A DNA stretch of 64,000 nt from contig JBHPIO010000005.1 of NCBI GenBank assembly GCA_042568575.1, positions 1-64,000 of the forward strand, written 5' to 3'. Numbering within the stretch: position 1 is the stretch's first letter; every line of letters starts with the position of its first letter. Positions 1 to 64,000 of this stretch are shown here, one piece after another. Under the pieces are notes generated by a model that did no database searches, was not told the origin of the DNA, and saw only the letters and a program-made list of their open reading frames with translations. The DNA comes from Patescibacteria group bacterium (GTDB lineage Bacteria; Patescibacteriota; Gracilibacteria; UBA1369; PNNO01). The position numbers were made by a program, and so were the translations under genes.

Positions 1-2
1 TA

Positions 3-488
3 GGCACTGTTGATCGTGAGATTGCTGAGGCAAAGAACCAATTGGAAAACCTTGGTTCAAGCGAGACAGTTTCTGCTCAACGCGCAATGGATGCACTCGA
101 AAAGATCAATGCAAATGAAATTTTGTGGTCTGACGTGCTATCTGTCATCGTAAAAGTTGTGCCAAATGATGCAACTGCAAAACAGAAGTTTGTAACTTTC
201 ACTTCGTTTAGTGGTAGTGAAGGTGGGCGTCTGACTTTTAACGGACACACAATCGCTTCAACAAATCTTAGAAAACAGCTTGAAGATATTGCAGATACAA
301 TCGATGCATTTAATGAAGTTTCGGAATTTTCCAATGCTTTCGTACCATCAATTAGTAAGAGTGTGAACGAACAAGAAGAAACAGTACTAAGTATTATTTT
401 CAATTCTAATTATATTCCTCAATCATCAAGTGCTACTGAGCAGCCAGCAGCACCAGCAGACGGTGGCGGGGGAGTTCCACGTTCATAA
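3..488 (+). CDS. PilN-like type IV pilus alignment protein, 5'-truncated by the window edge
   Basis: Frame is open from base 3. It has 'WSDVLSVIVKVVP...LTFNG', resembling the PilN fold, and lies directly before PilO-like and PilC genes. Confidence 0.6.
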   Translation, partial: GTVDREIAEAKNQLENLGSSETVSAQRAMDALEKINANEILWSDVLSVIVKVVPNDATAKQKFVTFTSFSGSEGGRLTFNGHTIASTNLRKQLEDIADTIDAFNEVSEFSNAFVPSISKSVNEQEETVLSIIFNSNYIPQSSSATEQPAAPADGGGGVPRS

Positions 489-508
489 TCAAATTAACTT
501 AAACTAAT

Positions 509-1048
509 ATGGCTACAGCGCAAAATAACTCAAAATTTAAAACCTCAACTCTAATTGGACTCGTTCTGATTGTGGTTGCGGTAGTTGGTATCTTTCTGTT
601 TTTAATGCCTGTTAAAGGGTCTTTCGACGCAGGAGGAACAAATCTGTTACAAAAGCAGACTCAACTTAATGGTCTAAAAACAAAACTTTCAAGTTTGCAG
701 GCAGTTGAGAGTTCATTTAAAGGAAGTGAAGTTACTCAAATAGATGTACTCAACTACGTTCCTGAAAGTATAGAGCAGGGTAATGTAATTAAAGCCTTGG
801 CAAAACTTGCTGACGACAACGAAGTTTCTTTAAATTCATTAAGCTTCTCACTTGGATTAAACAGAGAGCTCGATATTAATACACTTACAGTTACAACAAA
901 TATTTCAGGGAAACATCAAAGTTTAATTGAGTTTATTGAAGGACTTGAAACAAACGGACGAAAATTTAATATCAAGAACCTAAGTGTTCAAACACTTGAG
1001 AACAGACTCGAAAACATAAGCCTTACAATTGAGGCATTTTCACTTTAA
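509..1048 (+). CDS. PilO-like type IV pilus assembly protein
   Basis: N-terminal TM helix, coiled coil and 'ISGKHQSLIEFIEGLETNGRKFNIKNLSV', typical of PilO; operon context agrees. Confidence 0.75.
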   Translation: MATAQNNSKFKTSTLIGLVLIVVAVVGIFLFLMPVKGSFDAGGTNLLQKQTQLNGLKTKLSSLQAVESSFKGSEVTQIDVLNYVPESIEQGNVIKALAKLADDNEVSLNSLSFSLGLNRELDINTLTVTTNISGKHQSLIEFIEGLETNGRKFNIKNLSVQTLENRLENISLTIEAFSL

Positions 1049-1067
1049 GAATCGTAATAACTGACTT

Positions 1068-2303
1068 ATGAATAATCAACCGCTTCCAGAGCAAGCTCCG
1101 GGACATACACAAAAGAAGGATGACGATAAAGTACAGGCTCTTTTAGAGAATATCTCTAGAAAAGGTGCCAAGAAAGTCGACAAAGTTATTTATGGCATTT
1201 ATGACAATACAAATGCATCAGTTTTTACAAAAGTAAATGACCTCATGGTTGATCACACTCGTATAGGGTTAAAGGAGAAATCTTATTTTTTCCATTTAAT
1301 GGCGGTGATGATTGATGCTGGGATTCCAATGCTTCAGACATTGCAGGTTTTAGCACGAAGAACCGAGAATCCTCATTTTCAGAGGATTATAAACACTCTT
1401 GCGCATGCTACTTCTTCAGGTAAATCTCTATCTGATTCGATGGCGCGCTTTTCTGAAGTATTTAATGAATCGGAAATTGGTGTAATCCGTGCCGGTGAAG
1501 CTGCTGGGAATCTTAATAAAATGCTTTTCCGACTATCTGAGCAAATTGAAAAATCACATTCATTGCAAGTTAAACTAATTACTGCGGCAACTTATCCGCT
1601 CGTTATTTTTCTTACATTGATTACGATTGCGATTGGAATGATGATCTGGATTGTACCTACTCTAATTAATCTTTTAAAAGAAGGTGGACTTCCTGAAGAT
1701 CAGTTCCCGACTGCGACTAAAGTGCTTATTGCACTAAGTACGTTCATTAGTTCTTACTGGTGGCTGATTATCCTTGTAGTGGTTATTACTTTATCCTTAT
1801 ATCACGTTTATAGAGGAACACAGGTTGGGAAATTTCAGACTGATTATATGAAACTAAGAATTCCGATTATTGGAAGTTTGGTTAGGAAAGTAATCGTACT
1901 TAGGTTTGTGAGTATGCTTGGAATTTTGATTGAAGCAGGTTTGCCTGTTCTTAAAACTCTTCAAATTATTGGAGGTTCTATTGATAATTCACTTTATCAG
2001 GCAAAAACTTGGGATGTTATTAAAAAGGTTCAGGCCGGAGAAAAGATTTCGGACAATTTGATGGACGCTCCTTTCCTTTTTCCTGAAACAGTTACACAGA
2101 TGCTTTCAATTGGTGAAAGTTCTGCATCGATGGGTTCGATTTCTCAAAAGATCGGAATTCATTTTGACCGTGAAATTGATCATAGTTTAAAAAGACTTAC
2201 TTCTCTTTTTGAACCGTTAATGATTTTATTTGTTGGTATTGTCGTTGCACTACTTGCATTGGCAATCTTAATGCCGATATTTGACTTAACAAGACTTGTA
2301 TAA
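1068..2303 (+). CDS. pilC: Type IV pilus platform protein PilC (T2SS F family)
   Basis: Two T2SSF repeats (AVMIDAGIP...GEAAGNL and ILIEAGLP...IGESSASM) and C-terminal 'EPLMILFVGIVV...MPIF'. Confidence 0.93.
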   Translation: MNNQPLPEQAPGHTQKKDDDKVQALLENISRKGAKKVDKVIYGIYDNTNASVFTKVNDLMVDHTRIGLKEKSYFFHLMAVMIDAGIPMLQTLQVLARRTENPHFQRIINTLAHATSSGKSLSDSMARFSEVFNESEIGVIRAGEAAGNLNKMLFRLSEQIEKSHSLQVKLITAATYPLVIFLTLITIAIGMMIWIVPTLINLLKEGGLPEDQFPTATKVLIALSTFISSYWWLIILVVVITLSLYHVYRGTQVGKFQTDYMKLRIPIIGSLVRKVIVLRFVSMLGILIEAGLPVLKTLQIIGGSIDNSLYQAKTWDVIKKVQAGEKISDNLMDAPFLFPETVTQMLSIGESSASMGSISQKIGIHFDREIDHSLKRLTSLFEPLMILFVGIVVALLALAILMPIFDLTRLV

Positions 2304-2947
2304 TGGACAAGGAATTTATCGCAAAAAAAAAAGGTTTTACTTTAGTTGAAATTTTAGTGGTGCTTGGTATTATTGGCATTATCGTTTTTGTTGGTCTTTC
2401 GAGTTACGGTGTTGTTAGAAAGAAAATGCAGCTTGATATTGCTGCTACCACTGTTCAGTCAATGATTGCCGAAGCGCGTGAGAAAGCACGTGCAGGTTAT
2501 TTTGAAGAGGGCGGTGACGATACAACAAGCGCGACATACTGTTTTGGATTTAATGTTGAAATTGATGGATTTATTAAACTTATGCAAACGCCTTTTAATA
2601 GAATTTCTGAGAATAAGAAGTGTTTTGCTGACACTGAGCCGAGGATTATTAAAGTTGGAACTAACGAGGGAGATATTATTGTGAAGAATATTCAGATGTT
2701 TGGTCAGGATGTTCAATCGAATTATTTTGAGGCATTCTTTTTACCGCCTTATGCGGAAATTGAGCTTGAGCAGGATCAATCTTTGGGTCTTGAGAATCAT
2801 GAAGTTCGAATTATTGTTGGGCGTTCGGATTCTATTTTAAGTGAAAAGCCGCTTGATCATCGTGAGATTATTCTTGATGTGCTTTCAGGAAGCGTGAAGG
2901 CAAAGAGGTATGATCCTGAGCAAGATGTTGAGTCACTTTTTAATTGA
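2303..2947 (+). CDS. Prepilin-type N-terminal cleavage/methylation protein (minor pilin)
   Basis: Class III signal KKKG|FTLVEILVV. Confidence 0.88.
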   Translation: MDKEFIAKKKGFTLVEILVVLGIIGIIVFVGLSSYGVVRKKMQLDIAATTVQSMIAEAREKARAGYFEEGGDDTTSATYCFGFNVEIDGFIKLMQTPFNRISENKKCFADTEPRIIKVGTNEGDIIVKNIQMFGQDVQSNYFEAFFLPPYAEIELEQDQSLGLENHEVRIIVGRSDSILSEKPLDHREIILDVLSGSVKAKRYDPEQDVESLFN

Positions 2948-2952
2948 AAACC

Positions 2953-3630
2953 ATGAAAAAACACACACTAAAAAAAGGGTTTTCTCTTCCAGAAGTGATC
3001 GTTGCGATCTCAATGATCGTTCTTGTTATTGTAACTGCTACAAACTTATTAATAGCTTCTACTAGAGCGAATCGAGGGAATATAAATGACATTGTTGCTT
3101 ACAATCTTGCTCAAGAAGCAGTTGAAGGTATACGAAATATTCGCGACGGGTACTGGCTTCATAACCAGCCGTGGCGAGGCGACAAAAAACTTTTTGGAAG
3201 TAACTTTTTGGCGGATGGTTTTTACACAATTAATATTAATAGGAACTTATATTCTCCACAGTCATGTACTTATGACGATTCGGCGCAATACAGGTTTCCG
3301 TCTTTTATTGAGAGGTATGCACCATGGGAATTAAGGTATTTGGGTTCACCAAATGAAACGATTTTGCTTACGGGCGATGCTCCTAAATTATATTTAACAA
3401 CTGACACTAATAGCGAAGTGAAAAGGTATGAACATAGTTCACTTGGCGGGGAAGAAAGTGGTTTTAGGAGATGGGTTGAAATTGAATCTCTTCCTTATGA
3501 AGGAGCGGATTCTGTTCCGGGGGAATTGAAAATTGCAATAACTGCGGTTGTTGAGTGGGAAGAACTTGGTAGAACACAACGCGTTAGTATTCCTACTATT
3601 TTAACTGATTGGAAATCGGGACCTTTATAA
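2953..3630 (+). CDS. Prepilin-type minor pilin (PilV-like)
   Basis: KKG|FSLPEVIVA and 'AYNLAQEAVEGIRNIRD'. ATG at 2953 preferred over TTG at 2944. Confidence 0.87.
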   Translation: MKKHTLKKGFSLPEVIVAISMIVLVIVTATNLLIASTRANRGNINDIVAYNLAQEAVEGIRNIRDGYWLHNQPWRGDKKLFGSNFLADGFYTININRNLYSPQSCTYDDSAQYRFPSFIERYAPWELRYLGSPNETILLTGDAPKLYLTTDTNSEVKRYEHSSLGGEESGFRRWVEIESLPYEGADSVPGELKIAITAVVEWEELGRTQRVSIPTILTDWKSGPL

Positions 3631-3631
3631 A

Positions 3632-4324
3632 ATGTTTATGAAAAAATTCGCAAAAACACAGAAGGGTTTTACATTGATTGAAGTGCTGGTGGCACTAAGT
3701 ATTTTTGTGATTTTTGTTACTTCGATGTCTACTACTTACTTACATATTGCACGTTCTCAGAGAGAGGCGAATTCTATTCGCGCTATGTACAGTGATCTTC
3801 GGTATGTCATGACTATTCTTAGTGATGAGGCGCGAGCGAAGACTGTTGATTATGCTTGTTATTCGAGTAATGCGCTGGCTGGGTCTTTTTCTACAAAATG
3901 TAATGATGTGAGAGCGAGCGCCGGGAGTGTTGATTATCTTGCTTTGATAGATAGGGCGTCATCGAATCGTACAATTTTTATTGTTGAAGAAAATAACGAA
4001 GACGTGAAAGATCTTAAAGTTTTCAAAGAGCATAAAACTTTTGATAATAATGGACTTGAAACTTGGGTTGCTAATGAAGGTTATACAGCCGGATATCAAC
4101 CTATCGCGCTTGATACTGTTAAGTTAGAAGGTTTAGAGTTCGAAATTGCACCACTGGCAGATCCTTTTGATCCTGACAACGTTGCGTGCGGACCTGTTCA
4201 GTTCCAGCCTTCCGTTACTGTGAATGCTGCTATTTCTGGTGTAACTCCTGATACGGATGATTTCCGTCTTGATATTCAAACTTCTCTTTCTTCTAGAGTA
4301 TATAACCTTAAAACGAATACATGA
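3632..4324 (+). CDS. Prepilin-type minor pilin (PilW-like)
   Basis: QKG|FTLIEVLVAL and C-terminal 'LDIQTSLSSR'. Confidence 0.87.
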   Translation: MFMKKFAKTQKGFTLIEVLVALSIFVIFVTSMSTTYLHIARSQREANSIRAMYSDLRYVMTILSDEARAKTVDYACYSSNALAGSFSTKCNDVRASAGSVDYLALIDRASSNRTIFIVEENNEDVKDLKVFKEHKTFDNNGLETWVANEGYTAGYQPIALDTVKLEGLEFEIAPLADPFDPDNVACGPVQFQPSVTVNAAISGVTPDTDDFRLDIQTSLSSRVYNLKTNT

Positions 4325-5523
4325 TAGACACTACAAAAACACAAAAAGGTAGTGCGCTTATAATTGCTCTTCTTATCATGGGGGTACTAATGACCCTTGC
4401 ACTTGGTTTAAGTGATCTTGTTATCCGAGAAGTCAGAATTACTCAAGATGTTATTAATTCAGGAAAGGCTTACTATGCTGCAGAAGCTGGTATGGAGAGC
4501 GCTTTGCTTGATCTTCATCAACGTCTTCCTGGTTACGAAACTGTAGATAAGGAAAATTGGTTTGAACCTGAAATTGGATTAACCAAACCTGAGCCAGAAC
4601 TTCTTTACACTTATTCGGTAGATAATAGAACAAAAACAATTCCTCACGTTGATACTTCGGTTATTAGCCCTTATGTGGCGGAAGGTGCTCCTGAGAGATA
4701 TCTTTTTAACAAACTTGAACTTAACGAACAGGTTGTACTTCCTTTATTTACTTCAGAAGCAGAGGGAATTGGTACAAATGACGTAACGGCGTTTAGAGTT
4801 GAATATTATATTGATGCTGCAATTGCTCCAAGGTGGCAGGCAAATTATGGCCTTAATAATGTTGATGTTCTTAGATGGAAAATTACTGGTATTAAAACTG
4901 AAGGAATTCCTGCAGAAGCCGGTGAACTTCCAAAGCTTTTAACAGAATCTATTGGTGATTATATTGCTGTACTTCCAAATAGTGATCCAAAGAATCCAAC
5001 ATGTTTTGGAAACAGTCTTGCATACCCTAAAGCGCAAGATGTTGGTGGTATTTCTTACAGTGGAGATTGTCAGGAAAGTCAGTACGGGAAGATTTATGAT
5101 ATTGCACGAAACGCCTATGTTTTAGAGATCACCATTGATCCTGACACAGGAGATCCAGTTGTTGCGACAAAAGCGTACATTGAGAATCCAACTAATCCTG
5201 GGGAAAATCCTCCAATGAAAATCGACCAATTTATAAATGAACATTCGCATAATTATCTTACAATTTCTAATATCTTCAATCCTTCGGTTCTGGAAAATCC
5301 AAACGATTCCCAGATTTACTACAGGATTATAATTCCGAAAGAAGGCGAATATACAATCCGTGATTTCGCCAAAATAACTTCTACGGGACTTGTTCGAAAT
5401 TTACGTCAGCATATCGAAGCATACATCGCTCCTGATCGCTTTATGCCTGTGTTCAACTTCTCATTATATCGAACTGATGTTCGTGGAGACGAGGATAAAG
5501 AAACTCCAGACGGATATTTGTAA
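4321..5523 (+). CDS. PilX-like minor pilin with large C-terminal domain
   Basis: KG|SALIIALL lacking Glu5, plus 'KAYYAAEAGME', the PilX N-terminal pattern. Confidence 0.82.
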   Translation: MIDTTKTQKGSALIIALLIMGVLMTLALGLSDLVIREVRITQDVINSGKAYYAAEAGMESALLDLHQRLPGYETVDKENWFEPEIGLTKPEPELLYTYSVDNRTKTIPHVDTSVISPYVAEGAPERYLFNKLELNEQVVLPLFTSEAEGIGTNDVTAFRVEYYIDAAIAPRWQANYGLNNVDVLRWKITGIKTEGIPAEAGELPKLLTESIGDYIAVLPNSDPKNPTCFGNSLAYPKAQDVGGISYSGDCQESQYGKIYDIARNAYVLEITIDPDTGDPVVATKAYIENPTNPGENPPMKIDQFINEHSHNYLTISNIFNPSVLENPNDSQIYYRIIIPKEGEYTIRDFAKITSTGLVRNLRQHIEAYIAPDRFMPVFNFSLYRTDVRGDEDKETPDGYL

Positions 5524-5595
5524 TAACATAAAGCACCCTTGCACATTTCGCTTCCTCAGTGTTTAATGTAAGGCGTATTTTAACGCACGATTCAA

Positions 5596-7110
5596 ATGTC
5601 ACGATTCTATATAACAACAGCGATTCCTTATGCGAATAGTGTTCCTCATATTGGATTTGCAATGGAAGCAATTCAAACTGATTGTCTGGCGAGGTATCAT
5701 CGATTAATTGGAGATGATACATATTTTCTTACTGGAACGGATGAGCATGGTATGAAAATTGCAGATACGGCAGAAGAAAAAGGGAAAACTCCGCAAGAAC
5801 ATGTTGATGAAATGGTTGCTTTAAATAAGGATCTTAAAGGGATTCTCAATCTTTCTTATGATGATTTTATTCGTACGACATCTGATCGTCACAAATCTGG
5901 GGCACAGGCTCTTTGGAAAAAATTAGTGGAAGCAGGGGATATATATAAGGATACTTATGAAGGATTTTATTGCAGTGGATGTGAAGCGTATGTTACTGAA
6001 AAAGATCTTGTGGATGGGAATTGTCCGACTCACAAAAAACCTGCTGTTAAGTTTTCGGAAGAAAACTATTTCTTCAAACTTTCAAAATATTCTGACAAAG
6101 TTAAAGAATTAATTGAATCTGACACGCTAAAAATTGTTCCTGAGTTTAGGAAGCGTGAGTTTTTAAACATCGTTAAAGACGGACTTACTGATGTTAGCTT
6201 TTCGCGTCCAAAGGATGCTCTAACTTGGGGGATTCCAGTACCGGATGATTCTTCGCAAACTATGTATGTTTGGTGCGATGCCCTTTCAAACTATATAACT
6301 GCGCTTGATTACGAAAATAATGGTGAGCTTTTTGAAAAATACTGGCCGGCGGATGTTCATGTGATTGGAAAGGACATTACACGTTTCCATGCGGGAATTT
6401 GGATCGGAATGCTTCTTTCTGCAGGGCTTGAGATTCCAAAAAGCATTTATATCCATGGATTTATTACATCGGGAGGTCATAAGATGAGTAAATCAATTGG
6501 AAATGTTGTTTCACCGTCTGAGGTGGCTGATAAATATGGAATTGATGCTCTTCGTTACTATCTTCTTCGTGAAATTCCAACTGTAGATGATGGTGATTTT
6601 ACTTATGAACGTTTTGAAGAACTTTATAATGGTGAGCTTGCAAATAATCTTGGGAATTTGGTTAATCGAGTTCTCGCAATGACTGACAGGTATTTTGAAG
6701 GAAAGGTCCCACAAGTAAACGAAAATGATGATGAATTAATTGCAAGAGTTGGGAAGTTTTGGGAAACATACCACTCGCATATGAACAATTTTAATTTGAA
6801 AAAAGCTGTTGAAGAAATTATGTTCCGCGCAGATGATGCGAATCAGTATATTGAAGAAAACAAGCCATGGGCACTTGCTAAAGAAGATGAGAAAAAGCTT
6901 GCAGATGTTCTTTATCATCTTTTGGAAATGCTTCGTCACATTGGGTATGCGCTTTATCCTTTTATGCCTGATGTATCAGAAAAAATCCTTGACGCCTTAT
7001 CATGCAAACCTCTTGTTGAAGATGCTTCAACTGTAGAAAAGTGGGGTGTTCTAAAAGAAGGTGATGCGATTACCAAGTGCGATCAACTTTTTCCTAGACT
7101 CGAAGATTAG
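5596..7110 (+). CDS. metG: Methionine--tRNA ligase (short form without C-terminal tRNA-binding domain)
   Basis: YITTAIPYAN, HIGF (HIGH variant), TGTDEHG, CxxC..CxxH knuckle, YVWCDAL, KMSKS. Confidence 0.97.
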   Translation: MSRFYITTAIPYANSVPHIGFAMEAIQTDCLARYHRLIGDDTYFLTGTDEHGMKIADTAEEKGKTPQEHVDEMVALNKDLKGILNLSYDDFIRTTSDRHKSGAQALWKKLVEAGDIYKDTYEGFYCSGCEAYVTEKDLVDGNCPTHKKPAVKFSEENYFFKLSKYSDKVKELIESDTLKIVPEFRKREFLNIVKDGLTDVSFSRPKDALTWGIPVPDDSSQTMYVWCDALSNYITALDYENNGELFEKYWPADVHVIGKDITRFHAGIWIGMLLSAGLEIPKSIYIHGFITSGGHKMSKSIGNVVSPSEVADKYGIDALRYYLLREIPTVDDGDFTYERFEELYNGELANNLGNLVNRVLAMTDRYFEGKVPQVNENDDELIARVGKFWETYHSHMNNFNLKKAVEEIMFRADDANQYIEENKPWALAKEDEKKLADVLYHLLEMLRHIGYALYPFMPDVSEKILDALSCKPLVEDASTVEKWGVLKEGDAITKCDQLFPRLED

Positions 7111-7628
7111 CCACTTGTTCCAACGACAAGGTTGATAACGTAGCTAACGATAAAGTACGAGAATATTACGACCAGCATTCCAAGTACACCATAAACGAGT
7201 GTGTTTTTGGCGTATTCCATTTGTTGCTGATTTCCTCTGGAAGTTATATACATAAATCCACCAACTGCGATTACGATTACCGCAATTCCACCCGAAAGCA
7301 TTAATAGTGCACCTCCAAGTATTTGAAGGAATGCATTAATTGGTTCAGATGCACTTTCTCCCACACATATTTGTCCGTTTTCATCCCATACTGCTTTTTC
7401 TAGATCTGCCCCTGTTAAAACAACGTACTCTTCTTTTTCAGCATCATATTTAATTGGAATTCCCGTATATTTTTTTATACATTGATCTTTTGTCATCCCT
7501 GCATCAGGAACTCCTGGTGCATTTCCGGGTTTTAAAGTCGGATCGATTCCTCGTTGTGCATGAACAATTGACGTTGAAAGCGCCAGAGCTGCTATTAGAA
7601 TTGTAAATGCAATGAGTTTTTTAATCAT
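7107..7628 (-). CDS. VirB2/TrbC-like (T4SS_pilin family) pilin 5
   Basis: Signal peptide, variable region, then two TM helices around 'GGFMYITSRGNQQQMEYAKNTLVYGVLG'. Confidence 0.75.
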   Translation of the reverse strand: MIKKLIAFTILIAALALSTSIVHAQRGIDPTLKPGNAPGVPDAGMTKDQCIKKYTGIPIKYDAEKEEYVVLTGADLEKAVWDENGQICVGESASEPINAFLQILGGALLMLSGGIAVIVIAVGGFMYITSRGNQQQMEYAKNTLVYGVLGMLVVIFSYFIVSYVINLVVGTSG

Positions 7629-7629
7629 T

Positions 7630-8064
7630 TTAGAATAGTTGAAGTTTTGTTATACCGGTAACAAATGCGAGAACGCTTGCGCACACAAGCATTGCAAAAA
7701 CAGTATACATAAATATTCGTTTTGCATTACTTAAATCTTCATCGCTACCTTGAGACATAAACATAAATACGGCTGCAGCAATAAAAGAAACAAATGCTAA
7801 TATGTTTGCCACAATTAATACAAAATATATGATATTTGCTATTACTTCTTCCGAACTTCCTGAAGGAAGTGCACTTATGTAATCTGTTGTATTCCCGGAC
7901 GTTGTAGGATTTCCCTTATCATCAACTGTATCGAATTTATAAAGGAGATCGCCAGTGTCTACTTTACGTTCTTTAATTTGTGCAAATGCAGTATTAGACA
8001 CTGCTGCAAAGCAAATGATGATTAATAGTACGAGGCCTTTTTGTAATAGTTTTTTTATGTTCAT
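7630..8064 (-). CDS. VirB2/TrbC-like pilin 4
   Basis: Signal peptide (AFA) and TM-'SQGSDEDLSNAKRIFMY'-TM. Confidence 0.68.
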   Translation of the reverse strand: MNIKKLLQKGLVLLIIICFAAVSNTAFAQIKERKVDTGDLLYKFDTVDDKGNPTTSGNTTDYISALPSGSSEEVIANIIYFVLIVANILAFVSFIAAAVFMFMSQGSDEDLSNAKRIFMYTVFAMLVCASVLAFVTGITKLQLF

Positions 8065-8498
8065 TATCTTATTTCTGTAATTTGATAACCTGTAAAGAAT
8101 ACTAATTGGACGATTACATATGAAAGCAAACTAATCACAAGACCAAGTAGTGCAAGCATGATTGTCTTTTTAGCGTTTCCAACTTTTTCTTCGTTTCCAT
8201 AAGCGGTTAGCATCATAATTGCTCCAATAATTACGAAAAGTACTGATGATCCAACAGCAAGTGTGACAACTGTCACTGCTACTCTTGGTAAAAACTGTTC
8301 TTGCAGATATCCGCCAACCTGGCTTACATCAACATCTTTTCCGCCTTGTGGCCCAGGTAATGTTGAAATATCAGGTATTGATGGTGCTTTTGTTTCTGCT
8401 GGTTTGCTTCCTTGAGCAAACACGGTACTAGTTGTTAAAAGCATCATTACTCCAGTGTTGAATAACCAGAAACCTAATTGTTGAATTTTCTTAGACAA
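8064..8498 (-). CDS. VirB2/TrbC-like pilin 3
   Basis: Signal peptide (VFA) and TM-'AYGNEEKVGNAKKTIMLALLGLVISLLSY'. Confidence 0.75.
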   Translation of the reverse strand: MSKKIQQLGFWLFNTGVMMLLTTSTVFAQGSKPAETKAPSIPDISTLPGPQGGKDVDVSQVGGYLQEQFLPRVAVTVVTLAVGSSVLFVIIGAIMMLTAYGNEEKVGNAKKTIMLALLGLVISLLSYVIVQLVFFTGYQITEIR

Positions 8499-9018
8499 AG
8501 AAAGTCGGGTTAATCGTATATAGAATAATTCCTGATAAAAATAGAATAACCAGTCCTAGAAGAGACTGCATAATACGTGTTTTGTGTTTATCCATACTGC
8601 CTCCTTCACCGCTGGCCATAATTCCGATTCCACTATAAACAATTGTAAAAACAGAAATAATACCAATTGTTCCTGCTGCCCATTTATAAATCATACCAAC
8701 ATATGAGTATACTAATTCTGCTCCGGAGTCTGCTCGTAGCACTTGAATTCGCTGACAATCAAAATCTGATGCTGAAATTGCTTCGCATTTGGTTTGGATT
8801 TTACAAACTCTGTTAGCTTGAACTTTTTTCTCACAAACTCTAAAGCATGGCCTTGAATTATCTGTTACTTCCATCGAAACTACTTCTTCAAGAATAACGA
8901 AAAAACCCGATTCTGAAGTTGAAACCTCTTCACATGTAAATGCTTTCGCAAAAACCGGAACTGTAAAGAAGCTAAAAATGAAACACGAACTAATTATTAA
9001 AGAAATGATTTTTTTCAT
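8491..9018 (-). CDS. VirB2/TrbC-like pilin 2 with Cys-rich variable region
   Basis: Signal peptide, six Cys in the mature N-region and TM-'ASGEGGSMDKHKTRIMQSLLGL...ILYTINPTFF'. Confidence 0.72.
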   Translation of the reverse strand: MKKIISLIISSCFIFSFFTVPVFAKAFTCEEVSTSESGFFVILEEVVSMEVTDNSRPCFRVCEKKVQANRVCKIQTKCEAISASDFDCQRIQVLRADSGAELVYSYVGMIYKWAAGTIGIISVFTIVYSGIGIMASGEGGSMDKHKTRIMQSLLGLVILFLSGIILYTINPTFFV

Positions 9019-9024
9019 GAGTAT

Positions 9025-9471
9025 TTATGCCGTGTAAAAGAGTGATTGAACAAAAGTAACTATAATTAGCGATAGGAACGCAACAATGAGTCCGATTGCG
9101 GCCCATAAAATGATTTGTTTACCTTTTTGTTGCATATTACTGCTTCCATGGGAGACCATTAGTACAATCCCTCCCGCAATTATGAAAAGAAGCGCAAATG
9201 AGCCAATAACGTAAGTTAATAACTTAATTAGTTTAATAATGAAATCTTCAAGTGCACCTTGTTTCTTTGATTCATCTTCAAGATACGTTTGTCCGCCATC
9301 TATCTTTAGATACTTTGAAACTTCAAAGCTTGAAGATGTTCCTTCAAAGGGTTCTTTATCGTCTGCTGCATAAACATTTGGAATATTTAATGCACCAATA
9401 AAAAGACACATAGCCATAATGAGCACTATTAACTTTGAAACGTAACTTATAGCTTGTGTATTCATATTCAC
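9025..9471 (-). CDS. VirB2/TrbC-like pilin 1
   Basis: Signal peptide (VYA) and TM-'GGIVLMVSHGSSNMQQKGKQIILWAAIGL'. Confidence 0.75.
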   Translation of the reverse strand: MNMNTQAISYVSKLIVLIMAMCLFIGALNIPNVYAADDKEPFEGTSSSFEVSKYLKIDGGQTYLEDESKKQGALEDFIIKLIKLLTYVIGSFALLFIIAGGIVLMVSHGSSNMQQKGKQIILWAAIGLIVAFLSLIIVTFVQSLFYTA

Positions 9472-9476
9472 TCTTG

Positions 9477-10523
9477 TTAAACGTCTAACTCTGGCGGCAT
9501 ATTTGCCATTGCTTCATCTTCATCAATTAAATCCGCATCAACAAGATCTGTTAATGCACGTTTCATAGTTTGCATACCTTCTTGAGTGCTTGTTTCAATA
9601 ACCGAATCAACCTGATGCGTATTTCCTTTTCGAATCATATTTCCAATAGCATGGTTGTTGAAAAGAATTTCCATTGCAGCAATACGTCCCTTATTATCTT
9701 TGGTTTTAAGAAGCGATTGCCAAACAATTGCCTGAAGACTTTCCGCGAGCTGGGCTCTAATCTGGTTTTGCTGTTCAGATGGGAATGCATCAATCATACG
9801 ATCGATAGACTTTGCAGCTCCACTTGTATGAAGAGTTGCTAGCACCAAATGCCCGGTTTCAGCAGCTGTAATAGCAAGCGAAATTGTTTCAAAATCACGC
9901 ATTTCCCCAATAAGGATTACGTTTGGATCTTCACGAAGAGATGCCTTAAGAGCTCGTTGAAAGCTTAATGTATGTGTTCCAACCTCTCTTTGATCAATAA
10001 CGGATTTAACATTTTCATGAATGAACTCAATTGGATCTTCAATTGTAAGGATATGCTTTGCTTGGTTCAGATTAATTTCGTGTACTAACGAAGCGAGCGT
10101 AGTAGATTTACCTGAACTTGTAGGACCTGTTACTATCACGAGTCCGTTGTGCATTTTCGTAATTTTCTTTAGTTGTTGAGGCATATTTAGTTCATCCATC
10201 GTGTTTACTTTCGCTGGAATTACCCTAAATATTGCTCCGATTCCTTTTCTTTGAACAAACATATTCACCCTAAATCTCGCAATAGTTTCGATATCTATAG
10301 AAAAATCGAGATCCAGTGATTTTTGAAATCTCTTTTTCTGATCTTCGTTCATTATTTCAAGAAGATAGTCCTCCGCCATTTTCTTTGTTAGAATTTCGTG
10401 TCCCTCAATATAAACAAGTTCTCCATTTATTCGGAGTACAGGTTTTGTTCCAGTAGTAATATAAATATCTGAAGCTTTATACTGGAGGGCTGTTCGTAAG
10501 ATTTTATCTATTTTTAGCGTCAT
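9477..10523 (-). CDS. pilT: Type IV pilus retraction ATPase PilT/PilU family
   Basis: ASDIYI, RFRVNMF, Walker A GPTSSGKST, TIEDPIE, LREDPNVILIGEMRD, AAETGHLVLATLHT, AIGNMIR and GMQTM. Confidence 0.93.
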   Translation of the reverse strand: MTLKIDKILRTALQYKASDIYITTGTKPVLRINGELVYIEGHEILTKKMAEDYLLEIMNEDQKKRFQKSLDLDFSIDIETIARFRVNMFVQRKGIGAIFRVIPAKVNTMDELNMPQQLKKITKMHNGLVIVTGPTSSGKSTTLASLVHEINLNQAKHILTIEDPIEFIHENVKSVIDQREVGTHTLSFQRALKASLREDPNVILIGEMRDFETISLAITAAETGHLVLATLHTSGAAKSIDRMIDAFPSEQQNQIRAQLAESLQAIVWQSLLKTKDNKGRIAAMEILFNNHAIGNMIRKGNTHQVDSVIETSTQEGMQTMKRALTDLVDADLIDEDEAMANMPPELDV

Positions 10524-10550
10524 CTTTAGTTTTTATTTTATTTTCCTATA

Positions 10551-10579
10551 ATTATAGCACGAAAAGACTGCCAAATCAA
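10551..10579 (-). promoter_or_regulatory. Sigma70-type promoter of the pilT-pilin operon
   Basis: TTGATT-17 bp-TATAAT with extended -10 (TGc) on the minus strand, 28 bp before pilT. Confidence 0.6.
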
Positions 10580-10602
10580 CCATAATGGTTCGGAAAAAGC
10601 GC

Positions 10603-11577
10603 TTAAAGAGGGGAATTTTCTTTTATCTCATCTAGCAGTTCAAAGGCCTCATTTTTTGTTTCAACGCGAACTAACCTACTTCTGTAATTTGCCGCTCCAG
10701 GAAAGCCTTTAACGTATACAGCAAGGTGTTTTCTCATTTCAAGCATTGCATGTCTTTCTCCTTTAGATTCTACGGCAAGTTCAATGTGATTTTTCGCTAA
10801 TTCATGCCAATCTGGAAGCTTTTTATCACTTTCATTTCCTGGATGTAGTTCGTTATATATATGGTACATAATGAGTGGATTGCCGAAAGTAGCCCTTCCA
10901 ACCATTACTCCATCAAGGTTTTTGAGTTTTTTGACAGCAGCTTCAGGTGAATCGACGTCTCCGTTTCCAATCACATGAATGTTGAGTTTTTCCTTTATTT
11001 TATATATAGGATCCCAGTCTGCCTTTCCTCCATATCCTTGTTTTTTTGTCCTTCCGTGGATTGTCATTAGTTTAGCGCCAGCATCTTGAATTTTTAAGCA
11101 AAATGATTGAAGTTTTTCTTCATCATATGAATTAAACCCGATTCGTGTTTTTACAGAAACAGGTAGATTGGTATTTTTGACTACCGTATGTACTATTTCA
11201 GCTGCGAGTTCAGGGTCTTTAAGCAAAGCAGAGCCATGAAGCGAGCCAATAACTTTCTTTGCTGGACACCCCATATTGATATCAATCCCTGCAGCTCCGG
11301 ATTCTTCCACTAACTTTGCTGCTTCAATGAAATGTTCGGGCTTTTTCCCAAAAAGCTGAACGATTAAAGGTTTTTCCGTCTTCGCAAAAGTAATTTTCTT
11401 GAAAGAAACCTTACTATTATATTTAAGTGCATCCGCACTTGTGAATTCAGTAAAACAAATCACTCCAGGTGTGTATTTCTTAACAAGTTGCCTGAAAGCG
11501 CTGTCTGTATAGCCCTCCATTGGGGCAAGTGCTAAAATGGGCTTTTTCTCTGAATCCCATGAAAATTTACTAGCCAT
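10603..11577 (-). CDS. dusB: tRNA-dihydrouridine synthase (DusB family)
   Basis: LAPMEGYTD, VQLFG, DINMGCP, VSVKTRIG, TIHGRT, IGNGDV, GVMVGRA. Confidence 0.92.
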   Translation of the reverse strand: MASKFSWDSEKKPILALAPMEGYTDSAFRQLVKKYTPGVICFTEFTSADALKYNSKVSFKKITFAKTEKPLIVQLFGKKPEHFIEAAKLVEESGAAGIDINMGCPAKKVIGSLHGSALLKDPELAAEIVHTVVKNTNLPVSVKTRIGFNSYDEEKLQSFCLKIQDAGAKLMTIHGRTKKQGYGGKADWDPIYKIKEKLNIHVIGNGDVDSPEAAVKKLKNLDGVMVGRATFGNPLIMYHIYNELHPGNESDKKLPDWHELAKNHIELAVESKGERHAMLEMRKHLAVYVKGFPGAANYRSRLVRVETKNEAFELLDEIKENSPL

Positions 11578-11586
11578 GTACTGCTT

Positions 11587-12267
11587 TTATAAACCTAATA
11601 AGCTTAAAATCTGTTCAAAAATCGGGTTAAGCCATCCCTGTAGGTATGAATAAACCCCTCCGACAATAATTGCAAGTAAAACTACTACAAGTATAATTTT
11701 ACCAACTATTCCTTTTTTCTTAGGTTTTTCTTCAGCAACAACAGGTTCAGAAGCTTCAGCAGCTGGTTCTTCAGGTGCTTTTTCTTCCGATGTTTCAGGT
11801 TTTTTGAAGATGTCCGCAGGTGATTGTGCTGCTTCTTCAGCAACAGGCTCTGCAGGAACTTCAGGAGTTGCAGGCGCAGGTTCTTCAGCTACAGGTTGTG
11901 GCTCAGGAGCCGCAGGTGCCTCTTCAGGCTCAACCAAAGGAACTGATGGTGGCTCTTCGGGTGCTGCTACAGGTTCTGGAGTTTCAGCAACCTCAGGGGC
12001 TGCAGGCGCAGCTTCAACTGCAGGCGCAGCTTCAACTGCAGGCGCAGCTTCAACTGCAGGCGCAGCGGCTGCCTCGCCTCCACCTTCTTCGGTGTTGATT
12101 TGTTCTAGTAGTTTTTTAACTTCAGTATTATCTGGTTCAGCTTCGAGAATTTCATTGCATCCTTGCTTTGCTTTTTCGTAATCTTTCTCTTCTAACCATT
12201 TTTTAACTTTTCCAACCGCTTCTTTAATGGTTACTACTTCACCAGATTGTTGATTTTGTGGATCCAT
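11587..12267 (-). CDS. Membrane-anchored protein: TPR-like N-terminus, Pro/Ala/Glu-rich linker, C-terminal TM helix
   Basis: 'DYEKAKQGCNEILEAEPDNTEVKKLL' is TPR-like, followed by a low-complexity linker and a hydrophobic C-terminus. Confidence 0.7.
   Translation of the reverse strand: MDPQNQQSGEVVTIKEAVGKVKKWLEEKDYEKAKQGCNEILEAEPDNTEVKKLLEQINTEEGGGEAAAAPAVEAAPAVEAAPAVEAAPAAPEVAETPEPVAAPEEPPSVPLVEPEEAPAAPEPQPVAEEPAPATPEVPAEPVAEEAAQSPADIFKKPETSEEKAPEEPAAEASEPVVAEEKPKKKGIVGKIILVVVLLAIIVGGVYSYLQGWLNPIFEQILSLLGL
12000..12066. repeat. 18-bp tandem repeat, about 3.7 copies, encoding APAVEA
   Basis: CTGCAGGCGCAGCTTCAA three times plus a partial fourth copy. Confidence 0.9.
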
Positions 12268-12285
12268 AATAGGTTATTTTAATAT

Positions 12286-12858
12286 TTAAAATGTATTGAG
12301 ATCGACTTCATTTCCGTCTTCATCTACTTTCGGGAGAACATTTTCAATTGCACCCCATTCGCTATCTTCAAGGTCAGGAACAATTAGTGTAACTTTGTCG
12401 CCAACTTCAGCTCTAAAGTATGTAACTGAAGCTAGTAGCACTTTATATGCCTTTCCTCCTGCAATAACTTTGTATTGTCCGTCTTCATAAGTAAGTGTTC
12501 CAACGATATTCCTTCTTTCTGCTGGTCCAATTTGTTTGTAAATAAACCCTCCATCATCCTGAATTGTGAGTTTAAGAACATCTCCTGGAATAAGTTTTGA
12601 TTTACTTGCGTAGTTAGCTGGAACCGGAAAAGTTCGTTTATCAGGACCAATCATATTTTGTCCATCAAATACACCTTCAACAATTTTTCCTTCAGGTGAT
12701 GATGATGTTGATAGTTCTTCTGCTGATTTTGAATATTTTTCCTTTAGATCAGATTTAGTAATACCTAGATCGAGAAGCAATTGTTTTGCAGAACGAATAC
12801 TTGATTCAGCACTTTCTAGCATTTCTTGAACGAGCGCAATTTTAGAAGCTTTAGCCAT
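12286..12858 (-). CDS. Conserved hypothetical protein (CPR-type)
   Basis: 'IVEGVFDGQNMIGPD...PVPANYASKSKL..GD.LKLTI...F.YKQIGP', a pattern I recognise from CPR genomes. Function unknown. Confidence 0.75.
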   Translation of the reverse strand: MAKASKIALVQEMLESAESSIRSAKQLLLDLGITKSDLKEKYSKSAEELSTSSSPEGKIVEGVFDGQNMIGPDKRTFPVPANYASKSKLIPGDVLKLTIQDDGGFIYKQIGPAERRNIVGTLTYEDGQYKVIAGGKAYKVLLASVTYFRAEVGDKVTLIVPDLEDSEWGAIENVLPKVDEDGNEVDLNTF

Positions 12859-12941
12859 TTTATTTTTGTTAGATTCTATATGTATGTAAAAAGTATATCA
12901 AAATAGGAACACCAAGTCAATAAAGATGGCTTGATTATGGG

Positions 12942-13307
12942 CTAAAAGGCCTTTTTCTGTTTACGTTTTTTCAAAAAGTTTTGTAATATCGATCGGCGTG
13001 CGATTCCAACATTTGAGAAAATCCTGAATGTGAATACAACGGTGGCTGCCAGATACAGATCTAATCCTAATTTATCACCGAGATAAGTAATTGCTATCGC
13101 TAGAATTACATTAAAAAACAGTCCAGAAATGAAAATTATGGCATTGTAATGATCCTTTGTAACTTCGGCACGGATTGCTCCGAAAAGCGCATCTAAAATA
13201 CCAATACTAACTACAGCTGTATATCTTGTATATTCGATAGGAATAGGGATGTCGATTGCGAAACCGACTATTATTCCAACTAGTACACCGAGTAATGCCC
13301 AAATCAT
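12942..13307 (-). CDS. sbp: Small basic protein family (Sbp/DUF1290)
   Basis: 'YTAVVSIGILDALFGAIRA...FISGLFFN..LA...YLGDKLGLDLYLAA...RIFSN', located after ftsQ. Confidence 0.85.
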   Translation of the reverse strand: MIWALLGVLVGIIVGFAIDIPIPIEYTRYTAVVSIGILDALFGAIRAEVTKDHYNAIIFISGLFFNVILAIAITYLGDKLGLDLYLAATVVFTFRIFSNVGIARRSILQNFLKKRKQKKAF

Positions 13308-13322
13308 ATAAAAATGGTTATA

Positions 13323-14234
13323 TCACCTTCTTTTAAATATCACACGTTGGCCGTTTACGCTAGAGATTCTTAGATCAATATATTCAAGCGAATCATTATA
13401 AATGTTCAATTTTGGAAGCGCTTTCTTTAATTTATCGTATTGTTCTAAGGTTGTCAGGGCTGTATCAAGCCAAATAATAAATTCTCTATCAGTTTTAATA
13501 TGTACCTCACGCTCTGTTAGTTTATATTCGGCGTCAAGGACTTTCATTCCAAAAAGATCTTCAAAATCGTAAATTGAATCAAGAACATATTCGAGCTTCT
13601 CTCTTGGAAGTGCGAATTCATTTAATTCCATAACTTTCTCTGTCCTTATCTTTATATAAGGAAGATTTGGATTTTCAAAATCTTGCTGAACAAGTAATCC
13701 AATTTCATTAATAACAAACTTCTTCTGTGTGTCTTCAACAAGGTTAAAGACATTTGCCACCTCTGAAAAGTTTTCATATTCCATTATGAGCGTATCTGGA
13801 AAGACTTTTTTAAGTTTTAAGTTTTTGATTTCTGGATATTGAGATTTTATGTTTGATTCTATCTTTCCGGTGTCTAAAAACGCTAGATTTTTATCTTTAT
13901 GCACAGCCAAAAACTCTTCAAATTTCGATTCTTCCTGAATAATGTCGTCACCATAGATTTTCCACTGCCTTAGTTGGAAAAAATTTGTAAAAATAACCAT
14001 GTATAAAGCAAAAACAACAGCAATAATTGTTACTCCAAGTATCAGCCACTTTTTTAGAGGTAACGGATGCTTGTGCGAAAGCTTTAACTCGCCTGAATAT
14101 CGTTTATTCCTAGACTTTTTTGGAAGTTTTTTGTTGGCAAGTTTCCTATGAGAATATGGAGAACGAATCTCTTGAATTCGACTCTGCGTCTTCGCTTTAC
14201 CTCTCCTCCGTTTTTTCTTTTTGAAAAAAGCCAT
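13323..14234 (-). CDS. ftsQ: FtsQ/DivIB-like POTRA cell division protein
   Basis: Basic cytoplasmic N-terminus, single TM, POTRA 'PEIKNLKLKKVFPDTL' and C-terminal 'EYIDLR'. Confidence 0.8.
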   Translation of the reverse strand: MAFFKKKKRRRGKAKTQSRIQEIRSPYSHRKLANKKLPKKSRNKRYSGELKLSHKHPLPLKKWLILGVTIIAVVFALYMVIFTNFFQLRQWKIYGDDIIQEESKFEEFLAVHKDKNLAFLDTGKIESNIKSQYPEIKNLKLKKVFPDTLIMEYENFSEVANVFNLVEDTQKKFVINEIGLLVQQDFENPNLPYIKIRTEKVMELNEFALPREKLEYVLDSIYDFEDLFGMKVLDAEYKLTEREVHIKTDREFIIWLDTALTTLEQYDKLKKALPKLNIYNDSLEYIDLRISSVNGQRVIFKRR

Positions 14235-14293
14235 GATCTGTAGTTAAAAATGGCTTTTAAATCTTACAGCTGGTTGTGAGCTAAATCAAATGA

Positions 14294-14425
14294 TTATTTT
14301 GCGTCCTTAGCTTCTCTTCGTGCTCTAGCTTTTGCTTTATTACGACGTTTTCTAAGTTTACTCTTTGGACGAGTTACGTTTGCTGTTGATAGTCCGTGTT
14401 GTTTTGAAGAACTTTTATTAGTCAT
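14294..14425 (-). CDS. 43-aa highly basic small protein (absent from the ORF track)
   Basis: Translates as MTNKSSSKQHGLSTANVTRPKSKLRKRRNKAKARARREAKDAK*. It starts 16 bp after the upstream gene on the same strand. Confidence 0.6.
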   Translation of the reverse strand: MTNKSSSKQHGLSTANVTRPKSKLRKRRNKAKARARREAKDAK

Positions 14426-14441
14426 AAGGTGTGTTTAATTA

Positions 14442-14651
14442 TTATGATTCTTTTATTTCCTGTGGTCCTTCTACAAGAAGTTGGAAATATTCCCGTTCAA
14501 TTCTATATAAATTCTTCAGAACTTCAAGCAATTTTTCATATGGAAGGTTATCGATGGCTGCCATGAGTTTAATTTTCATGTCAGGTTCAATGAAATGAAG
14601 TATATCAAGTACGTGTTTAATTTCGATATGTATGAAGAGTAGTTTATCCAT
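14442..14651 (-). CDS. Small hypothetical protein
   Basis: 69-aa ORF starting 2 bp after the upstream stop. Confidence 0.55.
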   Translation of the reverse strand: MDKLLFIHIEIKHVLDILHFIEPDMKIKLMAAIDNLPYEKLLEVLKNLYRIEREYFQLLVEGPQEIKES

Positions 14652-14653
14652 TA

Positions 14654-15202
14654 TTAATCATGTTTATCTAATTTTTTATTACCACCTCTCCAAGCACGTC
14701 TCCATGCCTGAATCCCTGTAGGAATTGCAGCACAAACCCCTTTCCATGTTTTATTAAGAATTGGTCCTCCAATTCCAGCAAGAAAACTACCTACCCCTTT
14801 TCCAGCTTCTTTAAGTCTTACGCCGGCCCTGTTCCAAAAGTCTTCCACTCTTTGCTTTTTTTCTGCGTTTTTTCCGATAAGTTGAACCATAGCTTTAGCT
14901 CTTGCTTCTAATACTTTTCCAAGTTTTTTTGGATCTGGCTCTGCTTCTCGTGTAGCTTCATCAAGTACTTCATTTTCAAATTGAATAACCTTTGCTACCA
15001 TGTCTGAAGCTTCAGCTCCTTCAACTGTGCTACTTACTTTTCCTTTTGTAACATCCTCAATTGCTGAAACCGGCGCACCATCTTCTGGGGCAGTTTGTTG
15101 ATCAACATCTGCCATAGCAGGAGTTACACCTTCCATATCAGGGCTTGCCCATGCTGCTTGTTCGTCTGCACGACGAGCTTCTTCTCCTGATTTATTAGCC
15201 AT
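14654..15202 (-). CDS. Hypothetical protein (acidic disordered N-terminus, helical/amphipathic C-terminus)
   Basis: Likely start MANKSGEE at 15202. The longer ORF-track start overlaps the rpmB start and upstream region. Confidence 0.65.
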   Translation of the reverse strand: MANKSGEEARRADEQAAWASPDMEGVTPAMADVDQQTAPEDGAPVSAIEDVTKGKVSSTVEGAEASDMVAKVIQFENEVLDEATREAEPDPKKLGKVLEARAKAMVQLIGKNAEKKQRVEDFWNRAGVRLKEAGKGVGSFLAGIGGPILNKTWKGVCAAIPTGIQAWRRAWRGGNKKLDKHD

Positions 15203-15329
15203 AATAATTGGATTATTATCTTGGAATATATAATACCATATTTGTGTGAAATAATCAAGCATTTCGTGTATCTCTCTTGCTTTTTCAAGTTTTTTGAGTA
15301 AAATACAAGAGCACTTAAAGAACCAAAGC

Positions 15330-15524
15330 ATGTCAAAAGTATGTCAAATCACAGGAAAACGTCCTACAACAGGGCATAATGTAAGTCATTCAAATCGTAA
15401 GACCAAACGACGATTTCTTCCTAATATGGTTACAAAAAGGGTTTTCAATTCGCAAACTGGAGTATGGGAAAAGATGAAGATTTCAGCTCATGGTCTTCGT
15501 ATCCTGAATAAAAAGATGAAATAA
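15330..15524 (+). CDS. rpmB: 50S ribosomal protein L28
   Basis: MSKVCQITGKRPTTGHNVSHSNRKTKRRFLPN. Confidence 0.97.
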   Translation: MSKVCQITGKRPTTGHNVSHSNRKTKRRFLPNMVTKRVFNSQTGVWEKMKISAHGLRILNKKMK

Positions 15525-15529
15525 AGTAT

Positions 15530-16231
15530 TTATACTGAGTTTTCTTTGCGGGGCTTAAATAGCCTCGTTTTTGATAGATAAATAAACGGAGTATCCAGTA
15601 GGGCGATAATAACCTTTAACAAGTATGTGAATAGGATTATTTGCCATACATTCTCTGCATTTGCCACAATTCCGTATAAACCTACGAAAGTAAAAAAGAT
15701 TGTATCGATTAATTGAGAAACCAAAGTTGATACGTTATTTCGAAGCCATAAGAATCTTCCTTTTGTGGCTTTTTTAATGAAGTTAAATATCGAAATATCT
15801 AAGTGTTGCGAGATTAAATAAGAAACCATAGAAGTACCTACAATTCGTGGAGTTGTTTCGAAAATTGTTGAAAGTGTGCCATGTAGGAAGTTGCCTTCAT
15901 CAAGTACACTTGGAGTATACAAAATAATCAATTGAGACATTACAATTAAGAAAATAGATGCGAAAAATCCGATCCAAACTGCTTGGCGGGCTTTTTCTTT
16001 GCCAAAATGTTCACAGATAATGTCGGTTCCAAGAAAAATTGAAGCATATAAAACATTTCCACCTGTAACTTCAAGGGTGAAAATATTCATCATCTTTAAA
16101 ACAAAGATATTCATTAAAACCGCTTGTACAGCTATTAAAGCGAGTAACCAATGAAATCCAAAACGAAAGGCGATCAGAGTAAAACTGAGTCCAATTAGGA
16201 TTTGGATTATGAAAATAACTTCGTTGCTCAT
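15530..16231 (-). CDS. yhhQ: Queuosine precursor transporter (VUT/YhhQ family)
   Basis: 'FLGTDIICEHFGKEKARQAVWIGF', 'SYLISQHLDI', 'WLRNNVSTLVSQLIDT', 'KVIIALLDTPFIY'. Confidence 0.9.
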   Translation of the reverse strand: MSNEVIFIIQILIGLSFTLIAFRFGFHWLLALIAVQAVLMNIFVLKMMNIFTLEVTGGNVLYASIFLGTDIICEHFGKEKARQAVWIGFFASIFLIVMSQLIILYTPSVLDEGNFLHGTLSTIFETTPRIVGTSMVSYLISQHLDISIFNFIKKATKGRFLWLRNNVSTLVSQLIDTIFFTFVGLYGIVANAENVWQIILFTYLLKVIIALLDTPFIYLSKTRLFKPRKENSV

Positions 16232-16342
16232 TCGAAAAATTTTGTAAGAGAATAAAAAAGGCTTAAGCGGAATATATCATTATTGATAAACGATTGCAAA
16301 GTGATGTAAGATCTAAAAAAGAAAACAATAATTAACTTTAAT

Positions 16343-17251
16343 ATGAAGCAATATGACGTAGTTGGAATTGGGGGCACAACACTTGATCATTTAAATATAG
16401 TAGATCATTTCCCAGAAAAGGATGAAAAAATTGTGCCGACTTTTTCTTCTATACAAGGTGGGGGGCAGGCAGCAAACGCAATCGCTTGTTTGGCTAGACT
16501 TGGCGCAAAAACGAGTTTTATTGGTACCGTTGGAAAGGGTGCTCTTGGTCAATGTTCAATTGAAACATTAAAGGAAGAAGGTGTTGATACTGGATGTGTT
16601 GTTGTTCAGGAAGATAAAGCGCCGGCATTATCAAGCATTATTATTGAAAATGGTAGTCGTACAATTATTGCTGATCGAGGAGATTTGGAGGAGATGAAAC
16701 TTTGTGATGAAATGTATGAAACTATAAAAAATGCTAAATTTATTCATTCGGACGCACATTTTCCTGAAGAAAATTTGAAATTGGTTAAATTTGCTCGTGA
16801 AAATGGTGTAAAAACATGTGTTGATGCCGAGCCTCATACTCCTAATTCGGAGGAATTTGTTCATCATGCAGATATTTTGATTGTTTCGCGACGTTTTGTT
16901 GAAGAAAAATTTGGTCAAGATTATGAGAAGGCGCTTAAGGATTTCATTGGATTTGGTGCGGAAATTGCGATTATCACTTTAGGGAAATATGGGGCGATTG
17001 GAATGCAAAAAGGGGATACTCAGTGCACAACGGTTCCAGAGTATGATGTAGGAGAAATTGTTGATACAACTGGTGCTGGTGATGTGTTTCATGGAGCATT
17101 TCTTTACGGCTTGGTTCAGGGATGGGATTTTAGGAAGAACATGCTGTTTTCTAACGTTTGTGCAGGACTGAAATGTAAGAAAATTGGTGGTCGTCTTGGA
17201 ATGCCAACTTTAGAAGAGGCGCTGGAGCACCTGGAGAAGTGGAAAATCTAA
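16343..17251 (+). CDS. PfkB/ribokinase-family carbohydrate kinase
   Basis: GGQAANAIACLARLG and DTTGAGDVFHGAFL signatures. Confidence 0.92.
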   Translation: MKQYDVVGIGGTTLDHLNIVDHFPEKDEKIVPTFSSIQGGGQAANAIACLARLGAKTSFIGTVGKGALGQCSIETLKEEGVDTGCVVVQEDKAPALSSIIIENGSRTIIADRGDLEEMKLCDEMYETIKNAKFIHSDAHFPEENLKLVKFARENGVKTCVDAEPHTPNSEEFVHHADILIVSRRFVEEKFGQDYEKALKDFIGFGAEIAIITLGKYGAIGMQKGDTQCTTVPEYDVGEIVDTTGAGDVFHGAFLYGLVQGWDFRKNMLFSNVCAGLKCKKIGGRLGMPTLEEALEHLEKWKI

Positions 17252-17277
17252 GTTTGGCTACACATGCTTACTGAGTC

Positions 17278-17306
17278 TTGAGAAATGGGGTTTTTTGTGC
17301 TATAAT
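17278..17306 (+). promoter_or_regulatory. Sigma70-type promoter of the surface-protein cluster
   Basis: TTGAGA-17 bp-TATAAT with extended -10 (TGc). AGGAG precedes the start at 17351. Confidence 0.6.
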
Positions 17307-17350
17307 AACAGGAAAAAATCAAAATAAACCTTAAAAACTAGGAGCACTTT

Positions 17351-18844
17351 ATGATTTTGAATAAAACAAAAACAAAAAAACAAATCTATTCTCTTTTAGT
17401 GACAATACTTTTAGTTACTAGTGTTTTTGTGCATACAGGTTATGCATCTTCTTTTAGTTCAAACTATTCGTTGAATGATGAATCTTTAAGTTATTCTAAT
17501 AATTCAGATACTTTGGAAAGTTCATCGTACTCGATGGATATGAGTAATCTTTATTGGACTGATAGGACTGCGGAATCAAGTTCATATAGTGTTATAGATA
17601 GTAACAGTGTAGCTGATACTGGATCTAGTGTTACTCCAACCACTCCTGGTACTGGAGTAAGTGGATCTGTTGCTGGAGGAACAAGAGAAAAACCGGATAG
17701 CGGTGAATCTGACAGTGCAACATTAATTGCACTTGAAGAAGTGGTTGAAGAGGAAGAAGGGGAGGATTTAAACTTACATTCTTCTCCAGATGAGCCTTTT
17801 GAGGATCTTTTTGAAGATCTTTACAGAAGAGCTACCGGGGAAGACTTTGGAGATTTCGTTGAAGAAATTCAGCCAAAACTTGTGGCAAAAGTTGTTTATC
17901 CGCAAGTTGATGTTGGTGGAGAAGACAGCGATGCGTGTAGTTTTTCATTCGAAAATAGATTCTTAGGTTCAAATCCATACATGCCAGATACAGATAAAGA
18001 TGAAATTGAAGATTGCGATGAAGCGCTGATTTATGGTTTGAATCCATTAGTCAATGATGAAATTGAAGGTTATTTAGGAATTTCAAATATTGAAGGATTA
18101 GTTTATACAGAGAAGGCACCACTATTCGTGGGGCATGCAAAAAATCCTATATTTCAAATAGAAATAACTAAAACTGATCCATTTGTTTCCTTTGGATTAT
18201 TCTTTTTAGCAGTTCAGGGAGATGATAATTTTGCAGAAATTAGTGAGGTTGAGTTTGAAGATGGAACGTATGAAGCACACTTGCTTTATGAAGATAACTC
18301 TCAGCCAGAAACAGAAATTATAACTATTGATAGTTCTCTTGAATATGAAACTCTTGAATTGTCGCTTCCGAAAGAAGGTCGATTGGATTCTAAAAATAAC
18401 ATTATTCAAATTAATGGAACTACTGGGGCTTATTACGGCATAGTTGCTGTTTGGGAACATGAGAGTTTTGTAGATGTTTCGGCAGTTGTGTCAGATTGGG
18501 ATGGAAATTTCGAGATATATTCGCCGCAAAGTTTAGAAGATGATGAATACAAAGTCACTTTATATGCTTTATTAAAACAGGATGACTTGTTGGTTCAAAC
18601 AAATTATCAAGAAGTAAACTTTAAGCTTGAAAGTGAAGGCGCTTATGTTTTGGAAGAAGCGGAAAAACAAAATGAATTAAAAATACAACCAAAATTAAAA
18701 TATTTAAAAGCGGATGTAGGCTCAATTGATCAAATGCATTTGGAACGGTCTACTGAGAATACTAATTACATGTACTTACTGTCTTTTAGTATTTTCCTTT
18801 TATTTTCATTAGCAACCTTTTTTACATTATGCAGAAAAAAATAA
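17351..18844 (+). CDS. Secreted acidic surface protein with Ig-like region and C-terminal membrane anchor
   Basis: Signal peptide, Ser-rich 'SSNYSL...ESSSYS' repeats, Ca-binding-like DTDKDEIEDCDE, beta-rich region, then TM followed by RKK. Confidence 0.7.
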   Translation: MILNKTKTKKQIYSLLVTILLVTSVFVHTGYASSFSSNYSLNDESLSYSNNSDTLESSSYSMDMSNLYWTDRTAESSSYSVIDSNSVADTGSSVTPTTPGTGVSGSVAGGTREKPDSGESDSATLIALEEVVEEEEGEDLNLHSSPDEPFEDLFEDLYRRATGEDFGDFVEEIQPKLVAKVVYPQVDVGGEDSDACSFSFENRFLGSNPYMPDTDKDEIEDCDEALIYGLNPLVNDEIEGYLGISNIEGLVYTEKAPLFVGHAKNPIFQIEITKTDPFVSFGLFFLAVQGDDNFAEISEVEFEDGTYEAHLLYEDNSQPETEIITIDSSLEYETLELSLPKEGRLDSKNNIIQINGTTGAYYGIVAVWEHESFVDVSAVVSDWDGNFEIYSPQSLEDDEYKVTLYALLKQDDLLVQTNYQEVNFKLESEGAYVLEEAEKQNELKIQPKLKYLKADVGSIDQMHLERSTENTNYMYLLSFSIFLLFSLATFFTLCRKK

Positions 18845-20238
18845 TCTTAAAAATCGTAAACTTAATTGTTCTCGTGGTACTTATGAGTAGCGTTGCATAT
18901 GCTGCAACATCAGTGCCAGAAAAATTTATTTACGAAGGAAGACTTCTTGATAGTACAGGAACAACGGCTCTTACAACTGCACACACATTTAGATTTAGTT
19001 TGTGGTCAGCGACTGCTGTTGCAGCTGGAGATGTTACTGCCGGAGTAATTAACGTGGCGGCACCTAACTATGGGAGTTGGGAAGAAGAACATACAACAAC
19101 ACCAAATTCAGATGGATTTTTTAGCCTGGAATTAGGATCTGTAGTATCTCTTCCAACAATTGATTCAACAACTCATTTATATCTTCAAGTTGAAGTAAAA
19201 GAATCGGGTGATCCTGTTTCATCTTATGAAATTTTGGATCGTGCTCCTTCTGACGCTCTTGTTGATAGAGCACCAATCGGAAGCGTTCCTTATGCATTAA
19301 ATGCGGATACTCTCGATAACGCTGATGTTGGAACAACAACTGGAGATGTCGTTGTTTTAGGACCTTCGGATGCATGGCCTGTTTCTACTATTCCTGGTGG
19401 AACAAACGAAGATGATTTTGTGCTGGATTCAGATGATGATGCGGCTACTTCGATTGGACTACAATTTGGAACTACTCTGAGCAAAGTACTTTCTTGGGAC
19501 ATCGGATCTGCATACTTCAATTTTAATGACGATGTTAATATCGATGGAGACTTAACAATAAGTGGAACTGTAGATGGCGTTGATGTTGCAACTTTAGATA
19601 CAACAGTAACTTCACATTTAGACGGAGGAGCTTCAAAACATGACGCTTCGGAAGTGGATGTGGAAGCAAGCGATGGTCATTACTATTTTGCTGGTGATTT
19701 GGAGAGTGCAATCGACGATATCGATGAACAACTGTTCAGTTTATCTAGTTCTACTACTACTCAAAAAATTATTTTACCTTCAATTTACGAAGGTGTTAGC
19801 TACAAAGCAGACGGTTCGAGTAATATTGGACGACTTTATTTTGATCATGATGGTACAAACGACAGGAATTATTATGCTTGGACAAGCACTCGTTCTTCAC
19901 TTCAAGATTATGATGTGATTGTTCAAGTACCACTTCCTAACGACTTTGATTCATGGAATGGTGCAAGTCCTTGGACATTTAATTATCGTTCATCAAACGC
20001 GGCTTCAACAGAAAATAAAGCCGATATCTATATATATGATACAGCTGGAGCACTGGTAACTTTAACAGGGTCGAGTACAAATCTTGTTAGTACCACTTGG
20101 GCTACTACATCACTAGGCAATAGCGGAACACCTACCTTTACGGCTGGTGAAACTTTCTTAATCGTAATTAGAATGCACGCCAAATCAAACGAAGAGATGA
20201 ATATTGGCGAAATCGTTCTAGATTATGCTCAAACTTAA
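18829..20238 (+). CDS. Secreted fibre/adhesin-like protein A
   Basis: Signal peptide, N-domain 'YEGRLLDSTG...FRFSLW...DGFFSLELG...LYLQVEV...IGSVPYALNA', beta repeat, and a C-domain shared with the next gene. Confidence 0.7.
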   Translation: MQKKIILKIVNLIVLVVLMSSVAYAATSVPEKFIYEGRLLDSTGTTALTTAHTFRFSLWSATAVAAGDVTAGVINVAAPNYGSWEEEHTTTPNSDGFFSLELGSVVSLPTIDSTTHLYLQVEVKESGDPVSSYEILDRAPSDALVDRAPIGSVPYALNADTLDNADVGTTTGDVVVLGPSDAWPVSTIPGGTNEDDFVLDSDDDAATSIGLQFGTTLSKVLSWDIGSAYFNFNDDVNIDGDLTISGTVDGVDVATLDTTVTSHLDGGASKHDASEVDVEASDGHYYFAGDLESAIDDIDEQLFSLSSSTTTQKIILPSIYEGVSYKADGSSNIGRLYFDHDGTNDRNYYAWTSTRSSLQDYDVIVQVPLPNDFDSWNGASPWTFNYRSSNAASTENKADIYIYDTAGALVTLTGSSTNLVSTTWATTSLGNSGTPTFTAGETFLIVIRMHAKSNEEMNIGEIVLDYAQT

Positions 20239-20256
20239 AATTTAACAACTTGTATT

Positions 20257-21324
20257 ATGGAGCACAAATACAAAAAAACTCTTCTTTTTTCATTTTTAAC
20301 CGGACTTGTTTTAGGGTCAGTAGCACTTGCTACACCAGCTTTGGCCGCGACTCCTGGAGATTTGGTTAATACTGAATCATTCTTCATTATTGATGATGGA
20401 GATGGGACAACTGATCTTCAACTACAATTTGGAGATACACTTGCAAAGGTACTTTCATACGATATAACAAACAGTCGTTTCAATTTTGACGACAATGTTT
20501 ATGTTGAGGGTGATGCATCTTTGGAAGGGAACTTATTACTTGATGCAGATGATACTGCTGGCGATGTGACTATCCAATTTGGAACTACACTTGCAGAAGT
20601 AATCCAGTGGGATTCTGGAAATAGTAGATTCAATATTTCTGATAATACTTATGTTGATGGAACACTTGAAGTAAATGGAGATGTTTATTTCAACCAGAAT
20701 GAAGCAATCGATATGGTTTTTCATAGTGGAACAGCATTTCCTAGCACTCCTGTAGAGGGTCAAACTTTCTATCGAAGTGATCTTAATTCATTTTACATTT
20801 ATGATGGATCTAGCTGGGTGGCTATGGCTGACGCGGCTGGAGCAGATGTGATCTTTTTAGCACCTTTGTATCCTCATACTACATATTATGCGGATGGCGG
20901 TAGCAATACAGGTCGGTTAACTTATTATTACGATAATACTAATGTTGAAAATGCATACAGATGGACAACAAGTAAGGCAGCTGCACAGGATTACGATACA
21001 GTAGTTCGAATTCAGCTTCCTGATAACTTTAGTTCATGGGATTCAACAACACCTATCGAATTTAAATATCGAACTGACACAACTTCTACTGCACAGAATA
21101 AACTTGATTTAACAATGTTTGATACCGCTGACGCAAGCGTTACATTATCAAATAACACAAATCTTGCTAGTTCGGGTGCTGGAACTTGGGAAACTTCAAC
21201 AAATATGGGAATTACAGGTGGAACGTGGACAGCTGGTAGTTGGGTAACTATCAATATTAAAACTACTGCAACAAGTGCCGGAGGTGCTGAAGCAGGTTCA
21301 TTAGTTTTAAACTACAATATCTAG
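20257..21324 (+). CDS. Secreted fibre/adhesin-like protein B (paralogue of A)
   Basis: Signal peptide, two 'QFGxTLAxVxxxD...RFN' repeats, tail-fibre-like 'PSTPVEGQTFYRSDLNSFYIYDGSSW' and the shared C-domain. Confidence 0.7.
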   Translation: MEHKYKKTLLFSFLTGLVLGSVALATPALAATPGDLVNTESFFIIDDGDGTTDLQLQFGDTLAKVLSYDITNSRFNFDDNVYVEGDASLEGNLLLDADDTAGDVTIQFGTTLAEVIQWDSGNSRFNISDNTYVDGTLEVNGDVYFNQNEAIDMVFHSGTAFPSTPVEGQTFYRSDLNSFYIYDGSSWVAMADAAGADVIFLAPLYPHTTYYADGGSNTGRLTYYYDNTNVENAYRWTTSKAAAQDYDTVVRIQLPDNFSSWDSTTPIEFKYRTDTTSTAQNKLDLTMFDTADASVTLSNNTNLASSGAGTWETSTNMGITGGTWTAGSWVTINIKTTATSAGGAEAGSLVLNYNI

Positions 21325-21348
21325 TTTGAATAAACAGGTTTCATATAT

Positions 21349-21383
21349 AAAAAGAGGCACCATATAATTGGCGCCTCTTTTTT
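21349..21383. terminator. Bidirectional intrinsic terminator
   Basis: AAAAAGAGGCACCA-loop-TGGCGCCTCTTTTTT between convergent genes. Confidence 0.8.
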
Positions 21384-21392
21384 GTAGTGTTT

Positions 21393-22397
21393 TTACATGT
21401 TTGCGCGTGCATCATCTCCCATATCGTTTGCAATCTCTTTAACGCTATCCGAAAGAGCATTCACAGAACTATCAATATTTTTTGCTTCTTCTGCAACTGC
21501 CCAAGCCTCTGACGCGTGTGTTTCAGCTTCGCTATACTGCCCGTTAATTCCTGCTACTTTTCCTTTCACAAGATGATCAAAAGCAACTGTGATTTTTTGT
21601 GCAGCCTGTACAACTGGCTCCTCAGGAGAAAGTTCAAGAGCATAATTTGCATAATTTAATGCATTTGCTGCAGCCGATTCTGCTTTTGCTGTATCATTAT
21701 TTCCAAGTGCCTGCAAAATTTTAATTATTTCTGCTTCCGTCATGCTTAAGTAAAGCTGAACTTCTCCACCTTCCATATTAAGCATCAATCTATAAGCTAT
21801 CTGTGCTACTTCACCCCTAGTTAATTCTTTTCCCGGATAAATATTATTTAGTCCATCTGCATTTATTAAATTAGTTGCTCCTGCATAATAAAGGTAAGGA
21901 ATAAACCATTCATTAAGATCCTGAACATCGTAATAAACAACTTCTGTTGGATTTTCGTAAGCGCTTAAATTTACGTTATATGACAGGAGTAGGATTTTTA
22001 GAAATTCAACAAGATTAACTGTTCTGTCGCCGATAAAGTTTCCAGTTTGTCCGTCTCCACTAACAACTTCAAGATCTTTGGCTTTTTTAACATATTTTGC
22101 ATACCATAAATCGGTAGTTACATCTGGAAAAGGATTCTCTGTTGGGTCTTCAAAAGTTTCGTAAAGAGGTGCAACAACAATTTTAACAGCTTCTGCACGA
22201 TTAACTGTATTATCAGGTCTATATGTCCCATCTTCATAACCTTCAATAACACCTTTGCCTTCTAAATATGAAACCGCTGTGTAATATTCGTGTGATTCAG
22301 GAACATCAGAAAATGCTCCAAAAGCAGTATTTGCAAAAATAGGAATTGTGAGAGTGATGACTGCGAGTAAAGAAAATAGTCGTTTTTGTGTACCCAT
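21393..22397 (-). CDS. S-layer homology (SLH) domain protein with helical C-terminus
   Basis: Signal peptide, 'FSDVPESHEYYTAV..L..KGVIEGYEDGTYRPDNTVNRAE', 'FPDV..DLWY' and 'LTRGE'. Confidence 0.88.
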   Translation of the reverse strand: MGTQKRLFSLLAVITLTIPIFANTAFGAFSDVPESHEYYTAVSYLEGKGVIEGYEDGTYRPDNTVNRAEAVKIVVAPLYETFEDPTENPFPDVTTDLWYAKYVKKAKDLEVVSGDGQTGNFIGDRTVNLVEFLKILLLSYNVNLSAYENPTEVVYYDVQDLNEWFIPYLYYAGATNLINADGLNNIYPGKELTRGEVAQIAYRLMLNMEGGEVQLYLSMTEAEIIKILQALGNNDTAKAESAAANALNYANYALELSPEEPVVQAAQKITVAFDHLVKGKVAGINGQYSEAETHASEAWAVAEEAKNIDSSVNALSDSVKEIANDMGDDARANM

Positions 22398-22465
22398 TTT
22401 TAAGAGTTTAAGGACTAAAAAGCTCCTTTTCTCATTATAGGTACTTGTAGTTTAAAAGGAAAGTT

Positions 22466-22825
22466 CTAATTACCTTTCTTTTGGAAAACTTTATGAAGTT
22501 CCTTCTTCTGGGCGTGAGTCATTTCGTAATTAAGGAAGAAAGCAAGAAGTGTACGTAAGAATACGAGCACAACCAGGATAATAATATCGTTTAATCCCGG
22601 ATCAAGCAGCGTTTCGATAATGTCGCGTCCGATAAATACTTCCAAACATAAAATAAGGTAATTACTCAGTTCAATTCGAATTTCAGTAATAAGATGACTG
22701 ATTTGAAGGTGTCTCACTAGGCATGTAGCGAACATAACCACCATTTTTGCGATACCTATGATGATTATACTAACGCCAATTACTTCAAGAATGAGGATTA
22801 CGTATTCGTAGAAAAGAGTAAGCAT
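22466..22825 (-). CDS. DUF1622-family membrane protein
   Basis: 'RIELSNYLILCLEVFIGRDIIET..P...I..L...V.LRT.L.FFL..E'. Confidence 0.8.
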   Translation of the reverse strand: MLTLFYEYVILILEVIGVSIIIIGIAKMVVMFATCLVRHLQISHLITEIRIELSNYLILCLEVFIGRDIIETLLDPGLNDIIILVVLVFLRTLLAFFLNYEMTHAQKKELHKVFQKKGN

Positions 22826-22923
22826 TTTGTTTTTTATTTATGTTTATCACACAATTCTACCAGATTTTAGGGCTTTTGGGTAGGGGGTTTGTTTTAAATA
22901 AGGCAATGATAGAAAGAAAAACT

Positions 22924-22951
22924 TTGACATATCGCAGAATAAAACTATAAT
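22924..22951 (+). promoter_or_regulatory. Consensus sigma70 promoter of the cyclase gene
   Basis: TTGACA-16 bp-TATAAT, 24 bp upstream of ATG 22976. Confidence 0.7.
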
Positions 22952-22975
22952 ACTATCCTCTGAAACTAAATATTT

Positions 22976-25768
22976 ATGCCTGAGGTAAATGAGGAGCAAA
23001 TTAGGGATTATGAAGTGTTTATAAGTAAGCAACTTTTGGAATTGTGGGAACAGCCAACTGATGATGTTTCCGAGCGTGTTCAGCGTGCTCTTGAGATTAC
23101 TGCAGAAGCTGATGAACTTTTGTCTCCTGAGCAGAAGGTTACTTTGGCATATGCAATAAAAGCATTAATGAAAGGTTCTAGAAGTAAAATTAAATTGGAT
23201 CTTGGGATGGATTTTTATAATCAATTGGAATTATCAATACAGCAAATTATAGATAGTAAAGGAGGATCCGGTCCTGGATTTATGGAATTACATAGAGCAG
23301 TGACAACAAGATTAGATGAAATGGATGAATTATCAGAAACTGATGAAGATGTGCTGCAGGCAGAAATTGAAATAGCTCAAATTAAGGCTACAGTTCTTAA
23401 AATATTGAGATCAATGGTTGCAGATAGGAAAGAATTAGCTTTGGCAGAAAAAAAAGTAGATATGAATGAAGCTTTTGATGAGTTGGATGATGAACTTCGT
23501 GAAAAGAAACTTTTTGAAGAGATTATGGGTGATATGCTGGATTTATTGCGGGACGAACTTGAAATTAGGGGGGCGGCAATTTTTTATAATGAGCCATTGA
23601 AAGCAAGCATTGTATTCGATGATGACAATATGCCTGAGGCAAATATTGGAGCTCGAAAAATTCTTTCAACTGCAGAAATTTCTCAAGGGAACGTAAGAAA
23701 AGCTCTAAGTTTGACGAAGGATGAATTAGATGAAGGTGCGGAGCATGCTAGCCAAGAAATTGAGGTTGGTGAAGGAGTAAATACATATTGGGTTATGCCT
23801 ATTGAAATACGAGAATTGAGGCAGAAACTTGGGAGCCTTGTTTTGGTAACAGAGGGGAATGCAGATGCAATTGACGATGATTTTATTGAGTTACTACGAT
23901 ATGTTGAGTCACATGTCGATTCAGTTGTAGATGAGGCTATGAATAATATGTGTAAACAAAGGTTGGCTGTCATAGCTCATGGAATATCTACTTCTACCAA
24001 TATTAGTAATTTGCCAAACGCCTATGAAAAATATCTGAGTTTATTACAAAAAGTTTTAGGAGTAGAAATTACGTTTGTTTATAATGAGAAGTTTAATGAT
24101 AATGGCAGACAAGGATTCAGAGTAACTCAAAATGGTATTATTCCTATTGGAAATGAAGAAGCACAATCTTTATTTATAGATGACCAAGGTGATAATGGTG
24201 AATGGGGTGATAATGGTTATTTTGTAAGTTTATTTGATAAAAGGGGTGATTTGATTACAGAGATTGCCAGAAAGCAGGGTGAATCTGTACCTGATTTTGA
24301 ACCATTCTGTGCTGGGACAGTTATTATTGAAGGAACAAAACCCATAACTGAAGGAGATAGAGAACGAATAGATATTATTATTAGAGCTTTGCATCAGGAT
24401 GTTTTAGAAAGAAGAGGAGAGCATGACAAGTTAACTATGGGAATGGGTAGGTATGTTGCAGAATATGCTTTAGAGGGGGAATTAGCTCTTAAAGGTACTT
24501 TTCCTGCTGCAATTTGTTTTGTTGATGTTGTTGGATCTACGGAGTTATGTACAGAAATAGGTGCACCTGAATATGCAGATGGTTTGAATGTATGGTATAG
24601 CGGAACATCTGAAATTGAAGCAAAGAGAGATAGGCCTGGTCATGTTGATAAATATATTGGCGATGGAATAATGATGACGGCTGGAGTTCCATGTAGGGCG
24701 GATGGGTCCAGTTTTTCTGGTGATTCGCATAATAAAAAAGGAGAATTTTTATTAAATATATTTAGAAATTTAAATCGAACAAAAAAGCAGCGTGGGGGTG
24801 GTAAAGGGGGAAGTCTTAATGCAGGAATTGCTTATGAAGATAAAGTTGAAGTCCGAATGTTAGGAAGAAAAGGTGGAAAAGGAGAAGCAAAACGAATGGA
24901 ATATACTGTTATTGGGGATGCAGTACATATTGCTGCTCGTTTAGAAAGTGTAGCTGAAGATGGCGAGACACTAATACGACTTAAGGATTTCGAATATCTT
25001 CGTAAACATATAGAGCTTCTTAAAAATAAAGGAGAGTGGAATGAAAATGATGTTGAAAATATTCAAAGAGGAGTCCCTACTTGTACTTTATTAAAAGGAT
25101 TATTTGATCCTCATGAGATTGTTAGTACAATTACAACGGAGGAATTAGAAGAGATGGAACGAAAGCAAGAAGAAGTTTTCCGATCTAAAAATGTTGAAGA
25201 AATTACATTTCATTCTGCTGCAGATATTCCAAATGGTGATTATGAATTTAGATATAATGATTCGGGTGAGGATTTAGATCATGGGCAGATAGATATAAAC
25301 TATAGAGGTGCATTTTATAAAGCTGATATCCCGTTATCTGAATTGCCACAGCCAGTTACAAAATGGGTTTCAATTAAGGTGCATAAAGAAATCTTAGCAG
25401 GAGATAAGCCAAAAAGGATACTGCGAGCTCAAAATGGTAAATTATTTATTATAAATTATGAATGTGTGGAAATTATGCAAGCAGAAAGGGTTCAGGCTTT
25501 AAAGAATCAAGCGAAAGAATATGGATTAAGTTCGATTCATCGTAGAGACTTGGTTGGTGGAGACTATGCTGTTAAGTCATTTTCTTTATTAGACGATGGG
25601 TGTTTTGAGTTTGATTTGATGCGAGGTTCAAAGAAACTAAAAGTAATTATTCCTGGAGATAGTTTTGATACAGATGTTGTTAATCCAAAAGTTATTTCAT
25701 GTCGTTCAGGAAGATTTTCTTGCAGGGATGAAGGAGACCCTGAATGGGCTTACATGAGTGCAGCATAG
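22976..25768 (+). CDS. Large soluble class III adenylate/guanylate cyclase with GAF-like region
   Basis: AICFVDVVGST, DKYIGDGIM and EYTVIGDAVHIAARLE. A GAF-like 'VMPIEIRE..KLGSLVL' lies upstream and no TM is evident. Confidence 0.82.
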   Translation: MPEVNEEQIRDYEVFISKQLLELWEQPTDDVSERVQRALEITAEADELLSPEQKVTLAYAIKALMKGSRSKIKLDLGMDFYNQLELSIQQIIDSKGGSGPGFMELHRAVTTRLDEMDELSETDEDVLQAEIEIAQIKATVLKILRSMVADRKELALAEKKVDMNEAFDELDDELREKKLFEEIMGDMLDLLRDELEIRGAAIFYNEPLKASIVFDDDNMPEANIGARKILSTAEISQGNVRKALSLTKDELDEGAEHASQEIEVGEGVNTYWVMPIEIRELRQKLGSLVLVTEGNADAIDDDFIELLRYVESHVDSVVDEAMNNMCKQRLAVIAHGISTSTNISNLPNAYEKYLSLLQKVLGVEITFVYNEKFNDNGRQGFRVTQNGIIPIGNEEAQSLFIDDQGDNGEWGDNGYFVSLFDKRGDLITEIARKQGESVPDFEPFCAGTVIIEGTKPITEGDRERIDIIIRALHQDVLERRGEHDKLTMGMGRYVAEYALEGELALKGTFPAAICFVDVVGSTELCTEIGAPEYADGLNVWYSGTSEIEAKRDRPGHVDKYIGDGIMMTAGVPCRADGSSFSGDSHNKKGEFLLNIFRNLNRTKKQRGGGKGGSLNAGIAYEDKVEVRMLGRKGGKGEAKRMEYTVIGDAVHIAARLESVAEDGETLIRLKDFEYLRKHIELLKNKGEWNENDVENIQRGVPTCTLLKGLFDPHEIVSTITTEELEEMERKQEEVFRSKNVEEITFHSAADIPNGDYEFRYNDSGEDLDHGQIDINYRGAFYKADIPLSELPQPVTKWVSIKVHKEILAGDKPKRILRAQNGKLFIINYECVEIMQAERVQALKNQAKEYGLSSIHRRDLVGGDYAVKSFSLLDDGCFEFDLMRGSKKLKVIIPGDSFDTDVVNPKVISCRSGRFSCRDEGDPEWAYMSAA

Positions 25769-25823
25769 AGATAAATTTTATGCTACAATCGTTTCCGTTG
25801 TAGTACGTAATTTTTTCGTATAA

Positions 25824-26432
25824 ATGGAAAACAAAACTCTCTATTTTATTCGTCACGCGCAGTCTGTTTATAATGAGATGGGTTTGATTCAAGGGGATTT
25901 GGATCCGGCGCTTTCTGAAAAGGGGAGGAAGGATGTTAAAGAGCATGCACCTTTGTATGAGGTGCTTGAATTGAAGCATATTGCACATTCGCCTTTGTTG
26001 CGCGCAAAAACTACTGCAGAAACAATTGGAGAGACGCTTAATATTCCCACTTCAACTTGGCCAGGTTTAGAGGAAATGGATTTTGGAAAGTGGGATTGTC
26101 AGATGAAATTTGAAAATTGGGCACAATTTAGAACTGATTTTTATCAACATGGGATGGCTCCTCCGGGAGGTGAGTCAAAACGTCAAGTTTATGAAAGAGT
26201 GGAGAATGAAGTTATCAATATTTGTAATGAAACGAGTGATGATCCGGTGATGATTGTGTGTCATGGGATGGTTATGAGAATACTTCTTGGTGAATGGTTC
26301 ACAAATTCGTCTGAAAAAGAATTGAGGGCGATTGAAATGCCGAATCTTGCTTTATATAAGGTTGATGTGAAATATGATTCGCAGCAAATAAGACCGCAGA
26401 ATTATGAATTAATAGATATTCATGAAGGTTGA
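25824..26432 (+). CDS. Histidine phosphatase family protein
   Basis: RHAQS, SPLLRAKTTA, EMDFGKW, PGGES, VCHG. Confidence 0.9.
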   Translation: MENKTLYFIRHAQSVYNEMGLIQGDLDPALSEKGRKDVKEHAPLYEVLELKHIAHSPLLRAKTTAETIGETLNIPTSTWPGLEEMDFGKWDCQMKFENWAQFRTDFYQHGMAPPGGESKRQVYERVENEVINICNETSDDPVMIVCHGMVMRILLGEWFTNSSEKELRAIEMPNLALYKVDVKYDSQQIRPQNYELIDIHEG

Positions 26433-28350
26433 AGAAAAAATACAAACAGTTTCACTGAACGGACACCAACAGGAGGTAGTTTCGCATGTTAATGGTCCAC
26501 TTTTGATTGCCGCAGGTCCTGGAAGTGGAAAAACTAGGATGATTTCATGCCGTGCGGTACATATGATTGAAGAAAGGGATGTTGATCCATCGGAAATTCT
26601 TCTTATTACATTTACAAAGAGAGATGTACAGGAAATGAAGAAGCATGTAGAAGGTCCTTTTGTTAGTACTTTTCATTCACTTTGCCTACACATTTTAAGG
26701 CAGTATGCATTCAAGATCTCGATTTCGAAAAATTTTACTGTTTATGATCCTGCGGATCAGCTTCAAATAGTTCAAACAATTTTAAAAGATGCAAAACCGA
26801 AGTCGCTTCAGGATTTATTGAGTAGGATTTCACATTGTAAGAACAATTTAATTCTTCCTTCTGAGGCACCACTTGAGTTGCAGGAGCCATATAGGCAGTA
26901 TCAGGCTTTACTTAGGGAAGAAAACGCTTTGGATTTTGACGACCTAATTGTAAAAACAGTTCATCTTTTACGAAAACATCCGGAAGTTTTAAATGCACTT
27001 CCGTGGAAATATATTTCAGTTGATGAATATCAAGATACAAATCATGCGCAGTATGAATTAATTAAACTTCTTGCAAAGCGCGATAAGAATATTTGTGTGA
27101 TTGGTGATGCTGATCAAGCTATTTATGCATTTAACGGTGCAAATGTTCACAACTTTTTAAATTTTGGAAATGATTTTCTTGATGTAAAAGTGATTAGGCT
27201 AGAGCAGAATTATCGCAGTACGCCAGAAATTATTCATGGTGCACAGGAAGTGATTAAACAAAATGAAGATCGGATGCAGCAAACTACTTGGACTGCACAG
27301 GGAGAGGGGAATCCAATAACCATTTGTGAGGCCTGCGACGAACGTGCTGAAGTTGATTATATAATTAGGACAATTGAACTTTATATGGGTGGCATGTCGC
27401 CTAATCAGACTAAACAAAAATATTCTGATTTTGCCATTTTGTACAGAACTCATTTACAAAGCAAAGTTATTGAGGAAGCTTTTTTGAAATCTGGAATTCC
27501 TTATCAAATTATTGGTGTAGTGCCTTTATATGATCGTGTGGAAGTGAAAGATTTAATCGCTTACGTTCGTGTTATTAAAGATCCAAATGATAAAGCGTCG
27601 CTTCTTCGTATAATTAATAAACCTGTTCGTGGAATTGGAAAAGCTTGTGTTGAAGCGATTGCAAAGCATGCGAAAAATGAGGGCTTACCATTTTATCAGG
27701 CCTGCCAGGAAGTTGATGTCTTGCAATTAAAGGATGATCAAAAAAATGCCATAGCAAGATTTGTTACTTTAATAGAATCGCTTCGGTATGAAAGTACACA
27801 TGTGGCACTTTCCGATTTGCTTCGAAGTATTGTCGCAAAAATTCAACTTTTTGAATTATATAAAGATAAAAAACGTCAGGATCATATCCATGAAATAATT
27901 GGATATGCAGGCGCTTTCGATGATTTACCTCAGCATGAAAGATTAAAAGAGTTTATTCGGGAAGTTACTTTTATGAGTGATAAAGATATGTACGATGATA
28001 GCAAAGATGTGGTTACACTCCTTACGTTGCATGCATCAAAAGGACTTGAGTTTCCGATTGTTTTTGTTCCAGGAGTTGAAGAAAATCTTATCCCATATAA
28101 ATACGCTCAGAAGCAGGTAAATCTTCCAGAAGAAAGACGACTTTTTTATGTTGGAATGACACGTGCAATGAAAGAACTTCATTTATTACATACAAAAGAG
28201 CGGGATTTTTTTGGAGAAGAGCTTATACCTCAAAAATCGAGGTTTATTGAAGATATTCCAAACGAAATTATCAGAAATAAAGAGCATGTACTTAAAAAGC
28301 ATGTTAAAAAAACTGATGAAGATGATAAATCTCAGTTAAATCTTTTTTAA
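26422..28350 (+). CDS. UvrD/PcrA-family SF1 DNA helicase
   Basis: AGPGSGKT, STFHSLC, VDEYQDTN, IGDADQAIYAF, NYRS, TLHASKGLEF, EERRLFYVGMTRA. Confidence 0.93.
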   Translation: MKVEEKIQTVSLNGHQQEVVSHVNGPLLIAAGPGSGKTRMISCRAVHMIEERDVDPSEILLITFTKRDVQEMKKHVEGPFVSTFHSLCLHILRQYAFKISISKNFTVYDPADQLQIVQTILKDAKPKSLQDLLSRISHCKNNLILPSEAPLELQEPYRQYQALLREENALDFDDLIVKTVHLLRKHPEVLNALPWKYISVDEYQDTNHAQYELIKLLAKRDKNICVIGDADQAIYAFNGANVHNFLNFGNDFLDVKVIRLEQNYRSTPEIIHGAQEVIKQNEDRMQQTTWTAQGEGNPITICEACDERAEVDYIIRTIELYMGGMSPNQTKQKYSDFAILYRTHLQSKVIEEAFLKSGIPYQIIGVVPLYDRVEVKDLIAYVRVIKDPNDKASLLRIINKPVRGIGKACVEAIAKHAKNEGLPFYQACQEVDVLQLKDDQKNAIARFVTLIESLRYESTHVALSDLLRSIVAKIQLFELYKDKKRQDHIHEIIGYAGAFDDLPQHERLKEFIREVTFMSDKDMYDDSKDVVTLLTLHASKGLEFPIVFVPGVEENLIPYKYAQKQVNLPEERRLFYVGMTRAMKELHLLHTKERDFFGEELIPQKSRFIEDIPNEIIRNKEHVLKKHVKKTDEDDKSQLNLF

Positions 28351-29361
28351 TCCTTCGAATCTAACTATTTCTAGGCTTTTTTGTTCGCCAAGAATTTCTT
28401 TTGCAAGTGGATCATTGTAATCACTGTCGTAAACAACTTTTGTAATTCCTGAATTAATGATCATTTTTGTGCAGATTGTGCATGGATGTGTATTGCAATA
28501 AAGTGTACTTCCTTCGATGTTTATCCCAAATTTAGCAGCTTGAGTAATCGCATTCTGCTCTGCATGCGTTCCACGACAGATTTCATGACGTTGTCCTGAA
28601 GGAATTCCTAATTTTTCACGTAAACATCCACCAAGTTGTTTGCAATGTTTTAATCCTTTAGGGGCGCCGTTGTATCCGGCAGTTAATTGTTGACTGTCTT
28701 TTGCAATAACTGAACCAACTTTTCTTCGTAGGCAAGTTGAACGCTCAGCCCATTGATATGAAATTCCCATAAATACTTCATCGAAGTTTGGTCTTTCTTC
28801 TCCCTTAATTAATCCAATAAAATGGCTGATTTTTTTCTCGAGATCTTTTTTTGAACCTTCATTTAGTATTAAAAAGTTTGCATCATCAATTGTTTTAGCA
28901 ACTTGTTGCCCGTCCGCAGGCTGACCTTTACCTTTTTCAATATCAAGCTTTGCAAGAACATCTTTTTTTGCAAGGGTGTCACCTTTTCTTTTGCGAGATA
29001 AAATCCTTTTCACAATAGTTTCAGGATTTGAAGTAATTCCAGCTAAATAAAAGCCTTCAAGCTTTCTAAGTTCTGCTGTCTCAAGCGGATTTCTGATTCC
29101 ATCAATTACCCAGTTTTTTTTCGGATCTTTTTGAATTTTCTCTACAACTTTCTTTGAAAAATATGGCCCCCCATGTTTTTTTCGGAGTTCGTTTCCAATC
29201 TTTTGTAAATTCTCGCGTGTATGTTCAAGTTTTCTGGAAGTTGCTTCTTCACGAACGACATCTGAGAGGGAACAATACTTAAACCCTTTCTTTTTTAAGA
29301 TATCCGCAAGCACTCCTTTTCCGGTTGCCATAAAACCAGTCAGTCCGATATGCATAGTCAT
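28336..29361 (-). CDS. P-loop nucleotide-kinase-like domain fused to dCMP deaminase
   Basis: N-terminal GLTGFMATGKG...IDGIRN. C-terminal RSTCLRRKVG, GYNG, HAEQNAI and PCTIC. Confidence 0.9.
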   Translation of the reverse strand: MTMHIGLTGFMATGKGVLADILKKKGFKYCSLSDVVREEATSRKLEHTRENLQKIGNELRKKHGGPYFSKKVVEKIQKDPKKNWVIDGIRNPLETAELRKLEGFYLAGITSNPETIVKRILSRKRKGDTLAKKDVLAKLDIEKGKGQPADGQQVAKTIDDANFLILNEGSKKDLEKKISHFIGLIKGEERPNFDEVFMGISYQWAERSTCLRRKVGSVIAKDSQQLTAGYNGAPKGLKHCKQLGGCLREKLGIPSGQRHEICRGTHAEQNAITQAAKFGINIEGSTLYCNTHPCTICTKMIINSGITKVVYDSDYNDPLAKEILGEQKSLEIVRFEGLKKI

Positions 29362-29396
29362 ACAAGTTAGAAAAGCAGACTTAGTTTAGTACGATA

Positions 29397-30560
29397 TTAA
29401 GCTTTCTGCAATGTTCGTTTTTGCAAGTAATAAAGAAGCAGGAACGAGCAGAGAGTCGTAATTCCTGTTACAAAAAGCGGGACGTGATAGCCGAAGTGTT
29501 CCCCAATAGGTCCAAAAATAAACGCGGAAACCGAAGTTCCTAAAATTGAAGTAAAAGTTATGAAGCTAGCATTTCCTCCAATGCGCTCGATCTTGAAAAT
29601 TCGAACGATTCCATAGAAAATACTAAAAATCATCGCGCCGTCACCCCATTCATGAAAACTTCTAGCGATGAATGCTAATATTACATCTTGTTGAAGTGCA
29701 AAAATTATGTGTCCAATTCCGGAAACAATAAGTCCAATATAAAAAACATATTTTGGATCAAAACCTTTTGCGATTTTTCTACTATAATAAAGTACACTTA
29801 ATGCTAAAAAGATAATTGCTCCTCCGACGAATATCCCAATTTGTCCTATATCTAGGGCAAAATTTGTTTTTAAGAAAAGCGAGTATGAAGTTGCTTCTGC
29901 TCCATAATGTAGGCTGAAAAGAAACACAACTACAATAAACATTAATACTTCTTTTCGAAAAATATCTTTCTTATATTCAAAAAGTTTAAATTTAAAAGTA
30001 TGAGTAATTGGGAGAAATAATGCTGCGAATCCGGTAATAATAAGCATTATAATAATTACTTTCAAAGTGTTTTCAAATCCGTATGAATTAATTACATTCC
30101 CACCAATCATAAAGCCGACAATTTCTGCAAAAACAGCATAACCAACATATTTTCCAAGTTGGGTTGGCATTTTTTTCCTATTTAAAGTTCGATATGCAAG
30201 AGAATCAATTGATACGTTAAATAAGTTTCTTCCAAGTCCTCCGCAAATGAAAGCAAAAGCCAGAATTATCGCATTAGTTGTCGTAAGAAGTCCAACATAA
30301 TAGAGGGCACTAAAAATTAATGCGTACAAAATCATCTTTTTTGACCTTAAGCGATCGTTTGCAATACCTGCAGGTAGAGCAGTGATAATTGCCATAAAAT
30401 TGGCGATACCTATAAAAAGTCCAATATGATATCCACTAAAACCCTGTTTCACTAAGAAAATCGGAACAAACACCCAAAACAGACTGTATATGAAACCATA
30501 TATCGCTTTTACGCTTGTTGGAAGGATGAGTGGATTTTTCTTCGTAACTTTCTTAAACAT
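29397..30560 (-). CDS. MFS transporter
   Basis: About 12 hydrophobic helices and motif-A-like 'GIANDRLRSK'. Confidence 0.85.
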   Translation of the reverse strand: MFKKVTKKNPLILPTSVKAIYGFIYSLFWVFVPIFLVKQGFSGYHIGLFIGIANFMAIITALPAGIANDRLRSKKMILYALIFSALYYVGLLTTTNAIILAFAFICGGLGRNLFNVSIDSLAYRTLNRKKMPTQLGKYVGYAVFAEIVGFMIGGNVINSYGFENTLKVIIIMLIITGFAALFLPITHTFKFKLFEYKKDIFRKEVLMFIVVVFLFSLHYGAEATSYSLFLKTNFALDIGQIGIFVGGAIIFLALSVLYYSRKIAKGFDPKYVFYIGLIVSGIGHIIFALQQDVILAFIARSFHEWGDGAMIFSIFYGIVRIFKIERIGGNASFITFTSILGTSVSAFIFGPIGEHFGYHVPLFVTGITTLCSFLLLYYLQKRTLQKA

Positions 30561-30653
30561 AATGAGTTTTACTTATTTGAGCGCATTTATCACTTTACAC
30601 TTTCCTCAAAACGCATACAATAAGAACGCGCGAAAATATCTAAATATCACAAT

Positions 30654-31829
30654 ATGAACAACATGAAAAAATTTCTTGCAGCTTTAGTACTTTTTGGAAC
30701 ATTTTTTGGAATGTCATCAGTTGCATTTGCTGGAGACCCGAATTTTCAATTGGAACCAGTTTTATTTGAACCGATTCAGCCGATTGAATCGATTATTCCA
30801 ATAGAACCTATAGAACCACTTGTTCCGATAGATCCCGATGATCCTTATACTGACGATCCTGCTCTTGAGGTATTTTTGAATGGAGAACACTTGGAAGATG
30901 GAAGAGTTGCGTTGAACTGGGAACGATATGATGGACCTGATTTCCTTCACTATAAAGTTGTTCATGATCAGTTTGATTCGGAACCTTACTATCCTGAACA
31001 TGGATTTGTAGATTATTTTGAAAATCAGAATAAAACTGGGATGGTTAGTCCAGAAGCGCTTCCTGTAGGGGATAACTATATTAGGATTTGTGTGATTACT
31101 ACTGATGATAGAAGAGGTTGTGGAAATACTTTGTATTTTTATCAAGAAGAAATGGCGTTTGAAGAAGAACCATTTGAACCGGAACGTGATTTTGAACCTG
31201 AAGAAGATAGGCCAACACGAGAAGAATTATTGGAAGAAGAATTGCGTGCGGAAAGAGAAGCACGTGCTGAGATTGAAAAAGCTAATAATAAAAATGAGTC
31301 ACCTGGTCTTTTAAAGAAATTATTCAAATTGATTACTGATAATGCGGGATTAGTTATAACACTTCTTGCTCTTGTTGTTGCAGCTTCAGGATTTACTTTT
31401 GCAGCAAAAAGAAAGCAACGTTCAATATCAAAATATATTAATCAAATTGACGATACTTATTCAGAATACAAGATGAAGGCAAAGCGTTGTGAAGCTGAAT
31501 TATATCGTTTGCGAGATATTGTTGATGATGAACTAAAAAATGGAAAATTAGATGATAGTGCTTATGGACTTTTGATGCAGAGAATTGAAAATTACATGGT
31601 GGATATTCAGAAGCAGATTGTTAATGAAAAGTTTGGAGGACTTCCAGCGAGCATGAAAGATGAGATGTTTAAAATGATGGAAGACGGAGAAATTACGGAA
31701 AAAGAGTTTGAAGCTATGCAGACATTGATTAAGCGTTCTGAGCTATCAAGTAGCGATCAAGACAGTCTTCTTCAGACAATTAAAGAATTCAAGCATCAGG
31801 ATGAAATGCTTAAAAAGAAGAAGAAATAA
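30654..31829 (+). CDS. Single-pass membrane protein: signal peptide, Pro-rich linker, FN3-like domain, TM, helical cytoplasmic domain
   Basis: AFA signal, EP/IP repeats, 'VALNWERY..DF.HYKVV', TM near residue 235 and a charged C-terminus. Confidence 0.7.
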   Translation: MNNMKKFLAALVLFGTFFGMSSVAFAGDPNFQLEPVLFEPIQPIESIIPIEPIEPLVPIDPDDPYTDDPALEVFLNGEHLEDGRVALNWERYDGPDFLHYKVVHDQFDSEPYYPEHGFVDYFENQNKTGMVSPEALPVGDNYIRICVITTDDRRGCGNTLYFYQEEMAFEEEPFEPERDFEPEEDRPTREELLEEELRAEREARAEIEKANNKNESPGLLKKLFKLITDNAGLVITLLALVVAASGFTFAAKRKQRSISKYINQIDDTYSEYKMKAKRCEAELYRLRDIVDDELKNGKLDDSAYGLLMQRIENYMVDIQKQIVNEKFGGLPASMKDEMFKMMEDGEITEKEFEAMQTLIKRSELSSSDQDSLLQTIKEFKHQDEMLKKKKK

Positions 31830-32321
31830 TTAGTTTATAAACAGAGTTATTCCTGTTAGTACTGCCGCGAAACATACCCAGGCAAGGTATGGAATGAGCA
31901 AGTATGAGGCGACTTTGGATATTTTGTGCGTGCACCAAATTAGAAGAATAATTGATGCGATAAGAATTGGAAGTTCCAAGAATGCTAGTAAAATATTTTT
32001 CATTCCGAAGTATAGGAGCGAGTAAAGCATATTGAGTGCTGCATTTACTACAAAAAGTCCAATAGCAAGATTGCATCTCTTTTTCTTTTTGCGCTGTTGG
32101 TTTAATACAATAATTGCAGATGCAGCTATCATTATAAAAAGAATTGACCATATTGGGTAAAACACCCAGCCTGGTGGTTGGCATATTGGTTTATTTAGAT
32201 TACGTGCCCATTGAATGTTTTGTTCGCTGACAAGTGCAGAAAATAGCCAAACCATCACTGCAATTAGAATGACAATTACAGCGTAAAAGGTATTTTTTAA
32301 TGTGATGTGCGCTTTGTTCAT
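31830..32321 (-). CDS. tspO: TspO/MBR tryptophan-rich sensory protein
   Basis: 'WARNLNKP..QPPGWVFYPIWSILF' and 'LLIPYLAWVCFA'. Confidence 0.9.
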   Translation of the reverse strand: MNKAHITLKNTFYAVIVILIAVMVWLFSALVSEQNIQWARNLNKPICQPPGWVFYPIWSILFIMIAASAIIVLNQQRKKKKRCNLAIGLFVVNAALNMLYSLLYFGMKNILLAFLELPILIASIILLIWCTHKISKVASYLLIPYLAWVCFAAVLTGITLFIN

Positions 32322-32324
32322 AAG

Positions 32325-32783
32325 TTAGCAGGTCATATGCTCCCCACTACATGTGTTATATCCGTGTGCGCTCCATTGCTTGATTCCTCCAGCCATACTC
32401 TTAACATTTGAGTAGCCGAGTTTTGTTAATATATTAAATGCTTCCATACTTCTTCTGCCAGATCTGCAATAAACAATTATTTCGTCGTCTTTATCAAATT
32501 GTGTATTGGCAGCCAAATCGTCTTCGAGAGTTTGCAAAGGCATTAAAATTGCATCACTAAGGTGATACTCTTCATACTCTTCTGGAGTTCGGACGTCCAA
32601 AAGTACAACAATCTCTTTGTTTTCCACTCTTTCGTATGTTTGAATTGCTGAAATTTCTTCATCGATCACGTTGGCGGTTGTTAAGTCTTCTGTTTGAGCA
32701 GTTTCTGCATTTTGACACCCCGAAAAATTTATAAAAATTAAACTGCAAATTACGAGTGTAAGGATTATTTTCGGTAAACGCAT
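32325..32783 (-). CDS. Rhodanese-like domain lipoprotein
   Basis: Lipobox-like FSGC, LLDVRTPEEY..HL, YCRSGRRS, GGIKQW. Confidence 0.88.
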   Translation of the reverse strand: MRLPKIILTLVICSLIFINFSGCQNAETAQTEDLTTANVIDEEISAIQTYERVENKEIVVLLDVRTPEEYEEYHLSDAILMPLQTLEDDLAANTQFDKDDEIIVYCRSGRRSMEAFNILTKLGYSNVKSMAGGIKQWSAHGYNTCSGEHMTC

Positions 32784-32862
32784 GTCATTATTGTTAATGC
32801 CATCTATTACCTTATAATTTTTTGCCTTTTATGGCAAGGAGGTTTTGTTTTTGAGAGGGGAT

Positions 32863-33505
32863 TGCAACCGGATGAGGGTCGCATGAAGGGGTGGAACTAC
32901 GTTGGTTCTGGCTAGAGTACGTAAATTGTCCAGCCTTTCCAACTGGCTTGGTATGGAAGTTCATTCTGGACGTGCTTGTACCAGTCGATGGCTAGCTTTG
33001 CTACTACAATGAATTTTCGCTGGAGCTTATCTAGCCTGCCATGTACTCTGAGGAGTCTCTTGTTGAACTTTATTGCACTTTCCATTGCTGCTTTACTCGC
33101 ATGGAATTCTCTATATTTGTTTTGCACGAGCAAAGCAAATACTTCTTTCCCGACTTTTTTCCGATTCGCTCCTCTTTTAATTGCAGCTCGGCCATCTTTC
33201 AATATGGCCAACTCTCGTTCCAAACTATCAAGCTTGATATTCAGCATGTCGAGATTGGCATGCTCCATCGGTTTGGGATTGAACTCCTTGATGGCTTTCA
33301 GCTTCGACTGGAGCTTGCCCATACGAGCGCTGTAGCCCGTGGCTTCCTCTTCAAGCGAAGAGAAGTTATCCAAGCCTTTGCGCATGAGCTTATACCTCTG
33401 CTCATCGACTTTCTTGGACTTGCACCCTGCACCGAGAAGAATCGCCATGAACGAAACAACAAAAATTCTCCAGATCATTGGTCCCTCCGTTTTCATCCGG
33501 TCGCA
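32863..33505. repeat. 13-bp inverted repeat pair flanking the orphan lipoprotein gene (32863-32875 and 33493-33505)
   Basis: TGCAACCGGATGA versus TCATCCGGTCGCA: 12/13 complementary, and the mismatch is a G-U pair in the minus-strand RNA. Confidence 0.7.
32912..33478 (-). CDS. Orphan basic helical lipoprotein on a GC-rich cassette
   Basis: Start reassigned to MIWRIFVVSFMAILLGAGC (lipobox), preceded by GGAGG. The ORF-track extension runs through ssb in another frame. Confidence 0.65.
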   Translation of the reverse strand: MIWRIFVVSFMAILLGAGCKSKKVDEQRYKLMRKGLDNFSSLEEEATGYSARMGKLQSKLKAIKEFNPKPMEHANLDMLNIKLDSLERELAILKDGRAAIKRGANRKKVGKEVFALLVQNKYREFHASKAAMESAIKFNKRLLRVHGRLDKLQRKFIVVAKLAIDWYKHVQNELPYQASWKGWTIYVL

Positions 33506-33563
33506 TTTCAATGAACTCCACAACGGAGTCCACAAAATAGACCCGTTATGGTTGTTTAATTGA

Positions 33564-33592
33564 ATTAAAGCGCATATTTGTGAATATGTCAA
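33564..33592 (-). promoter_or_regulatory. Sigma70-type promoter of the orphan lipoprotein
   Basis: TTGACA-17 bp-TTTAAT on the minus strand just downstream of ssb. Confidence 0.6.
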
Positions 33593-33605
33593 CCAGGATG
33601 TAGAT

Positions 33606-34112
33606 TTAGAACGGAAGATCATCGATACTAACATCTTCTTCTTTAGCTGGCGCAGCTTGTGCAACAGCAGGTGTTGCTTCTGTTTCAGCTGTAGGAGCAG
33701 GTGCTTGATCAATTCCAGCGTGAGGGGCTTGTGCAGCAGCAGCAGCCATTGGTGCAGCCATTGCAGCAGGAGCATCGCCTTTTCTATCTAACATTATCAT
33801 GTTGTCAGCAACGATTTCAGTTCGATAACGTTTACTTCCATCTTCAGCTTCCCAGCTTCGTGTTTGAAGTTTTCCTTCAATAAAAACTTTACTTCCTTTT
33901 TTTAGATATTGTCCGCAAATTTCTGCAAGTTTTCTCCATGCAACAATATTGTGGAATTCAACTTTCTCTTGTTTCTGACCACTTTGATCAGTCCATGTTA
34001 AGTTTGTTGCGATACCAAAACTGGTAACAACTTGTCCTCCTGGAATTTGTTTCATTTCCGGGTCGCGCGTAACGTTTCCGATGATTTGCGCTCTGTTTAG
34101 TGACATTGCCAT
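33606..34112 (-). CDS. ssb: Single-stranded DNA-binding protein
   Basis: LNRAQIIGNVTRDPE, EFHNIVAW, IEGKLQTRSW and C-terminal DDLPF. Confidence 0.97.
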   Translation of the reverse strand: MAMSLNRAQIIGNVTRDPEMKQIPGGQVVTSFGIATNLTWTDQSGQKQEKVEFHNIVAWRKLAEICGQYLKKGSKVFIEGKLQTRSWEAEDGSKRYRTEIVADNMIMLDRKGDAPAAMAAPMAAAAAQAPHAGIDQAPAPTAETEATPAVAQAAPAKEEDVSIDDLPF

Positions 34113-34130
34113 GTATATGGGATTAATTAT

Positions 34131-34622
34131 TTATAAATTGATATCTTTATTCATTGCGGTTACACCTGTGCGTACCATTTCAATGATTCCGAATGGTTTA
34201 ATTAGATCAAGAAAGGAGTTTATCTTATCACGTTCTCCCGATGCAAGCATCATAATTTGTTTTTTTTCTACGTGAACGATTTTTGCCTTAAATAAATCAG
34301 CGATTTGTTGTATGTCTCCGCGCTTTTTCATGTCCGCCTTAACTTTAACCATTACAACTTCCGCGGCAAGAATATTGTCGTGAGTTACATCACGCACTTT
34401 AATAACAGGAACAATCTTATAAAGTTGCTTCATAACCTGTTCAACATCTGTATCGCCTGTATTCACAACAATAGTAATGCGGGTAATACCCTTTTTTTCG
34501 GTATAACCTGCGGAAATACTTTCAATATTGAATCGTCTCCTGCGGAATAGTGAGCTAATCCGGTTCAAAACACCCGGTTCGTTCTCTACAATCGCAACTA
34601 ATATATGCTGATGATTTTTCAT
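34131..34622 (-). CDS. ilvN: Acetolactate synthase small (regulatory) subunit
   Basis: VENEPGVLNRISSLFRRRRFNIESI, EQVMKQLYK and C-terminal 'FGIIEMVRTG'. Confidence 0.92.
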   Translation of the reverse strand: MKNHQHILVAIVENEPGVLNRISSLFRRRRFNIESISAGYTEKKGITRITIVVNTGDTDVEQVMKQLYKIVPVIKVRDVTHDNILAAEVVMVKVKADMKKRGDIQQIADLFKAKIVHVEKKQIMMLASGERDKINSFLDLIKPFGIIEMVRTGVTAMNKDINL

Positions 34623-34685
34623 GCATTTAAATTAACTTTCGTACGAGAAGTTTACTATATGAATAGCTTTAGTGGAATAGATTTT

Positions 34686-34859
34686 TTAGCAGCCTCCGGG
34701 ATTGATTTCTCCAATAAATTCTATCGGTTCTCGCGTAAGGTACATATGGTGTAAATAACCAAAAAAGTATCCAAAAATGAGGGAAATGAGTATACTAAGA
34801 CCCGCGATAGTGATTTTTATTAATTTTTCGCGCGTAATTTCAATCGGTTTTATATGCAT
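34686..34859 (-). CDS. Possible 57-aa membrane peptide or truncated gene (absent from the ORF track)
   Basis: Translates as MHIKPIEITREKLIKITIAGLSILISLIFGYFFGYLHHMYLTREPIEFIGEINPGGC*. It has one TM helix and fills the gap. Confidence 0.4.
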   Translation of the reverse strand: MHIKPIEITREKLIKITIAGLSILISLIFGYFFGYLHHMYLTREPIEFIGEINPGGC

Positions 34860-36041
34860 AAGTACGTATTTATATTAGGAAGGAAGTGGATGCTTGCAGC
34901 AGCTGAGATTAAGGCAGTGTTTGGGGATGCTTTCGTTACCGCATTCAATGAATTTGCGATTTGTGAGTTTGATAAGCCTTTAAAGGATCCTCAGATTGTT
35001 CTGGATAAACTTGGTGGAACTATAAAAATTGGTGAAATTGTTGATGAAGTTCCTGGTGTGAAGCATCTTGATTCTGCGATTATTGATTATTTGAGCAGTG
35101 TACGTGATGGAAAGATCCAATTTGCCATTTCTCTCTATAATATGACAGATGGATATAAAAATACTCTAAAAAAATTATTAAGAAATGTGAAAGACGGGTT
35201 GCGCGAAAGTGGTTCAGGAAAGGTGCGTTTTTACAACAAACCTGATCAAAACATAAAAAGTGTAGTTATTCATGAGGAAAATTTGGCACAAAAGGGGACT
35301 GATATTTCTGTTATGCGTGATAGTGGAAGGCATTACATTGCTCGCACGGTTGCGGTTCAAAATTTCAAAAAATATTCGATTCGTGACTATGATCGCCCTG
35401 CAAAAGATGCAAAGAGTGGAATGTTACCGCCTAAACTTGCTCAAATAATGATTAATTTGGCGTGCAAGGGTAGGGATGATGCTGTGATTTACGATCCTTT
35501 TTGTGGAAGTGGAACGGTTTTGATGGAAGGAGCCTTAATGGGACATAAAGTTATTGGCAGTGATATAAGTAATAAGGCGATTTTGGATAGTCAGAAGAAT
35601 TTAAAGTGGCTTTCTGAGCAATTTAAAGTTGATTTGGGACTTGTGCGTAATATTTTTGTGAAGGATGCGACTAAGGTTGTTCTTGAAGATTTGCCTGAGC
35701 GGCCTGATTTTATTGTTGGCGAGACGTATTTGGGGCCTCCTTTGTTCAAATTGCCATCTCCAGATGAAATAAAGAAGAATTTTAGCGAAATTGAAGGGAT
35801 TGTTCTTGGTTCGCTAAAGCAGTTCAAGAATATTGCTGCAAAAGGTGGGTCGATTGTTCTGGCAGTACCTTTTTATCGTTATAGAGGGGGAAAACATTTT
35901 TTGGATAATTTAGTTGAGAAAGCTGGTGAGCTTGGAATTGTTGTTGATAACCTACCAAATGGCAGCAAAAGAGGTTCACTTTTGTATGATAGGAAAGATC
36001 AAGTTGTTGGTAGAGAGATATTTCGTTTTAAAATAAGTTGA
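34854..36041 (+). CDS. TRM11-like SAM-dependent RNA methyltransferase
   Basis: 'RDYDRP..DAKSGMLPPKLAQIMINL', 'YDPFCGSGTVLMEG', 'ETYLGPP'. Confidence 0.85.
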   Translation: MHKYVFILGRKWMLAAAEIKAVFGDAFVTAFNEFAICEFDKPLKDPQIVLDKLGGTIKIGEIVDEVPGVKHLDSAIIDYLSSVRDGKIQFAISLYNMTDGYKNTLKKLLRNVKDGLRESGSGKVRFYNKPDQNIKSVVIHEENLAQKGTDISVMRDSGRHYIARTVAVQNFKKYSIRDYDRPAKDAKSGMLPPKLAQIMINLACKGRDDAVIYDPFCGSGTVLMEGALMGHKVIGSDISNKAILDSQKNLKWLSEQFKVDLGLVRNIFVKDATKVVLEDLPERPDFIVGETYLGPPLFKLPSPDEIKKNFSEIEGIVLGSLKQFKNIAAKGGSIVLAVPFYRYRGGKHFLDNLVEKAGELGIVVDNLPNGSKRGSLLYDRKDQVVGREIFRFKIS

Positions 36042-36066
36042 AAAGATTAATCGTTTCGTTTATATT
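36038..36066 (+). promoter_or_regulatory. Putative tRNA promoter
   Basis: TTGAAA-17 bp-TATATT upstream of tRNA-Asn. Confidence 0.45.
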
Positions 36067-36105
36067 GTTGTAGCTTTGAAAAATTCAGTTCTTTTAAATT
36101 ATCGT

Positions 36106-36180
36106 TCCCGGGTAGCTCAATGGTAGAGCACCTGGCTGTTAACCAGGTTGTTGGCGGTTCGAGCCCGCCCCCGGGAGCCA
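36106..36180 (+). tRNA. trnN: tRNA-Asn (GTT)
   Basis: Acceptor TCCCGGG/CCCGGGA, D-arm GCTC/GAGC, anticodon stem CCTGG-CTGTTAA-CCAGG, T-arm GGCGG-TTCGAGC-CCGCC and encoded CCA. Confidence 0.98.
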
Positions 36181-36268
36181 ATTGAATTAGAGCTGAGCAA
36201 GGAGTGTAACGACACAGCGAAGCCTAAGATCTTGGCATCCACCGAAGGTGGTAGTCAAACTAAGATTT

Positions 36269-36292
36269 ACGGCTCGTTTAAGCCGTTTTTTT
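36269..36292 (+). terminator. Intrinsic terminator after the tRNA
   Basis: ACGGCT-loop-AGCCGT followed by a T-run. Confidence 0.7.
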
Positions 36293-36332
36293 CAATATGC
36301 TATAATTGATGCAATTATTTAATCTAAAAGTT

Positions 36333-36521
36333 ATGAAAAAGTGTATTCCTAAATGTAGTTCTGCTTGCGGTGCTTATGGTCTAGGATTTATTGGTGCAGC
36401 AGTTTTTTACATTGGTAGTGCAACATCTTTTTGGGTGGGAGTTTTAGGTTTCCTAAAAGCTATTGTTTGGCCAGCATTTTTGGTTCACATGGCATTTGAA
36501 TTTTTTACTAAGGCGATGTAA
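36333..36521 (+). CDS. Small conserved membrane protein
   Basis: 'AYGLGFIGAAVFYI..ATSFWVGVLGFLKAIVWPAFLV'. ATG at 36333 preferred. Confidence 0.7.
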   Translation: MKKCIPKCSSACGAYGLGFIGAAVFYIGSATSFWVGVLGFLKAIVWPAFLVHMAFEFFTKAM

Positions 36522-36522
36522 A

Positions 36523-38670
36523 TTACTCCTTAAAACGTTTAACTCTTAAGCTGTTTGTTATAACAGATACAGAGCTCATCGACATGGCAAAACTTGCGAA
36601 GACCGGGCTTAATAGGCCGAAACCTGCAATTGGTATACCTATAATATTATAGATAAAGGCCCAGAATAAGTTTTGTTTAATTGCAGAAAATGTTCGTTGA
36701 GAAAGCTTTATTGCTGTATAAACTTTTGCTGGTGATCCTTGCATAATTACAATGTTTCCGGTCTCTATTGCTACGTCTGTACCTGTTCCGAGTGCAACTC
36801 CTAAATCTGATTGTGCGAGAGCAGGTGCATCGTTAATACCGTCTCCAACAAAGGCGATTTTCTTACCTTCGTCTTGTAATCTTTTGATTTCCTTTGCTTT
36901 ATGTTCGGGTAAAACCTCGGCAATAACATTTTCTATGTTTAACTCTTTTGCAATAGCTTGTGCTGCTATTTTGTTGTCTCCTGTAATCATTATTATTTCT
37001 ATATTCATTGTTTTTAGCGATTCGACAGCTTTTTTTGAATCTTCCTTAATAGTGTCCATTAAGCCAAGAATTCCAATTAATTTATCACCATGAGAAACAA
37101 AGATTGGAGTTTTCCCTTCTTCAGAAAGTTTATTTACAGCCTTTCTATGATTATCACTAATTTCGATATTATTTTCAGCAATAATTTTTTCATTTCCCAG
37201 ACTTAGTTTAGTTTTATGTTCTTTGCAACTTGCAACAACTCCTTTTCCTCTAATTTCTTTGAAATCAACAAGGTCTGCTTTTGGTGAATTCTTCTTTTCT
37301 CCAAATTTCGCAATTGCTTGCGAAAGGGGATGGCTAGACATCTTTGAAAGACTATATGAAATTTTTAGAAGTTTTTCTTCAGGAAAATCAAAGGGGACAA
37401 GATCTGTGACTTTTGGTTTTCCTTCAGTTAGGGTTCCTGTTTTGTCAAAAATAACTACATCAATTTTATTAGACTTTTCTAATGTTTCACCATTTTTAAT
37501 AAGAATACCTTTCTTTGCTCCAACGCCGGTTCCAACCATAATTGCAGTTGGAGTTGCAAGTCCAAGCGCACATGGACAAGCAATAACAAGAACAGCAACT
37601 GCAGGCAAAATGCTGGAGTCGATATCACCGGTAAAGAGCATCCATACAGTAAATGTAATTACTGCAATAATAATTACTGTAGGAACAAAAATACTAGCCA
37701 CTTTGTCACTCAGCTTTTGGATTGGAGCTTTAGACATTTGAGCTTCTTCTACCATTTGAATGATTCGAGAAAGAACGGTATCTCCTTTAATTTTGGTTAC
37801 TTCGATTTTCAAATTCCCATTTTCGTTTAGTGTAGCTCCGAAAACATCGTCACCTTCTTTTTTATCAGCAGGAATGCTTTCACCCGTTAACATGCTTTCA
37901 TCAAGTGAAGCTTCTCCTGAAATAATTTTGCCATCTAAAGGAATTTTTTCGCCGGCCTTTACGTGCAAAACATCGCCAACTTTAACTTCTTCCAGAGGGA
38001 TTTCGATTTCTTTGCCATCTCTTATTACACGCGCATTCTTGGCTCCAAGTTCTAGCAGTTTTTTTAGAGCATTACTGGCTTTTCCTTTACTAATTGCTTC
38101 AAGCCATTTACCGAGATTAATCAAAGTGATAATCGCAGCAGCAGCTTCAAAATATACGTGGTGCCCTGTAAACATTGCCCAAACACTATAAAATAATGAA
38201 GATAGCGTACCTAACGAAACTAAACTATCCATATTTGATGTAAAATGGATCAGTTTTTTGGCTGCATTTCTATGAAAATGAAAACCAAATACGAATACGA
38301 CAATTGCGGTGAGTAGGGCATAGACCCACATTGGTAACAATTCTGGCCAAATCATCATGCTGAAAACAGGTACAGTAAAAATTGCGGCACCAATGAATCT
38401 ATTCCGTGCAGTTTTTGTTTCTTCCATAGTTTCTTTACCCATATCAATTGTTTTTCCGGTAATTTCGTAAGCTCCATAACCAGCATGCTCAACTGCTTTA
38501 ATTATTTCTTCAATATTTGTTGTTTTTTCATCAAATTCTACTTGAGCTTTATTGTTTGCTATGTTTACTTGTGCGTTTTTAACACCTTTAACTTCCAAAA
38601 CAGCGCTTTCGTTTAGTTTGGCACAACTTCCACATGTCATGCCTGTTATTTTTAAATGTATTGTTTTCAT
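36523..38670 (-). CDS. copA: Cu(I)-translocating P1B-type ATPase
   Basis: HMA GMTCGSC, CPC, DKTGTLT, HP, GDGINDAPAL, YN and MSMSS. Confidence 0.95.
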   Translation of the reverse strand: MKTIHLKITGMTCGSCAKLNESAVLEVKGVKNAQVNIANNKAQVEFDEKTTNIEEIIKAVEHAGYGAYEITGKTIDMGKETMEETKTARNRFIGAAIFTVPVFSMMIWPELLPMWVYALLTAIVVFVFGFHFHRNAAKKLIHFTSNMDSLVSLGTLSSLFYSVWAMFTGHHVYFEAAAAIITLINLGKWLEAISKGKASNALKKLLELGAKNARVIRDGKEIEIPLEEVKVGDVLHVKAGEKIPLDGKIISGEASLDESMLTGESIPADKKEGDDVFGATLNENGNLKIEVTKIKGDTVLSRIIQMVEEAQMSKAPIQKLSDKVASIFVPTVIIIAVITFTVWMLFTGDIDSSILPAVAVLVIACPCALGLATPTAIMVGTGVGAKKGILIKNGETLEKSNKIDVVIFDKTGTLTEGKPKVTDLVPFDFPEEKLLKISYSLSKMSSHPLSQAIAKFGEKKNSPKADLVDFKEIRGKGVVASCKEHKTKLSLGNEKIIAENNIEISDNHRKAVNKLSEEGKTPIFVSHGDKLIGILGLMDTIKEDSKKAVESLKTMNIEIIMITGDNKIAAQAIAKELNIENVIAEVLPEHKAKEIKRLQDEGKKIAFVGDGINDAPALAQSDLGVALGTGTDVAIETGNIVIMQGSPAKVYTAIKLSQRTFSAIKQNLFWAFIYNIIGIPIAGFGLLSPVFASFAMSMSSVSVITNSLRVKRFKE

Positions 38671-38683
38671 ATATTTAGGTTAT

Positions 38684-40021
38684 TTATTCAACGACTATAA
38701 ATTTGCCACCAAGCATTCCCATCCAACATGTAAATGGAATAACGCCTGTTTCTTCAGGTGTAAATTCAACAATATTTATTCCTTTTTCGATTTTTTTACT
38801 CATATCTAATCTTGGTATAGCAATTTCGTTTGAACAACCGGAAATATTTATACCTTCAATCTCCCATCTAACTGGTACACCTTTTTTAACAACAAATTCA
38901 TTGGGTTCAAACCCCCAATCAACATCCATTTTAATAACTTGAACACCGTCTTCAACGAATGATTCGACCCCATCTCCTCCTTTATTCCAAAAATCTAAAG
39001 TAAAATTTGATCCTGATAAAACTAATCCTGAATTAAGTGAATAAACTGCAAAAATAATAACTATTACACCAATTAATCTGTTAACAAATTTGAATTTACT
39101 CTTTTTTGCGTATGAAGATCCAAGGCCTAATGAAAATAGAGCAGGAAATGTTCCAATAGCAAAAGCTCCCATAATTAATGCCCCCGTAAAGAAACTTCCT
39201 GATGCAATTGCAGTTACCTGCATTGATTGCGTGAAACCACATGGTAAAAGAAAAGTTAGGACACCTATTAACATTGGTGTTAATGGATGATTCTTTTCTT
39301 CTAGTGAATTGATTTTTTTTGATAAACCTTTCGGCAAATGAAATCCGAGCTTAGTAATGCTGGGTACAATGTCGATTATTTGAAGTCCTATATATAACAT
39401 TATTATTGCGACAACAATCGTAAGGTAACCTGTAAACGAAAGTGAGTAATTTATTTTGCTGCCGATCAAGCCTAAAATTCCACCCAAAATTGCGAATCCG
39501 ACGATTCTACCAATATGAAAATAGATATGAGGTAATGATCTTGAAACCCAAGGATGCTTTGCATCTTCTTTAACCTGATACATGTTTCCAAAACTTAGAA
39601 CAATTCCACCTACGAGAATTAAACATGTGGATAGAGAGGCAACCACGCCCAATAGCAAGGCAACAAATATTCCAGCGTTACTACCAAATTCTGGGAAAAA
39701 GCGTGTAATTTCAAGTCTTTGAAGAAGATAAGCAATTGCTGCAACTCCAAAGAAAATTACAAAGATTTGAGCATAGTCATCTAAATTATTTTTCTTTTTC
39801 TCGTATTTTTCTTCATCTTTTTTGACTATATGATAGCCGCATTTTTGTACGATTTTTTTTATGTCTTTATATGGCACTTTGCCCTCACATTCGACATTAA
39901 GGGTGCCTTTGCGATGAGATATTTCGCATTTTGAGATGCTTTCTACTTTCATTAGTTCTTTTTCGAGAATGAGTTCGCAGCTTGCACAGTACATTCCTTT
40001 TATATGTATTGTTGGATTCAT
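38684..40021 (-). CDS. HMA + DsbD_2/TauE-like membrane domain + cupredoxin protein
   Basis: GMYCASC, STC...LPCGF membrane region and C-terminal 'FTCWMGM'. Confidence 0.85.
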   Translation of the reverse strand: MNPTIHIKGMYCASCELILEKELMKVESISKCEISHRKGTLNVECEGKVPYKDIKKIVQKCGYHIVKKDEEKYEKKKNNLDDYAQIFVIFFGVAAIAYLLQRLEITRFFPEFGSNAGIFVALLLGVVASLSTCLILVGGIVLSFGNMYQVKEDAKHPWVSRSLPHIYFHIGRIVGFAILGGILGLIGSKINYSLSFTGYLTIVVAIIMLYIGLQIIDIVPSITKLGFHLPKGLSKKINSLEEKNHPLTPMLIGVLTFLLPCGFTQSMQVTAIASGSFFTGALIMGAFAIGTFPALFSLGLGSSYAKKSKFKFVNRLIGVIVIIFAVYSLNSGLVLSGSNFTLDFWNKGGDGVESFVEDGVQVIKMDVDWGFEPNEFVVKKGVPVRWEIEGINISGCSNEIAIPRLDMSKKIEKGINIVEFTPEETGVIPFTCWMGMLGGKFIVVE

Positions 40022-40031
40022 AATTAGAGAG

Positions 40032-40307
40032 TTATTTTTTTTGAGCTGTATTCATTACAAGAAGTAATTCCTGCATCATTTCATTTAATCGTTTTGGATT
40101 TTTTTCTTTTGCAGCATTTTTTACGCAATGACCAATATGCCCTTCGAGCAAAGTAAGATTCGCTGACTTTAATAATCCAATGATAGCTAGATTTTGCTGG
40201 ATTACATCAATGCAATATTTGTCATTTTCAAGCATTTGAAGGACTTTCTCGGTCAAACTTTTTGCTTTTTTCATTGCGATGGTTACTTTTGGAGTGTTGT
40301 GTGCCAT
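40032..40307 (-). CDS. csoR: CsoR/RcnR-family metal-sensing repressor
   Basis: 'KYCIDVIQQ..A..GLL.......EGHIGHCV', giving the Cys-His-Cys set. Confidence 0.88.
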   Translation of the reverse strand: MAHNTPKVTIAMKKAKSLTEKVLQMLENDKYCIDVIQQNLAIIGLLKSANLTLLEGHIGHCVKNAAKEKNPKRLNEMMQELLLVMNTAQKK

Positions 40308-40327
40308 ATATTTTTTGTTAAATGTTG

Positions 40328-40352
40328 ATACCTATACCTAGGGTGTAGGTAT
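40328..40352. promoter_or_regulatory. Probable CsoR operator
   Basis: Near-perfect palindrome ATACCTATACCTAGGGTGTAGGTAT 20 bp upstream of csoR, matching the TACC...GGTA CsoR pattern. Confidence 0.75.
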
Positions 40353-40473
40353 ATTGTATCAAGTTGGAAAATGTATTGCAAGTTTAAAAACACTTTCATT
40401 TTAAAACTAGTATTTAAACTTTTTATGAACTCTGTTATGGTGCTATGGAAAAATAATTTTTTAAAGATAAGAT

Positions 40474-42006
40474 ATGGTTACGTTTGAACTGATTGCTGTA
40501 ATTGCCCTTGTACTACTGGCGTTTGGCGATCTTATTGTTGGTGTCGTAAATGACGCTGTGAATTTTCTAAACTCTGCTATTGGTGCAAAAGTAGCAAAAA
40601 TGAGTACGATAATGATAATTGCTGCGATTGGGATTATTATTGGTGCAACTTTTTCTGATGGAATTATCGAAGTTGCAAGAAAGGGGATTTTTTTCCCGGA
40701 AATGTTCTCTTTGAATGAGGCGATTATTATTTTTACTGCCGTAGCAATTACAGATATTGTTTTATTAGACTTATATTCGACATTTGGACTTCCAACATCC
40801 ACAACAGTATCGATTGTATTCGAACTTTTAGGTGCAGCTTTTGTTTTGGCATGGTGGAAGATGGGGGATTTTAATGAAGCCTGGACAGTAATTAACAATG
40901 CATCGGCAATTAAAATTATAGTTGGGATATTACTCTCCGTGGCAGTGGCGTTTGCGATTGGATTTGTCGGTCAGGTTCTTACAAGGATGATTTTTACCTT
41001 TGATTATAAAAAGCGTTTAAATCGATGGGGATTTTTATGGAGTGGAGTCGCTTTAACATGTCTTTTATTTTTCATCATTTTAAAAGGTGGAAAACATGCG
41101 ACTTTTATGACAGGTGATGTGAAAGAATGGATAAATCTGAATTATATGAATGTTCTTTATGGGGCGTTTATCTTTTTTTCATTGTTGTCTTTGATACTAA
41201 TTAAGTTAAAGGTAAATATTTTGAAAGTTATTGTGCTTGTTGGAACAGGTTCACTTGCAATGGCATTTGCGGGAAACGATTTAGCAAACTTCATTGGAGT
41301 TTCAATTGCGGGTGTGCACGCATTTCTTGGATCTGACCTTTCTGGAAGTCTTCCAACACCGAGTTGGGTTTTGCTTTTGGCTGGATTAGTTATGGCTGCA
41401 TCGATGTTTCTATCGCGGAAGGCACAGACTGTTGTATCCACATCTGTTGATTTAACAAGTCACGACAAGCAGGTGATGGAGAAATGGAATCCGAGTATCT
41501 TTGTGAAGAAATTTACAGAGCTTGTTATGTTTTTATACAAATTACTTCTTTATATAACTCCGAAGGGACTAAAAAAATGGTTTGCGAAAAGATGGGAAAC
41601 TAAAAACGGTCATATGCATAAAGGTTCTGCTTTTGATTCATTGCGAGCAGCGGTTAATTTAATAATTGCAGCTGTGGTGATTTCTTTTGCAACATCAATG
41701 AAACTGCCATTATCAACCACATACGTCACTTTTATGGTTGCTATGGGTACTGCCCTTGCAGATGGAGCGTGGGACGGCGCTTGTGCACCTTACAGGCTCT
41801 CAGGAATTATAACTGTAGTTGGAGGATGGTTTTTTACAGCGCTTCTTGCATTTATATTAGCTGGAGTTACGGTTAGCATTTTGTTTTTAACAAAAATATA
41901 CGGATTAGCGTTATTAATTCTGGTGGTTTTTGTAATGATTTATAAACTTTTCCATGTTCACAAGAGACGACATGCGAAAGTTAATCAGCAGCAGGAGTTG
42001 TTTTAG
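40474..42006 (+). CDS. Inorganic phosphate transporter (PiT family)
   Basis: GVVNDAVN, GLPTSTT, FAGNDLAN and LPLSTT signatures. Confidence 0.88.
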   Translation: MVTFELIAVIALVLLAFGDLIVGVVNDAVNFLNSAIGAKVAKMSTIMIIAAIGIIIGATFSDGIIEVARKGIFFPEMFSLNEAIIIFTAVAITDIVLLDLYSTFGLPTSTTVSIVFELLGAAFVLAWWKMGDFNEAWTVINNASAIKIIVGILLSVAVAFAIGFVGQVLTRMIFTFDYKKRLNRWGFLWSGVALTCLLFFIILKGGKHATFMTGDVKEWINLNYMNVLYGAFIFFSLLSLILIKLKVNILKVIVLVGTGSLAMAFAGNDLANFIGVSIAGVHAFLGSDLSGSLPTPSWVLLLAGLVMAASMFLSRKAQTVVSTSVDLTSHDKQVMEKWNPSIFVKKFTELVMFLYKLLLYITPKGLKKWFAKRWETKNGHMHKGSAFDSLRAAVNLIIAAVVISFATSMKLPLSTTYVTFMVAMGTALADGAWDGACAPYRLSGIITVVGGWFFTALLAFILAGVTVSILFLTKIYGLALLILVVFVMIYKLFHVHKRRHAKVNQQQELF

Positions 42007-43763
42007 GTAACATAACCTCCACTTTGAAGGTCCCAAAGCTTTTTATATAACCCGGTGTCGTTTGATATTAAATCAGAATGTGTACCTTGTTCAGCAATTT
42101 TCCCATCTTGGAAAACAATAATTCTATCCATTTTCATAATTGTTGATAAACGATGCGCAATTACTAAAGTAGTTTTATTTTTCATCAAATTCCCAAGAGC
42201 TTCCTGAATTTGACTTTCAGAATGAGAATCCAGACTGCTTGTTGCTTCATCCAAAATTAAAATTGGACTGTTTGCTAAAATTGCTCGTGCAATAGCTACT
42301 CTTTGACGTTCTCCGCCCGAGAGTTTTATACCTCTTTCTCCAACAAACGTATCATATCTTTTAGGAAAACCCATTATGAATTCATGACATTTAGCGAGCT
42401 TAGCAGCAGCCATTACTTCTTTGTCAGTTGCATCCCTTCGTCCGTATCTTATATTTTCAAACAATGTTCTATGAAATAATATTGGATCTTGAGGAACCAG
42501 ACTAATTTGAGATCTAAGACTGTCTTGAGTAACGCTTTTAATATTTTGATCGTCAATTAAAATTTTACCCCTTTGAATATCAAAGAATCTTAAAATCAAT
42601 TTTGTGACTGTTGATTTCCCACCTCCAGATGGTCCAACTAATGCTATTTTTTCACCGGGTTTAATTTTAAGAGATAAATTGTTAATAACTTTTGTAGTAT
42701 TGTCGTAGGCAAATCTAACTTTTTCAAATTCAATTTTTCCTCTAACTACGCTAAGGGTTTTAGCGTCTTTTTTATCTTCAATTTCGAATTTTGTGTTGAG
42801 GATTTCAGTCATTTCTTCTGCATCTGCAAGGTCGCGGAATACATTTCTCATAATTCTTCCAAATCCCCATATCTTTTCAAAAAGTGATATTAAATATGCT
42901 TGGATCCAAATGAAATCACCTGCAGTAAGTGTCCCTTCTGCCCAATATTTGATCGCAATAAAAAATACAACAAATTCCAAAGCGATGATTGCAAAATGCT
43001 GAATTGCCCTTGCGAGTTCATCTAAATTCCATGATTTGCGGGTTTTCTTAACCCAGTTGTCAATAATTCCTGCGAACTTTTTAACTTCATATTTAAGACC
43101 AGCAAAGAGTTTGATTGTAATTGAATTTGTGATTGTATCTGCAAGTTGAGCAGTTGTCTTTGTATCTGCTTTGGCTTTTGCAATATCATATTTCCACTTA
43201 TATCGACTGAATAATAAGTTGAAAAACAAGAATAAAAATGTCCACACAATCATTACGATTCCTAAAAGAGGTTTAATTAGAAATAGGACTATAAAGATTA
43301 CGATTACTTTAAGTGCAAGAGGTACAAGTTCGTAATATACGTTGTCAGCAATGTTTTCGAAAGCGCGTACTATCCTGTTAATTTTTTTAACTAAAGATCC
43401 CGAAAAATTATTAGTAAAAAATTTGTAGGAGTGGTTATGCAATTGTTCAAAACATTCGTTTGCTATGTTTCCCATCACTTTTGATTGAAGTTTAATACTG
43501 CCAATTACGGCAATTCTCCAAAATAGCCACTCCAAAAAGTGGAATCCAAAAATTACAGCAATTACACCAACTAATGTATTTACAATTTCGCTTTTTGCCC
43601 CTTCATCTACGATTAAATCAAACAAGACTTTGTAGAAATAAGGAGCAATTAAACTAGCTGCGGTTGCACCTAGAAGTACAATTACCAAAAGAACCGTAAG
43701 AAATCTAAATTTTTTTACGTGTTTCCAGTAAAACTTGAATGTTCTCCTTGTGTTGAGTTGCAT
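42003..43763 (-). CDS. ABC exporter, fused permease and ATPase
   Basis: N-terminal TMs, GPSGGGKST, LSGGERQR, ILDEATS, IAHRLST. Confidence 0.93.
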   Translation of the reverse strand: MQLNTRRTFKFYWKHVKKFRFLTVLLVIVLLGATAASLIAPYFYKVLFDLIVDEGAKSEIVNTLVGVIAVIFGFHFLEWLFWRIAVIGSIKLQSKVMGNIANECFEQLHNHSYKFFTNNFSGSLVKKINRIVRAFENIADNVYYELVPLALKVIVIFIVLFLIKPLLGIVMIVWTFLFLFFNLLFSRYKWKYDIAKAKADTKTTAQLADTITNSITIKLFAGLKYEVKKFAGIIDNWVKKTRKSWNLDELARAIQHFAIIALEFVVFFIAIKYWAEGTLTAGDFIWIQAYLISLFEKIWGFGRIMRNVFRDLADAEEMTEILNTKFEIEDKKDAKTLSVVRGKIEFEKVRFAYDNTTKVINNLSLKIKPGEKIALVGPSGGGKSTVTKLILRFFDIQRGKILIDDQNIKSVTQDSLRSQISLVPQDPILFHRTLFENIRYGRRDATDKEVMAAAKLAKCHEFIMGFPKRYDTFVGERGIKLSGGERQRVAIARAILANSPILILDEATSSLDSHSESQIQEALGNLMKNKTTLVIAHRLSTIMKMDRIIVFQDGKIAEQGTHSDLISNDTGLYKKLWDLQSGGYVT

Positions 43764-43834
43764 AATTCTATTTATGGCATCAGTATAAGAAACGACAAAA
43801 CAAATTAGATGTTTCTCATATCTAACGAGCGCTT

Positions 43835-43863
43835 ATTCTAAAACAAAAGTAGAAGAAAGTCAA
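43835..43863 (-). promoter_or_regulatory. Sigma70-type promoter of the ABC exporter
   Basis: TTGACT-17 bp-TAGAAT, leaving a leader of about 65 nt. Confidence 0.55.
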
Positions 43864-43890
43864 ATTTGGTTTGGAAAATTACCATTCTTT

Positions 43891-45096
43891 CTAAAAAGGG
43901 GACATTGATGTTGGAAAAAATTCACCCCACTCTCCATCAACGGTCATTTTGTTAATAATTTTGCTTACAGTTTTTTCATATTCATCTTTCGAATATTTTT
44001 TATTTAGAATGCAATATTCATTATGACGTAAACCTGCACAACCAAAGCAGTTATCGCAAAAATCACAATTATCCAAATAAGTGGAATTAGATGAGGGCCA
44101 GCAACGGTTGCAGAATTTGAGATTAAATCCGTGCACCTCATAACTGTCATAACAAAGTTCAATTTCTCCTGAAAAAGAACAATCCATGCAATCTTTTGCT
44201 TTATCAAAAATATGATCGCAGTATCTTATGTCCTGACCGTTTCTAACATCAAACGACATGTGAATATTTTTGCTGTTCACAATAAAGTTACCAATAAAAT
44301 TTTCTGAATTTACTGCATGCACATATTTTTTTGGAACAAGTTTTGATAGTTTCTTAATTTTTTCAGTATAGTCTTCAATATTTTTTAGGTTTTTAATAAA
44401 CTCCTCATATTCCTTTCTTTTTACTGGTTTGTTAAATAAATAGTATTCTTTATGACGAAGCCCTATGCATCCAAAACAATTTTTGCATCCCTTTAAATCA
44501 ATACTTAAAAAGCAATCATTACATTGCTCACAATCCTGACAGTAAAAACAATTGTAACAATTGACGCAATCGGTACAGTTATATAGAAGTTCAGAGTTAT
44601 AACAGTATGAAGAATCTATTGTGTCTTTGCACTCATAAATCCAGTCACAATAATAGCAAGATTGATTTCTATCGCTTCCAAAAACAAGATAACAGTCCTT
44701 GTTTCCCATGCAGAAATTACAATACTCAGAGTTTTCAGCTTGAATATTATAAAGAGCCACTTTAGGAACCTTATTTAGTAATTCTTTCATCTGTTCTAGA
44801 AACGATTTGTGTAGATCTAGTTCTTGACCATAATCCAGCGCATTCCAATCATCATTCCACCAACATTTTTGACAATAAACTGGGAAAGATGTGTTTTTTT
44901 GATAAATCGATATGATTTTTTTATCACATAAATCACATTTTCGATGATATAAGTTGCGTTCATTTCTAAAAGTAAGTCTCCTTTCGTATCTGCATGAAGG
45001 GCATAGCTTAGGTTCTGGAATATCGATTTTTTTGTAAAAATCTTTATCTTTTTCAAGAATTTTAAAGTCTTTATTGCATTTATTACATCTCATCAT
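43891..45096 (-). CDS. Cys-rich zinc-ribbon/beta-helix-like protein (short paralogue)
   Basis: CxxC pairs, 'RNERNLYHRKC', 'VYCQKCWW', CxxC repeats; ends GEWGEFFP...SPF. Confidence 0.8.
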   Translation of the reverse strand: MMRCNKCNKDFKILEKDKDFYKKIDIPEPKLCPSCRYERRLTFRNERNLYHRKCDLCDKKIISIYQKNTSFPVYCQKCWWNDDWNALDYGQELDLHKSFLEQMKELLNKVPKVALYNIQAENSEYCNFCMGNKDCYLVFGSDRNQSCYYCDWIYECKDTIDSSYCYNSELLYNCTDCVNCYNCFYCQDCEQCNDCFLSIDLKGCKNCFGCIGLRHKEYYLFNKPVKRKEYEEFIKNLKNIEDYTEKIKKLSKLVPKKYVHAVNSENFIGNFIVNSKNIHMSFDVRNGQDIRYCDHIFDKAKDCMDCSFSGEIELCYDSYEVHGFNLKFCNRCWPSSNSTYLDNCDFCDNCFGCAGLRHNEYCILNKKYSKDEYEKTVSKIINKMTVDGEWGEFFPTSMSPF

Positions 45097-45105
45097 AGAA
45101 GAGAA

Positions 45106-46743
45106 TTAATAAACTTCCTCTAAGTAGCATTTTTCACAGTAGACTTTTCCGGGTCTGTTTTTACCGTATGCGGTTTTAATACTAGTTCCGCATTTATCAC
45201 ACTCTCTTTCAACGAGTCTATATGGATTTCTTAATGCCAAACGATCTTGATGCCTGCAATTTGGACATTTTGTTGGAATTGGCAGTTTCATTCTTTTATA
45301 AAAATGTAATTCCTGCGCAATAATTTTGTAATTTTTTTTGCATTCATTGCACGCAAGTACTTCATTTACTATTGAATCAGGAGCATCTTTTATGTGAGCA
45401 GGCACGTCAAATGTTTGAGGTTGGTATTCTCGTGGATCGGGATCTTCCCATAAATATCCTTTTTGAATTGCTTCCTCTTTGGTTATAGGGAAATATTCAT
45501 GTGCAACGGTTTCGTTATAACCAAAAGGGGAGTGTGATATTGGGAAAAATTCTCCCCATTCACCTGTTTTTTTCATATGTTCAATAATTTTTTCTACCAT
45601 CTCTTGATATTCTGCTTTTGAATACGATTTATTTAAAATGCAATTTTCTTTATTTCTAATATTGCTGCATCCAAAAGTATTTTGCGTATTAATGCAATAT
45701 TCAGAGTAATAACCAAAGTGTGCGTTTCTGGAAAAAGTAGAATAAGCCATATATTTTGTTCCATACATTCCAAGATAATCGCAACAAAGTTCATTCTCTT
45801 CAGTATAGTTGTTGTCGTAACAGTCCTTTAAATCCACAACTTGGGCACAGTATGCACAATCTTCACTTTTGTCAGTAAAAAATGAATCAAATACGTTTTT
45901 TGAATTATAAATATGACTTCCTGAAACGTTCTCAACATTGCTATTAGGCATATAATGATGAGGAACTTCAGATTTGATTTTATTTAATTTTTGTTGTAGT
46001 TCTTTTACTTTTTCTTTGTCACAAAAATCTATAGAAGCTTTAAATTTTTCAAACTCTTCTTTTGAAACAGGTTTATTTTCGATGTGATATTTTTTATTTC
46101 GAAGACCGGCACAAGATATACAATCACTGCATCCTTGGCAGTCATAACAAAACGATAAATCATTTGAGTTGTAGCAGTCCTGGCAGTACTTACATCCATA
46201 TAATTTTCTGCAATCAGTGCATTCATAACAAAGTTCACAGTCTCTAAGTACAAGTGTATCCACGCAATCTTTCGAATAATATGGAGATCCGTACATGCAA
46301 TCTTCAGAATAAACAGATCCAAAAATTAAGTACGAATTTTTTACGTCACCTACAAAGTTGCAATACTCACAATTTTCAGATCTTACCAAATATAAAGAAA
46401 TTCTTGGTATTTTATCTTGGAGTTCTTTAAACTGGTCAAAAAATGGACGGTTGAAATCGAATTCCTGAGCATACTTCGCTCCATCCCATTTATCGCTCCA
46501 CCAACAATCAGGACAATATATTGGAAACGGTTTATCTTCCGAATACATTGAGATAATATTTTTATTACATAAATCACAAACTCTTTTATATAGGTTCCTT
46601 TCATTTCTTATTGCATAACGTCTTTGTTGGCGACACTGAGGACAAAATGTTGGCTCTGGGATATTTAGCTTTTTGTAGTACTCTTTGTCTTTTGGATAGA
46701 TAGTAAAATCATGAGAGCAATTTTTGCACTGCTTGTTTTCCAT
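45106..46743 (-). CDS. Cys-rich zinc-ribbon protein (full-length paralogue)
   Basis: Same motifs, plus SPFGYNET and a C-terminal zinc ribbon ending 'VYCEKCYLEEVY'. Confidence 0.82.
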   Translation of the reverse strand: MENKQCKNCSHDFTIYPKDKEYYKKLNIPEPTFCPQCRQQRRYAIRNERNLYKRVCDLCNKNIISMYSEDKPFPIYCPDCWWSDKWDGAKYAQEFDFNRPFFDQFKELQDKIPRISLYLVRSENCEYCNFVGDVKNSYLIFGSVYSEDCMYGSPYYSKDCVDTLVLRDCELCYECTDCRKLYGCKYCQDCYNSNDLSFCYDCQGCSDCISCAGLRNKKYHIENKPVSKEEFEKFKASIDFCDKEKVKELQQKLNKIKSEVPHHYMPNSNVENVSGSHIYNSKNVFDSFFTDKSEDCAYCAQVVDLKDCYDNNYTEENELCCDYLGMYGTKYMAYSTFSRNAHFGYYSEYCINTQNTFGCSNIRNKENCILNKSYSKAEYQEMVEKIIEHMKKTGEWGEFFPISHSPFGYNETVAHEYFPITKEEAIQKGYLWEDPDPREYQPQTFDVPAHIKDAPDSIVNEVLACNECKKNYKIIAQELHFYKRMKLPIPTKCPNCRHQDRLALRNPYRLVERECDKCGTSIKTAYGKNRPGKVYCEKCYLEEVY

Positions 46744-46803
46744 AATTTTAGATTATTAGCCACTAAAAGGAAACTAGCATAAATCAGGCTAAATTTCATC
46801 TTT

Positions 46804-47559
46804 TTAATGAACTGGCAAGTACAACAAGCTAAACATAATTGCTACACCTATAAGAAAGCTAACAAGTTGAAATATCGAATGTTTTACTTTTGTTTCTTTG
46901 TGAAGTTCAGGAATTAAATCTGCGTTCGCAATATAAATGAATCCACCAATTGTTATTGGAATTATTATTTGGATTATACTTTCGTTGTTTATTCCAATTA
47001 ATAAAACAATCAATGCTCCGGCAACGGCTGTTAAGGCAGAAAAGAAATTAAAAAGAAGTGCTTTTTTTGGCTTCATGCCTGAGTGAAGTAAAACTCCGAA
47101 GTCTCCCATTTCTTGAGGGATTTCATGAAGAATTACAGCAACTGTTGTTGCAATCCCAACGGGAACACTTAGTAAGAAACTACCAGCAATTAAAATTCCA
47201 TCAATAAAATTATGTATTGCATCTCCAACTAAGTTCATGAATGCAAGTGGATGAGTATGATTTTTTGTTGCAGATAAATGGCAATGCCTCCAGTGAATGA
47301 TTTTTTCCAGAACAAAAAATATAAGAATTCCAATCAATATATATAATGACGTCATCATTGTGAATCCACCCTCTTCTGCAAGTTCGGGAAGCATGTGAAT
47401 AAATACATCTCCGAGCATCGCACCTGCCGCAAAAGAAACCATAAAAATCAAAAACTTTTTAATAGATTTTTGATTAATAATCATTACTATCGCTCCAATA
47501 AGAGAGAGAATACTTACTATAAATACACTTACGAGCGTGTAAAACCATACTTCATTCAT
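46804..47559 (-). CDS. ZIP family metal transporter
   Basis: His-rich loop HWRHCH, 'DAIHNFIDG' and 'HEIPQEMGDF'. Confidence 0.92.
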   Translation of the reverse strand: MNEVWFYTLVSVFIVSILSLIGAIVMIINQKSIKKFLIFMVSFAAGAMLGDVFIHMLPELAEEGGFTMMTSLYILIGILIFFVLEKIIHWRHCHLSATKNHTHPLAFMNLVGDAIHNFIDGILIAGSFLLSVPVGIATTVAVILHEIPQEMGDFGVLLHSGMKPKKALLFNFFSALTAVAGALIVLLIGINNESIIQIIIPITIGGFIYIANADLIPELHKETKVKHSIFQLVSFLIGVAIMFSLLYLPVH

Positions 47560-47578
47560 AACATTTCATTTTAAGAAA

Positions 47579-48115
47579 CTATTTGCTTTCTAAATCTTCA
47601 ACAATATTTTTATACTTTTCGTGAATCATTGTTTTGTCGAAAGTTGCAAATTCCTGAACAATTAATTCTTTTTCTTGATCATTAAGATATGTCATTGCGG
47701 AAATGAAAAAATGTTCATCTTCTTTTTTAATGTGAGCAGGATAAAAAAGACAAAGCTCATCTATTAACATCAAAATATTTTGTAATGCTTCTTTATCTCC
47801 ATCAACATATTTTTTATTTTCTTCACTTAAACTTGTCACCATTTGACGAGCTCTAGCATGTTCTTCTGTTAAATCTCCCATTACCTTAGTGTCTTCATCA
47901 GAAAGTGGTTTTCTTCCAAGTTCTCTAAATAAAATATCTTCTTCTTTTCCATGATGGGTTTTGTCTGCATATGTTCTAAAGAAATCAACTGCCGTATCAA
48001 TAAAAACAGGATTAATTTCCATGTTCTCCTTTATGTTCTCTAGTTCTTTTTTTATTAGAACGATCATTCGTTCAATAAGACGATGCTCCGTCATTAAAGG
48101 GCCAATTGGATCCAT
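47579..48115 (-). CDS. Hemerythrin domain protein
   Basis: LMTEHRLI, HHGKEEDILF, EEH, HIKKEDEHFF. Confidence 0.9.
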   Translation of the reverse strand: MDPIGPLMTEHRLIERMIVLIKKELENIKENMEINPVFIDTAVDFFRTYADKTHHGKEEDILFRELGRKPLSDEDTKVMGDLTEEHARARQMVTSLSEENKKYVDGDKEALQNILMLIDELCLFYPAHIKKEDEHFFISAMTYLNDQEKELIVQEFATFDKTMIHEKYKNIVEDLESK

Positions 48116-48226
48116 GTGAATAAATTAAAGAATATCTGCTTCATAATAAATAACTAACCTAACTATTGCAATGAGAGTTACTTCAAAGTTAAAATAGTTA
48201 TGAATTATTTTTTTAACCCTCCCTAA

Positions 48227-48640
48227 ATGAACGTCAAAAGATTGATCCTCGCATCAATTGTGATTTGGGTTGTTAGTTTTGCATTTATTATGCTGACTTG
48301 CGGATGGCTTTTTACATGGGTCTATGAAATCCCACCACTAATTTGGGTAAGTCCTGAAGACATGAACCTTGGTTTGTCTATTGCATCAGGACTGCTAACT
48401 GCATTCTTGTTTACACTTGTCTATGCGATTTTTTACAAAGGTATTCCTGGGAAAGGTGTGAAAAAAGGTATGATTTACGGTATTTTACTATGGCTTGTAG
48501 GCCCACTTGTTGGGACATTAGTGATGCCGGTTTATATGACAATTGCTTGGACAGTTGTAATTTACTGGATTATTCAAATGTTTATTTTGAAGCTTATTTT
48601 AGGTGCACTTGTAGGTGCTATTTATAAGCCAAAAAAATAA
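48227..48640 (+). CDS. Four-TM membrane protein (DUF1761-like)
   Basis: Four hydrophobic segments and 'KKGMIYGILLW'. Confidence 0.7.
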   Translation: MNVKRLILASIVIWVVSFAFIMLTCGWLFTWVYEIPPLIWVSPEDMNLGLSIASGLLTAFLFTLVYAIFYKGIPGKGVKKGMIYGILLWLVGPLVGTLVMPVYMTIAWTVVIYWIIQMFILKLILGALVGAIYKPKK

Positions 48641-48650
48641 TTATTATACA

Positions 48651-48684
48651 AAAAAAGGCCTCGCATTAATTTGTGGGGCCTTTT
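48651..48684. terminator. Bidirectional intrinsic terminator
   Basis: AAAAAAGGCCTCGCA-loop-TGTGGGGCCTTTT between convergent genes. Confidence 0.75.
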
Positions 48685-48700
48685 GTAAATGTAAATTTTC

Positions 48701-49744
48701 CTAGCTTTCCGGTCTCAATTTCCTAACTTGCTTTCCAGCCTGCCACATTTCACTATTGCCCATCTCAGCAAGTTCTTTATCTAACTCTTCACGATAATCT
48801 GGTCTGCTGTTTTTATCCAAAACAATTTCTGTTTCAGTTCCATTCTTAACACTTTTATAAAGGTCAGTGAATACTGGTGCGACAGCATCCCGGAATTTGT
48901 CTTTCCAGTCGAGTGCTCCACGTTGTGCAGTTGTTGAACAATTTGCAAACATCCAATCCATTCCATTTTCTCCAATTAGTGGAATTAAACTTTGAGTAGC
49001 TTCTTCAACAGTTTCATTAAATGCTTCACTTGGAGAATGTCCGCGTTTACGAAGTTCGTTATATTGAGCTTCCATTATTCCTGCCATTGCTCCCATCAAA
49101 ACTCCTCGTTCACCAGTTAAATCGCTATAAACTTCATTTTTGAAAGTTGTTTCAAATAAATATCCTGAACCAACAGCAATCCCAAGAGCCAAACATTTTT
49201 CTTCTGCTCTTCCAGTTGCATCTTGATAAATTGCATAACTTGAATTGACACCCTTTCCTTCAAGATAGTGTTTTCTAACAAGTCCACCAGGTCCTTTTGG
49301 TCCAACAAGAACAACGTCGATATCTTTCGGTGGAACAACTCCTGTTTGATTACTGTAAGTTACAGCAAATCCGTGCGAGAAATATAAAGTTTTGCCACTT
49401 GTTAAATATGGCTTTATTGTTGGCCAAACAGCTTTTTGACCTGCATCTGAAAGCAAGTACATTAGAACAGTCCCTTTTTCTGCAGCCTGCTCAATTGGGA
49501 ATAAAGTCTCGCCAGGAACCCATCCGTCTTTAATTGCCTTATCCCAACTTTTTGAACCTTCTCTTTGTCCGATAATTACATTTATGCCGTTGTCTTTTAA
49601 ATTTAATGCTTGTCCAGGTCCTTGAACTCCATATCCAAGTACTGCAACAGTTTCATCTTTTAAAATTTCTTGTGCCTTTTCCAATGGAAACTCTTCACGT
49701 GTCACGACATTTTCTTCAACGCCGCCAAAATCAAGTTTTGTCAT
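48701..49744 (-). CDS. ilvC: Ketol-acid reductoisomerase (Bacteroidetes/fungal-like type)
   Basis: GYGVQGPGQALNLKDNG, YFSHGF, SDLTGERGVLMG, EAFNETVEE, NCSTTAQRGALDW. Confidence 0.95.
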   Translation of the reverse strand: MTKLDFGGVEENVVTREEFPLEKAQEILKDETVAVLGYGVQGPGQALNLKDNGINVIIGQREGSKSWDKAIKDGWVPGETLFPIEQAAEKGTVLMYLLSDAGQKAVWPTIKPYLTSGKTLYFSHGFAVTYSNQTGVVPPKDIDVVLVGPKGPGGLVRKHYLEGKGVNSSYAIYQDATGRAEEKCLALGIAVGSGYLFETTFKNEVYSDLTGERGVLMGAMAGIMEAQYNELRKRGHSPSEAFNETVEEATQSLIPLIGENGMDWMFANCSTTAQRGALDWKDKFRDAVAPVFTDLYKSVKNGTETEIVLDKNSRPDYREELDKELAEMGNSEMWQAGKQVRKLRPES

Positions 49745-49801
49745 AATTGAATTTTATTAATAACTAAAGAAAAACTATACATTCGAATAATTAAAGTCAA
49801 A

Positions 49802-50494
49802 TTATTTTTTTGATAGCGAGAGAAGACTATAAAGAGCGATATAACTTCCTTTCAAAAGTATGAAAAATAATCCTACAAAGATCAAAAATTCATAATTGAT
49901 ATTCTCAATAAATACACGCAGGACTTCAAATGGATCTGAAAAAATATCCCAACTGTTAAATCTAATAAATCTTCCAATATAAATCGCAATGCTGGTTAAA
50001 AATGTAACAATCGTCACAAATAGCCATCCAATCATAGAGTTGAAATGCTTTTTTACAATTTTATGGAGTATGAAAAGTGAAATAAATCCGAGTAAAATTC
50101 CAATTCCGATTGCTATAGATAAAAGTGTGAAATCGAACCACATCAATAAATCAGTATGAAAAACATATGTGCTAAAATAATTACCTTGCTCTTTCAGCGT
50201 CATGAAAGTGTACTTGTCTAGGTGAATAAAGTCAGTAATTAAATATGGTGCATTTGGATAGAAAAATAACCAAAAAAGTCCAACGATAATTAAAAGAAAA
50301 TTCTTGAAACGATATTTTTTTGAATAGATATCAATTATTACTAGTGAAAGCAGTAAAGGAACCCACGCAAGGAAAAGATTCCACAATAAAAATAAATATC
50401 CTGTTCTTTCCGTAACAAGTACTCTTATTATTAGCAAAATGAAAAGCATCACACTGAGCGCAAAAAGTACTTTTAAACTTGTTTTATTCTTCAT
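49802..50494 (-). CDS. DUF1361-family membrane protein
   Basis: 'WNLFLAWVP', 'WLFFYPNAPYLITDFIHL', 'IYIGRFIRFNSWD'. Confidence 0.88.
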   Translation of the reverse strand: MKNKTSLKVLFALSVMLFILLIIRVLVTERTGYLFLLWNLFLAWVPLLLSLVIIDIYSKKYRFKNFLLIIVGLFWLFFYPNAPYLITDFIHLDKYTFMTLKEQGNYFSTYVFHTDLLMWFDFTLLSIAIGIGILLGFISLFILHKIVKKHFNSMIGWLFVTIVTFLTSIAIYIGRFIRFNSWDIFSDPFEVLRVFIENINYEFLIFVGLFFILLKGSYIALYSLLSLSKK

Positions 50495-50538
50495 TAATTT
50501 ATGTTAAACAGTTATTAGACCTGTAGCGCACATTATAT

Positions 50539-51087
50539 ATGAAACTTAATGGGAACAAAATTTATCTGCAACCGGTATCGCTTAAATATGTTGATGTTTA
50601 TAGGAAGTGGGTACACGATAAGGATGTAATTCGTTATACAACTATTAACCCTCCAACACGTGAAGAGCAAATAAAGTGGATAAAAGAAAGAGAAACAAGT
50701 GGCGTGGAAGAAGTCTTTAGCATTTTCTTAAAAAAAGACGATACAATAATTGGAAACGTTGGGTGCCATAATCTGGATAATCCCGATAATAATTTTGTTT
50801 TGGGAATTATTATTGGAGAAAAAGAATATTGGGGAGAGGGTTATGGAACAGACGCTTTTAAAACAGTTATCCGTTATATGTTTGAAGAAAAAGATGCCAA
50901 TATGGTTTCTTTGGATGTATTTGTCGGTAATAAATCTGCGCAACGTGTTTATGAAAAATGCGGGATGAAAGAAATAAAAAAGATTACAAAAACAAATGAA
51001 CGCGAAAAAAAAGAGGTTGAATGTATATTAATGCAAGTCACCCGTGAGGAATATGAAAATTTAGATTATGCAGCCCCTTTTGAATAA
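50539..51087 (+). CDS. GNAT N-acetyltransferase (RimJ/RimL family)
   Basis: 'LGIIIGEKEYWGEGYGT' and 'N..AQRVYEKCG'. Confidence 0.88.
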   Translation: MKLNGNKIYLQPVSLKYVDVYRKWVHDKDVIRYTTINPPTREEQIKWIKERETSGVEEVFSIFLKKDDTIIGNVGCHNLDNPDNNFVLGIIIGEKEYWGEGYGTDAFKTVIRYMFEEKDANMVSLDVFVGNKSAQRVYEKCGMKEIKKITKTNEREKKEVECILMQVTREEYENLDYAAPFE

Positions 51088-52043
51088 ACAATTTGCGTTC
51101 CAGATTCACCATTTATTGCTTCTTCGCCGTTTTCTACTCCGGCAATTAAGGAAGGTTCACCGGTTTCTTCGGTAAATTCTATACACGACTCAACTTTTGG
51201 GCTCATACTTCCATTTGGAAATTCACTAAGCAACGATTTTGCTTCATTAGTTGTTAATATTGGAATGACTTTTCCTTTACTATTCTTTTTTGCAAATTCT
51301 TCTGGATGAATAACTCCTGGTACGACTGTGAGTATTGCCATTAATTGTGCATTAACAAATTTTGCAATTATTGCAGTTGCACGATCTTTATCAATAACCG
51401 CATCAATACCTGTGATTATTCCATCTTTCTCTATTACAGGTATTCCACCGCCGCCACCTGTTATTGTTAAAATTCCGTTATCAACCGAATTTGCAATTAC
51501 TCTCTCATTTAGAAATCTCATCGGTCTTGGAGAAGGAACAACTCGCCTGAATGGGCGTTCTGGAATAAGCCCATCTGGTAACTCTTTGATAGTCCAAGCT
51601 GGATAACTTTGTTTAGTTCTGCTGGTTTCTTCTGCAGTTAACCAAGGCCCAATAGGTTTTGAAGGATTTTCAAAACCAGGGTCATTTGGATCTATTTGAA
51701 CATGACTAACTATTGTTGAAATTTCTCCAACTTGTTCGCTTCCAATTTCTCTTAGTTCATTTTCGATTAACATTTGTAACATTGATCCAATTCCACCTTG
51801 TGTGTAAGCAACCAAGTGGTAGAGTGGGTCGTTGCAAGCGTTGCGTAGAGCAAGATTGCCAACTTGAGGACCATTTCCGTGAGTCAAAACCATTTGTACA
51901 CCTCTATGAAAAATATCGGCAATAATTCGGCATGCCTTTTTTGCTGTATCTGCTTGCTGCTCAAGTGTTTCTCCTTTAAGCGCATTTCCTCCAAGCGAAA
52001 GTGCAATTGTATCTCCCAGTTCAGGTCTTTTAACTCCATTCAT
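51066..52043 (-). CDS. arcC: Carbamate kinase
   Basis: LGGNAL, THGNGPQVG, NPSKPIGP, RRVVPSPRP, GGGGIPV, VIDKD, GSMSPKV. Confidence 0.93.
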   Translation of the reverse strand: MNGVKRPELGDTIALSLGGNALKGETLEQQADTAKKACRIIADIFHRGVQMVLTHGNGPQVGNLALRNACNDPLYHLVAYTQGGIGSMLQMLIENELREIGSEQVGEISTIVSHVQIDPNDPGFENPSKPIGPWLTAEETSRTKQSYPAWTIKELPDGLIPERPFRRVVPSPRPMRFLNERVIANSVDNGILTITGGGGGIPVIEKDGIITGIDAVIDKDRATAIIAKFVNAQLMAILTVVPGVIHPEEFAKKNSKGKVIPILTTNEAKSLLSEFPNGSMSPKVESCIEFTEETGEPSLIAGVENGEEAINGESGTQIVYSKGAA

Positions 52044-52113
52044 ACCTAAAGTATACTAACTAATAAAAGACAGGGGAGTAATATAAGAATTTAAGTGCAA
52101 TAAGTCAAGAAGT

Positions 52114-52695
52114 TTAGGCAGATTGTTCTGCCTTTTTTTTGTCGCAAGCTTCCTTAATGAGAGTACGTATTTGTTCAGGTGAAATAGGCTTGTGTTGAAA
52201 AACATCAATGATTTTGAAAGCTAAAGCTGCCTCGAGTTCAAGGTCATCAAAGCCACCACCACTTATCATTACAATTGGAATATTTTTTCCATTTGGTAGT
52301 TCCCTAACGGCTTTTGCAAATTCTAATCCTGTCATTTTTGGCATTAAATAATCAGTTAGGATAGCGATATTTTTTCCTGCTGATCGCAGTAGATTTAAGC
52401 ATTCATGTCCACTTTCAGTTATAATTCCAACTCCACCTGCAGTTTTTATGGATCTTGCGGCAACTCTTGCCACCGGTGTGTCATCATCAACAATATAAAC
52501 AGTAATTCCTTCAAGCGGTTTTTCTACCGCTGTTTCTGCAGTAACAACCTGCATAGCTGTAGGACTGAGGGCAGGATCAGCTTGGGGTTCACTTACGGCA
52601 TCAGAGAGTGGAAGTGGTTCTGAAGGGGTTGGTGTTTGTAATACTTCTATGTGCGGTTCATGCTCCTTTGGATCATTTTCATGATCATTGTTCAT
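52114..52695 (-). CDS. Stand-alone response regulator receiver with disordered N-terminal extension
   Basis: IVDDD, LTDYLMPKMTG, MISG, KP, after a 60-aa Pro/Glu-rich N-terminus. Confidence 0.85.
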   Translation of the reverse strand: MNNDHENDPKEHEPHIEVLQTPTPSEPLPLSDAVSEPQADPALSPTAMQVVTAETAVEKPLEGITVYIVDDDTPVARVAARSIKTAGGVGIITESGHECLNLLRSAGKNIAILTDYLMPKMTGLEFAKAVRELPNGKNIPIVMISGGGFDDLELEAALAFKIIDVFQHKPISPEQIRTLIKEACDKKKAEQSA

Positions 52696-52727
52696 CTTTT
52701 ATTAAGTTAAAAATCAATAAGGTGTAA

Positions 52728-52755
52728 ATTTTAAAGTATTTTATAAATTTGTCAA
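52728..52755 (-). promoter_or_regulatory. Sigma70-type promoter of the receiver gene
   Basis: TTGACA-16 bp-TAAAAT. Confidence 0.55.
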
Positions 52756-52848
52756 GTATTAAAGTATATAAATACATAAGCGTCTCTTGAAATCTTACTT
52801 ACGAATGTACTATGCTTTCCGTTCACTATCATTTTTATCTTATCTACT

Positions 52849-53169
52849 ATGCTCAACTATATAGAAATTGTTGCACTTGTAACAGGAGTTGTCGTTATAA
52901 TTGTCGAAACAGTTATTATTTTCTTGCTTGTAAAACATCTTAAAGCTCTAGATAAACATATTGAGAAAAATGAGCAACTGATGCTGAAATTTGAATATAA
53001 CATTCAGGAGCATCTCGAGCATTTAAATGAGCATTCTCATGAAATTGAGTTAAAACTCGAAAAAATCTGTGGTCCGGATATGGAAAATATGCATGTTCAC
53101 AAACCATTGGAAACCTTAAAAGATTCACAAAAAATTGAAGGAAACTTAAGGAAAAGTTTAAATAAGTAA
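52849..53169 (+). CDS. Small membrane-anchored His-rich coiled-coil protein
   Basis: N-terminal TM and 'EHLEHLNEHSHE'. First gene of the binding-protein/kinase run. Confidence 0.6.
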   Translation: MLNYIEIVALVTGVVVIIVETVIIFLLVKHLKALDKHIEKNEQLMLKFEYNIQEHLEHLNEHSHEIELKLEKICGPDMENMHVHKPLETLKDSQKIEGNLRKSLNK

Positions 53170-53203
53170 TATAAAATTCATCTAGTATTTATAACTAAAC
53201 AAT

Positions 53204-54181
53204 ATGAAACGTTTACTAATAATAACGTTATCGTTATTTGTGCTGGGGGTATCCGGTTGTGGAAAACAACAAATTGATGAATCGGCAGAACTCCAAGAAG
53301 TAACTGTTAAGCTAAAGTGGATTCATCAGGCACAATTTGCAGGAAATTATGTTGCAAAAGATATGGGTCTCTATGAAGATGAAGGCTTGATTGTAGATTT
53401 ACAGCCTTTTTCTTTTGAAGAACCAACAATCGATGCAGTAGTTAATGGTGATGCAGATTTTGGAATTACAGGTGCAGATGAGTTGTTGGTGGCGAGGTCA
53501 AACGGCATGCCAATAAAAGCCTTTGCGGTTATTTTTCGAACGAATCCTGTTTGTGCGTACAGTCTAAAAGAAAGCGGGATTACGAAGCCCCAAGATCTAA
53601 TAGGTAAAACTGTAGGTTTGGAGAGAGGAACAAATGTGGATACCCTATATTACGTTATGATGTCGCGACTCGGTATTGATAGGAGTCAAATTGACGAAGT
53701 TACAATTGGTTATGATGCAACTGAGCTTTTAAATGGTGATACTGATGTGTCGACAGGATATATAATCAATGAACCAAATCAGGCAGTAGAAGCAGGTCAC
53801 GAAGTTAATATAATTTTGATGGCTGATTATGGCGCAAATATGTATGCGGATGTTTTATTTGCTACTGAAGATACGATTGAAAACAAGCCTGAGCTTGTTG
53901 AAAGATTTCTAAGTGCAACATTAGATGGTTGGAAATATGCAATTGAAAATGAAGATGAAGCTGTAGAGATTACTATGAATTATGCAACTGACAGTACAAA
54001 AAGCCATCAAGCATATATGTTGAAGCAATCTGTTCCTTTAATTCACACTGGCGATAAGCCTATTGGATGGATGACCGAAACTCACTGGAATGAAGTAGAA
54101 AAGGTACTAGTAGAACAAAATATTTTGGAGAAAGAAGTGGATGTTGATACAGCGTATACTAATGAGTTTTTAAATAATTAA
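53204..54181 (+). CDS. NMT1/THI5-like substrate-binding lipoprotein 1
   Basis: Lipobox VSGC, 'LKWIHQAQFAGNYVA..G.Y..EGL', 'SGITKPQDLIGK', 'INEP', 'YADVLFATE'. Confidence 0.88.
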   Translation: MKRLLIITLSLFVLGVSGCGKQQIDESAELQEVTVKLKWIHQAQFAGNYVAKDMGLYEDEGLIVDLQPFSFEEPTIDAVVNGDADFGITGADELLVARSNGMPIKAFAVIFRTNPVCAYSLKESGITKPQDLIGKTVGLERGTNVDTLYYVMMSRLGIDRSQIDEVTIGYDATELLNGDTDVSTGYIINEPNQAVEAGHEVNIILMADYGANMYADVLFATEDTIENKPELVERFLSATLDGWKYAIENEDEAVEITMNYATDSTKSHQAYMLKQSVPLIHTGDKPIGWMTETHWNEVEKVLVEQNILEKEVDVDTAYTNEFLNN

Positions 54182-54192
54182 AATCTAAAAAT

Positions 54193-55182
54193 ATGAAACG
54201 TTTAACATTTACTATTTCAATAGTTCTAATACTGCTTTTTTCTGGATGTGGAAATAATGTAAAAAGTAACGAATTAGAAGATACAGTAGTGAAACTTAAA
54301 TGGAAGCATCAGGCTCAATTTGCAGGAAATTATGTCGCTAAAGATAAAGGTTTTTACGCAGACGAAGGATTAAATGTAGAGTTAGTCCAGTATTCTGATG
54401 AGGAGCCTACAATTGATGCAGTAGTTGATGGTGATGCAGATTTGGGTATTACTAGTGCGGAGGAATTAGTATTAGCAAGATCAAAAGGAGTACCTTTAGT
54501 TGCTTTTGCTGTAATTTATCAAACCACTCCTGATTGTTTTTATGCGTTAAAAGAAAGTGGGATTAAAAAACCACAGGATTTTGTAGGTAAAAGAGTTGGT
54601 TTGCGTCGTGGACCTGAAGCAAATATCTTATATAATGTTATGATGTCGGAACTTGATATTGATAGAACCCAGATTGAAGAAGTTGAAGTTGGATATGATA
54701 ATACTGAATTAGTAAATGGAGAAGTAGATGCTACAGTTTGTTATATCATAAATGAACCGTTACTGCTTGAGGAATTAGGGTATGAAGTGAATACAATCCT
54801 AATGGCGGATTATGGTGCAAGTATGTATGGAGATGTTCTATTTGCTACCGAAGATACTATAAATAATAATCCTGAGCTAGTTGAGAGTTTCTTAAAAGCG
54901 ACCATAGAAGGATGGAATTATGCAATAGATAATAAAGACGAAGCTACAGATATTACTTTAAATTACGCGATTAATAGTACAAAGGAACACCAGAGAAATA
55001 TGCTAGAAAATGCGATTCCTTTAATTCATATGGATGGAAAGATAACTGGATGTATGGAAAAAAGTGGATGGGACGAGGTTCAAAGAATTTTAATTGAGCA
55101 AGGTGTTTTGAAGAATGAAATCAATATTAACAATGCATATACATTAGAGTTTGTTGAAAAATTTCATAGTCATACTGAATGA
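54193..55182 (+). CDS. NMT1/THI5-like substrate-binding lipoprotein 2 (tandem paralogue)
   Basis: Lipobox FSGC, 'LKWKHQAQFAGNYVA'. Colinear with the previous gene. Confidence 0.88.
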   Translation: MKRLTFTISIVLILLFSGCGNNVKSNELEDTVVKLKWKHQAQFAGNYVAKDKGFYADEGLNVELVQYSDEEPTIDAVVDGDADLGITSAEELVLARSKGVPLVAFAVIYQTTPDCFYALKESGIKKPQDFVGKRVGLRRGPEANILYNVMMSELDIDRTQIEEVEVGYDNTELVNGEVDATVCYIINEPLLLEELGYEVNTILMADYGASMYGDVLFATEDTINNNPELVESFLKATIEGWNYAIDNKDEATDITLNYAINSTKEHQRNMLENAIPLIHMDGKITGCMEKSGWDEVQRILIEQGVLKNEININNAYTLEFVEKFHSHTE

Positions 55183-57410
55183 AACTACGAATTGGTACTA
55201 AACTTGCGATTGCTTTTAGTCTGATAGGCATAATTGTCACTATGCTGCTTCTTACTTTTTTGTTAAAATACACTAACTATGCTATTGAGGAGAGAATCGA
55301 GGCTCAGATGGAAAGTGTTTTAATGTTAAAGATAAATCAATTAAATCGATTCACGGAGGAAGAAAAAGAAGATTTTAACAATATAGCAGATTTTTTATTA
55401 GAGTTGAGCGATTATGAAAATTTCTATAATTATGAAAATTTATCTGAATCGTTAGAATCGATATTGGAAAAAGAAGAAGATTTTTTTGAATTATTTATTA
55501 TGGATTTGGAAGGTAGAGTGATCGTATCTACAGACAAGATACAAGAAGAGAAGCTAAAATTTAATGAGGAGTATTTTATCGAAGGCCAAAAGGGGGTATA
55601 TATCCAAAGTTTTTACTATGATGTCGCTTTGCAACAACCTGCAAGTACTATAGTAGTGCCAATTCAAACTAAGACAGATATCTATATTTTGGCTGGAAGA
55701 ATAGATATGAATGAAATTTCGGAAATAATGACGGAAAGATCTGGGCTTGGTGAAACAGGAGAAACATATTTGGTGAATAAATTTAATTTTATGATTACTG
55801 AGTCTAGATTTGAGGAAAACGTTAGCTTGAAAAAAACGGTATATACAGAAGGAGTAGGTGATTGTTTGCAGGCACATGGAGATATTGGGCACGGACATTA
55901 TTTAGACTATAGAGATGCCGATGTAATAGGAATGTATAAATGGCTCCCAAATATGGAAGTATGTATTTTAGCTGAAATAAATGAAGATGAGGCTCATATA
56001 TCCATAAACAAAATGAGAAACACGATCGTTATAAGTAGCCTTGGAGCAATTACAATAATACTTATTTTTATTTTTATTTTTGGCGGAAGAATTACCAGTC
56101 GACTCAATAATCTTAGAAATGCTGCGATAGAAATAAGTAAAGGAGACTTGAAGAAAAGAATTAAGATAAAGTCAAAAGATGAAATAGGGGACTTGGCTGT
56201 TTCTTTCAATACTATGACTAAGAACTTATGTGAAGCTCAGGAAAAGCTTAATAAATATAATAAAACGCTTGAAGGGAAAGTAAGGCAGCGTACAAAAGAA
56301 CTTGCTCAGGAAAGAAATAAATTGAGGACCACTCTTGAAAGTATTGGTGACGGGGCTTTTGTAATAGACAAGAAGGGGATTATTACATTCTTTAATAATG
56401 TTGCTGAGAGTATTACTCAATATAAAAGTAAAGAAGCTGTTGGAAAGTACTACAAAGAAATAATAAATTTGGTTAGAGAGAAAGATGAAAAAGAGATTAC
56501 TGGTTTTATTGAATTTGCTATTAAGAAGAATAAAATTACTCCCTTGCATAATCACACGGTTCTGATTACTAAAAAGAAAAAAAGGGTTCCTGTTCTGTCC
56601 AGTGCTGCTCCGATACATGGTGATAGAAAAGATAAAATAGTTGGATCAATTGTAACTTTCAGAGATGTGTCATACGAACGTGAAGTAGAGAAAATGAAGG
56701 ATGATTTTATTGCGTTGGCTTCACATCAATTAAGGACTCCATTAACTAGTATAAAATGGTCTTTGGAAGAACTTTTAAGTGAAGGGTCAAGGAAGACCAA
56801 ATTGGTACAAAAAGATTATTTGGAGAATTCTTACAAAGCTACTAACAGAATGGTTAGGTTAACAAATTCGATTTTGAACATTAGTCGTATTGATTCTGGA
56901 AAGTTAACAATATTTCCGGAGTCGATAGATTTAGTTCAATTTACAAAAGAAGCATTACACAAGTTCCAGTCGTTAATTAAAGATAGAGAACATAAAGTTA
57001 AAACTAGTTTTCCAAAGAAAGTAATGGTCGCTAAAACAGATCCAAGAATCTTGAGTGAAGTTTTGTCGACTGTTATATCAAATGCATTAAGGTATACACC
57101 AAAAAAGGGTGTTATTGAAATTAACCTTGAGGTTCAGAAAACATATGTAGAATTTAATGTAAAAGATAACGGGATTGGGATTCCAGAGAAGGCAACAAAT
57201 AAAGTTTTTCAACGATTCTTTAGAGCAGATAATGCTGAAAGAATTGATACTGAGGGGACAGGTTTAGCATTATCGATTACAAAAAATTTAGTTGAAATAT
57301 TGGGAGGAAAAATTAAATTTAAATCTAAAGAAAATTCCGGAACTACTTTCACATTTACTTTACCTCTAAAAGGCATTAAAGCTAAAAAAGGGGAGAAGGG
57401 GTTATCGTAA
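55179..57410 (+). CDS. Membrane sensor histidine kinase (Cache, HAMP, PAS, HisKA, HATPase)
   Basis: Two TMs flanking 'GLGETGETYLVN', HAMP DEIGDLA, PAS, H-box SHQLRTPL, N-box NALRY, DNGIG, GTGLAL. Confidence 0.92.
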   Translation: MKLRIGTKLAIAFSLIGIIVTMLLLTFLLKYTNYAIEERIEAQMESVLMLKINQLNRFTEEEKEDFNNIADFLLELSDYENFYNYENLSESLESILEKEEDFFELFIMDLEGRVIVSTDKIQEEKLKFNEEYFIEGQKGVYIQSFYYDVALQQPASTIVVPIQTKTDIYILAGRIDMNEISEIMTERSGLGETGETYLVNKFNFMITESRFEENVSLKKTVYTEGVGDCLQAHGDIGHGHYLDYRDADVIGMYKWLPNMEVCILAEINEDEAHISINKMRNTIVISSLGAITIILIFIFIFGGRITSRLNNLRNAAIEISKGDLKKRIKIKSKDEIGDLAVSFNTMTKNLCEAQEKLNKYNKTLEGKVRQRTKELAQERNKLRTTLESIGDGAFVIDKKGIITFFNNVAESITQYKSKEAVGKYYKEIINLVREKDEKEITGFIEFAIKKNKITPLHNHTVLITKKKKRVPVLSSAAPIHGDRKDKIVGSIVTFRDVSYEREVEKMKDDFIALASHQLRTPLTSIKWSLEELLSEGSRKTKLVQKDYLENSYKATNRMVRLTNSILNISRIDSGKLTIFPESIDLVQFTKEALHKFQSLIKDREHKVKTSFPKKVMVAKTDPRILSEVLSTVISNALRYTPKKGVIEINLEVQKTYVEFNVKDNGIGIPEKATNKVFQRFFRADNAERIDTEGTGLALSITKNLVEILGGKIKFKSKENSGTTFTFTLPLKGIKAKKGEKGLS

Positions 57411-58907
57411 ACATTCAGGTTGGTCTGCTATCTTTTTTTGGTATGATGGAAAATAAATTCTAAGGGTTGTTCCATGATCCAATTCGGTTCTAATTTCTAA
57501 ATATGCATTGTTCTCGAGCAAAATGGCTTTACACATAGATAATCCCAATCCGGTACCTGCACCTTCTGATTTAGTTGTATAAAATGCATCAAACATTCGG
57601 TCTCTTACATATTGTGGTATGCCTTCACCTGTGTCGGTTATTTCAAGCACATTTAATGGACCATTTATTAATCGTCCAGAAATTTCACATTTGCGCTTGT
57701 TAGATTCTTCCGGAATGCACACTTCATAAGTGCGAACTTTAATTTCCCCACCTCTATTTGGTAAAGCTGCTAATGCATTTGTGATTAGATTAATGATTAC
57801 TCTTTCAACTTTTTGGACTTGGACTTCGGAACACATAGAGCTATGAGTCCACAAATCATACGTCAGTTTGTGCGGGGGCTTAACTAAAGCTTCAAGAAGA
57901 GAGGATACCTCTTCTACGAGTTTATTGATATCATATGCTTGTGATCTACTATCTTCCTTCCTTGAGGCACGCAAAATGCTAGATACAAGTTTTTTTGCTC
58001 TTGATGCTGCTTGCTGAATTTCAAAGCCAAGTCCAATTCTTTCAGGCGTTCCAACGTGTTTTTCTGAAACAAGTAATTCAGCATATCCAGATATCGGACA
58101 TAAAAGATTGTTAAAATCATGCGCTATACCTGCAGCCATTTCTCCTAATGATTTTAGAGCTTCTGATTTAATGCTTTGCTCTTCCATCCTTTTCCTTTCT
58201 GTAATATCAATAACAGTAGCTACCACACTTTTATCACCATTTTCACTTTCCATTTTTCCAAAAACAATCCATACGGGTACTTCGTCTCCTGATTTCGTTA
58301 ATGCCTTGTATTCATGAGCAGCTTCACCAGGTCCTCTTCCGTTCATTAATCTATCAATTGTATCTTGTAACCTTTCACGACTTTCAGGTTTAACGAGCTC
58401 AAGAATCGAGCTTGGGGTTTCTTTTTCGCTGTACCCAAGTATATTTAATATTTGTGGATTCATACTAGTAAAACTTCCATCTGGGTTAATGTTAAGCATC
58501 ATCACTGGAGTTCTTCTTACGACTTTTCTCAACTCTCCCGTTGTAGGGCCTCTCTGTCTATAAATAACTTTTGCATATCGTTCTTTAACTACTTTAAGAA
58601 TTCCGGATATACGAAAACTTGGTTGGTTTTCAACTAATTTTTCTGCGCTTTTAACAATGTGACCTAAACTTATATTTTTAGGAGGGTATCCAAGTATCGT
58701 TAATTCTTCTGCTGCTTGTAAAATCGTTAAAGCAGTATGAGATATTTCTCTAGGGCCGTTATCTTCTTGAATTTTATCCCTTAATCCTAGTAAGTCTAAC
58801 CCAATATTTTCGCTTTGAATTCTTCCAATCAAAAAACCTGCCTGTTGGATACTCCATTCACTACAGGTTATGTCTTGCTCAGATTTTAAGTGCTCCATTA
58901 ATTGCAT
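57402..58907 (-). CDS. Cytoplasmic PAS histidine kinase (NtrB/hybrid-type core, no receiver)
   Basis: PAS ending DITERK, 'LGEMAAGIAHDFNNLL', NLITNA, DTGEG, FYTTK, GTGLGL. Confidence 0.9.
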   Translation of the reverse strand: MQLMEHLKSEQDITCSEWSIQQAGFLIGRIQSENIGLDLLGLRDKIQEDNGPREISHTALTILQAAEELTILGYPPKNISLGHIVKSAEKLVENQPSFRISGILKVVKERYAKVIYRQRGPTTGELRKVVRRTPVMMLNINPDGSFTSMNPQILNILGYSEKETPSSILELVKPESRERLQDTIDRLMNGRGPGEAAHEYKALTKSGDEVPVWIVFGKMESENGDKSVVATVIDITERKRMEEQSIKSEALKSLGEMAAGIAHDFNNLLCPISGYAELLVSEKHVGTPERIGLGFEIQQAASRAKKLVSSILRASRKEDSRSQAYDINKLVEEVSSLLEALVKPPHKLTYDLWTHSSMCSEVQVQKVERVIINLITNALAALPNRGGEIKVRTYEVCIPEESNKRKCEISGRLINGPLNVLEITDTGEGIPQYVRDRMFDAFYTTKSEGAGTGLGLSMCKAILLENNAYLEIRTELDHGTTLRIYFPSYQKKIADQPECLR

Positions 58908-59123
58908 GACAACTATTGATAATTGTTCACTATCTTATTTTTATAGAACTAAAATTTCCAGCTTTTGAACGAAAAATTTAGATAGATTTTAGTTTTCGAT
59001 AATATATTTATAATCAGATGTTTTTGAGGTCGAAAAATACACGCCTTTAAGGGTGTTTTGGTTTTAAAATGTTGCGCGGCAATGTTATTGGTTTTTGTAT
59101 AGAGTGGATTTTGCTTTTTTAGA

Positions 59124-59151
59124 TTGATGTGGGGGCTTTGTTAAGTATAAT
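59124..59151 (+). promoter_or_regulatory. Putative promoter of pdxST
   Basis: TTGATG-16 bp-TATAAT. Confidence 0.5.
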
Positions 59152-59183
59152 ATGTCTGCCTACTTTATGACGTACTTCAAATT

Positions 59184-60059
59184 ATGAAAAAGAATACTCA
59201 AACTTTAAAACGTGGTCTTGCTCAGATGCTTAAAGGCGGAGTGATCATGGATGTAGTTACCGAGGAGCATGCAAAAATCGCTGAAGAAGCGGGAGCTTGC
59301 GCTGTTATGGCGCTTGAGAGGGTTCCGTCTGATATTAGAAAAGATGGAGGGGTAGCGCGAATGAGTGATCCTCAATTAATTAAAAAGATTAAAAAAGCCG
59401 TTTCGATTCCTGTTATGGCAAAAGTTAGAATAGGTCATTTTGTTGAAGCGCAGGTTATTGAGTCACTTGGAATTGATTATATTGATGAAAGCGAAGTATT
59501 AACTCCTGCAGATGAGAAATATCACATAGATAAGACAAAATTTAAAATTCCTTTTGTGTGTGGTGCTACTTATTTAGGTGAAGGATTAAGGCGAATTTCT
59601 GAAGGAGCAGCGATGATTAGAACAAAAGGTGAAGCGGGAACTGGAAATGTTGTTGAGGCAGTTAGGCATGCACGTACACTTCTTAGTGAAATTGAAGAAT
59701 TAAAATCTGGAACTGAAAAAACTTTAAAAGAATATGCGAAACAACAAAGAGTTCCTTATGAGTTAGTAAAAGAAATTGCGGAGAGTGGAAAGTTACCAGT
59801 AGTTAATTTTGCGGCAGGAGGCATCGCTACGCCTGCTGATGCAGCTTTAATGATGCAGTTAGGTCTTGATGGTGTGTTTGTTGGTTCAGGCATCTTTAAA
59901 GCAAGTGACCCAGTTAAAATGGGAAAAGCGATTGTTAAGGCTGTGACTCACTTCCATGAGCCTGAAATTATAGCGAAAGTTTCTGAAAATCTTGGAGATG
60001 CTATGGAAAGTAAAGAAATTAAAGATCTTGATACCCGTTATGCGGAAAGAGGATGGTAG
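59184..60059 (+). CDS. pdxS: Pyridoxal 5'-phosphate synthase lyase subunit
   Basis: [57 protein letters not shown]. Confidence 0.98.
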
Positions 60060-60661
60060 ATAACAAAATTACAATTGGAGTTTTAGCTTTACAGGGTGCT
60101 TTTTTTGAACATGTTGAAATGTTAAAACGGCTCAATGTAGAGGCGCGTGAGGTTAGGCAAAAAAAAGATTTAGACGGACTTTCAGGATTGATAATTCCTG
60201 GAGGGGAGAGTACAACAATATCACTTTTAATGAAAAACCAGTCGTTACGTGATGAATTAATTAAAGCTATCGAAGGTGGATTACCTGTTTATGGGACATG
60301 TGCAGGTGCGATTTTACTTTCAAAAAAAGTTGAAGGCAAAAAATTAAGCGAAAGACTTTCAGTGATGGATATTGAAATTGAAAGAAATGCATATGGGAGT
60401 CAGCTCGATAGTTTTGAAGAGGATTTGGTATTGAATTTGGATGGTGAGGAAAGACATTTTTATGCAATTTTTATTCGTGCACCAAAAATCACAGGTGTTG
60501 GCGAAAATATTGATGTATTAGCGAAAAATTCAATGAGTGAAATTGTTATGGCTCGTGAAAAAAACATGCTTGTTACAACATTTCATCCTGAACTTACCGA
60601 TGATTCAGGAGTTCATCAGTATTTTTTAAAGATGTGCGAAAAGTTTACTCAAAATCTTTAA
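60053..60661 (+). CDS. pdxT: PLP synthase glutaminase subunit
   Basis: GVLALQG, PGGESTT, GTCAG, RNAYGSQ, FIRAP, FHPEL. Confidence 0.97.
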
Positions 60662-61565
60662 GGAATTTTGAGATATCGAAGTTTTTCACTTCTTCGTGAG
60701 GTGAAGTTTTTATTCCTTCTCTGCTTGGAAGACGTTCTTGGAATGGAGGATAGTCTTTCTTTTGATATAAAACTCCAAGATAAATTTCTTTTTCGAAATC
60801 TTGCACGATTTTCTTTGCGGCATCTAGATTTGTTGAGTCATATTTCTTTAAATCTTCGATATATTTAATGCGATCCCAGTACCATTCTTGTGGAGTTGCT
60901 CTGTTATATGTAGGACAAACCTGAAGCATTTCAACAAATGCAAAACCCTTATGTTTTAAAGCTGCTCGAAGTGTTTTTGTCATGTGTTTGATGTCGCCTG
61001 AGAAACTGCGGGCAACAAATGTAGGGTGCAATCCAAGAACAAATTCGGAAGGATTCATCGGTTCAACAACAACACCATCAGGCGACCCGTTCATCGCAAA
61101 TCCCTTTGGGGTTGTAGCAGAAGCTTGCCCTGTAGTGAGCCCGTAGTTATGATTGTTATGCAGAATAAAGAGCATCGGGTAGTCACTTCTAACAGAATGC
61201 ACTAAATGGCTAATACCTTCACTCATTGTCCCTCCATCACCACCGGAGGCAATAATTTTTAGTTTAGAATTCCCAAGGGAGGCACCTGCGCCAAGACTAA
61301 TTGATCGTCCGTGAAGTCCATGAACAGTATATCCCCCGATTTTATCAGAACCGTTCCCGTTACAACCAATATCATAACTGTGGAGTACATCCTGATAATG
61401 AAATCCCTCTAAAGTTAAAGCTCTCTTAAGTGCATTTTGGATGTTGTAGTCGCCGCAACCGTGACACCATGTAATCACTTCTTCACCTTCATACTTAACG
61501 TATGTATCTTTACGTTTTGAAAGTGTTTTTAAAACCTGTGATGTGTCGTTTTGCTTCTTTGGCAT
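60645..61565 (-). CDS. korB: 2-oxoacid:acceptor oxidoreductase beta subunit
   Basis: TWCHGCG, IGC, LHGR, GGDGG, YGLTTGQAS, LQVCPTYN. Confidence 0.9.
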   Translation of the reverse strand: MPKKQNDTSQVLKTLSKRKDTYVKYEGEEVITWCHGCGDYNIQNALKRALTLEGFHYQDVLHSYDIGCNGNGSDKIGGYTVHGLHGRSISLGAGASLGNSKLKIIASGGDGGTMSEGISHLVHSVRSDYPMLFILHNNHNYGLTTGQASATTPKGFAMNGSPDGVVVEPMNPSEFVLGLHPTFVARSFSGDIKHMTKTLRAALKHKGFAFVEMLQVCPTYNRATPQEWYWDRIKYIEDLKKYDSTNLDAAKKIVQDFEKEIYLGVLYQKKDYPPFQERLPSREGIKTSPHEEVKNFDISKFLKDFE

Positions 61566-61567
61566 AA

Positions 61568-63304
61568 TTAATGTTTAGCAACGTACGACATAACTTCATC
61601 AAAGAAGAATGGACGTCCGTCATATTTTAGTAGTTTACCTTTAAATTCTTTTTTAGTTTGTGCTTCAACTTGTTGGCCAAACTGACCAAGGAAATTTCCT
61701 TCAATTAAATGAACATTTTTATTATTTTCGAAAAATTTCTTAGCCGCATTTGCCTTTACTGGCCACACATAATCAAAATGCAGATAATTAACTTCTACTC
61801 CTTTTGCTTTATATGCCTGGATTACATCTTGCATCACATTCATGCTACTTCCCCAACCAATAAATGAAATTTTGGCACCTTTCTTTGCTCCATAAACTTT
61901 TGGTGCAGGAAGATTTTTTAAAAGGGTCTCTTCTTTTCTCATTCTTTTATCAATCATAATTTTCGCTTCTTTTGCTTCCTCGTTTAATTCTCCACTTTCC
62001 CAATGTTCATCACCATTTGCATAATAATAAGCCGGAGAACTTCCCGGAATCCATCTTTTTGAAATTCCCGAAGGTGTAATTTTGTATCTATCACTCGACT
62101 GTAATTTCTCAAGTTCTTTTGGACTTGTTACAAGCCCTCGTTTTAAAGGAACTTTTTTATGCTTAAAGTGATCAACTGTTAAATGTGTATCGTAAACTGT
62201 TTTTTCTGATAGAACTGTTACTGGGATTTGATATTCTTCTGCGATATTAAATGCATGTTGAATTAATTCATATGATGAATGTGGGTCACCGCAGCCAATA
62301 ACTGCTCGCGGGAATTCTCCATGCGCTGAGTGAATTGCAAGATTGTAATCTCCCTGACATGTCCATGTAGGAAGTCCTGTTGCTGGTCCAGGTCGTTGTC
62401 CGATAATAAATACTGCTGGTGTTTCATTCATTCCACATAAAGAAACACTCTCTGTCATAAGGTCGTATCCGCCGCCTGAAGTTGCAATCATTGATCTGCA
62501 TCCAACAAGCATAGAACCGATCATCATTTGAGCAGCTGTGATTTCATCTTCAGCTTGTTTCACAAGAACTCCAGTTTCGTGAGCGGTTGCAGCGATGTAA
62601 GTTAAGATTCCGCTCGAAGGACTCATTGGATAGGCGTAATATGCTCTCATTCCAGCTTGAATCGCTCCAAGTGCGATAGAAGTTGTTCCATCAATTAATA
62701 TCTTCTTTGGTGCTTTTTTATTAAGTTTAATTTTAAACTGTGGAATTTTTTTAATGTCGCCACCTTTAAATCCTGCATCAACACATTTTAAATCGATTTT
62801 CAAAAGTTTTGGTTTTGAAGCGAACTGATGTTTAACTTCCTTTTTCAAATTATTTGCATCGAATCCAAGAACTTTCCATAAAAGTCCGAGCAAAACCATG
62901 TTTACCATCACAGAACTGCCTCCAAGTGATCTCGCGATCTGTCTTGCAGGTAAATATAGAACTTTAATCCCTTTCTTTTTCGCTTTTTCTTTTAATGCTG
63001 GAATCAAATGATGCCTTTCGTATCCGTGAATTAAAATTCCACCACGTTTCATCAAGTCTATATGATAAAGAAGTCCAGCACGATCAAGCGCCACAACGAT
63101 ATCAATCTTATTCGAACGTGATCTAATATCTTTTGTACTAAAATCTATTTGAACATTTGAACTTCCACCCTTAATTAGCGATGGAAATTCTCTTTCTGAA
63201 GCAATATAGAAACCAAGATCTTTAAGAGCACGGCTAACAATGTGACCACTACTCAGCAGTCCCATTCCACTTTCACCCGCAATTCTTATTACTGTTCTTT
63301 CCAT
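61568..63304 (-). CDS. korA: 2-oxoacid:acceptor oxidoreductase alpha subunit
   Basis: AGESGMG, SLIKGG, YPMSPSS, QAEDEI, ATSGGG, QRPGPATGLPT, YDGRPF. Confidence 0.92.
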   Translation of the reverse strand: MERTVIRIAGESGMGLLSSGHIVSRALKDLGFYIASEREFPSLIKGGSSNVQIDFSTKDIRSRSNKIDIVVALDRAGLLYHIDLMKRGGILIHGYERHHLIPALKEKAKKKGIKVLYLPARQIARSLGGSSVMVNMVLLGLLWKVLGFDANNLKKEVKHQFASKPKLLKIDLKCVDAGFKGGDIKKIPQFKIKLNKKAPKKILIDGTTSIALGAIQAGMRAYYAYPMSPSSGILTYIAATAHETGVLVKQAEDEITAAQMMIGSMLVGCRSMIATSGGGYDLMTESVSLCGMNETPAVFIIGQRPGPATGLPTWTCQGDYNLAIHSAHGEFPRAVIGCGDPHSSYELIQHAFNIAEEYQIPVTVLSEKTVYDTHLTVDHFKHKKVPLKRGLVTSPKELEKLQSSDRYKITPSGISKRWIPGSSPAYYYANGDEHWESGELNEEAKEAKIMIDKRMRKEETLLKNLPAPKVYGAKKGAKISFIGWGSSMNVMQDVIQAYKAKGVEVNYLHFDYVWPVKANAAKKFFENNKNVHLIEGNFLGQFGQQVEAQTKKEFKGKLLKYDGRPFFFDEVMSYVAKH

Positions 63305-63307
63305 ATA

Positions 63308-63757
63308 TTATTTAATTGCTTTAGATAATTTTTTTGCCCAGTCCTTAACAGAAGTATCAAGGTAAGGAACTGGAGTTTTATTTATACGAAGCGCAGGAAC
63401 GATCAACTTTCCGCCGATTTCTTTAATTCCTTTTTCAAGGATTTTTGCTGATTCAATAACATATTCGGTGTTGTATTTGTTGTCTCCAAGTCCAATAACT
63501 GCGCATTTTTTTCCTTTTAAACTTGTTTGTTTAACTTTATAGAAAAATTTCAGCATATGATCTTGAAGTAGTCCCTGTCCGTATGTCGAACTTGCGAAAA
63601 TATAAAGACTATAACCTTTGAGATCTTTAACATCGCTTTCCTCTGCGCGTTGAACAGTCACTTTATGGCCGCTGTTGCTTAATACTTCCGCTACTTCATC
63701 TGTAACAATTTCTGTGTTACCACCTGTACTACCGAAAATTATTAGGACCGATGCCAT
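63308..63757 (-). CDS. Flavodoxin
   Basis: FGSTGGNTE, SSTYGQG, IGLGD. Confidence 0.9.
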   Translation of the reverse strand: MASVLIIFGSTGGNTEIVTDEVAEVLSNSGHKVTVQRAEESDVKDLKGYSLYIFASSTYGQGLLQDHMLKFFYKVKQTSLKGKKCAVIGLGDNKYNTEYVIESAKILEKGIKEIGGKLIVPALRINKTPVPYLDTSVKDWAKKLSKAIK

Positions 63758-63907
63758 AAAAAGTTTGTTTATCTTCCTTTAATTATATAGTTTAAAATTG
63801 TAAGGTCAAATTTATATAAAAAGAATTTGCAAATACGTGTGAAAAATATATAATTGCAAATAGGAATCATTCCTATTAATTCATAATTTATTCTTAAAAA
63901 TAGCGTT

Positions 63908-64000
63908 ATGACACACCACGAAAACGAAGAAGATTGTTGTTGCGACTCAGGTTGCTGCGGTCTTCAAGTCGGCAAAAAAGCCCCAACATTTAAAATGGAA
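63908..64000 (+). CDS. Probable peroxiredoxin (AhpC/TSA), 3'-truncated by the window edge
   Basis: Translates as MTHHENEEDCCCDSGCCGLQVGKKAPTFKME. 'QVGKKAPxF' is the typical peroxiredoxin start. Confidence 0.6.
   Translation, partial: MTHHENEEDCCCDSGCCGLQVGKKAPTFKME

What the first reader, a model, noticed from the sequence alone, without database searches (positions are those of the whole stretch)
32836..33592. Self-contained GC-rich orphan gene whose mRNA ends are complementary and can switch structure next to the ribosome-binding site
Seen: a segment visibly more GC-rich than its flanks with its own TTGACA-17-TTTAAT promoter, a leader of about 80 nt containing a hairpin (GGACUCC...GGAGUUC), a strong GGAGG SD (most genes here have AT-rich, SD-less starts) and an orphan lipoprotein ORF. 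The 5' UTR sequence UGCGACCGGAUGA (33505-33493), just upstream of the SD, is complementary to the 3' UTR sequence UCAUCCGGUUGCA (32875-32863), 13 bp with one G-U. The adjoining 3' CCCUC could also pair with the SD-overlapping GAGGG. The same 3' segment can instead fold locally as UGCGACC-loop-GGUUGCA (32883-32863), and an anti-SD-like ACCUCCUU lies at 32843-32836. Known: 5'-3' end pairing silences type I toxin mRNAs (hok, aapA) and closes processing stems. Inference: a translationally locked, end-paired mRNA cassette, possibly tuned for a different (host) translation system or activated by 3' processing. It could instead be a non-autonomous mobile cassette. I know of no described system matching it.
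Basis: partly seen in the sequence, partly recalled or inferred. Interest (0 to 1): 0.75.

Follow-up and report, generated by a model that had tools for sequence, protein, structure and literature searches.

The report
Recently inserted foreign orphan lipoprotein gene
This is a 760-base piece of foreign DNA, inserted just after the ssb gene in one lineage only, that carries a single gene for a lipoprotein with no known relatives; its matching ends are real but show no sign of locking translation.

Summary
The sequence features are there: the 13-bp complement (33505-33493 / 32875-32863), the GGAGG SD, higher GC and a 188-aa lipoprotein-like ORF. 

A related metagenomic contig joins 32844 directly to 33605. 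Seven of 10 family genomes examined put the rhodanese gene 12-129 nt after ssb. So 32845-33604 is a 760-bp insertion in this lineage. 

The protein matched only itself among about 15 billion proteins. 

It is one of 38 codon-atypical, GC-rich genes in this 1.2-Mb, SD-poor genome. Of these, 18 of 38 carry an SD, against 42 of 943 other ORFs. 

The end pairing is strong alone (-22.3 kcal/mol) and has probability 0.93 in a short transcript. It is not exceptional: 10 of 5000 shuffles match it, and it ranks 6 of 957. SD accessibility is the same with or without the 3' region. The pairing falls to 0.06 or 0.00 in longer transcripts, and no terminator is predicted. Conservation cannot be tested. 

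The genome has an integron whose cassettes show similar end complementarity, but the orphan fails the cassette tests. 

Verdict: an ordinary, recent horizontal acquisition. The translational lock is unsupported.

The parts
32845..33604 (-). 760-bp lineage-specific inserted segment. The cut may lie up to 2 nt further, at 32847-33606.
   Evidence: contig record 23 of run X4 (987 bp) joins 32844 directly to 33605, skipping 760 nt with 2 ambiguous letters. GC 0.454 against 0.36/0.38 in the flanks; 7 of 10 family loci have rhodanese 12-129 nt after ssb.
33564..33592 (-). Sigma-70-like promoter candidate, TTGACA-17-TTTAAT, inside the insert
   Evidence: Read. Not listed by the scan because TTTAAT lacks A at position 2. 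Function unproven.
33518..33551 (-). Leader hairpin (15 bp with one bulge).
   Evidence: leader MFE -24.7 kcal/mol; small hairpin -8.6 kcal/mol.
33493..33505 (-). 5' arm UGCGACCGGAUGA. It contains the alternative start ATG 33496-33494 chosen by the public gene call (P0002, 194 aa).
33484..33488 (-). GGAGG Shine-Dalgarno, 5 nt before ATG 33478
   Evidence: SD motifs are rare in native genes.
32912..33478 (-). ORF for a 188-aa ORFan: lipoprotein-type signal peptide followed by an all-helical body
   Evidence: translation; no family; only itself. AF2 all-alpha, pLDDT 63.8. GC1/2/3 = 0.50/0.32/0.55.
32863..32875 (-). 3' arm UCAUCCGGUUGCA, 37-49 nt after the stop codon
32877..32883 (-). UGCGACC, which pairs locally with 32869-32863 as an alternative 3' hairpin
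   Evidence: -9.1 kcal/mol; probability 0.905-0.918 in the longer transcripts.
32836..32843 (-). ACCUCCUU, in native flank outside the insert. It is part of a hairpin that scores as a terminator on the + strand only.
   Evidence: X4 contig covers up to 32844. (+ strand terminator-like site 32818-32841).

Best explanation
A 760-bp piece of foreign DNA (32845-33604) was inserted 1-3 nt after the ssb stop codon, into the short native ssb-rhodanese spacer. This happened in the lineage of this genome only. The most likely route is illegitimate recombination, because the junction shares only 2 nt. The segment brought one complete gene with a donor-type GGAGG ribosome-binding site and a promoter-like site. 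The gene encodes a 188-aa protein with a lipoprotein signal peptide and a helical body, and no detectable relatives. It is one member of a class of about 38 GC-rich, codon-atypical, SD-bearing genes, many of them lipoprotein-like, that this AT-rich, SD-poor 1.2-Mb genome has picked up. The 13-bp complementarity between the regions before and after the ORF is physically real. It is most likely incidental, or a leftover from the donor context, and not a device that locks translation. Shown: the insertion, its polarity, the foreign composition, the orphan status and the class. Inferred: expression as a lipoprotein, the mode of insertion, and the absence of a regulatory role for the pairing.
For: Insertion and polarity:
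- an X4 contig joins 32844|33605. An X1 contig has 550 letters where this genome has 1294.
- in 7 of 10 family loci the rhodanese gene starts 12-129 nt after ssb; 2 have ilvC there and 1 has TspO.
- the same-genus genome G001 lacks the orphan and keeps a 24-codon remnant of rhodanese.

Foreign origin:
- GC 0.454 against 0.36/0.38.
- codon-usage rank 30 of 993 and GC3 rank 29; top GC3 of 75 ORFs on its contig.

Orphan status:
- found in 0 of 60 relatives' genomes.
- only itself among 5.8 billion cluster representatives.
- only itself plus one tandem-repeat artefact among 1.84 billion representatives (no BLASTP alignment to that artefact).
- no match in plasmids, phages, metagenome contigs or viral contigs.
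- no Pfam or PHROG match; NCBIfam gave only two weak matches far below cut-off.

Class:
- SD 4-mer in 18 of 38 atypical ORFs against 42 of 943 others (Fisher p 1.4e-13). Lipobox in 7 of 38 against 34 of 943 (p 6e-4).
- 7 of 10 small GC-rich genes have no Pfam family.
- three further GC-rich segments (about 2.3 kb, 0.85 kb and 2.75 kb) are absent from G001.

Pairing not a lock:
- SD unpaired probability 0.38 with the 3' region and 0.30-0.34 without. Helix probability 0.93 in the short transcript, 0.056 with read-through, 0.000 from ssb.
- no terminator predicted.
- 10 of 5000 shuffles reach the score; rank 6 of 957.
Against: - The helix is strong (-22.3 kcal/mol). It is in both the MFE and the centroid of the short transcript, and it is the best contiguous 5'/3' helix of 976 ORFs.
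- The same 3' arm can fold locally, and CCCUC motifs flank it. Together these look like a designed switch.
- If the true start is ATG 33496 (the public gene call), the helix would cover the start codon.
- GC-rich atypical genes show a mild excess of flanking inverted repeats: z >= 1.7 in 8 of 38 against 67 of 919, p 0.007. The threshold was chosen after seeing the data, and Mann-Whitney gives p 0.075. This hints that end complementarity may mean something for the class.
- No donor or homologue was found, so horizontal transfer rests on composition and on presence/absence.
- No RNA data exist, so the transcript ends are unknown.
Confidence: 0.6

Rival explanations
1. The 5'/3' pairing is a working post-transcriptional device of the icaR or hbs kind. 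The region after the ORF pairs with the leader beside the ribosome-binding site, or over the alternative start ATG 33496. This lowers translation or changes mRNA decay until the 3' arm is sequestered in its local hairpin or removed by processing.
For: - 13 bp, -22.3 kcal/mol.
- Pair probability 0.93 in a transcript from about 33556 to 32812; present in the MFE and the centroid.
- An alternative local 3' hairpin exists (-9.1 kcal/mol).
- GGG of the SD pairs with CCC next to the 3' arm in the MFE.
- Best contiguous helix of 976 ORFs.
- The alternative start ATG 33496 lies inside the 5' arm.
Against: - SD accessibility is not changed by the 3' region in the model.
- The helix vanishes in read-through or ssb-initiated transcripts.
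- No terminator is predicted after the 3' arm.
- 10 of 5000 shuffles reach the score, and five ordinary genes outrank it by z.
- The segment is a recent foreign insert, so host-adapted regulation is unlikely.
- There is no homologue with which to test conservation.
Confidence: 0.15
2. The segment is a degraded integron gene cassette, or a fragment of a foreign cassette array, and the end complementarity is the remnant of the base of an attC stem. This genome and its whole family carry an integron whose cassettes start GTTRYRYGAAAT plus an arm and end with the complementary arm plus RYRYAAC.
For: - Integron locus on G000 contig C12: tyrosine recombinase and 10-11 attC-like sites.
- The same attC family occurs in 13 of 13 family genomes.
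- Array cassettes show 17-35 nt end complementarity and dominate the genome-wide list.
- The orphan's 5' arm is preceded in register by GTTCATTGAAATG.
- The best, though insignificant, attC-model match in the 1.4-kb region is the orphan's leader, 33567-33505.
- Truncated attC remnants next to small lipoprotein genes exist elsewhere in the genome.
Against: - No attC by HMM or covariance model (3.6 bits, E 2.3).
- The insertion boundary lies 88 nt upstream of the GTT, not at G|TT.
- The R''-like box matches the complement of GTTCATT at only 4 of 7 positions, whereas true cassettes match at 6-7 (my reading).
- GTTN4GAAATG occurs 30 times in the genome, against 15 for a reversed control.
- Array cassettes are AT-rich (GC 0.29-0.44) and the two printed starts that I read show no SD, unlike the orphan.
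- The direct repeat near the insert ends is not significant (444 of 5000 shuffles).
Confidence: 0.13
3. The insert is inert foreign DNA. The ORF was a gene in its donor but is not expressed, or is not useful, in this host. It will decay, as the neighbouring rhodanese gene has done in G001.
For: - Native genes do not use SDs.
- The -10 hexamer is poor.
- No relative carries the gene.
- The language-model recognition score is low, 1777.
- The locus shows repeated gain and loss across the family.
Against: - The 188-codon frame is intact.
- GC1/GC2/GC3 of 0.50/0.32/0.55 is coding-like.
- The signal peptide and SD are intact.
- The 16S rRNA keeps the anti-SD.
- The gene lies co-oriented between ssb and rhodanese, so it can be transcribed by read-through.
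Confidence: 0.1

Closest known systems
Strain-specific, horizontally acquired ORFan genes (small flexible genomic islets)
   Same: Present in one lineage and absent at an exact empty site in relatives. Deviant GC and codon usage, donor-type translation signals, no homologues, and a surface or lipoprotein product.
   Different: Very small (760 bp, one gene). No integrase, tRNA, IS or repeat at its borders. It sits in a 1.2-Mb genome that otherwise avoids SD sequences.
icaR mRNA of Staphylococcus aureus: 3'-UTR UCCCCUG pairs with the SD region (PMC3868564, abstract read)
   Same: Complementarity between the region after the ORF and the leader of the same gene. C-rich CCCUC / UCCCCU motifs lie next to the 3' arm, and GGAGGG lies in the leader.
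   Different: Here the main helix lies upstream of the SD and does not change its predicted accessibility. There is no defined 3' end, no conservation and no experimental data.
Fold-back inhibition of type I toxin mRNAs (hok, aapA1); recalled, no paper read
   Same: Long-range 5'-3' pairing, with an alternative local hairpin at the 3' end.
   Different: The product is a 188-aa lipoprotein, not a small membrane toxin. No antisense RNA gene was identified. The arms are not at mapped RNA termini.
Integron gene cassettes, including cassettes at secondary sites and attC clusters without integrase (PMC4889954, passages read)
   Same: A single promoter-poor gene unit whose two ends are complementary. 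An integron with the same architecture is present in this genome. An R'-like GTTCATTGAAATG precedes the 5' arm.
   Different: No attC, wrong boundaries, poor R'/R'' match, foreign composition, own SD and promoter-like site, and a different contig from the array.
B. subtilis hbs mRNA 5'/3'-UTR interaction (PMC5737220; search listing and start of abstract only)
   Same: Pairing of the mRNA ends linked to a strong SD.
   Different: Its role there is in RNase protection. Nothing comparable could be tested here.

Membership tests
Integron gene cassette | attC recombination site (R''-L''...L'-R') downstream of the ORF | tested here: not met
   An nhmmer profile built from 5 array attC sites found no hit on contig C27. 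Covariance model R1 gave a best score of 3.6 bits, E 2.3, and that match is in the leader, not downstream of the ORF. Both models are built from this family's attC sites, so a very different attC could be missed.
Integron gene cassette | Unit boundaries at G|TTRRRY | tested here: not met
   The empty-site junction 32844|33605 puts the 5' boundary 88 nt upstream of GTTCATT. Neither end reads TT...G on either strand.
Integron gene cassette | R' at the cassette start complementary to R'' at its end | tested here: not met
   Most G006 cassettes pair GTTRYRY with RYRYAAC as part of a longer complement. For the orphan, GTTCATT against CAAAAAC matches 4 of 7 with unequal spacers (my reading).
Integron gene cassette | Located in an array next to an integron integrase | tested here: not met
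   The array and recombinase are on contig C12. The orphan is on C27, between ssb and rhodanese.
icaR-type 5'-3' UTR translational control | The 3' region pairs with the SD and reduces ribosome access | tested here: not met
   Tested in silico only. SD unpaired probability is 0.38 with the 3' region and 0.30-0.34 without. The helix ends 4 nt upstream of GGAGG.
icaR-type 5'-3' UTR translational control | Both arms lie on one defined mRNA (mapped 5' and 3' ends) | tested here: inconclusive
   No terminator is predicted after the 3' arm. No RNA run holds the region. The helix is lost in longer transcripts.
icaR-type 5'-3' UTR translational control | Conservation or covariation of the pairing | not testable with these tools
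   No homologue exists in any collection searched.
Type I toxin-antitoxin mRNA (hok/aapA) | Small hydrophobic toxin peptide | tested here: not met
   The product is 188 aa, with a signal peptide and a soluble helical body.
Type I toxin-antitoxin mRNA (hok/aapA) | Overlapping antisense RNA gene | not tested
   The only lead is a promoter-like site on the + strand at 32791-32818, directly followed by a terminator-like hairpin. There are no RNA data.
Bacterial lipoprotein | N-terminal positive residue, hydrophobic stretch, lipobox ending in Cys | tested here: met
   MIWRIFVVSFMAILLGAGC fits my lipobox pattern. The rule itself is recalled, not taken from a tool. Gly at -3 is unusual.
Transposon / MITE-like mobile cassette | Terminal inverted repeats, target-site duplication, multiple copies | tested here: not met
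   The arms lie 100 and 18 nt inside the ends. The junction ambiguity is only 2 nt. The segment is single copy in the genome.

The most novel reading that the evidence does not exclude
The orphan belongs to a so far undescribed class of single-gene, GC-rich, SD-bearing ORFan cassettes, many of them lipoproteins. These are captured by an integron-bearing lineage with a genome of about 1 Mb and scattered outside the array. On this reading their complementary ends are the footprint of the recombination structure that moved them, or are reused as an mRNA end-pairing signal. The clearest other examples are a 21-nt pair around G000:C31:39212-39917, a 15-nt pair around C12:21091-21838 and the 13-nt pair here.
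Probability: 0.1. Interest if true: 0.7.

Novelty: new member of a known kind. Interest (0 to 1): 0.33.

Why it matters
On its own this is a well-documented small case of recent gene gain. The empty site, the polarity and the foreign translation signals are all visible, in a streamlined genome that does not otherwise use Shine-Dalgarno sequences.

It shows that such a genome keeps taking up complete foreign genes with donor-type signals. About 38 ORFs fall in this class, and they are enriched in lipoproteins.

It also shows that complementary gene ends in this genome are mostly explained by integron cassette architecture. That is a caution for anyone reading 5'/3' complementarity as RNA regulation.

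If the pairing did prove functional, it would add a rare bacterial example of control by pairing of the mRNA ends.

Tried and rejected
**Homologue searches.** These found nothing usable.
- 60 relatives' genomes.
- word-indexed protein search.
- exhaustive HMMER search. The only other hit, P0003, is a translated tandem repeat, and BLASTP gives no alignment to it.
- Pfam and PHROGs gave no match; NCBIfam and PADLOC gave only weak matches (E 0.005-0.05).
- plasmids and phages, tblastn.
- metagenome and viral contig scans.
- ESM Atlas, best scores 0.82-0.85, which are leads only.

**Structure.** The AlphaFold2 model made without an alignment is all-helical, pLDDT 63.8. Foldseek against PDB gave no match at E <= 0.001.

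**RNA families.** Rfam gave only a chance-level isrG match, E 0.38.

**RNA evidence.** No RNA holder was listed. The four DNA runs hold small shares only, and no contig of any of them covers 32952-33539.

**Remnant of ilvC?** In G006 and G003 ilvC sits at this position. tblastn of ilvC against the region gave nothing.

**Repeated element?** There is no other copy of the arms or UTRs in the genome.

**RNAduplex ranking.** Rejected as a measure. It rewards GC-rich flanks, and the orphan's start was mis-set in that run.

**Two spurious 'atypical ORFs'.** Those at C1 178.8-180.0 kb lie in a 6-kb stretch that is 88% identical in G001. I took this to be rRNA, an assumption I did not verify, and dropped both from the class counts.

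**Direct repeat CATCC(T)GGTTG near both insert ends.** Not significant: 444 of 5000 shuffles reach it.

**Circular-junction fold.** It did not look like a single attC hairpin.

**Taxonomy.** Not resolved. The genome-contig scan with the rhodanese protein returned only distant hits from many phyla. The second metagenome scan also gave only distant hits. The Por_Secre_tail search was uninformative because its controls were silent. The 16S rRNA lacks a recalled Bacteroidetes probe target.

**Not used.** Supplementary files of the papers were not seen, and none bears on the claims made here.
Full report
**Observation.**
- A TTGACA-17-TTTAAT promoter-like site lies at 33592-33564.
- The leader is about 78 nt.
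- GGAGG lies at 33488-33484, 5 nt before ATG 33478.
- The ORF runs to TAG 32914-32912 and encodes 188 aa that begin MIWRIFVVSFMAILLGAGC.
- UGCGACCGGAUGA (33505-33493) is complementary to UCAUCCGGUUGCA (32875-32863) with one G-U (pair I2). The isolated duplex is -22.3 kcal/mol.
- The 3' arm can instead pair locally with UGCGACC (32883-32877) at -9.1 kcal/mol.

- TTTAAT lacks the conserved A at position 2, so the consensus scan does not list the site.
- ACCUCCUU (32843-32836) lies in native flank, outside the inserted segment.

The public gene call (P0002, 194 aa) starts at ATG 33496, inside the 5' arm.

**What it is: an insertion.**
Contigs from four public runs were laid on 30600-35000.
- One 987-bp contig from run X4 (12-13% letter differences over the rhodanese gene, 7% over the ssb tail) runs through TspO and rhodanese to 32844. 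It then continues directly at 33605, in the ssb tail. It skips 760 nt, with 2 ambiguous letters and nothing in between.
- A more distant contig from run X1 has 550 letters where this genome has 1294, which leaves no room for the gene.

Family genomes point the same way.
- In 7 of 10 loci (L007, L009-L014) the rhodanese lipoprotein gene starts 12-129 nt after the ssb stop.
- In 2 loci (G006, G003) ilvC sits between them.
- In 1 locus (G007) TspO follows ssb directly.

The same-genus genome G001 lacks the orphan. It has 43 unrelated nucleotides after ssb, followed by a 24-codon remnant of the rhodanese 3' end. So ssb-rhodanese adjacency is ancestral, and 32845-33604 was inserted in this lineage. 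No similarity to ilvC remains in the segment.

**Foreign composition and translation signals.**
- The insert has GC 0.454, against 0.36 and 0.38 in the 2-kb flanks.
- The ORF has GC3 0.543, the highest of 75 ORFs on its contig; the next is 0.378.
- It ranks 30 of 993 for atypical codon usage.
- GC1/GC2/GC3 of 0.50/0.32/0.55 is coding-like.

Native genes avoid SDs. An SD 4-mer lies upstream of 59 of 989 crude ORF calls, against 10.5% of random 17-mers, although the 16S rRNA ends in ...CACCUCCUUUCU.

The 38 most codon-atypical ORFs are GC-rich (two presumed rRNA-borne artefacts removed). They differ from the rest.
- 18 of 38 carry an SD 4-mer, against 42 of 943 others (p 1.4e-13).
- 7 of 38 carry a lipobox, against 34 of 943 (p 6e-4).
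- 7 of 10 small members have no Pfam family.

Three further GC-rich segments are missing from G001: two on C12 and one on C31. The orphan is therefore a typical member of a class of recently gained foreign genes.

**The protein.**
No relative was found.
- 0 of 60 related genomes.
- Only itself among the 5.8 billion cluster representatives.
- Only itself plus a repeat artefact among 1.84 billion representatives read exhaustively.
- Nothing in plasmids, phages, metagenome contigs or viral contigs.
- No family in Pfam or PHROGs; NCBIfam and PADLOC gave only weak matches.

The single-sequence AlphaFold2 model is an all-helical bundle (pLDDT 63.8, pTM 0.55). It has no significant PDB neighbour. I read the product as a small helical lipoprotein of unknown role. 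Lipidation and expression are inferred.

**Is the end complementarity more than chance?**
- By the best contiguous helix between the 100 nt before the start and the 100 nt after the stop, the orphan ranks 1 of 976 ORFs. Its score is 32; the next is 29; the mean is 18.2, sd 2.9.
- Dinucleotide shuffles of its own flanks reach 32 in 10 of 5000 trials.
- With a gapped measure and per-gene shuffles it has z 3.9 and ranks 11 of 976; 2 of 100 shuffles reach it.
- After removing integron cassettes, attC remnants and the presumed rRNA stretches, it ranks 6 of 957.

One event of this strength per genome is about what chance gives. The comparison also favours the orphan, because only its start codon was corrected by hand.

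**Does it lock translation?**
Partition-function folding gives the following.
- In a transcript from about 33556 to 32812 the 13-bp helix has mean probability 0.93.
- The SD's unpaired probability is 0.38 with the 3' region and 0.30-0.34 when the transcript is cut at the stop codon or just before the 3' arm.
- With read-through to the end of the rhodanese gene the helix falls to 0.056, and the local 3' hairpin rises to 0.905.
- In a transcript starting at ssb the helix is 0.000.

No terminator is predicted on this strand after the 3' arm. The next gene is co-oriented and starts 128 nt after the stop codon. No RNA data exist. The model therefore gives no support for a translational lock. Whether the pairing forms at all depends on transcript ends that are unknown.

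**The integron lead.**
The top of the end-complementarity list shares a motif: GTTRNNYGAAAT plus an arm before the gene, and the complementary arm plus RYRYAAC after it. This led to an integron on contig C12.
- The recombinase is a 284-aa tyrosine recombinase. Pfam gives PF00589 and PF13495.
- NCBIfam gives 'tyrosine recombinase/integron integrase' NF040815 at 220.8 bits against a cut-off of 220. TIGR02249 scores 195, below its cut-off of 265.
- It is divergent from 10-11 attC-like sites of 106-159 nt.
- The same attC family is present in 13 of 13 genomes of the family, with 35 sites in G006.
- Most G006 cassettes show 17-35 nt of end complementarity that includes the R'/R'' boxes.

The orphan's 5' arm is preceded in register by GTTCATTGAAATG. 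The membership tests nevertheless fail.
- No attC by profile or covariance model.
- The insertion boundary is 88 nt upstream of the GTT.
- The putative R'' matches at 4 of 7 positions.
- The motif occurs 30 times in the genome, against 15 for a reversed control.
- Array cassettes are AT-rich.

I keep a cassette origin as a rival at about 0.13.

**Synthesis.**
- Shown: a precise 760-bp insertion, of foreign composition, carrying an intact ORFan lipoprotein-type gene with a donor-type SD, and belonging to a class of such genes.
- Inferred: insertion by illegitimate recombination (2-nt junction ambiguity, no repeats); expression from its own promoter-like site or by read-through from ssb; the complementarity being incidental or a relic.

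Closest known regulatory analogue: icaR. There a 3'-UTR UCCCCUG motif pairs with the SD (PMC3868564, abstract). Here that mechanism is untested and not favoured.

On integrons I read passages of PMC4889954. [quoted passage not shown]

Limits of this work.
- Gene calls are crude: longest ATG ORFs of at least 100 aa.
- The lineage was not named.
- The X4 evidence is one low-depth contig, although it agrees with X1 and with the family synteny.
- No expression data exist.

Noticed in passing
G000 contig C12 about 63,900-71,500 (locus L039); not in the window: An integron-like locus. A 284-aa XerA/IntI-like tyrosine recombinase (L039:10603-11457, +) lies divergent from an array of 10-11 attC-like sites (106-159 nt). 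The cassettes encode GNAT acetyltransferases, methyltransferases and unknowns. The same attC family occurs in 13 of 13 genomes of this family, all about 1.0-1.4 Mb, with 35 sites in G006. [quoted passage not shown]
   Followed up: partly
G000 contig C1 52,500-54,900 (locus L040): Truncated or hybrid attC remnants (R''-L'' halves without partners) sit directly next to small lipoprotein genes, outside the main array. This suggests cassettes that became fixed and are decaying.
   Followed up: partly
Whole genome G000 (for example C12:5,979-6,534; C12:17,377-19,462; C12:21,091-21,838; C2:29,114-29,675; C31:39,212-39,917): About 38 GC-rich (0.45-0.62), codon-atypical ORFs are scattered as one- to few-gene islets in a 38% GC genome. 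They are strongly enriched in SD motifs (18 of 38 against 42 of 943) and lipoboxes (7 of 38 against 34 of 943). Most of those checked have no Pfam family, and three checked segments are absent from the congener G001. The donor is unknown.
   Followed up: partly
G000 contig C31 39,212-39,917 (L041:2655-2675 and 3486-3506): A GC-rich 234-aa ORFan is flanked by a 21-nt inverted repeat (TAAAAATTTGAGGTGGGACGG / CCGTTCCCCCTTAGATTTTTA). It gives the strongest end complementarity in the genome (z 7.8). It lies inside a 2.75-kb segment that is absent from G001.
   Followed up: partly
window 31827-32323 and 32398-33604, compared with locus L004 (G001): The same-genus genome G001 lacks TspO and keeps only the last 24 codons of the rhodanese gene next to ssb. 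The ssb-rhodanese-TspO spot has undergone repeated gain and loss: ilvC in G006 and G003, the orphan here, and deletions in G001.
   Followed up: yes
window 48836-49666 (-): A divergent ilvC-like gene, 36% identical to the ilvC that follows ssb in G003 (locus L006), lies elsewhere in the window. ilvN still sits next to ssb (34131-34622).
   Followed up: no
window 32791-32841 (+): On the + strand there is a 10-of-12 promoter-like site (TTGTTA-16-TATAAT), immediately followed by a terminator-like hairpin and U tract that point into the 3' end of the orphan. It could be a bidirectional terminator remnant or a tiny antisense unit.
   Followed up: no
loci L007, L008, L009, L012, L013, L014 (spacer after ssb): A conserved motif, AAGTTTACTTGCAGT(A/T)AA, occurs in the ssb-downstream spacer of 6 of 10 family loci. 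It is absent from the corresponding spacer of this genome. It may be a native promoter or operator.
   Followed up: no
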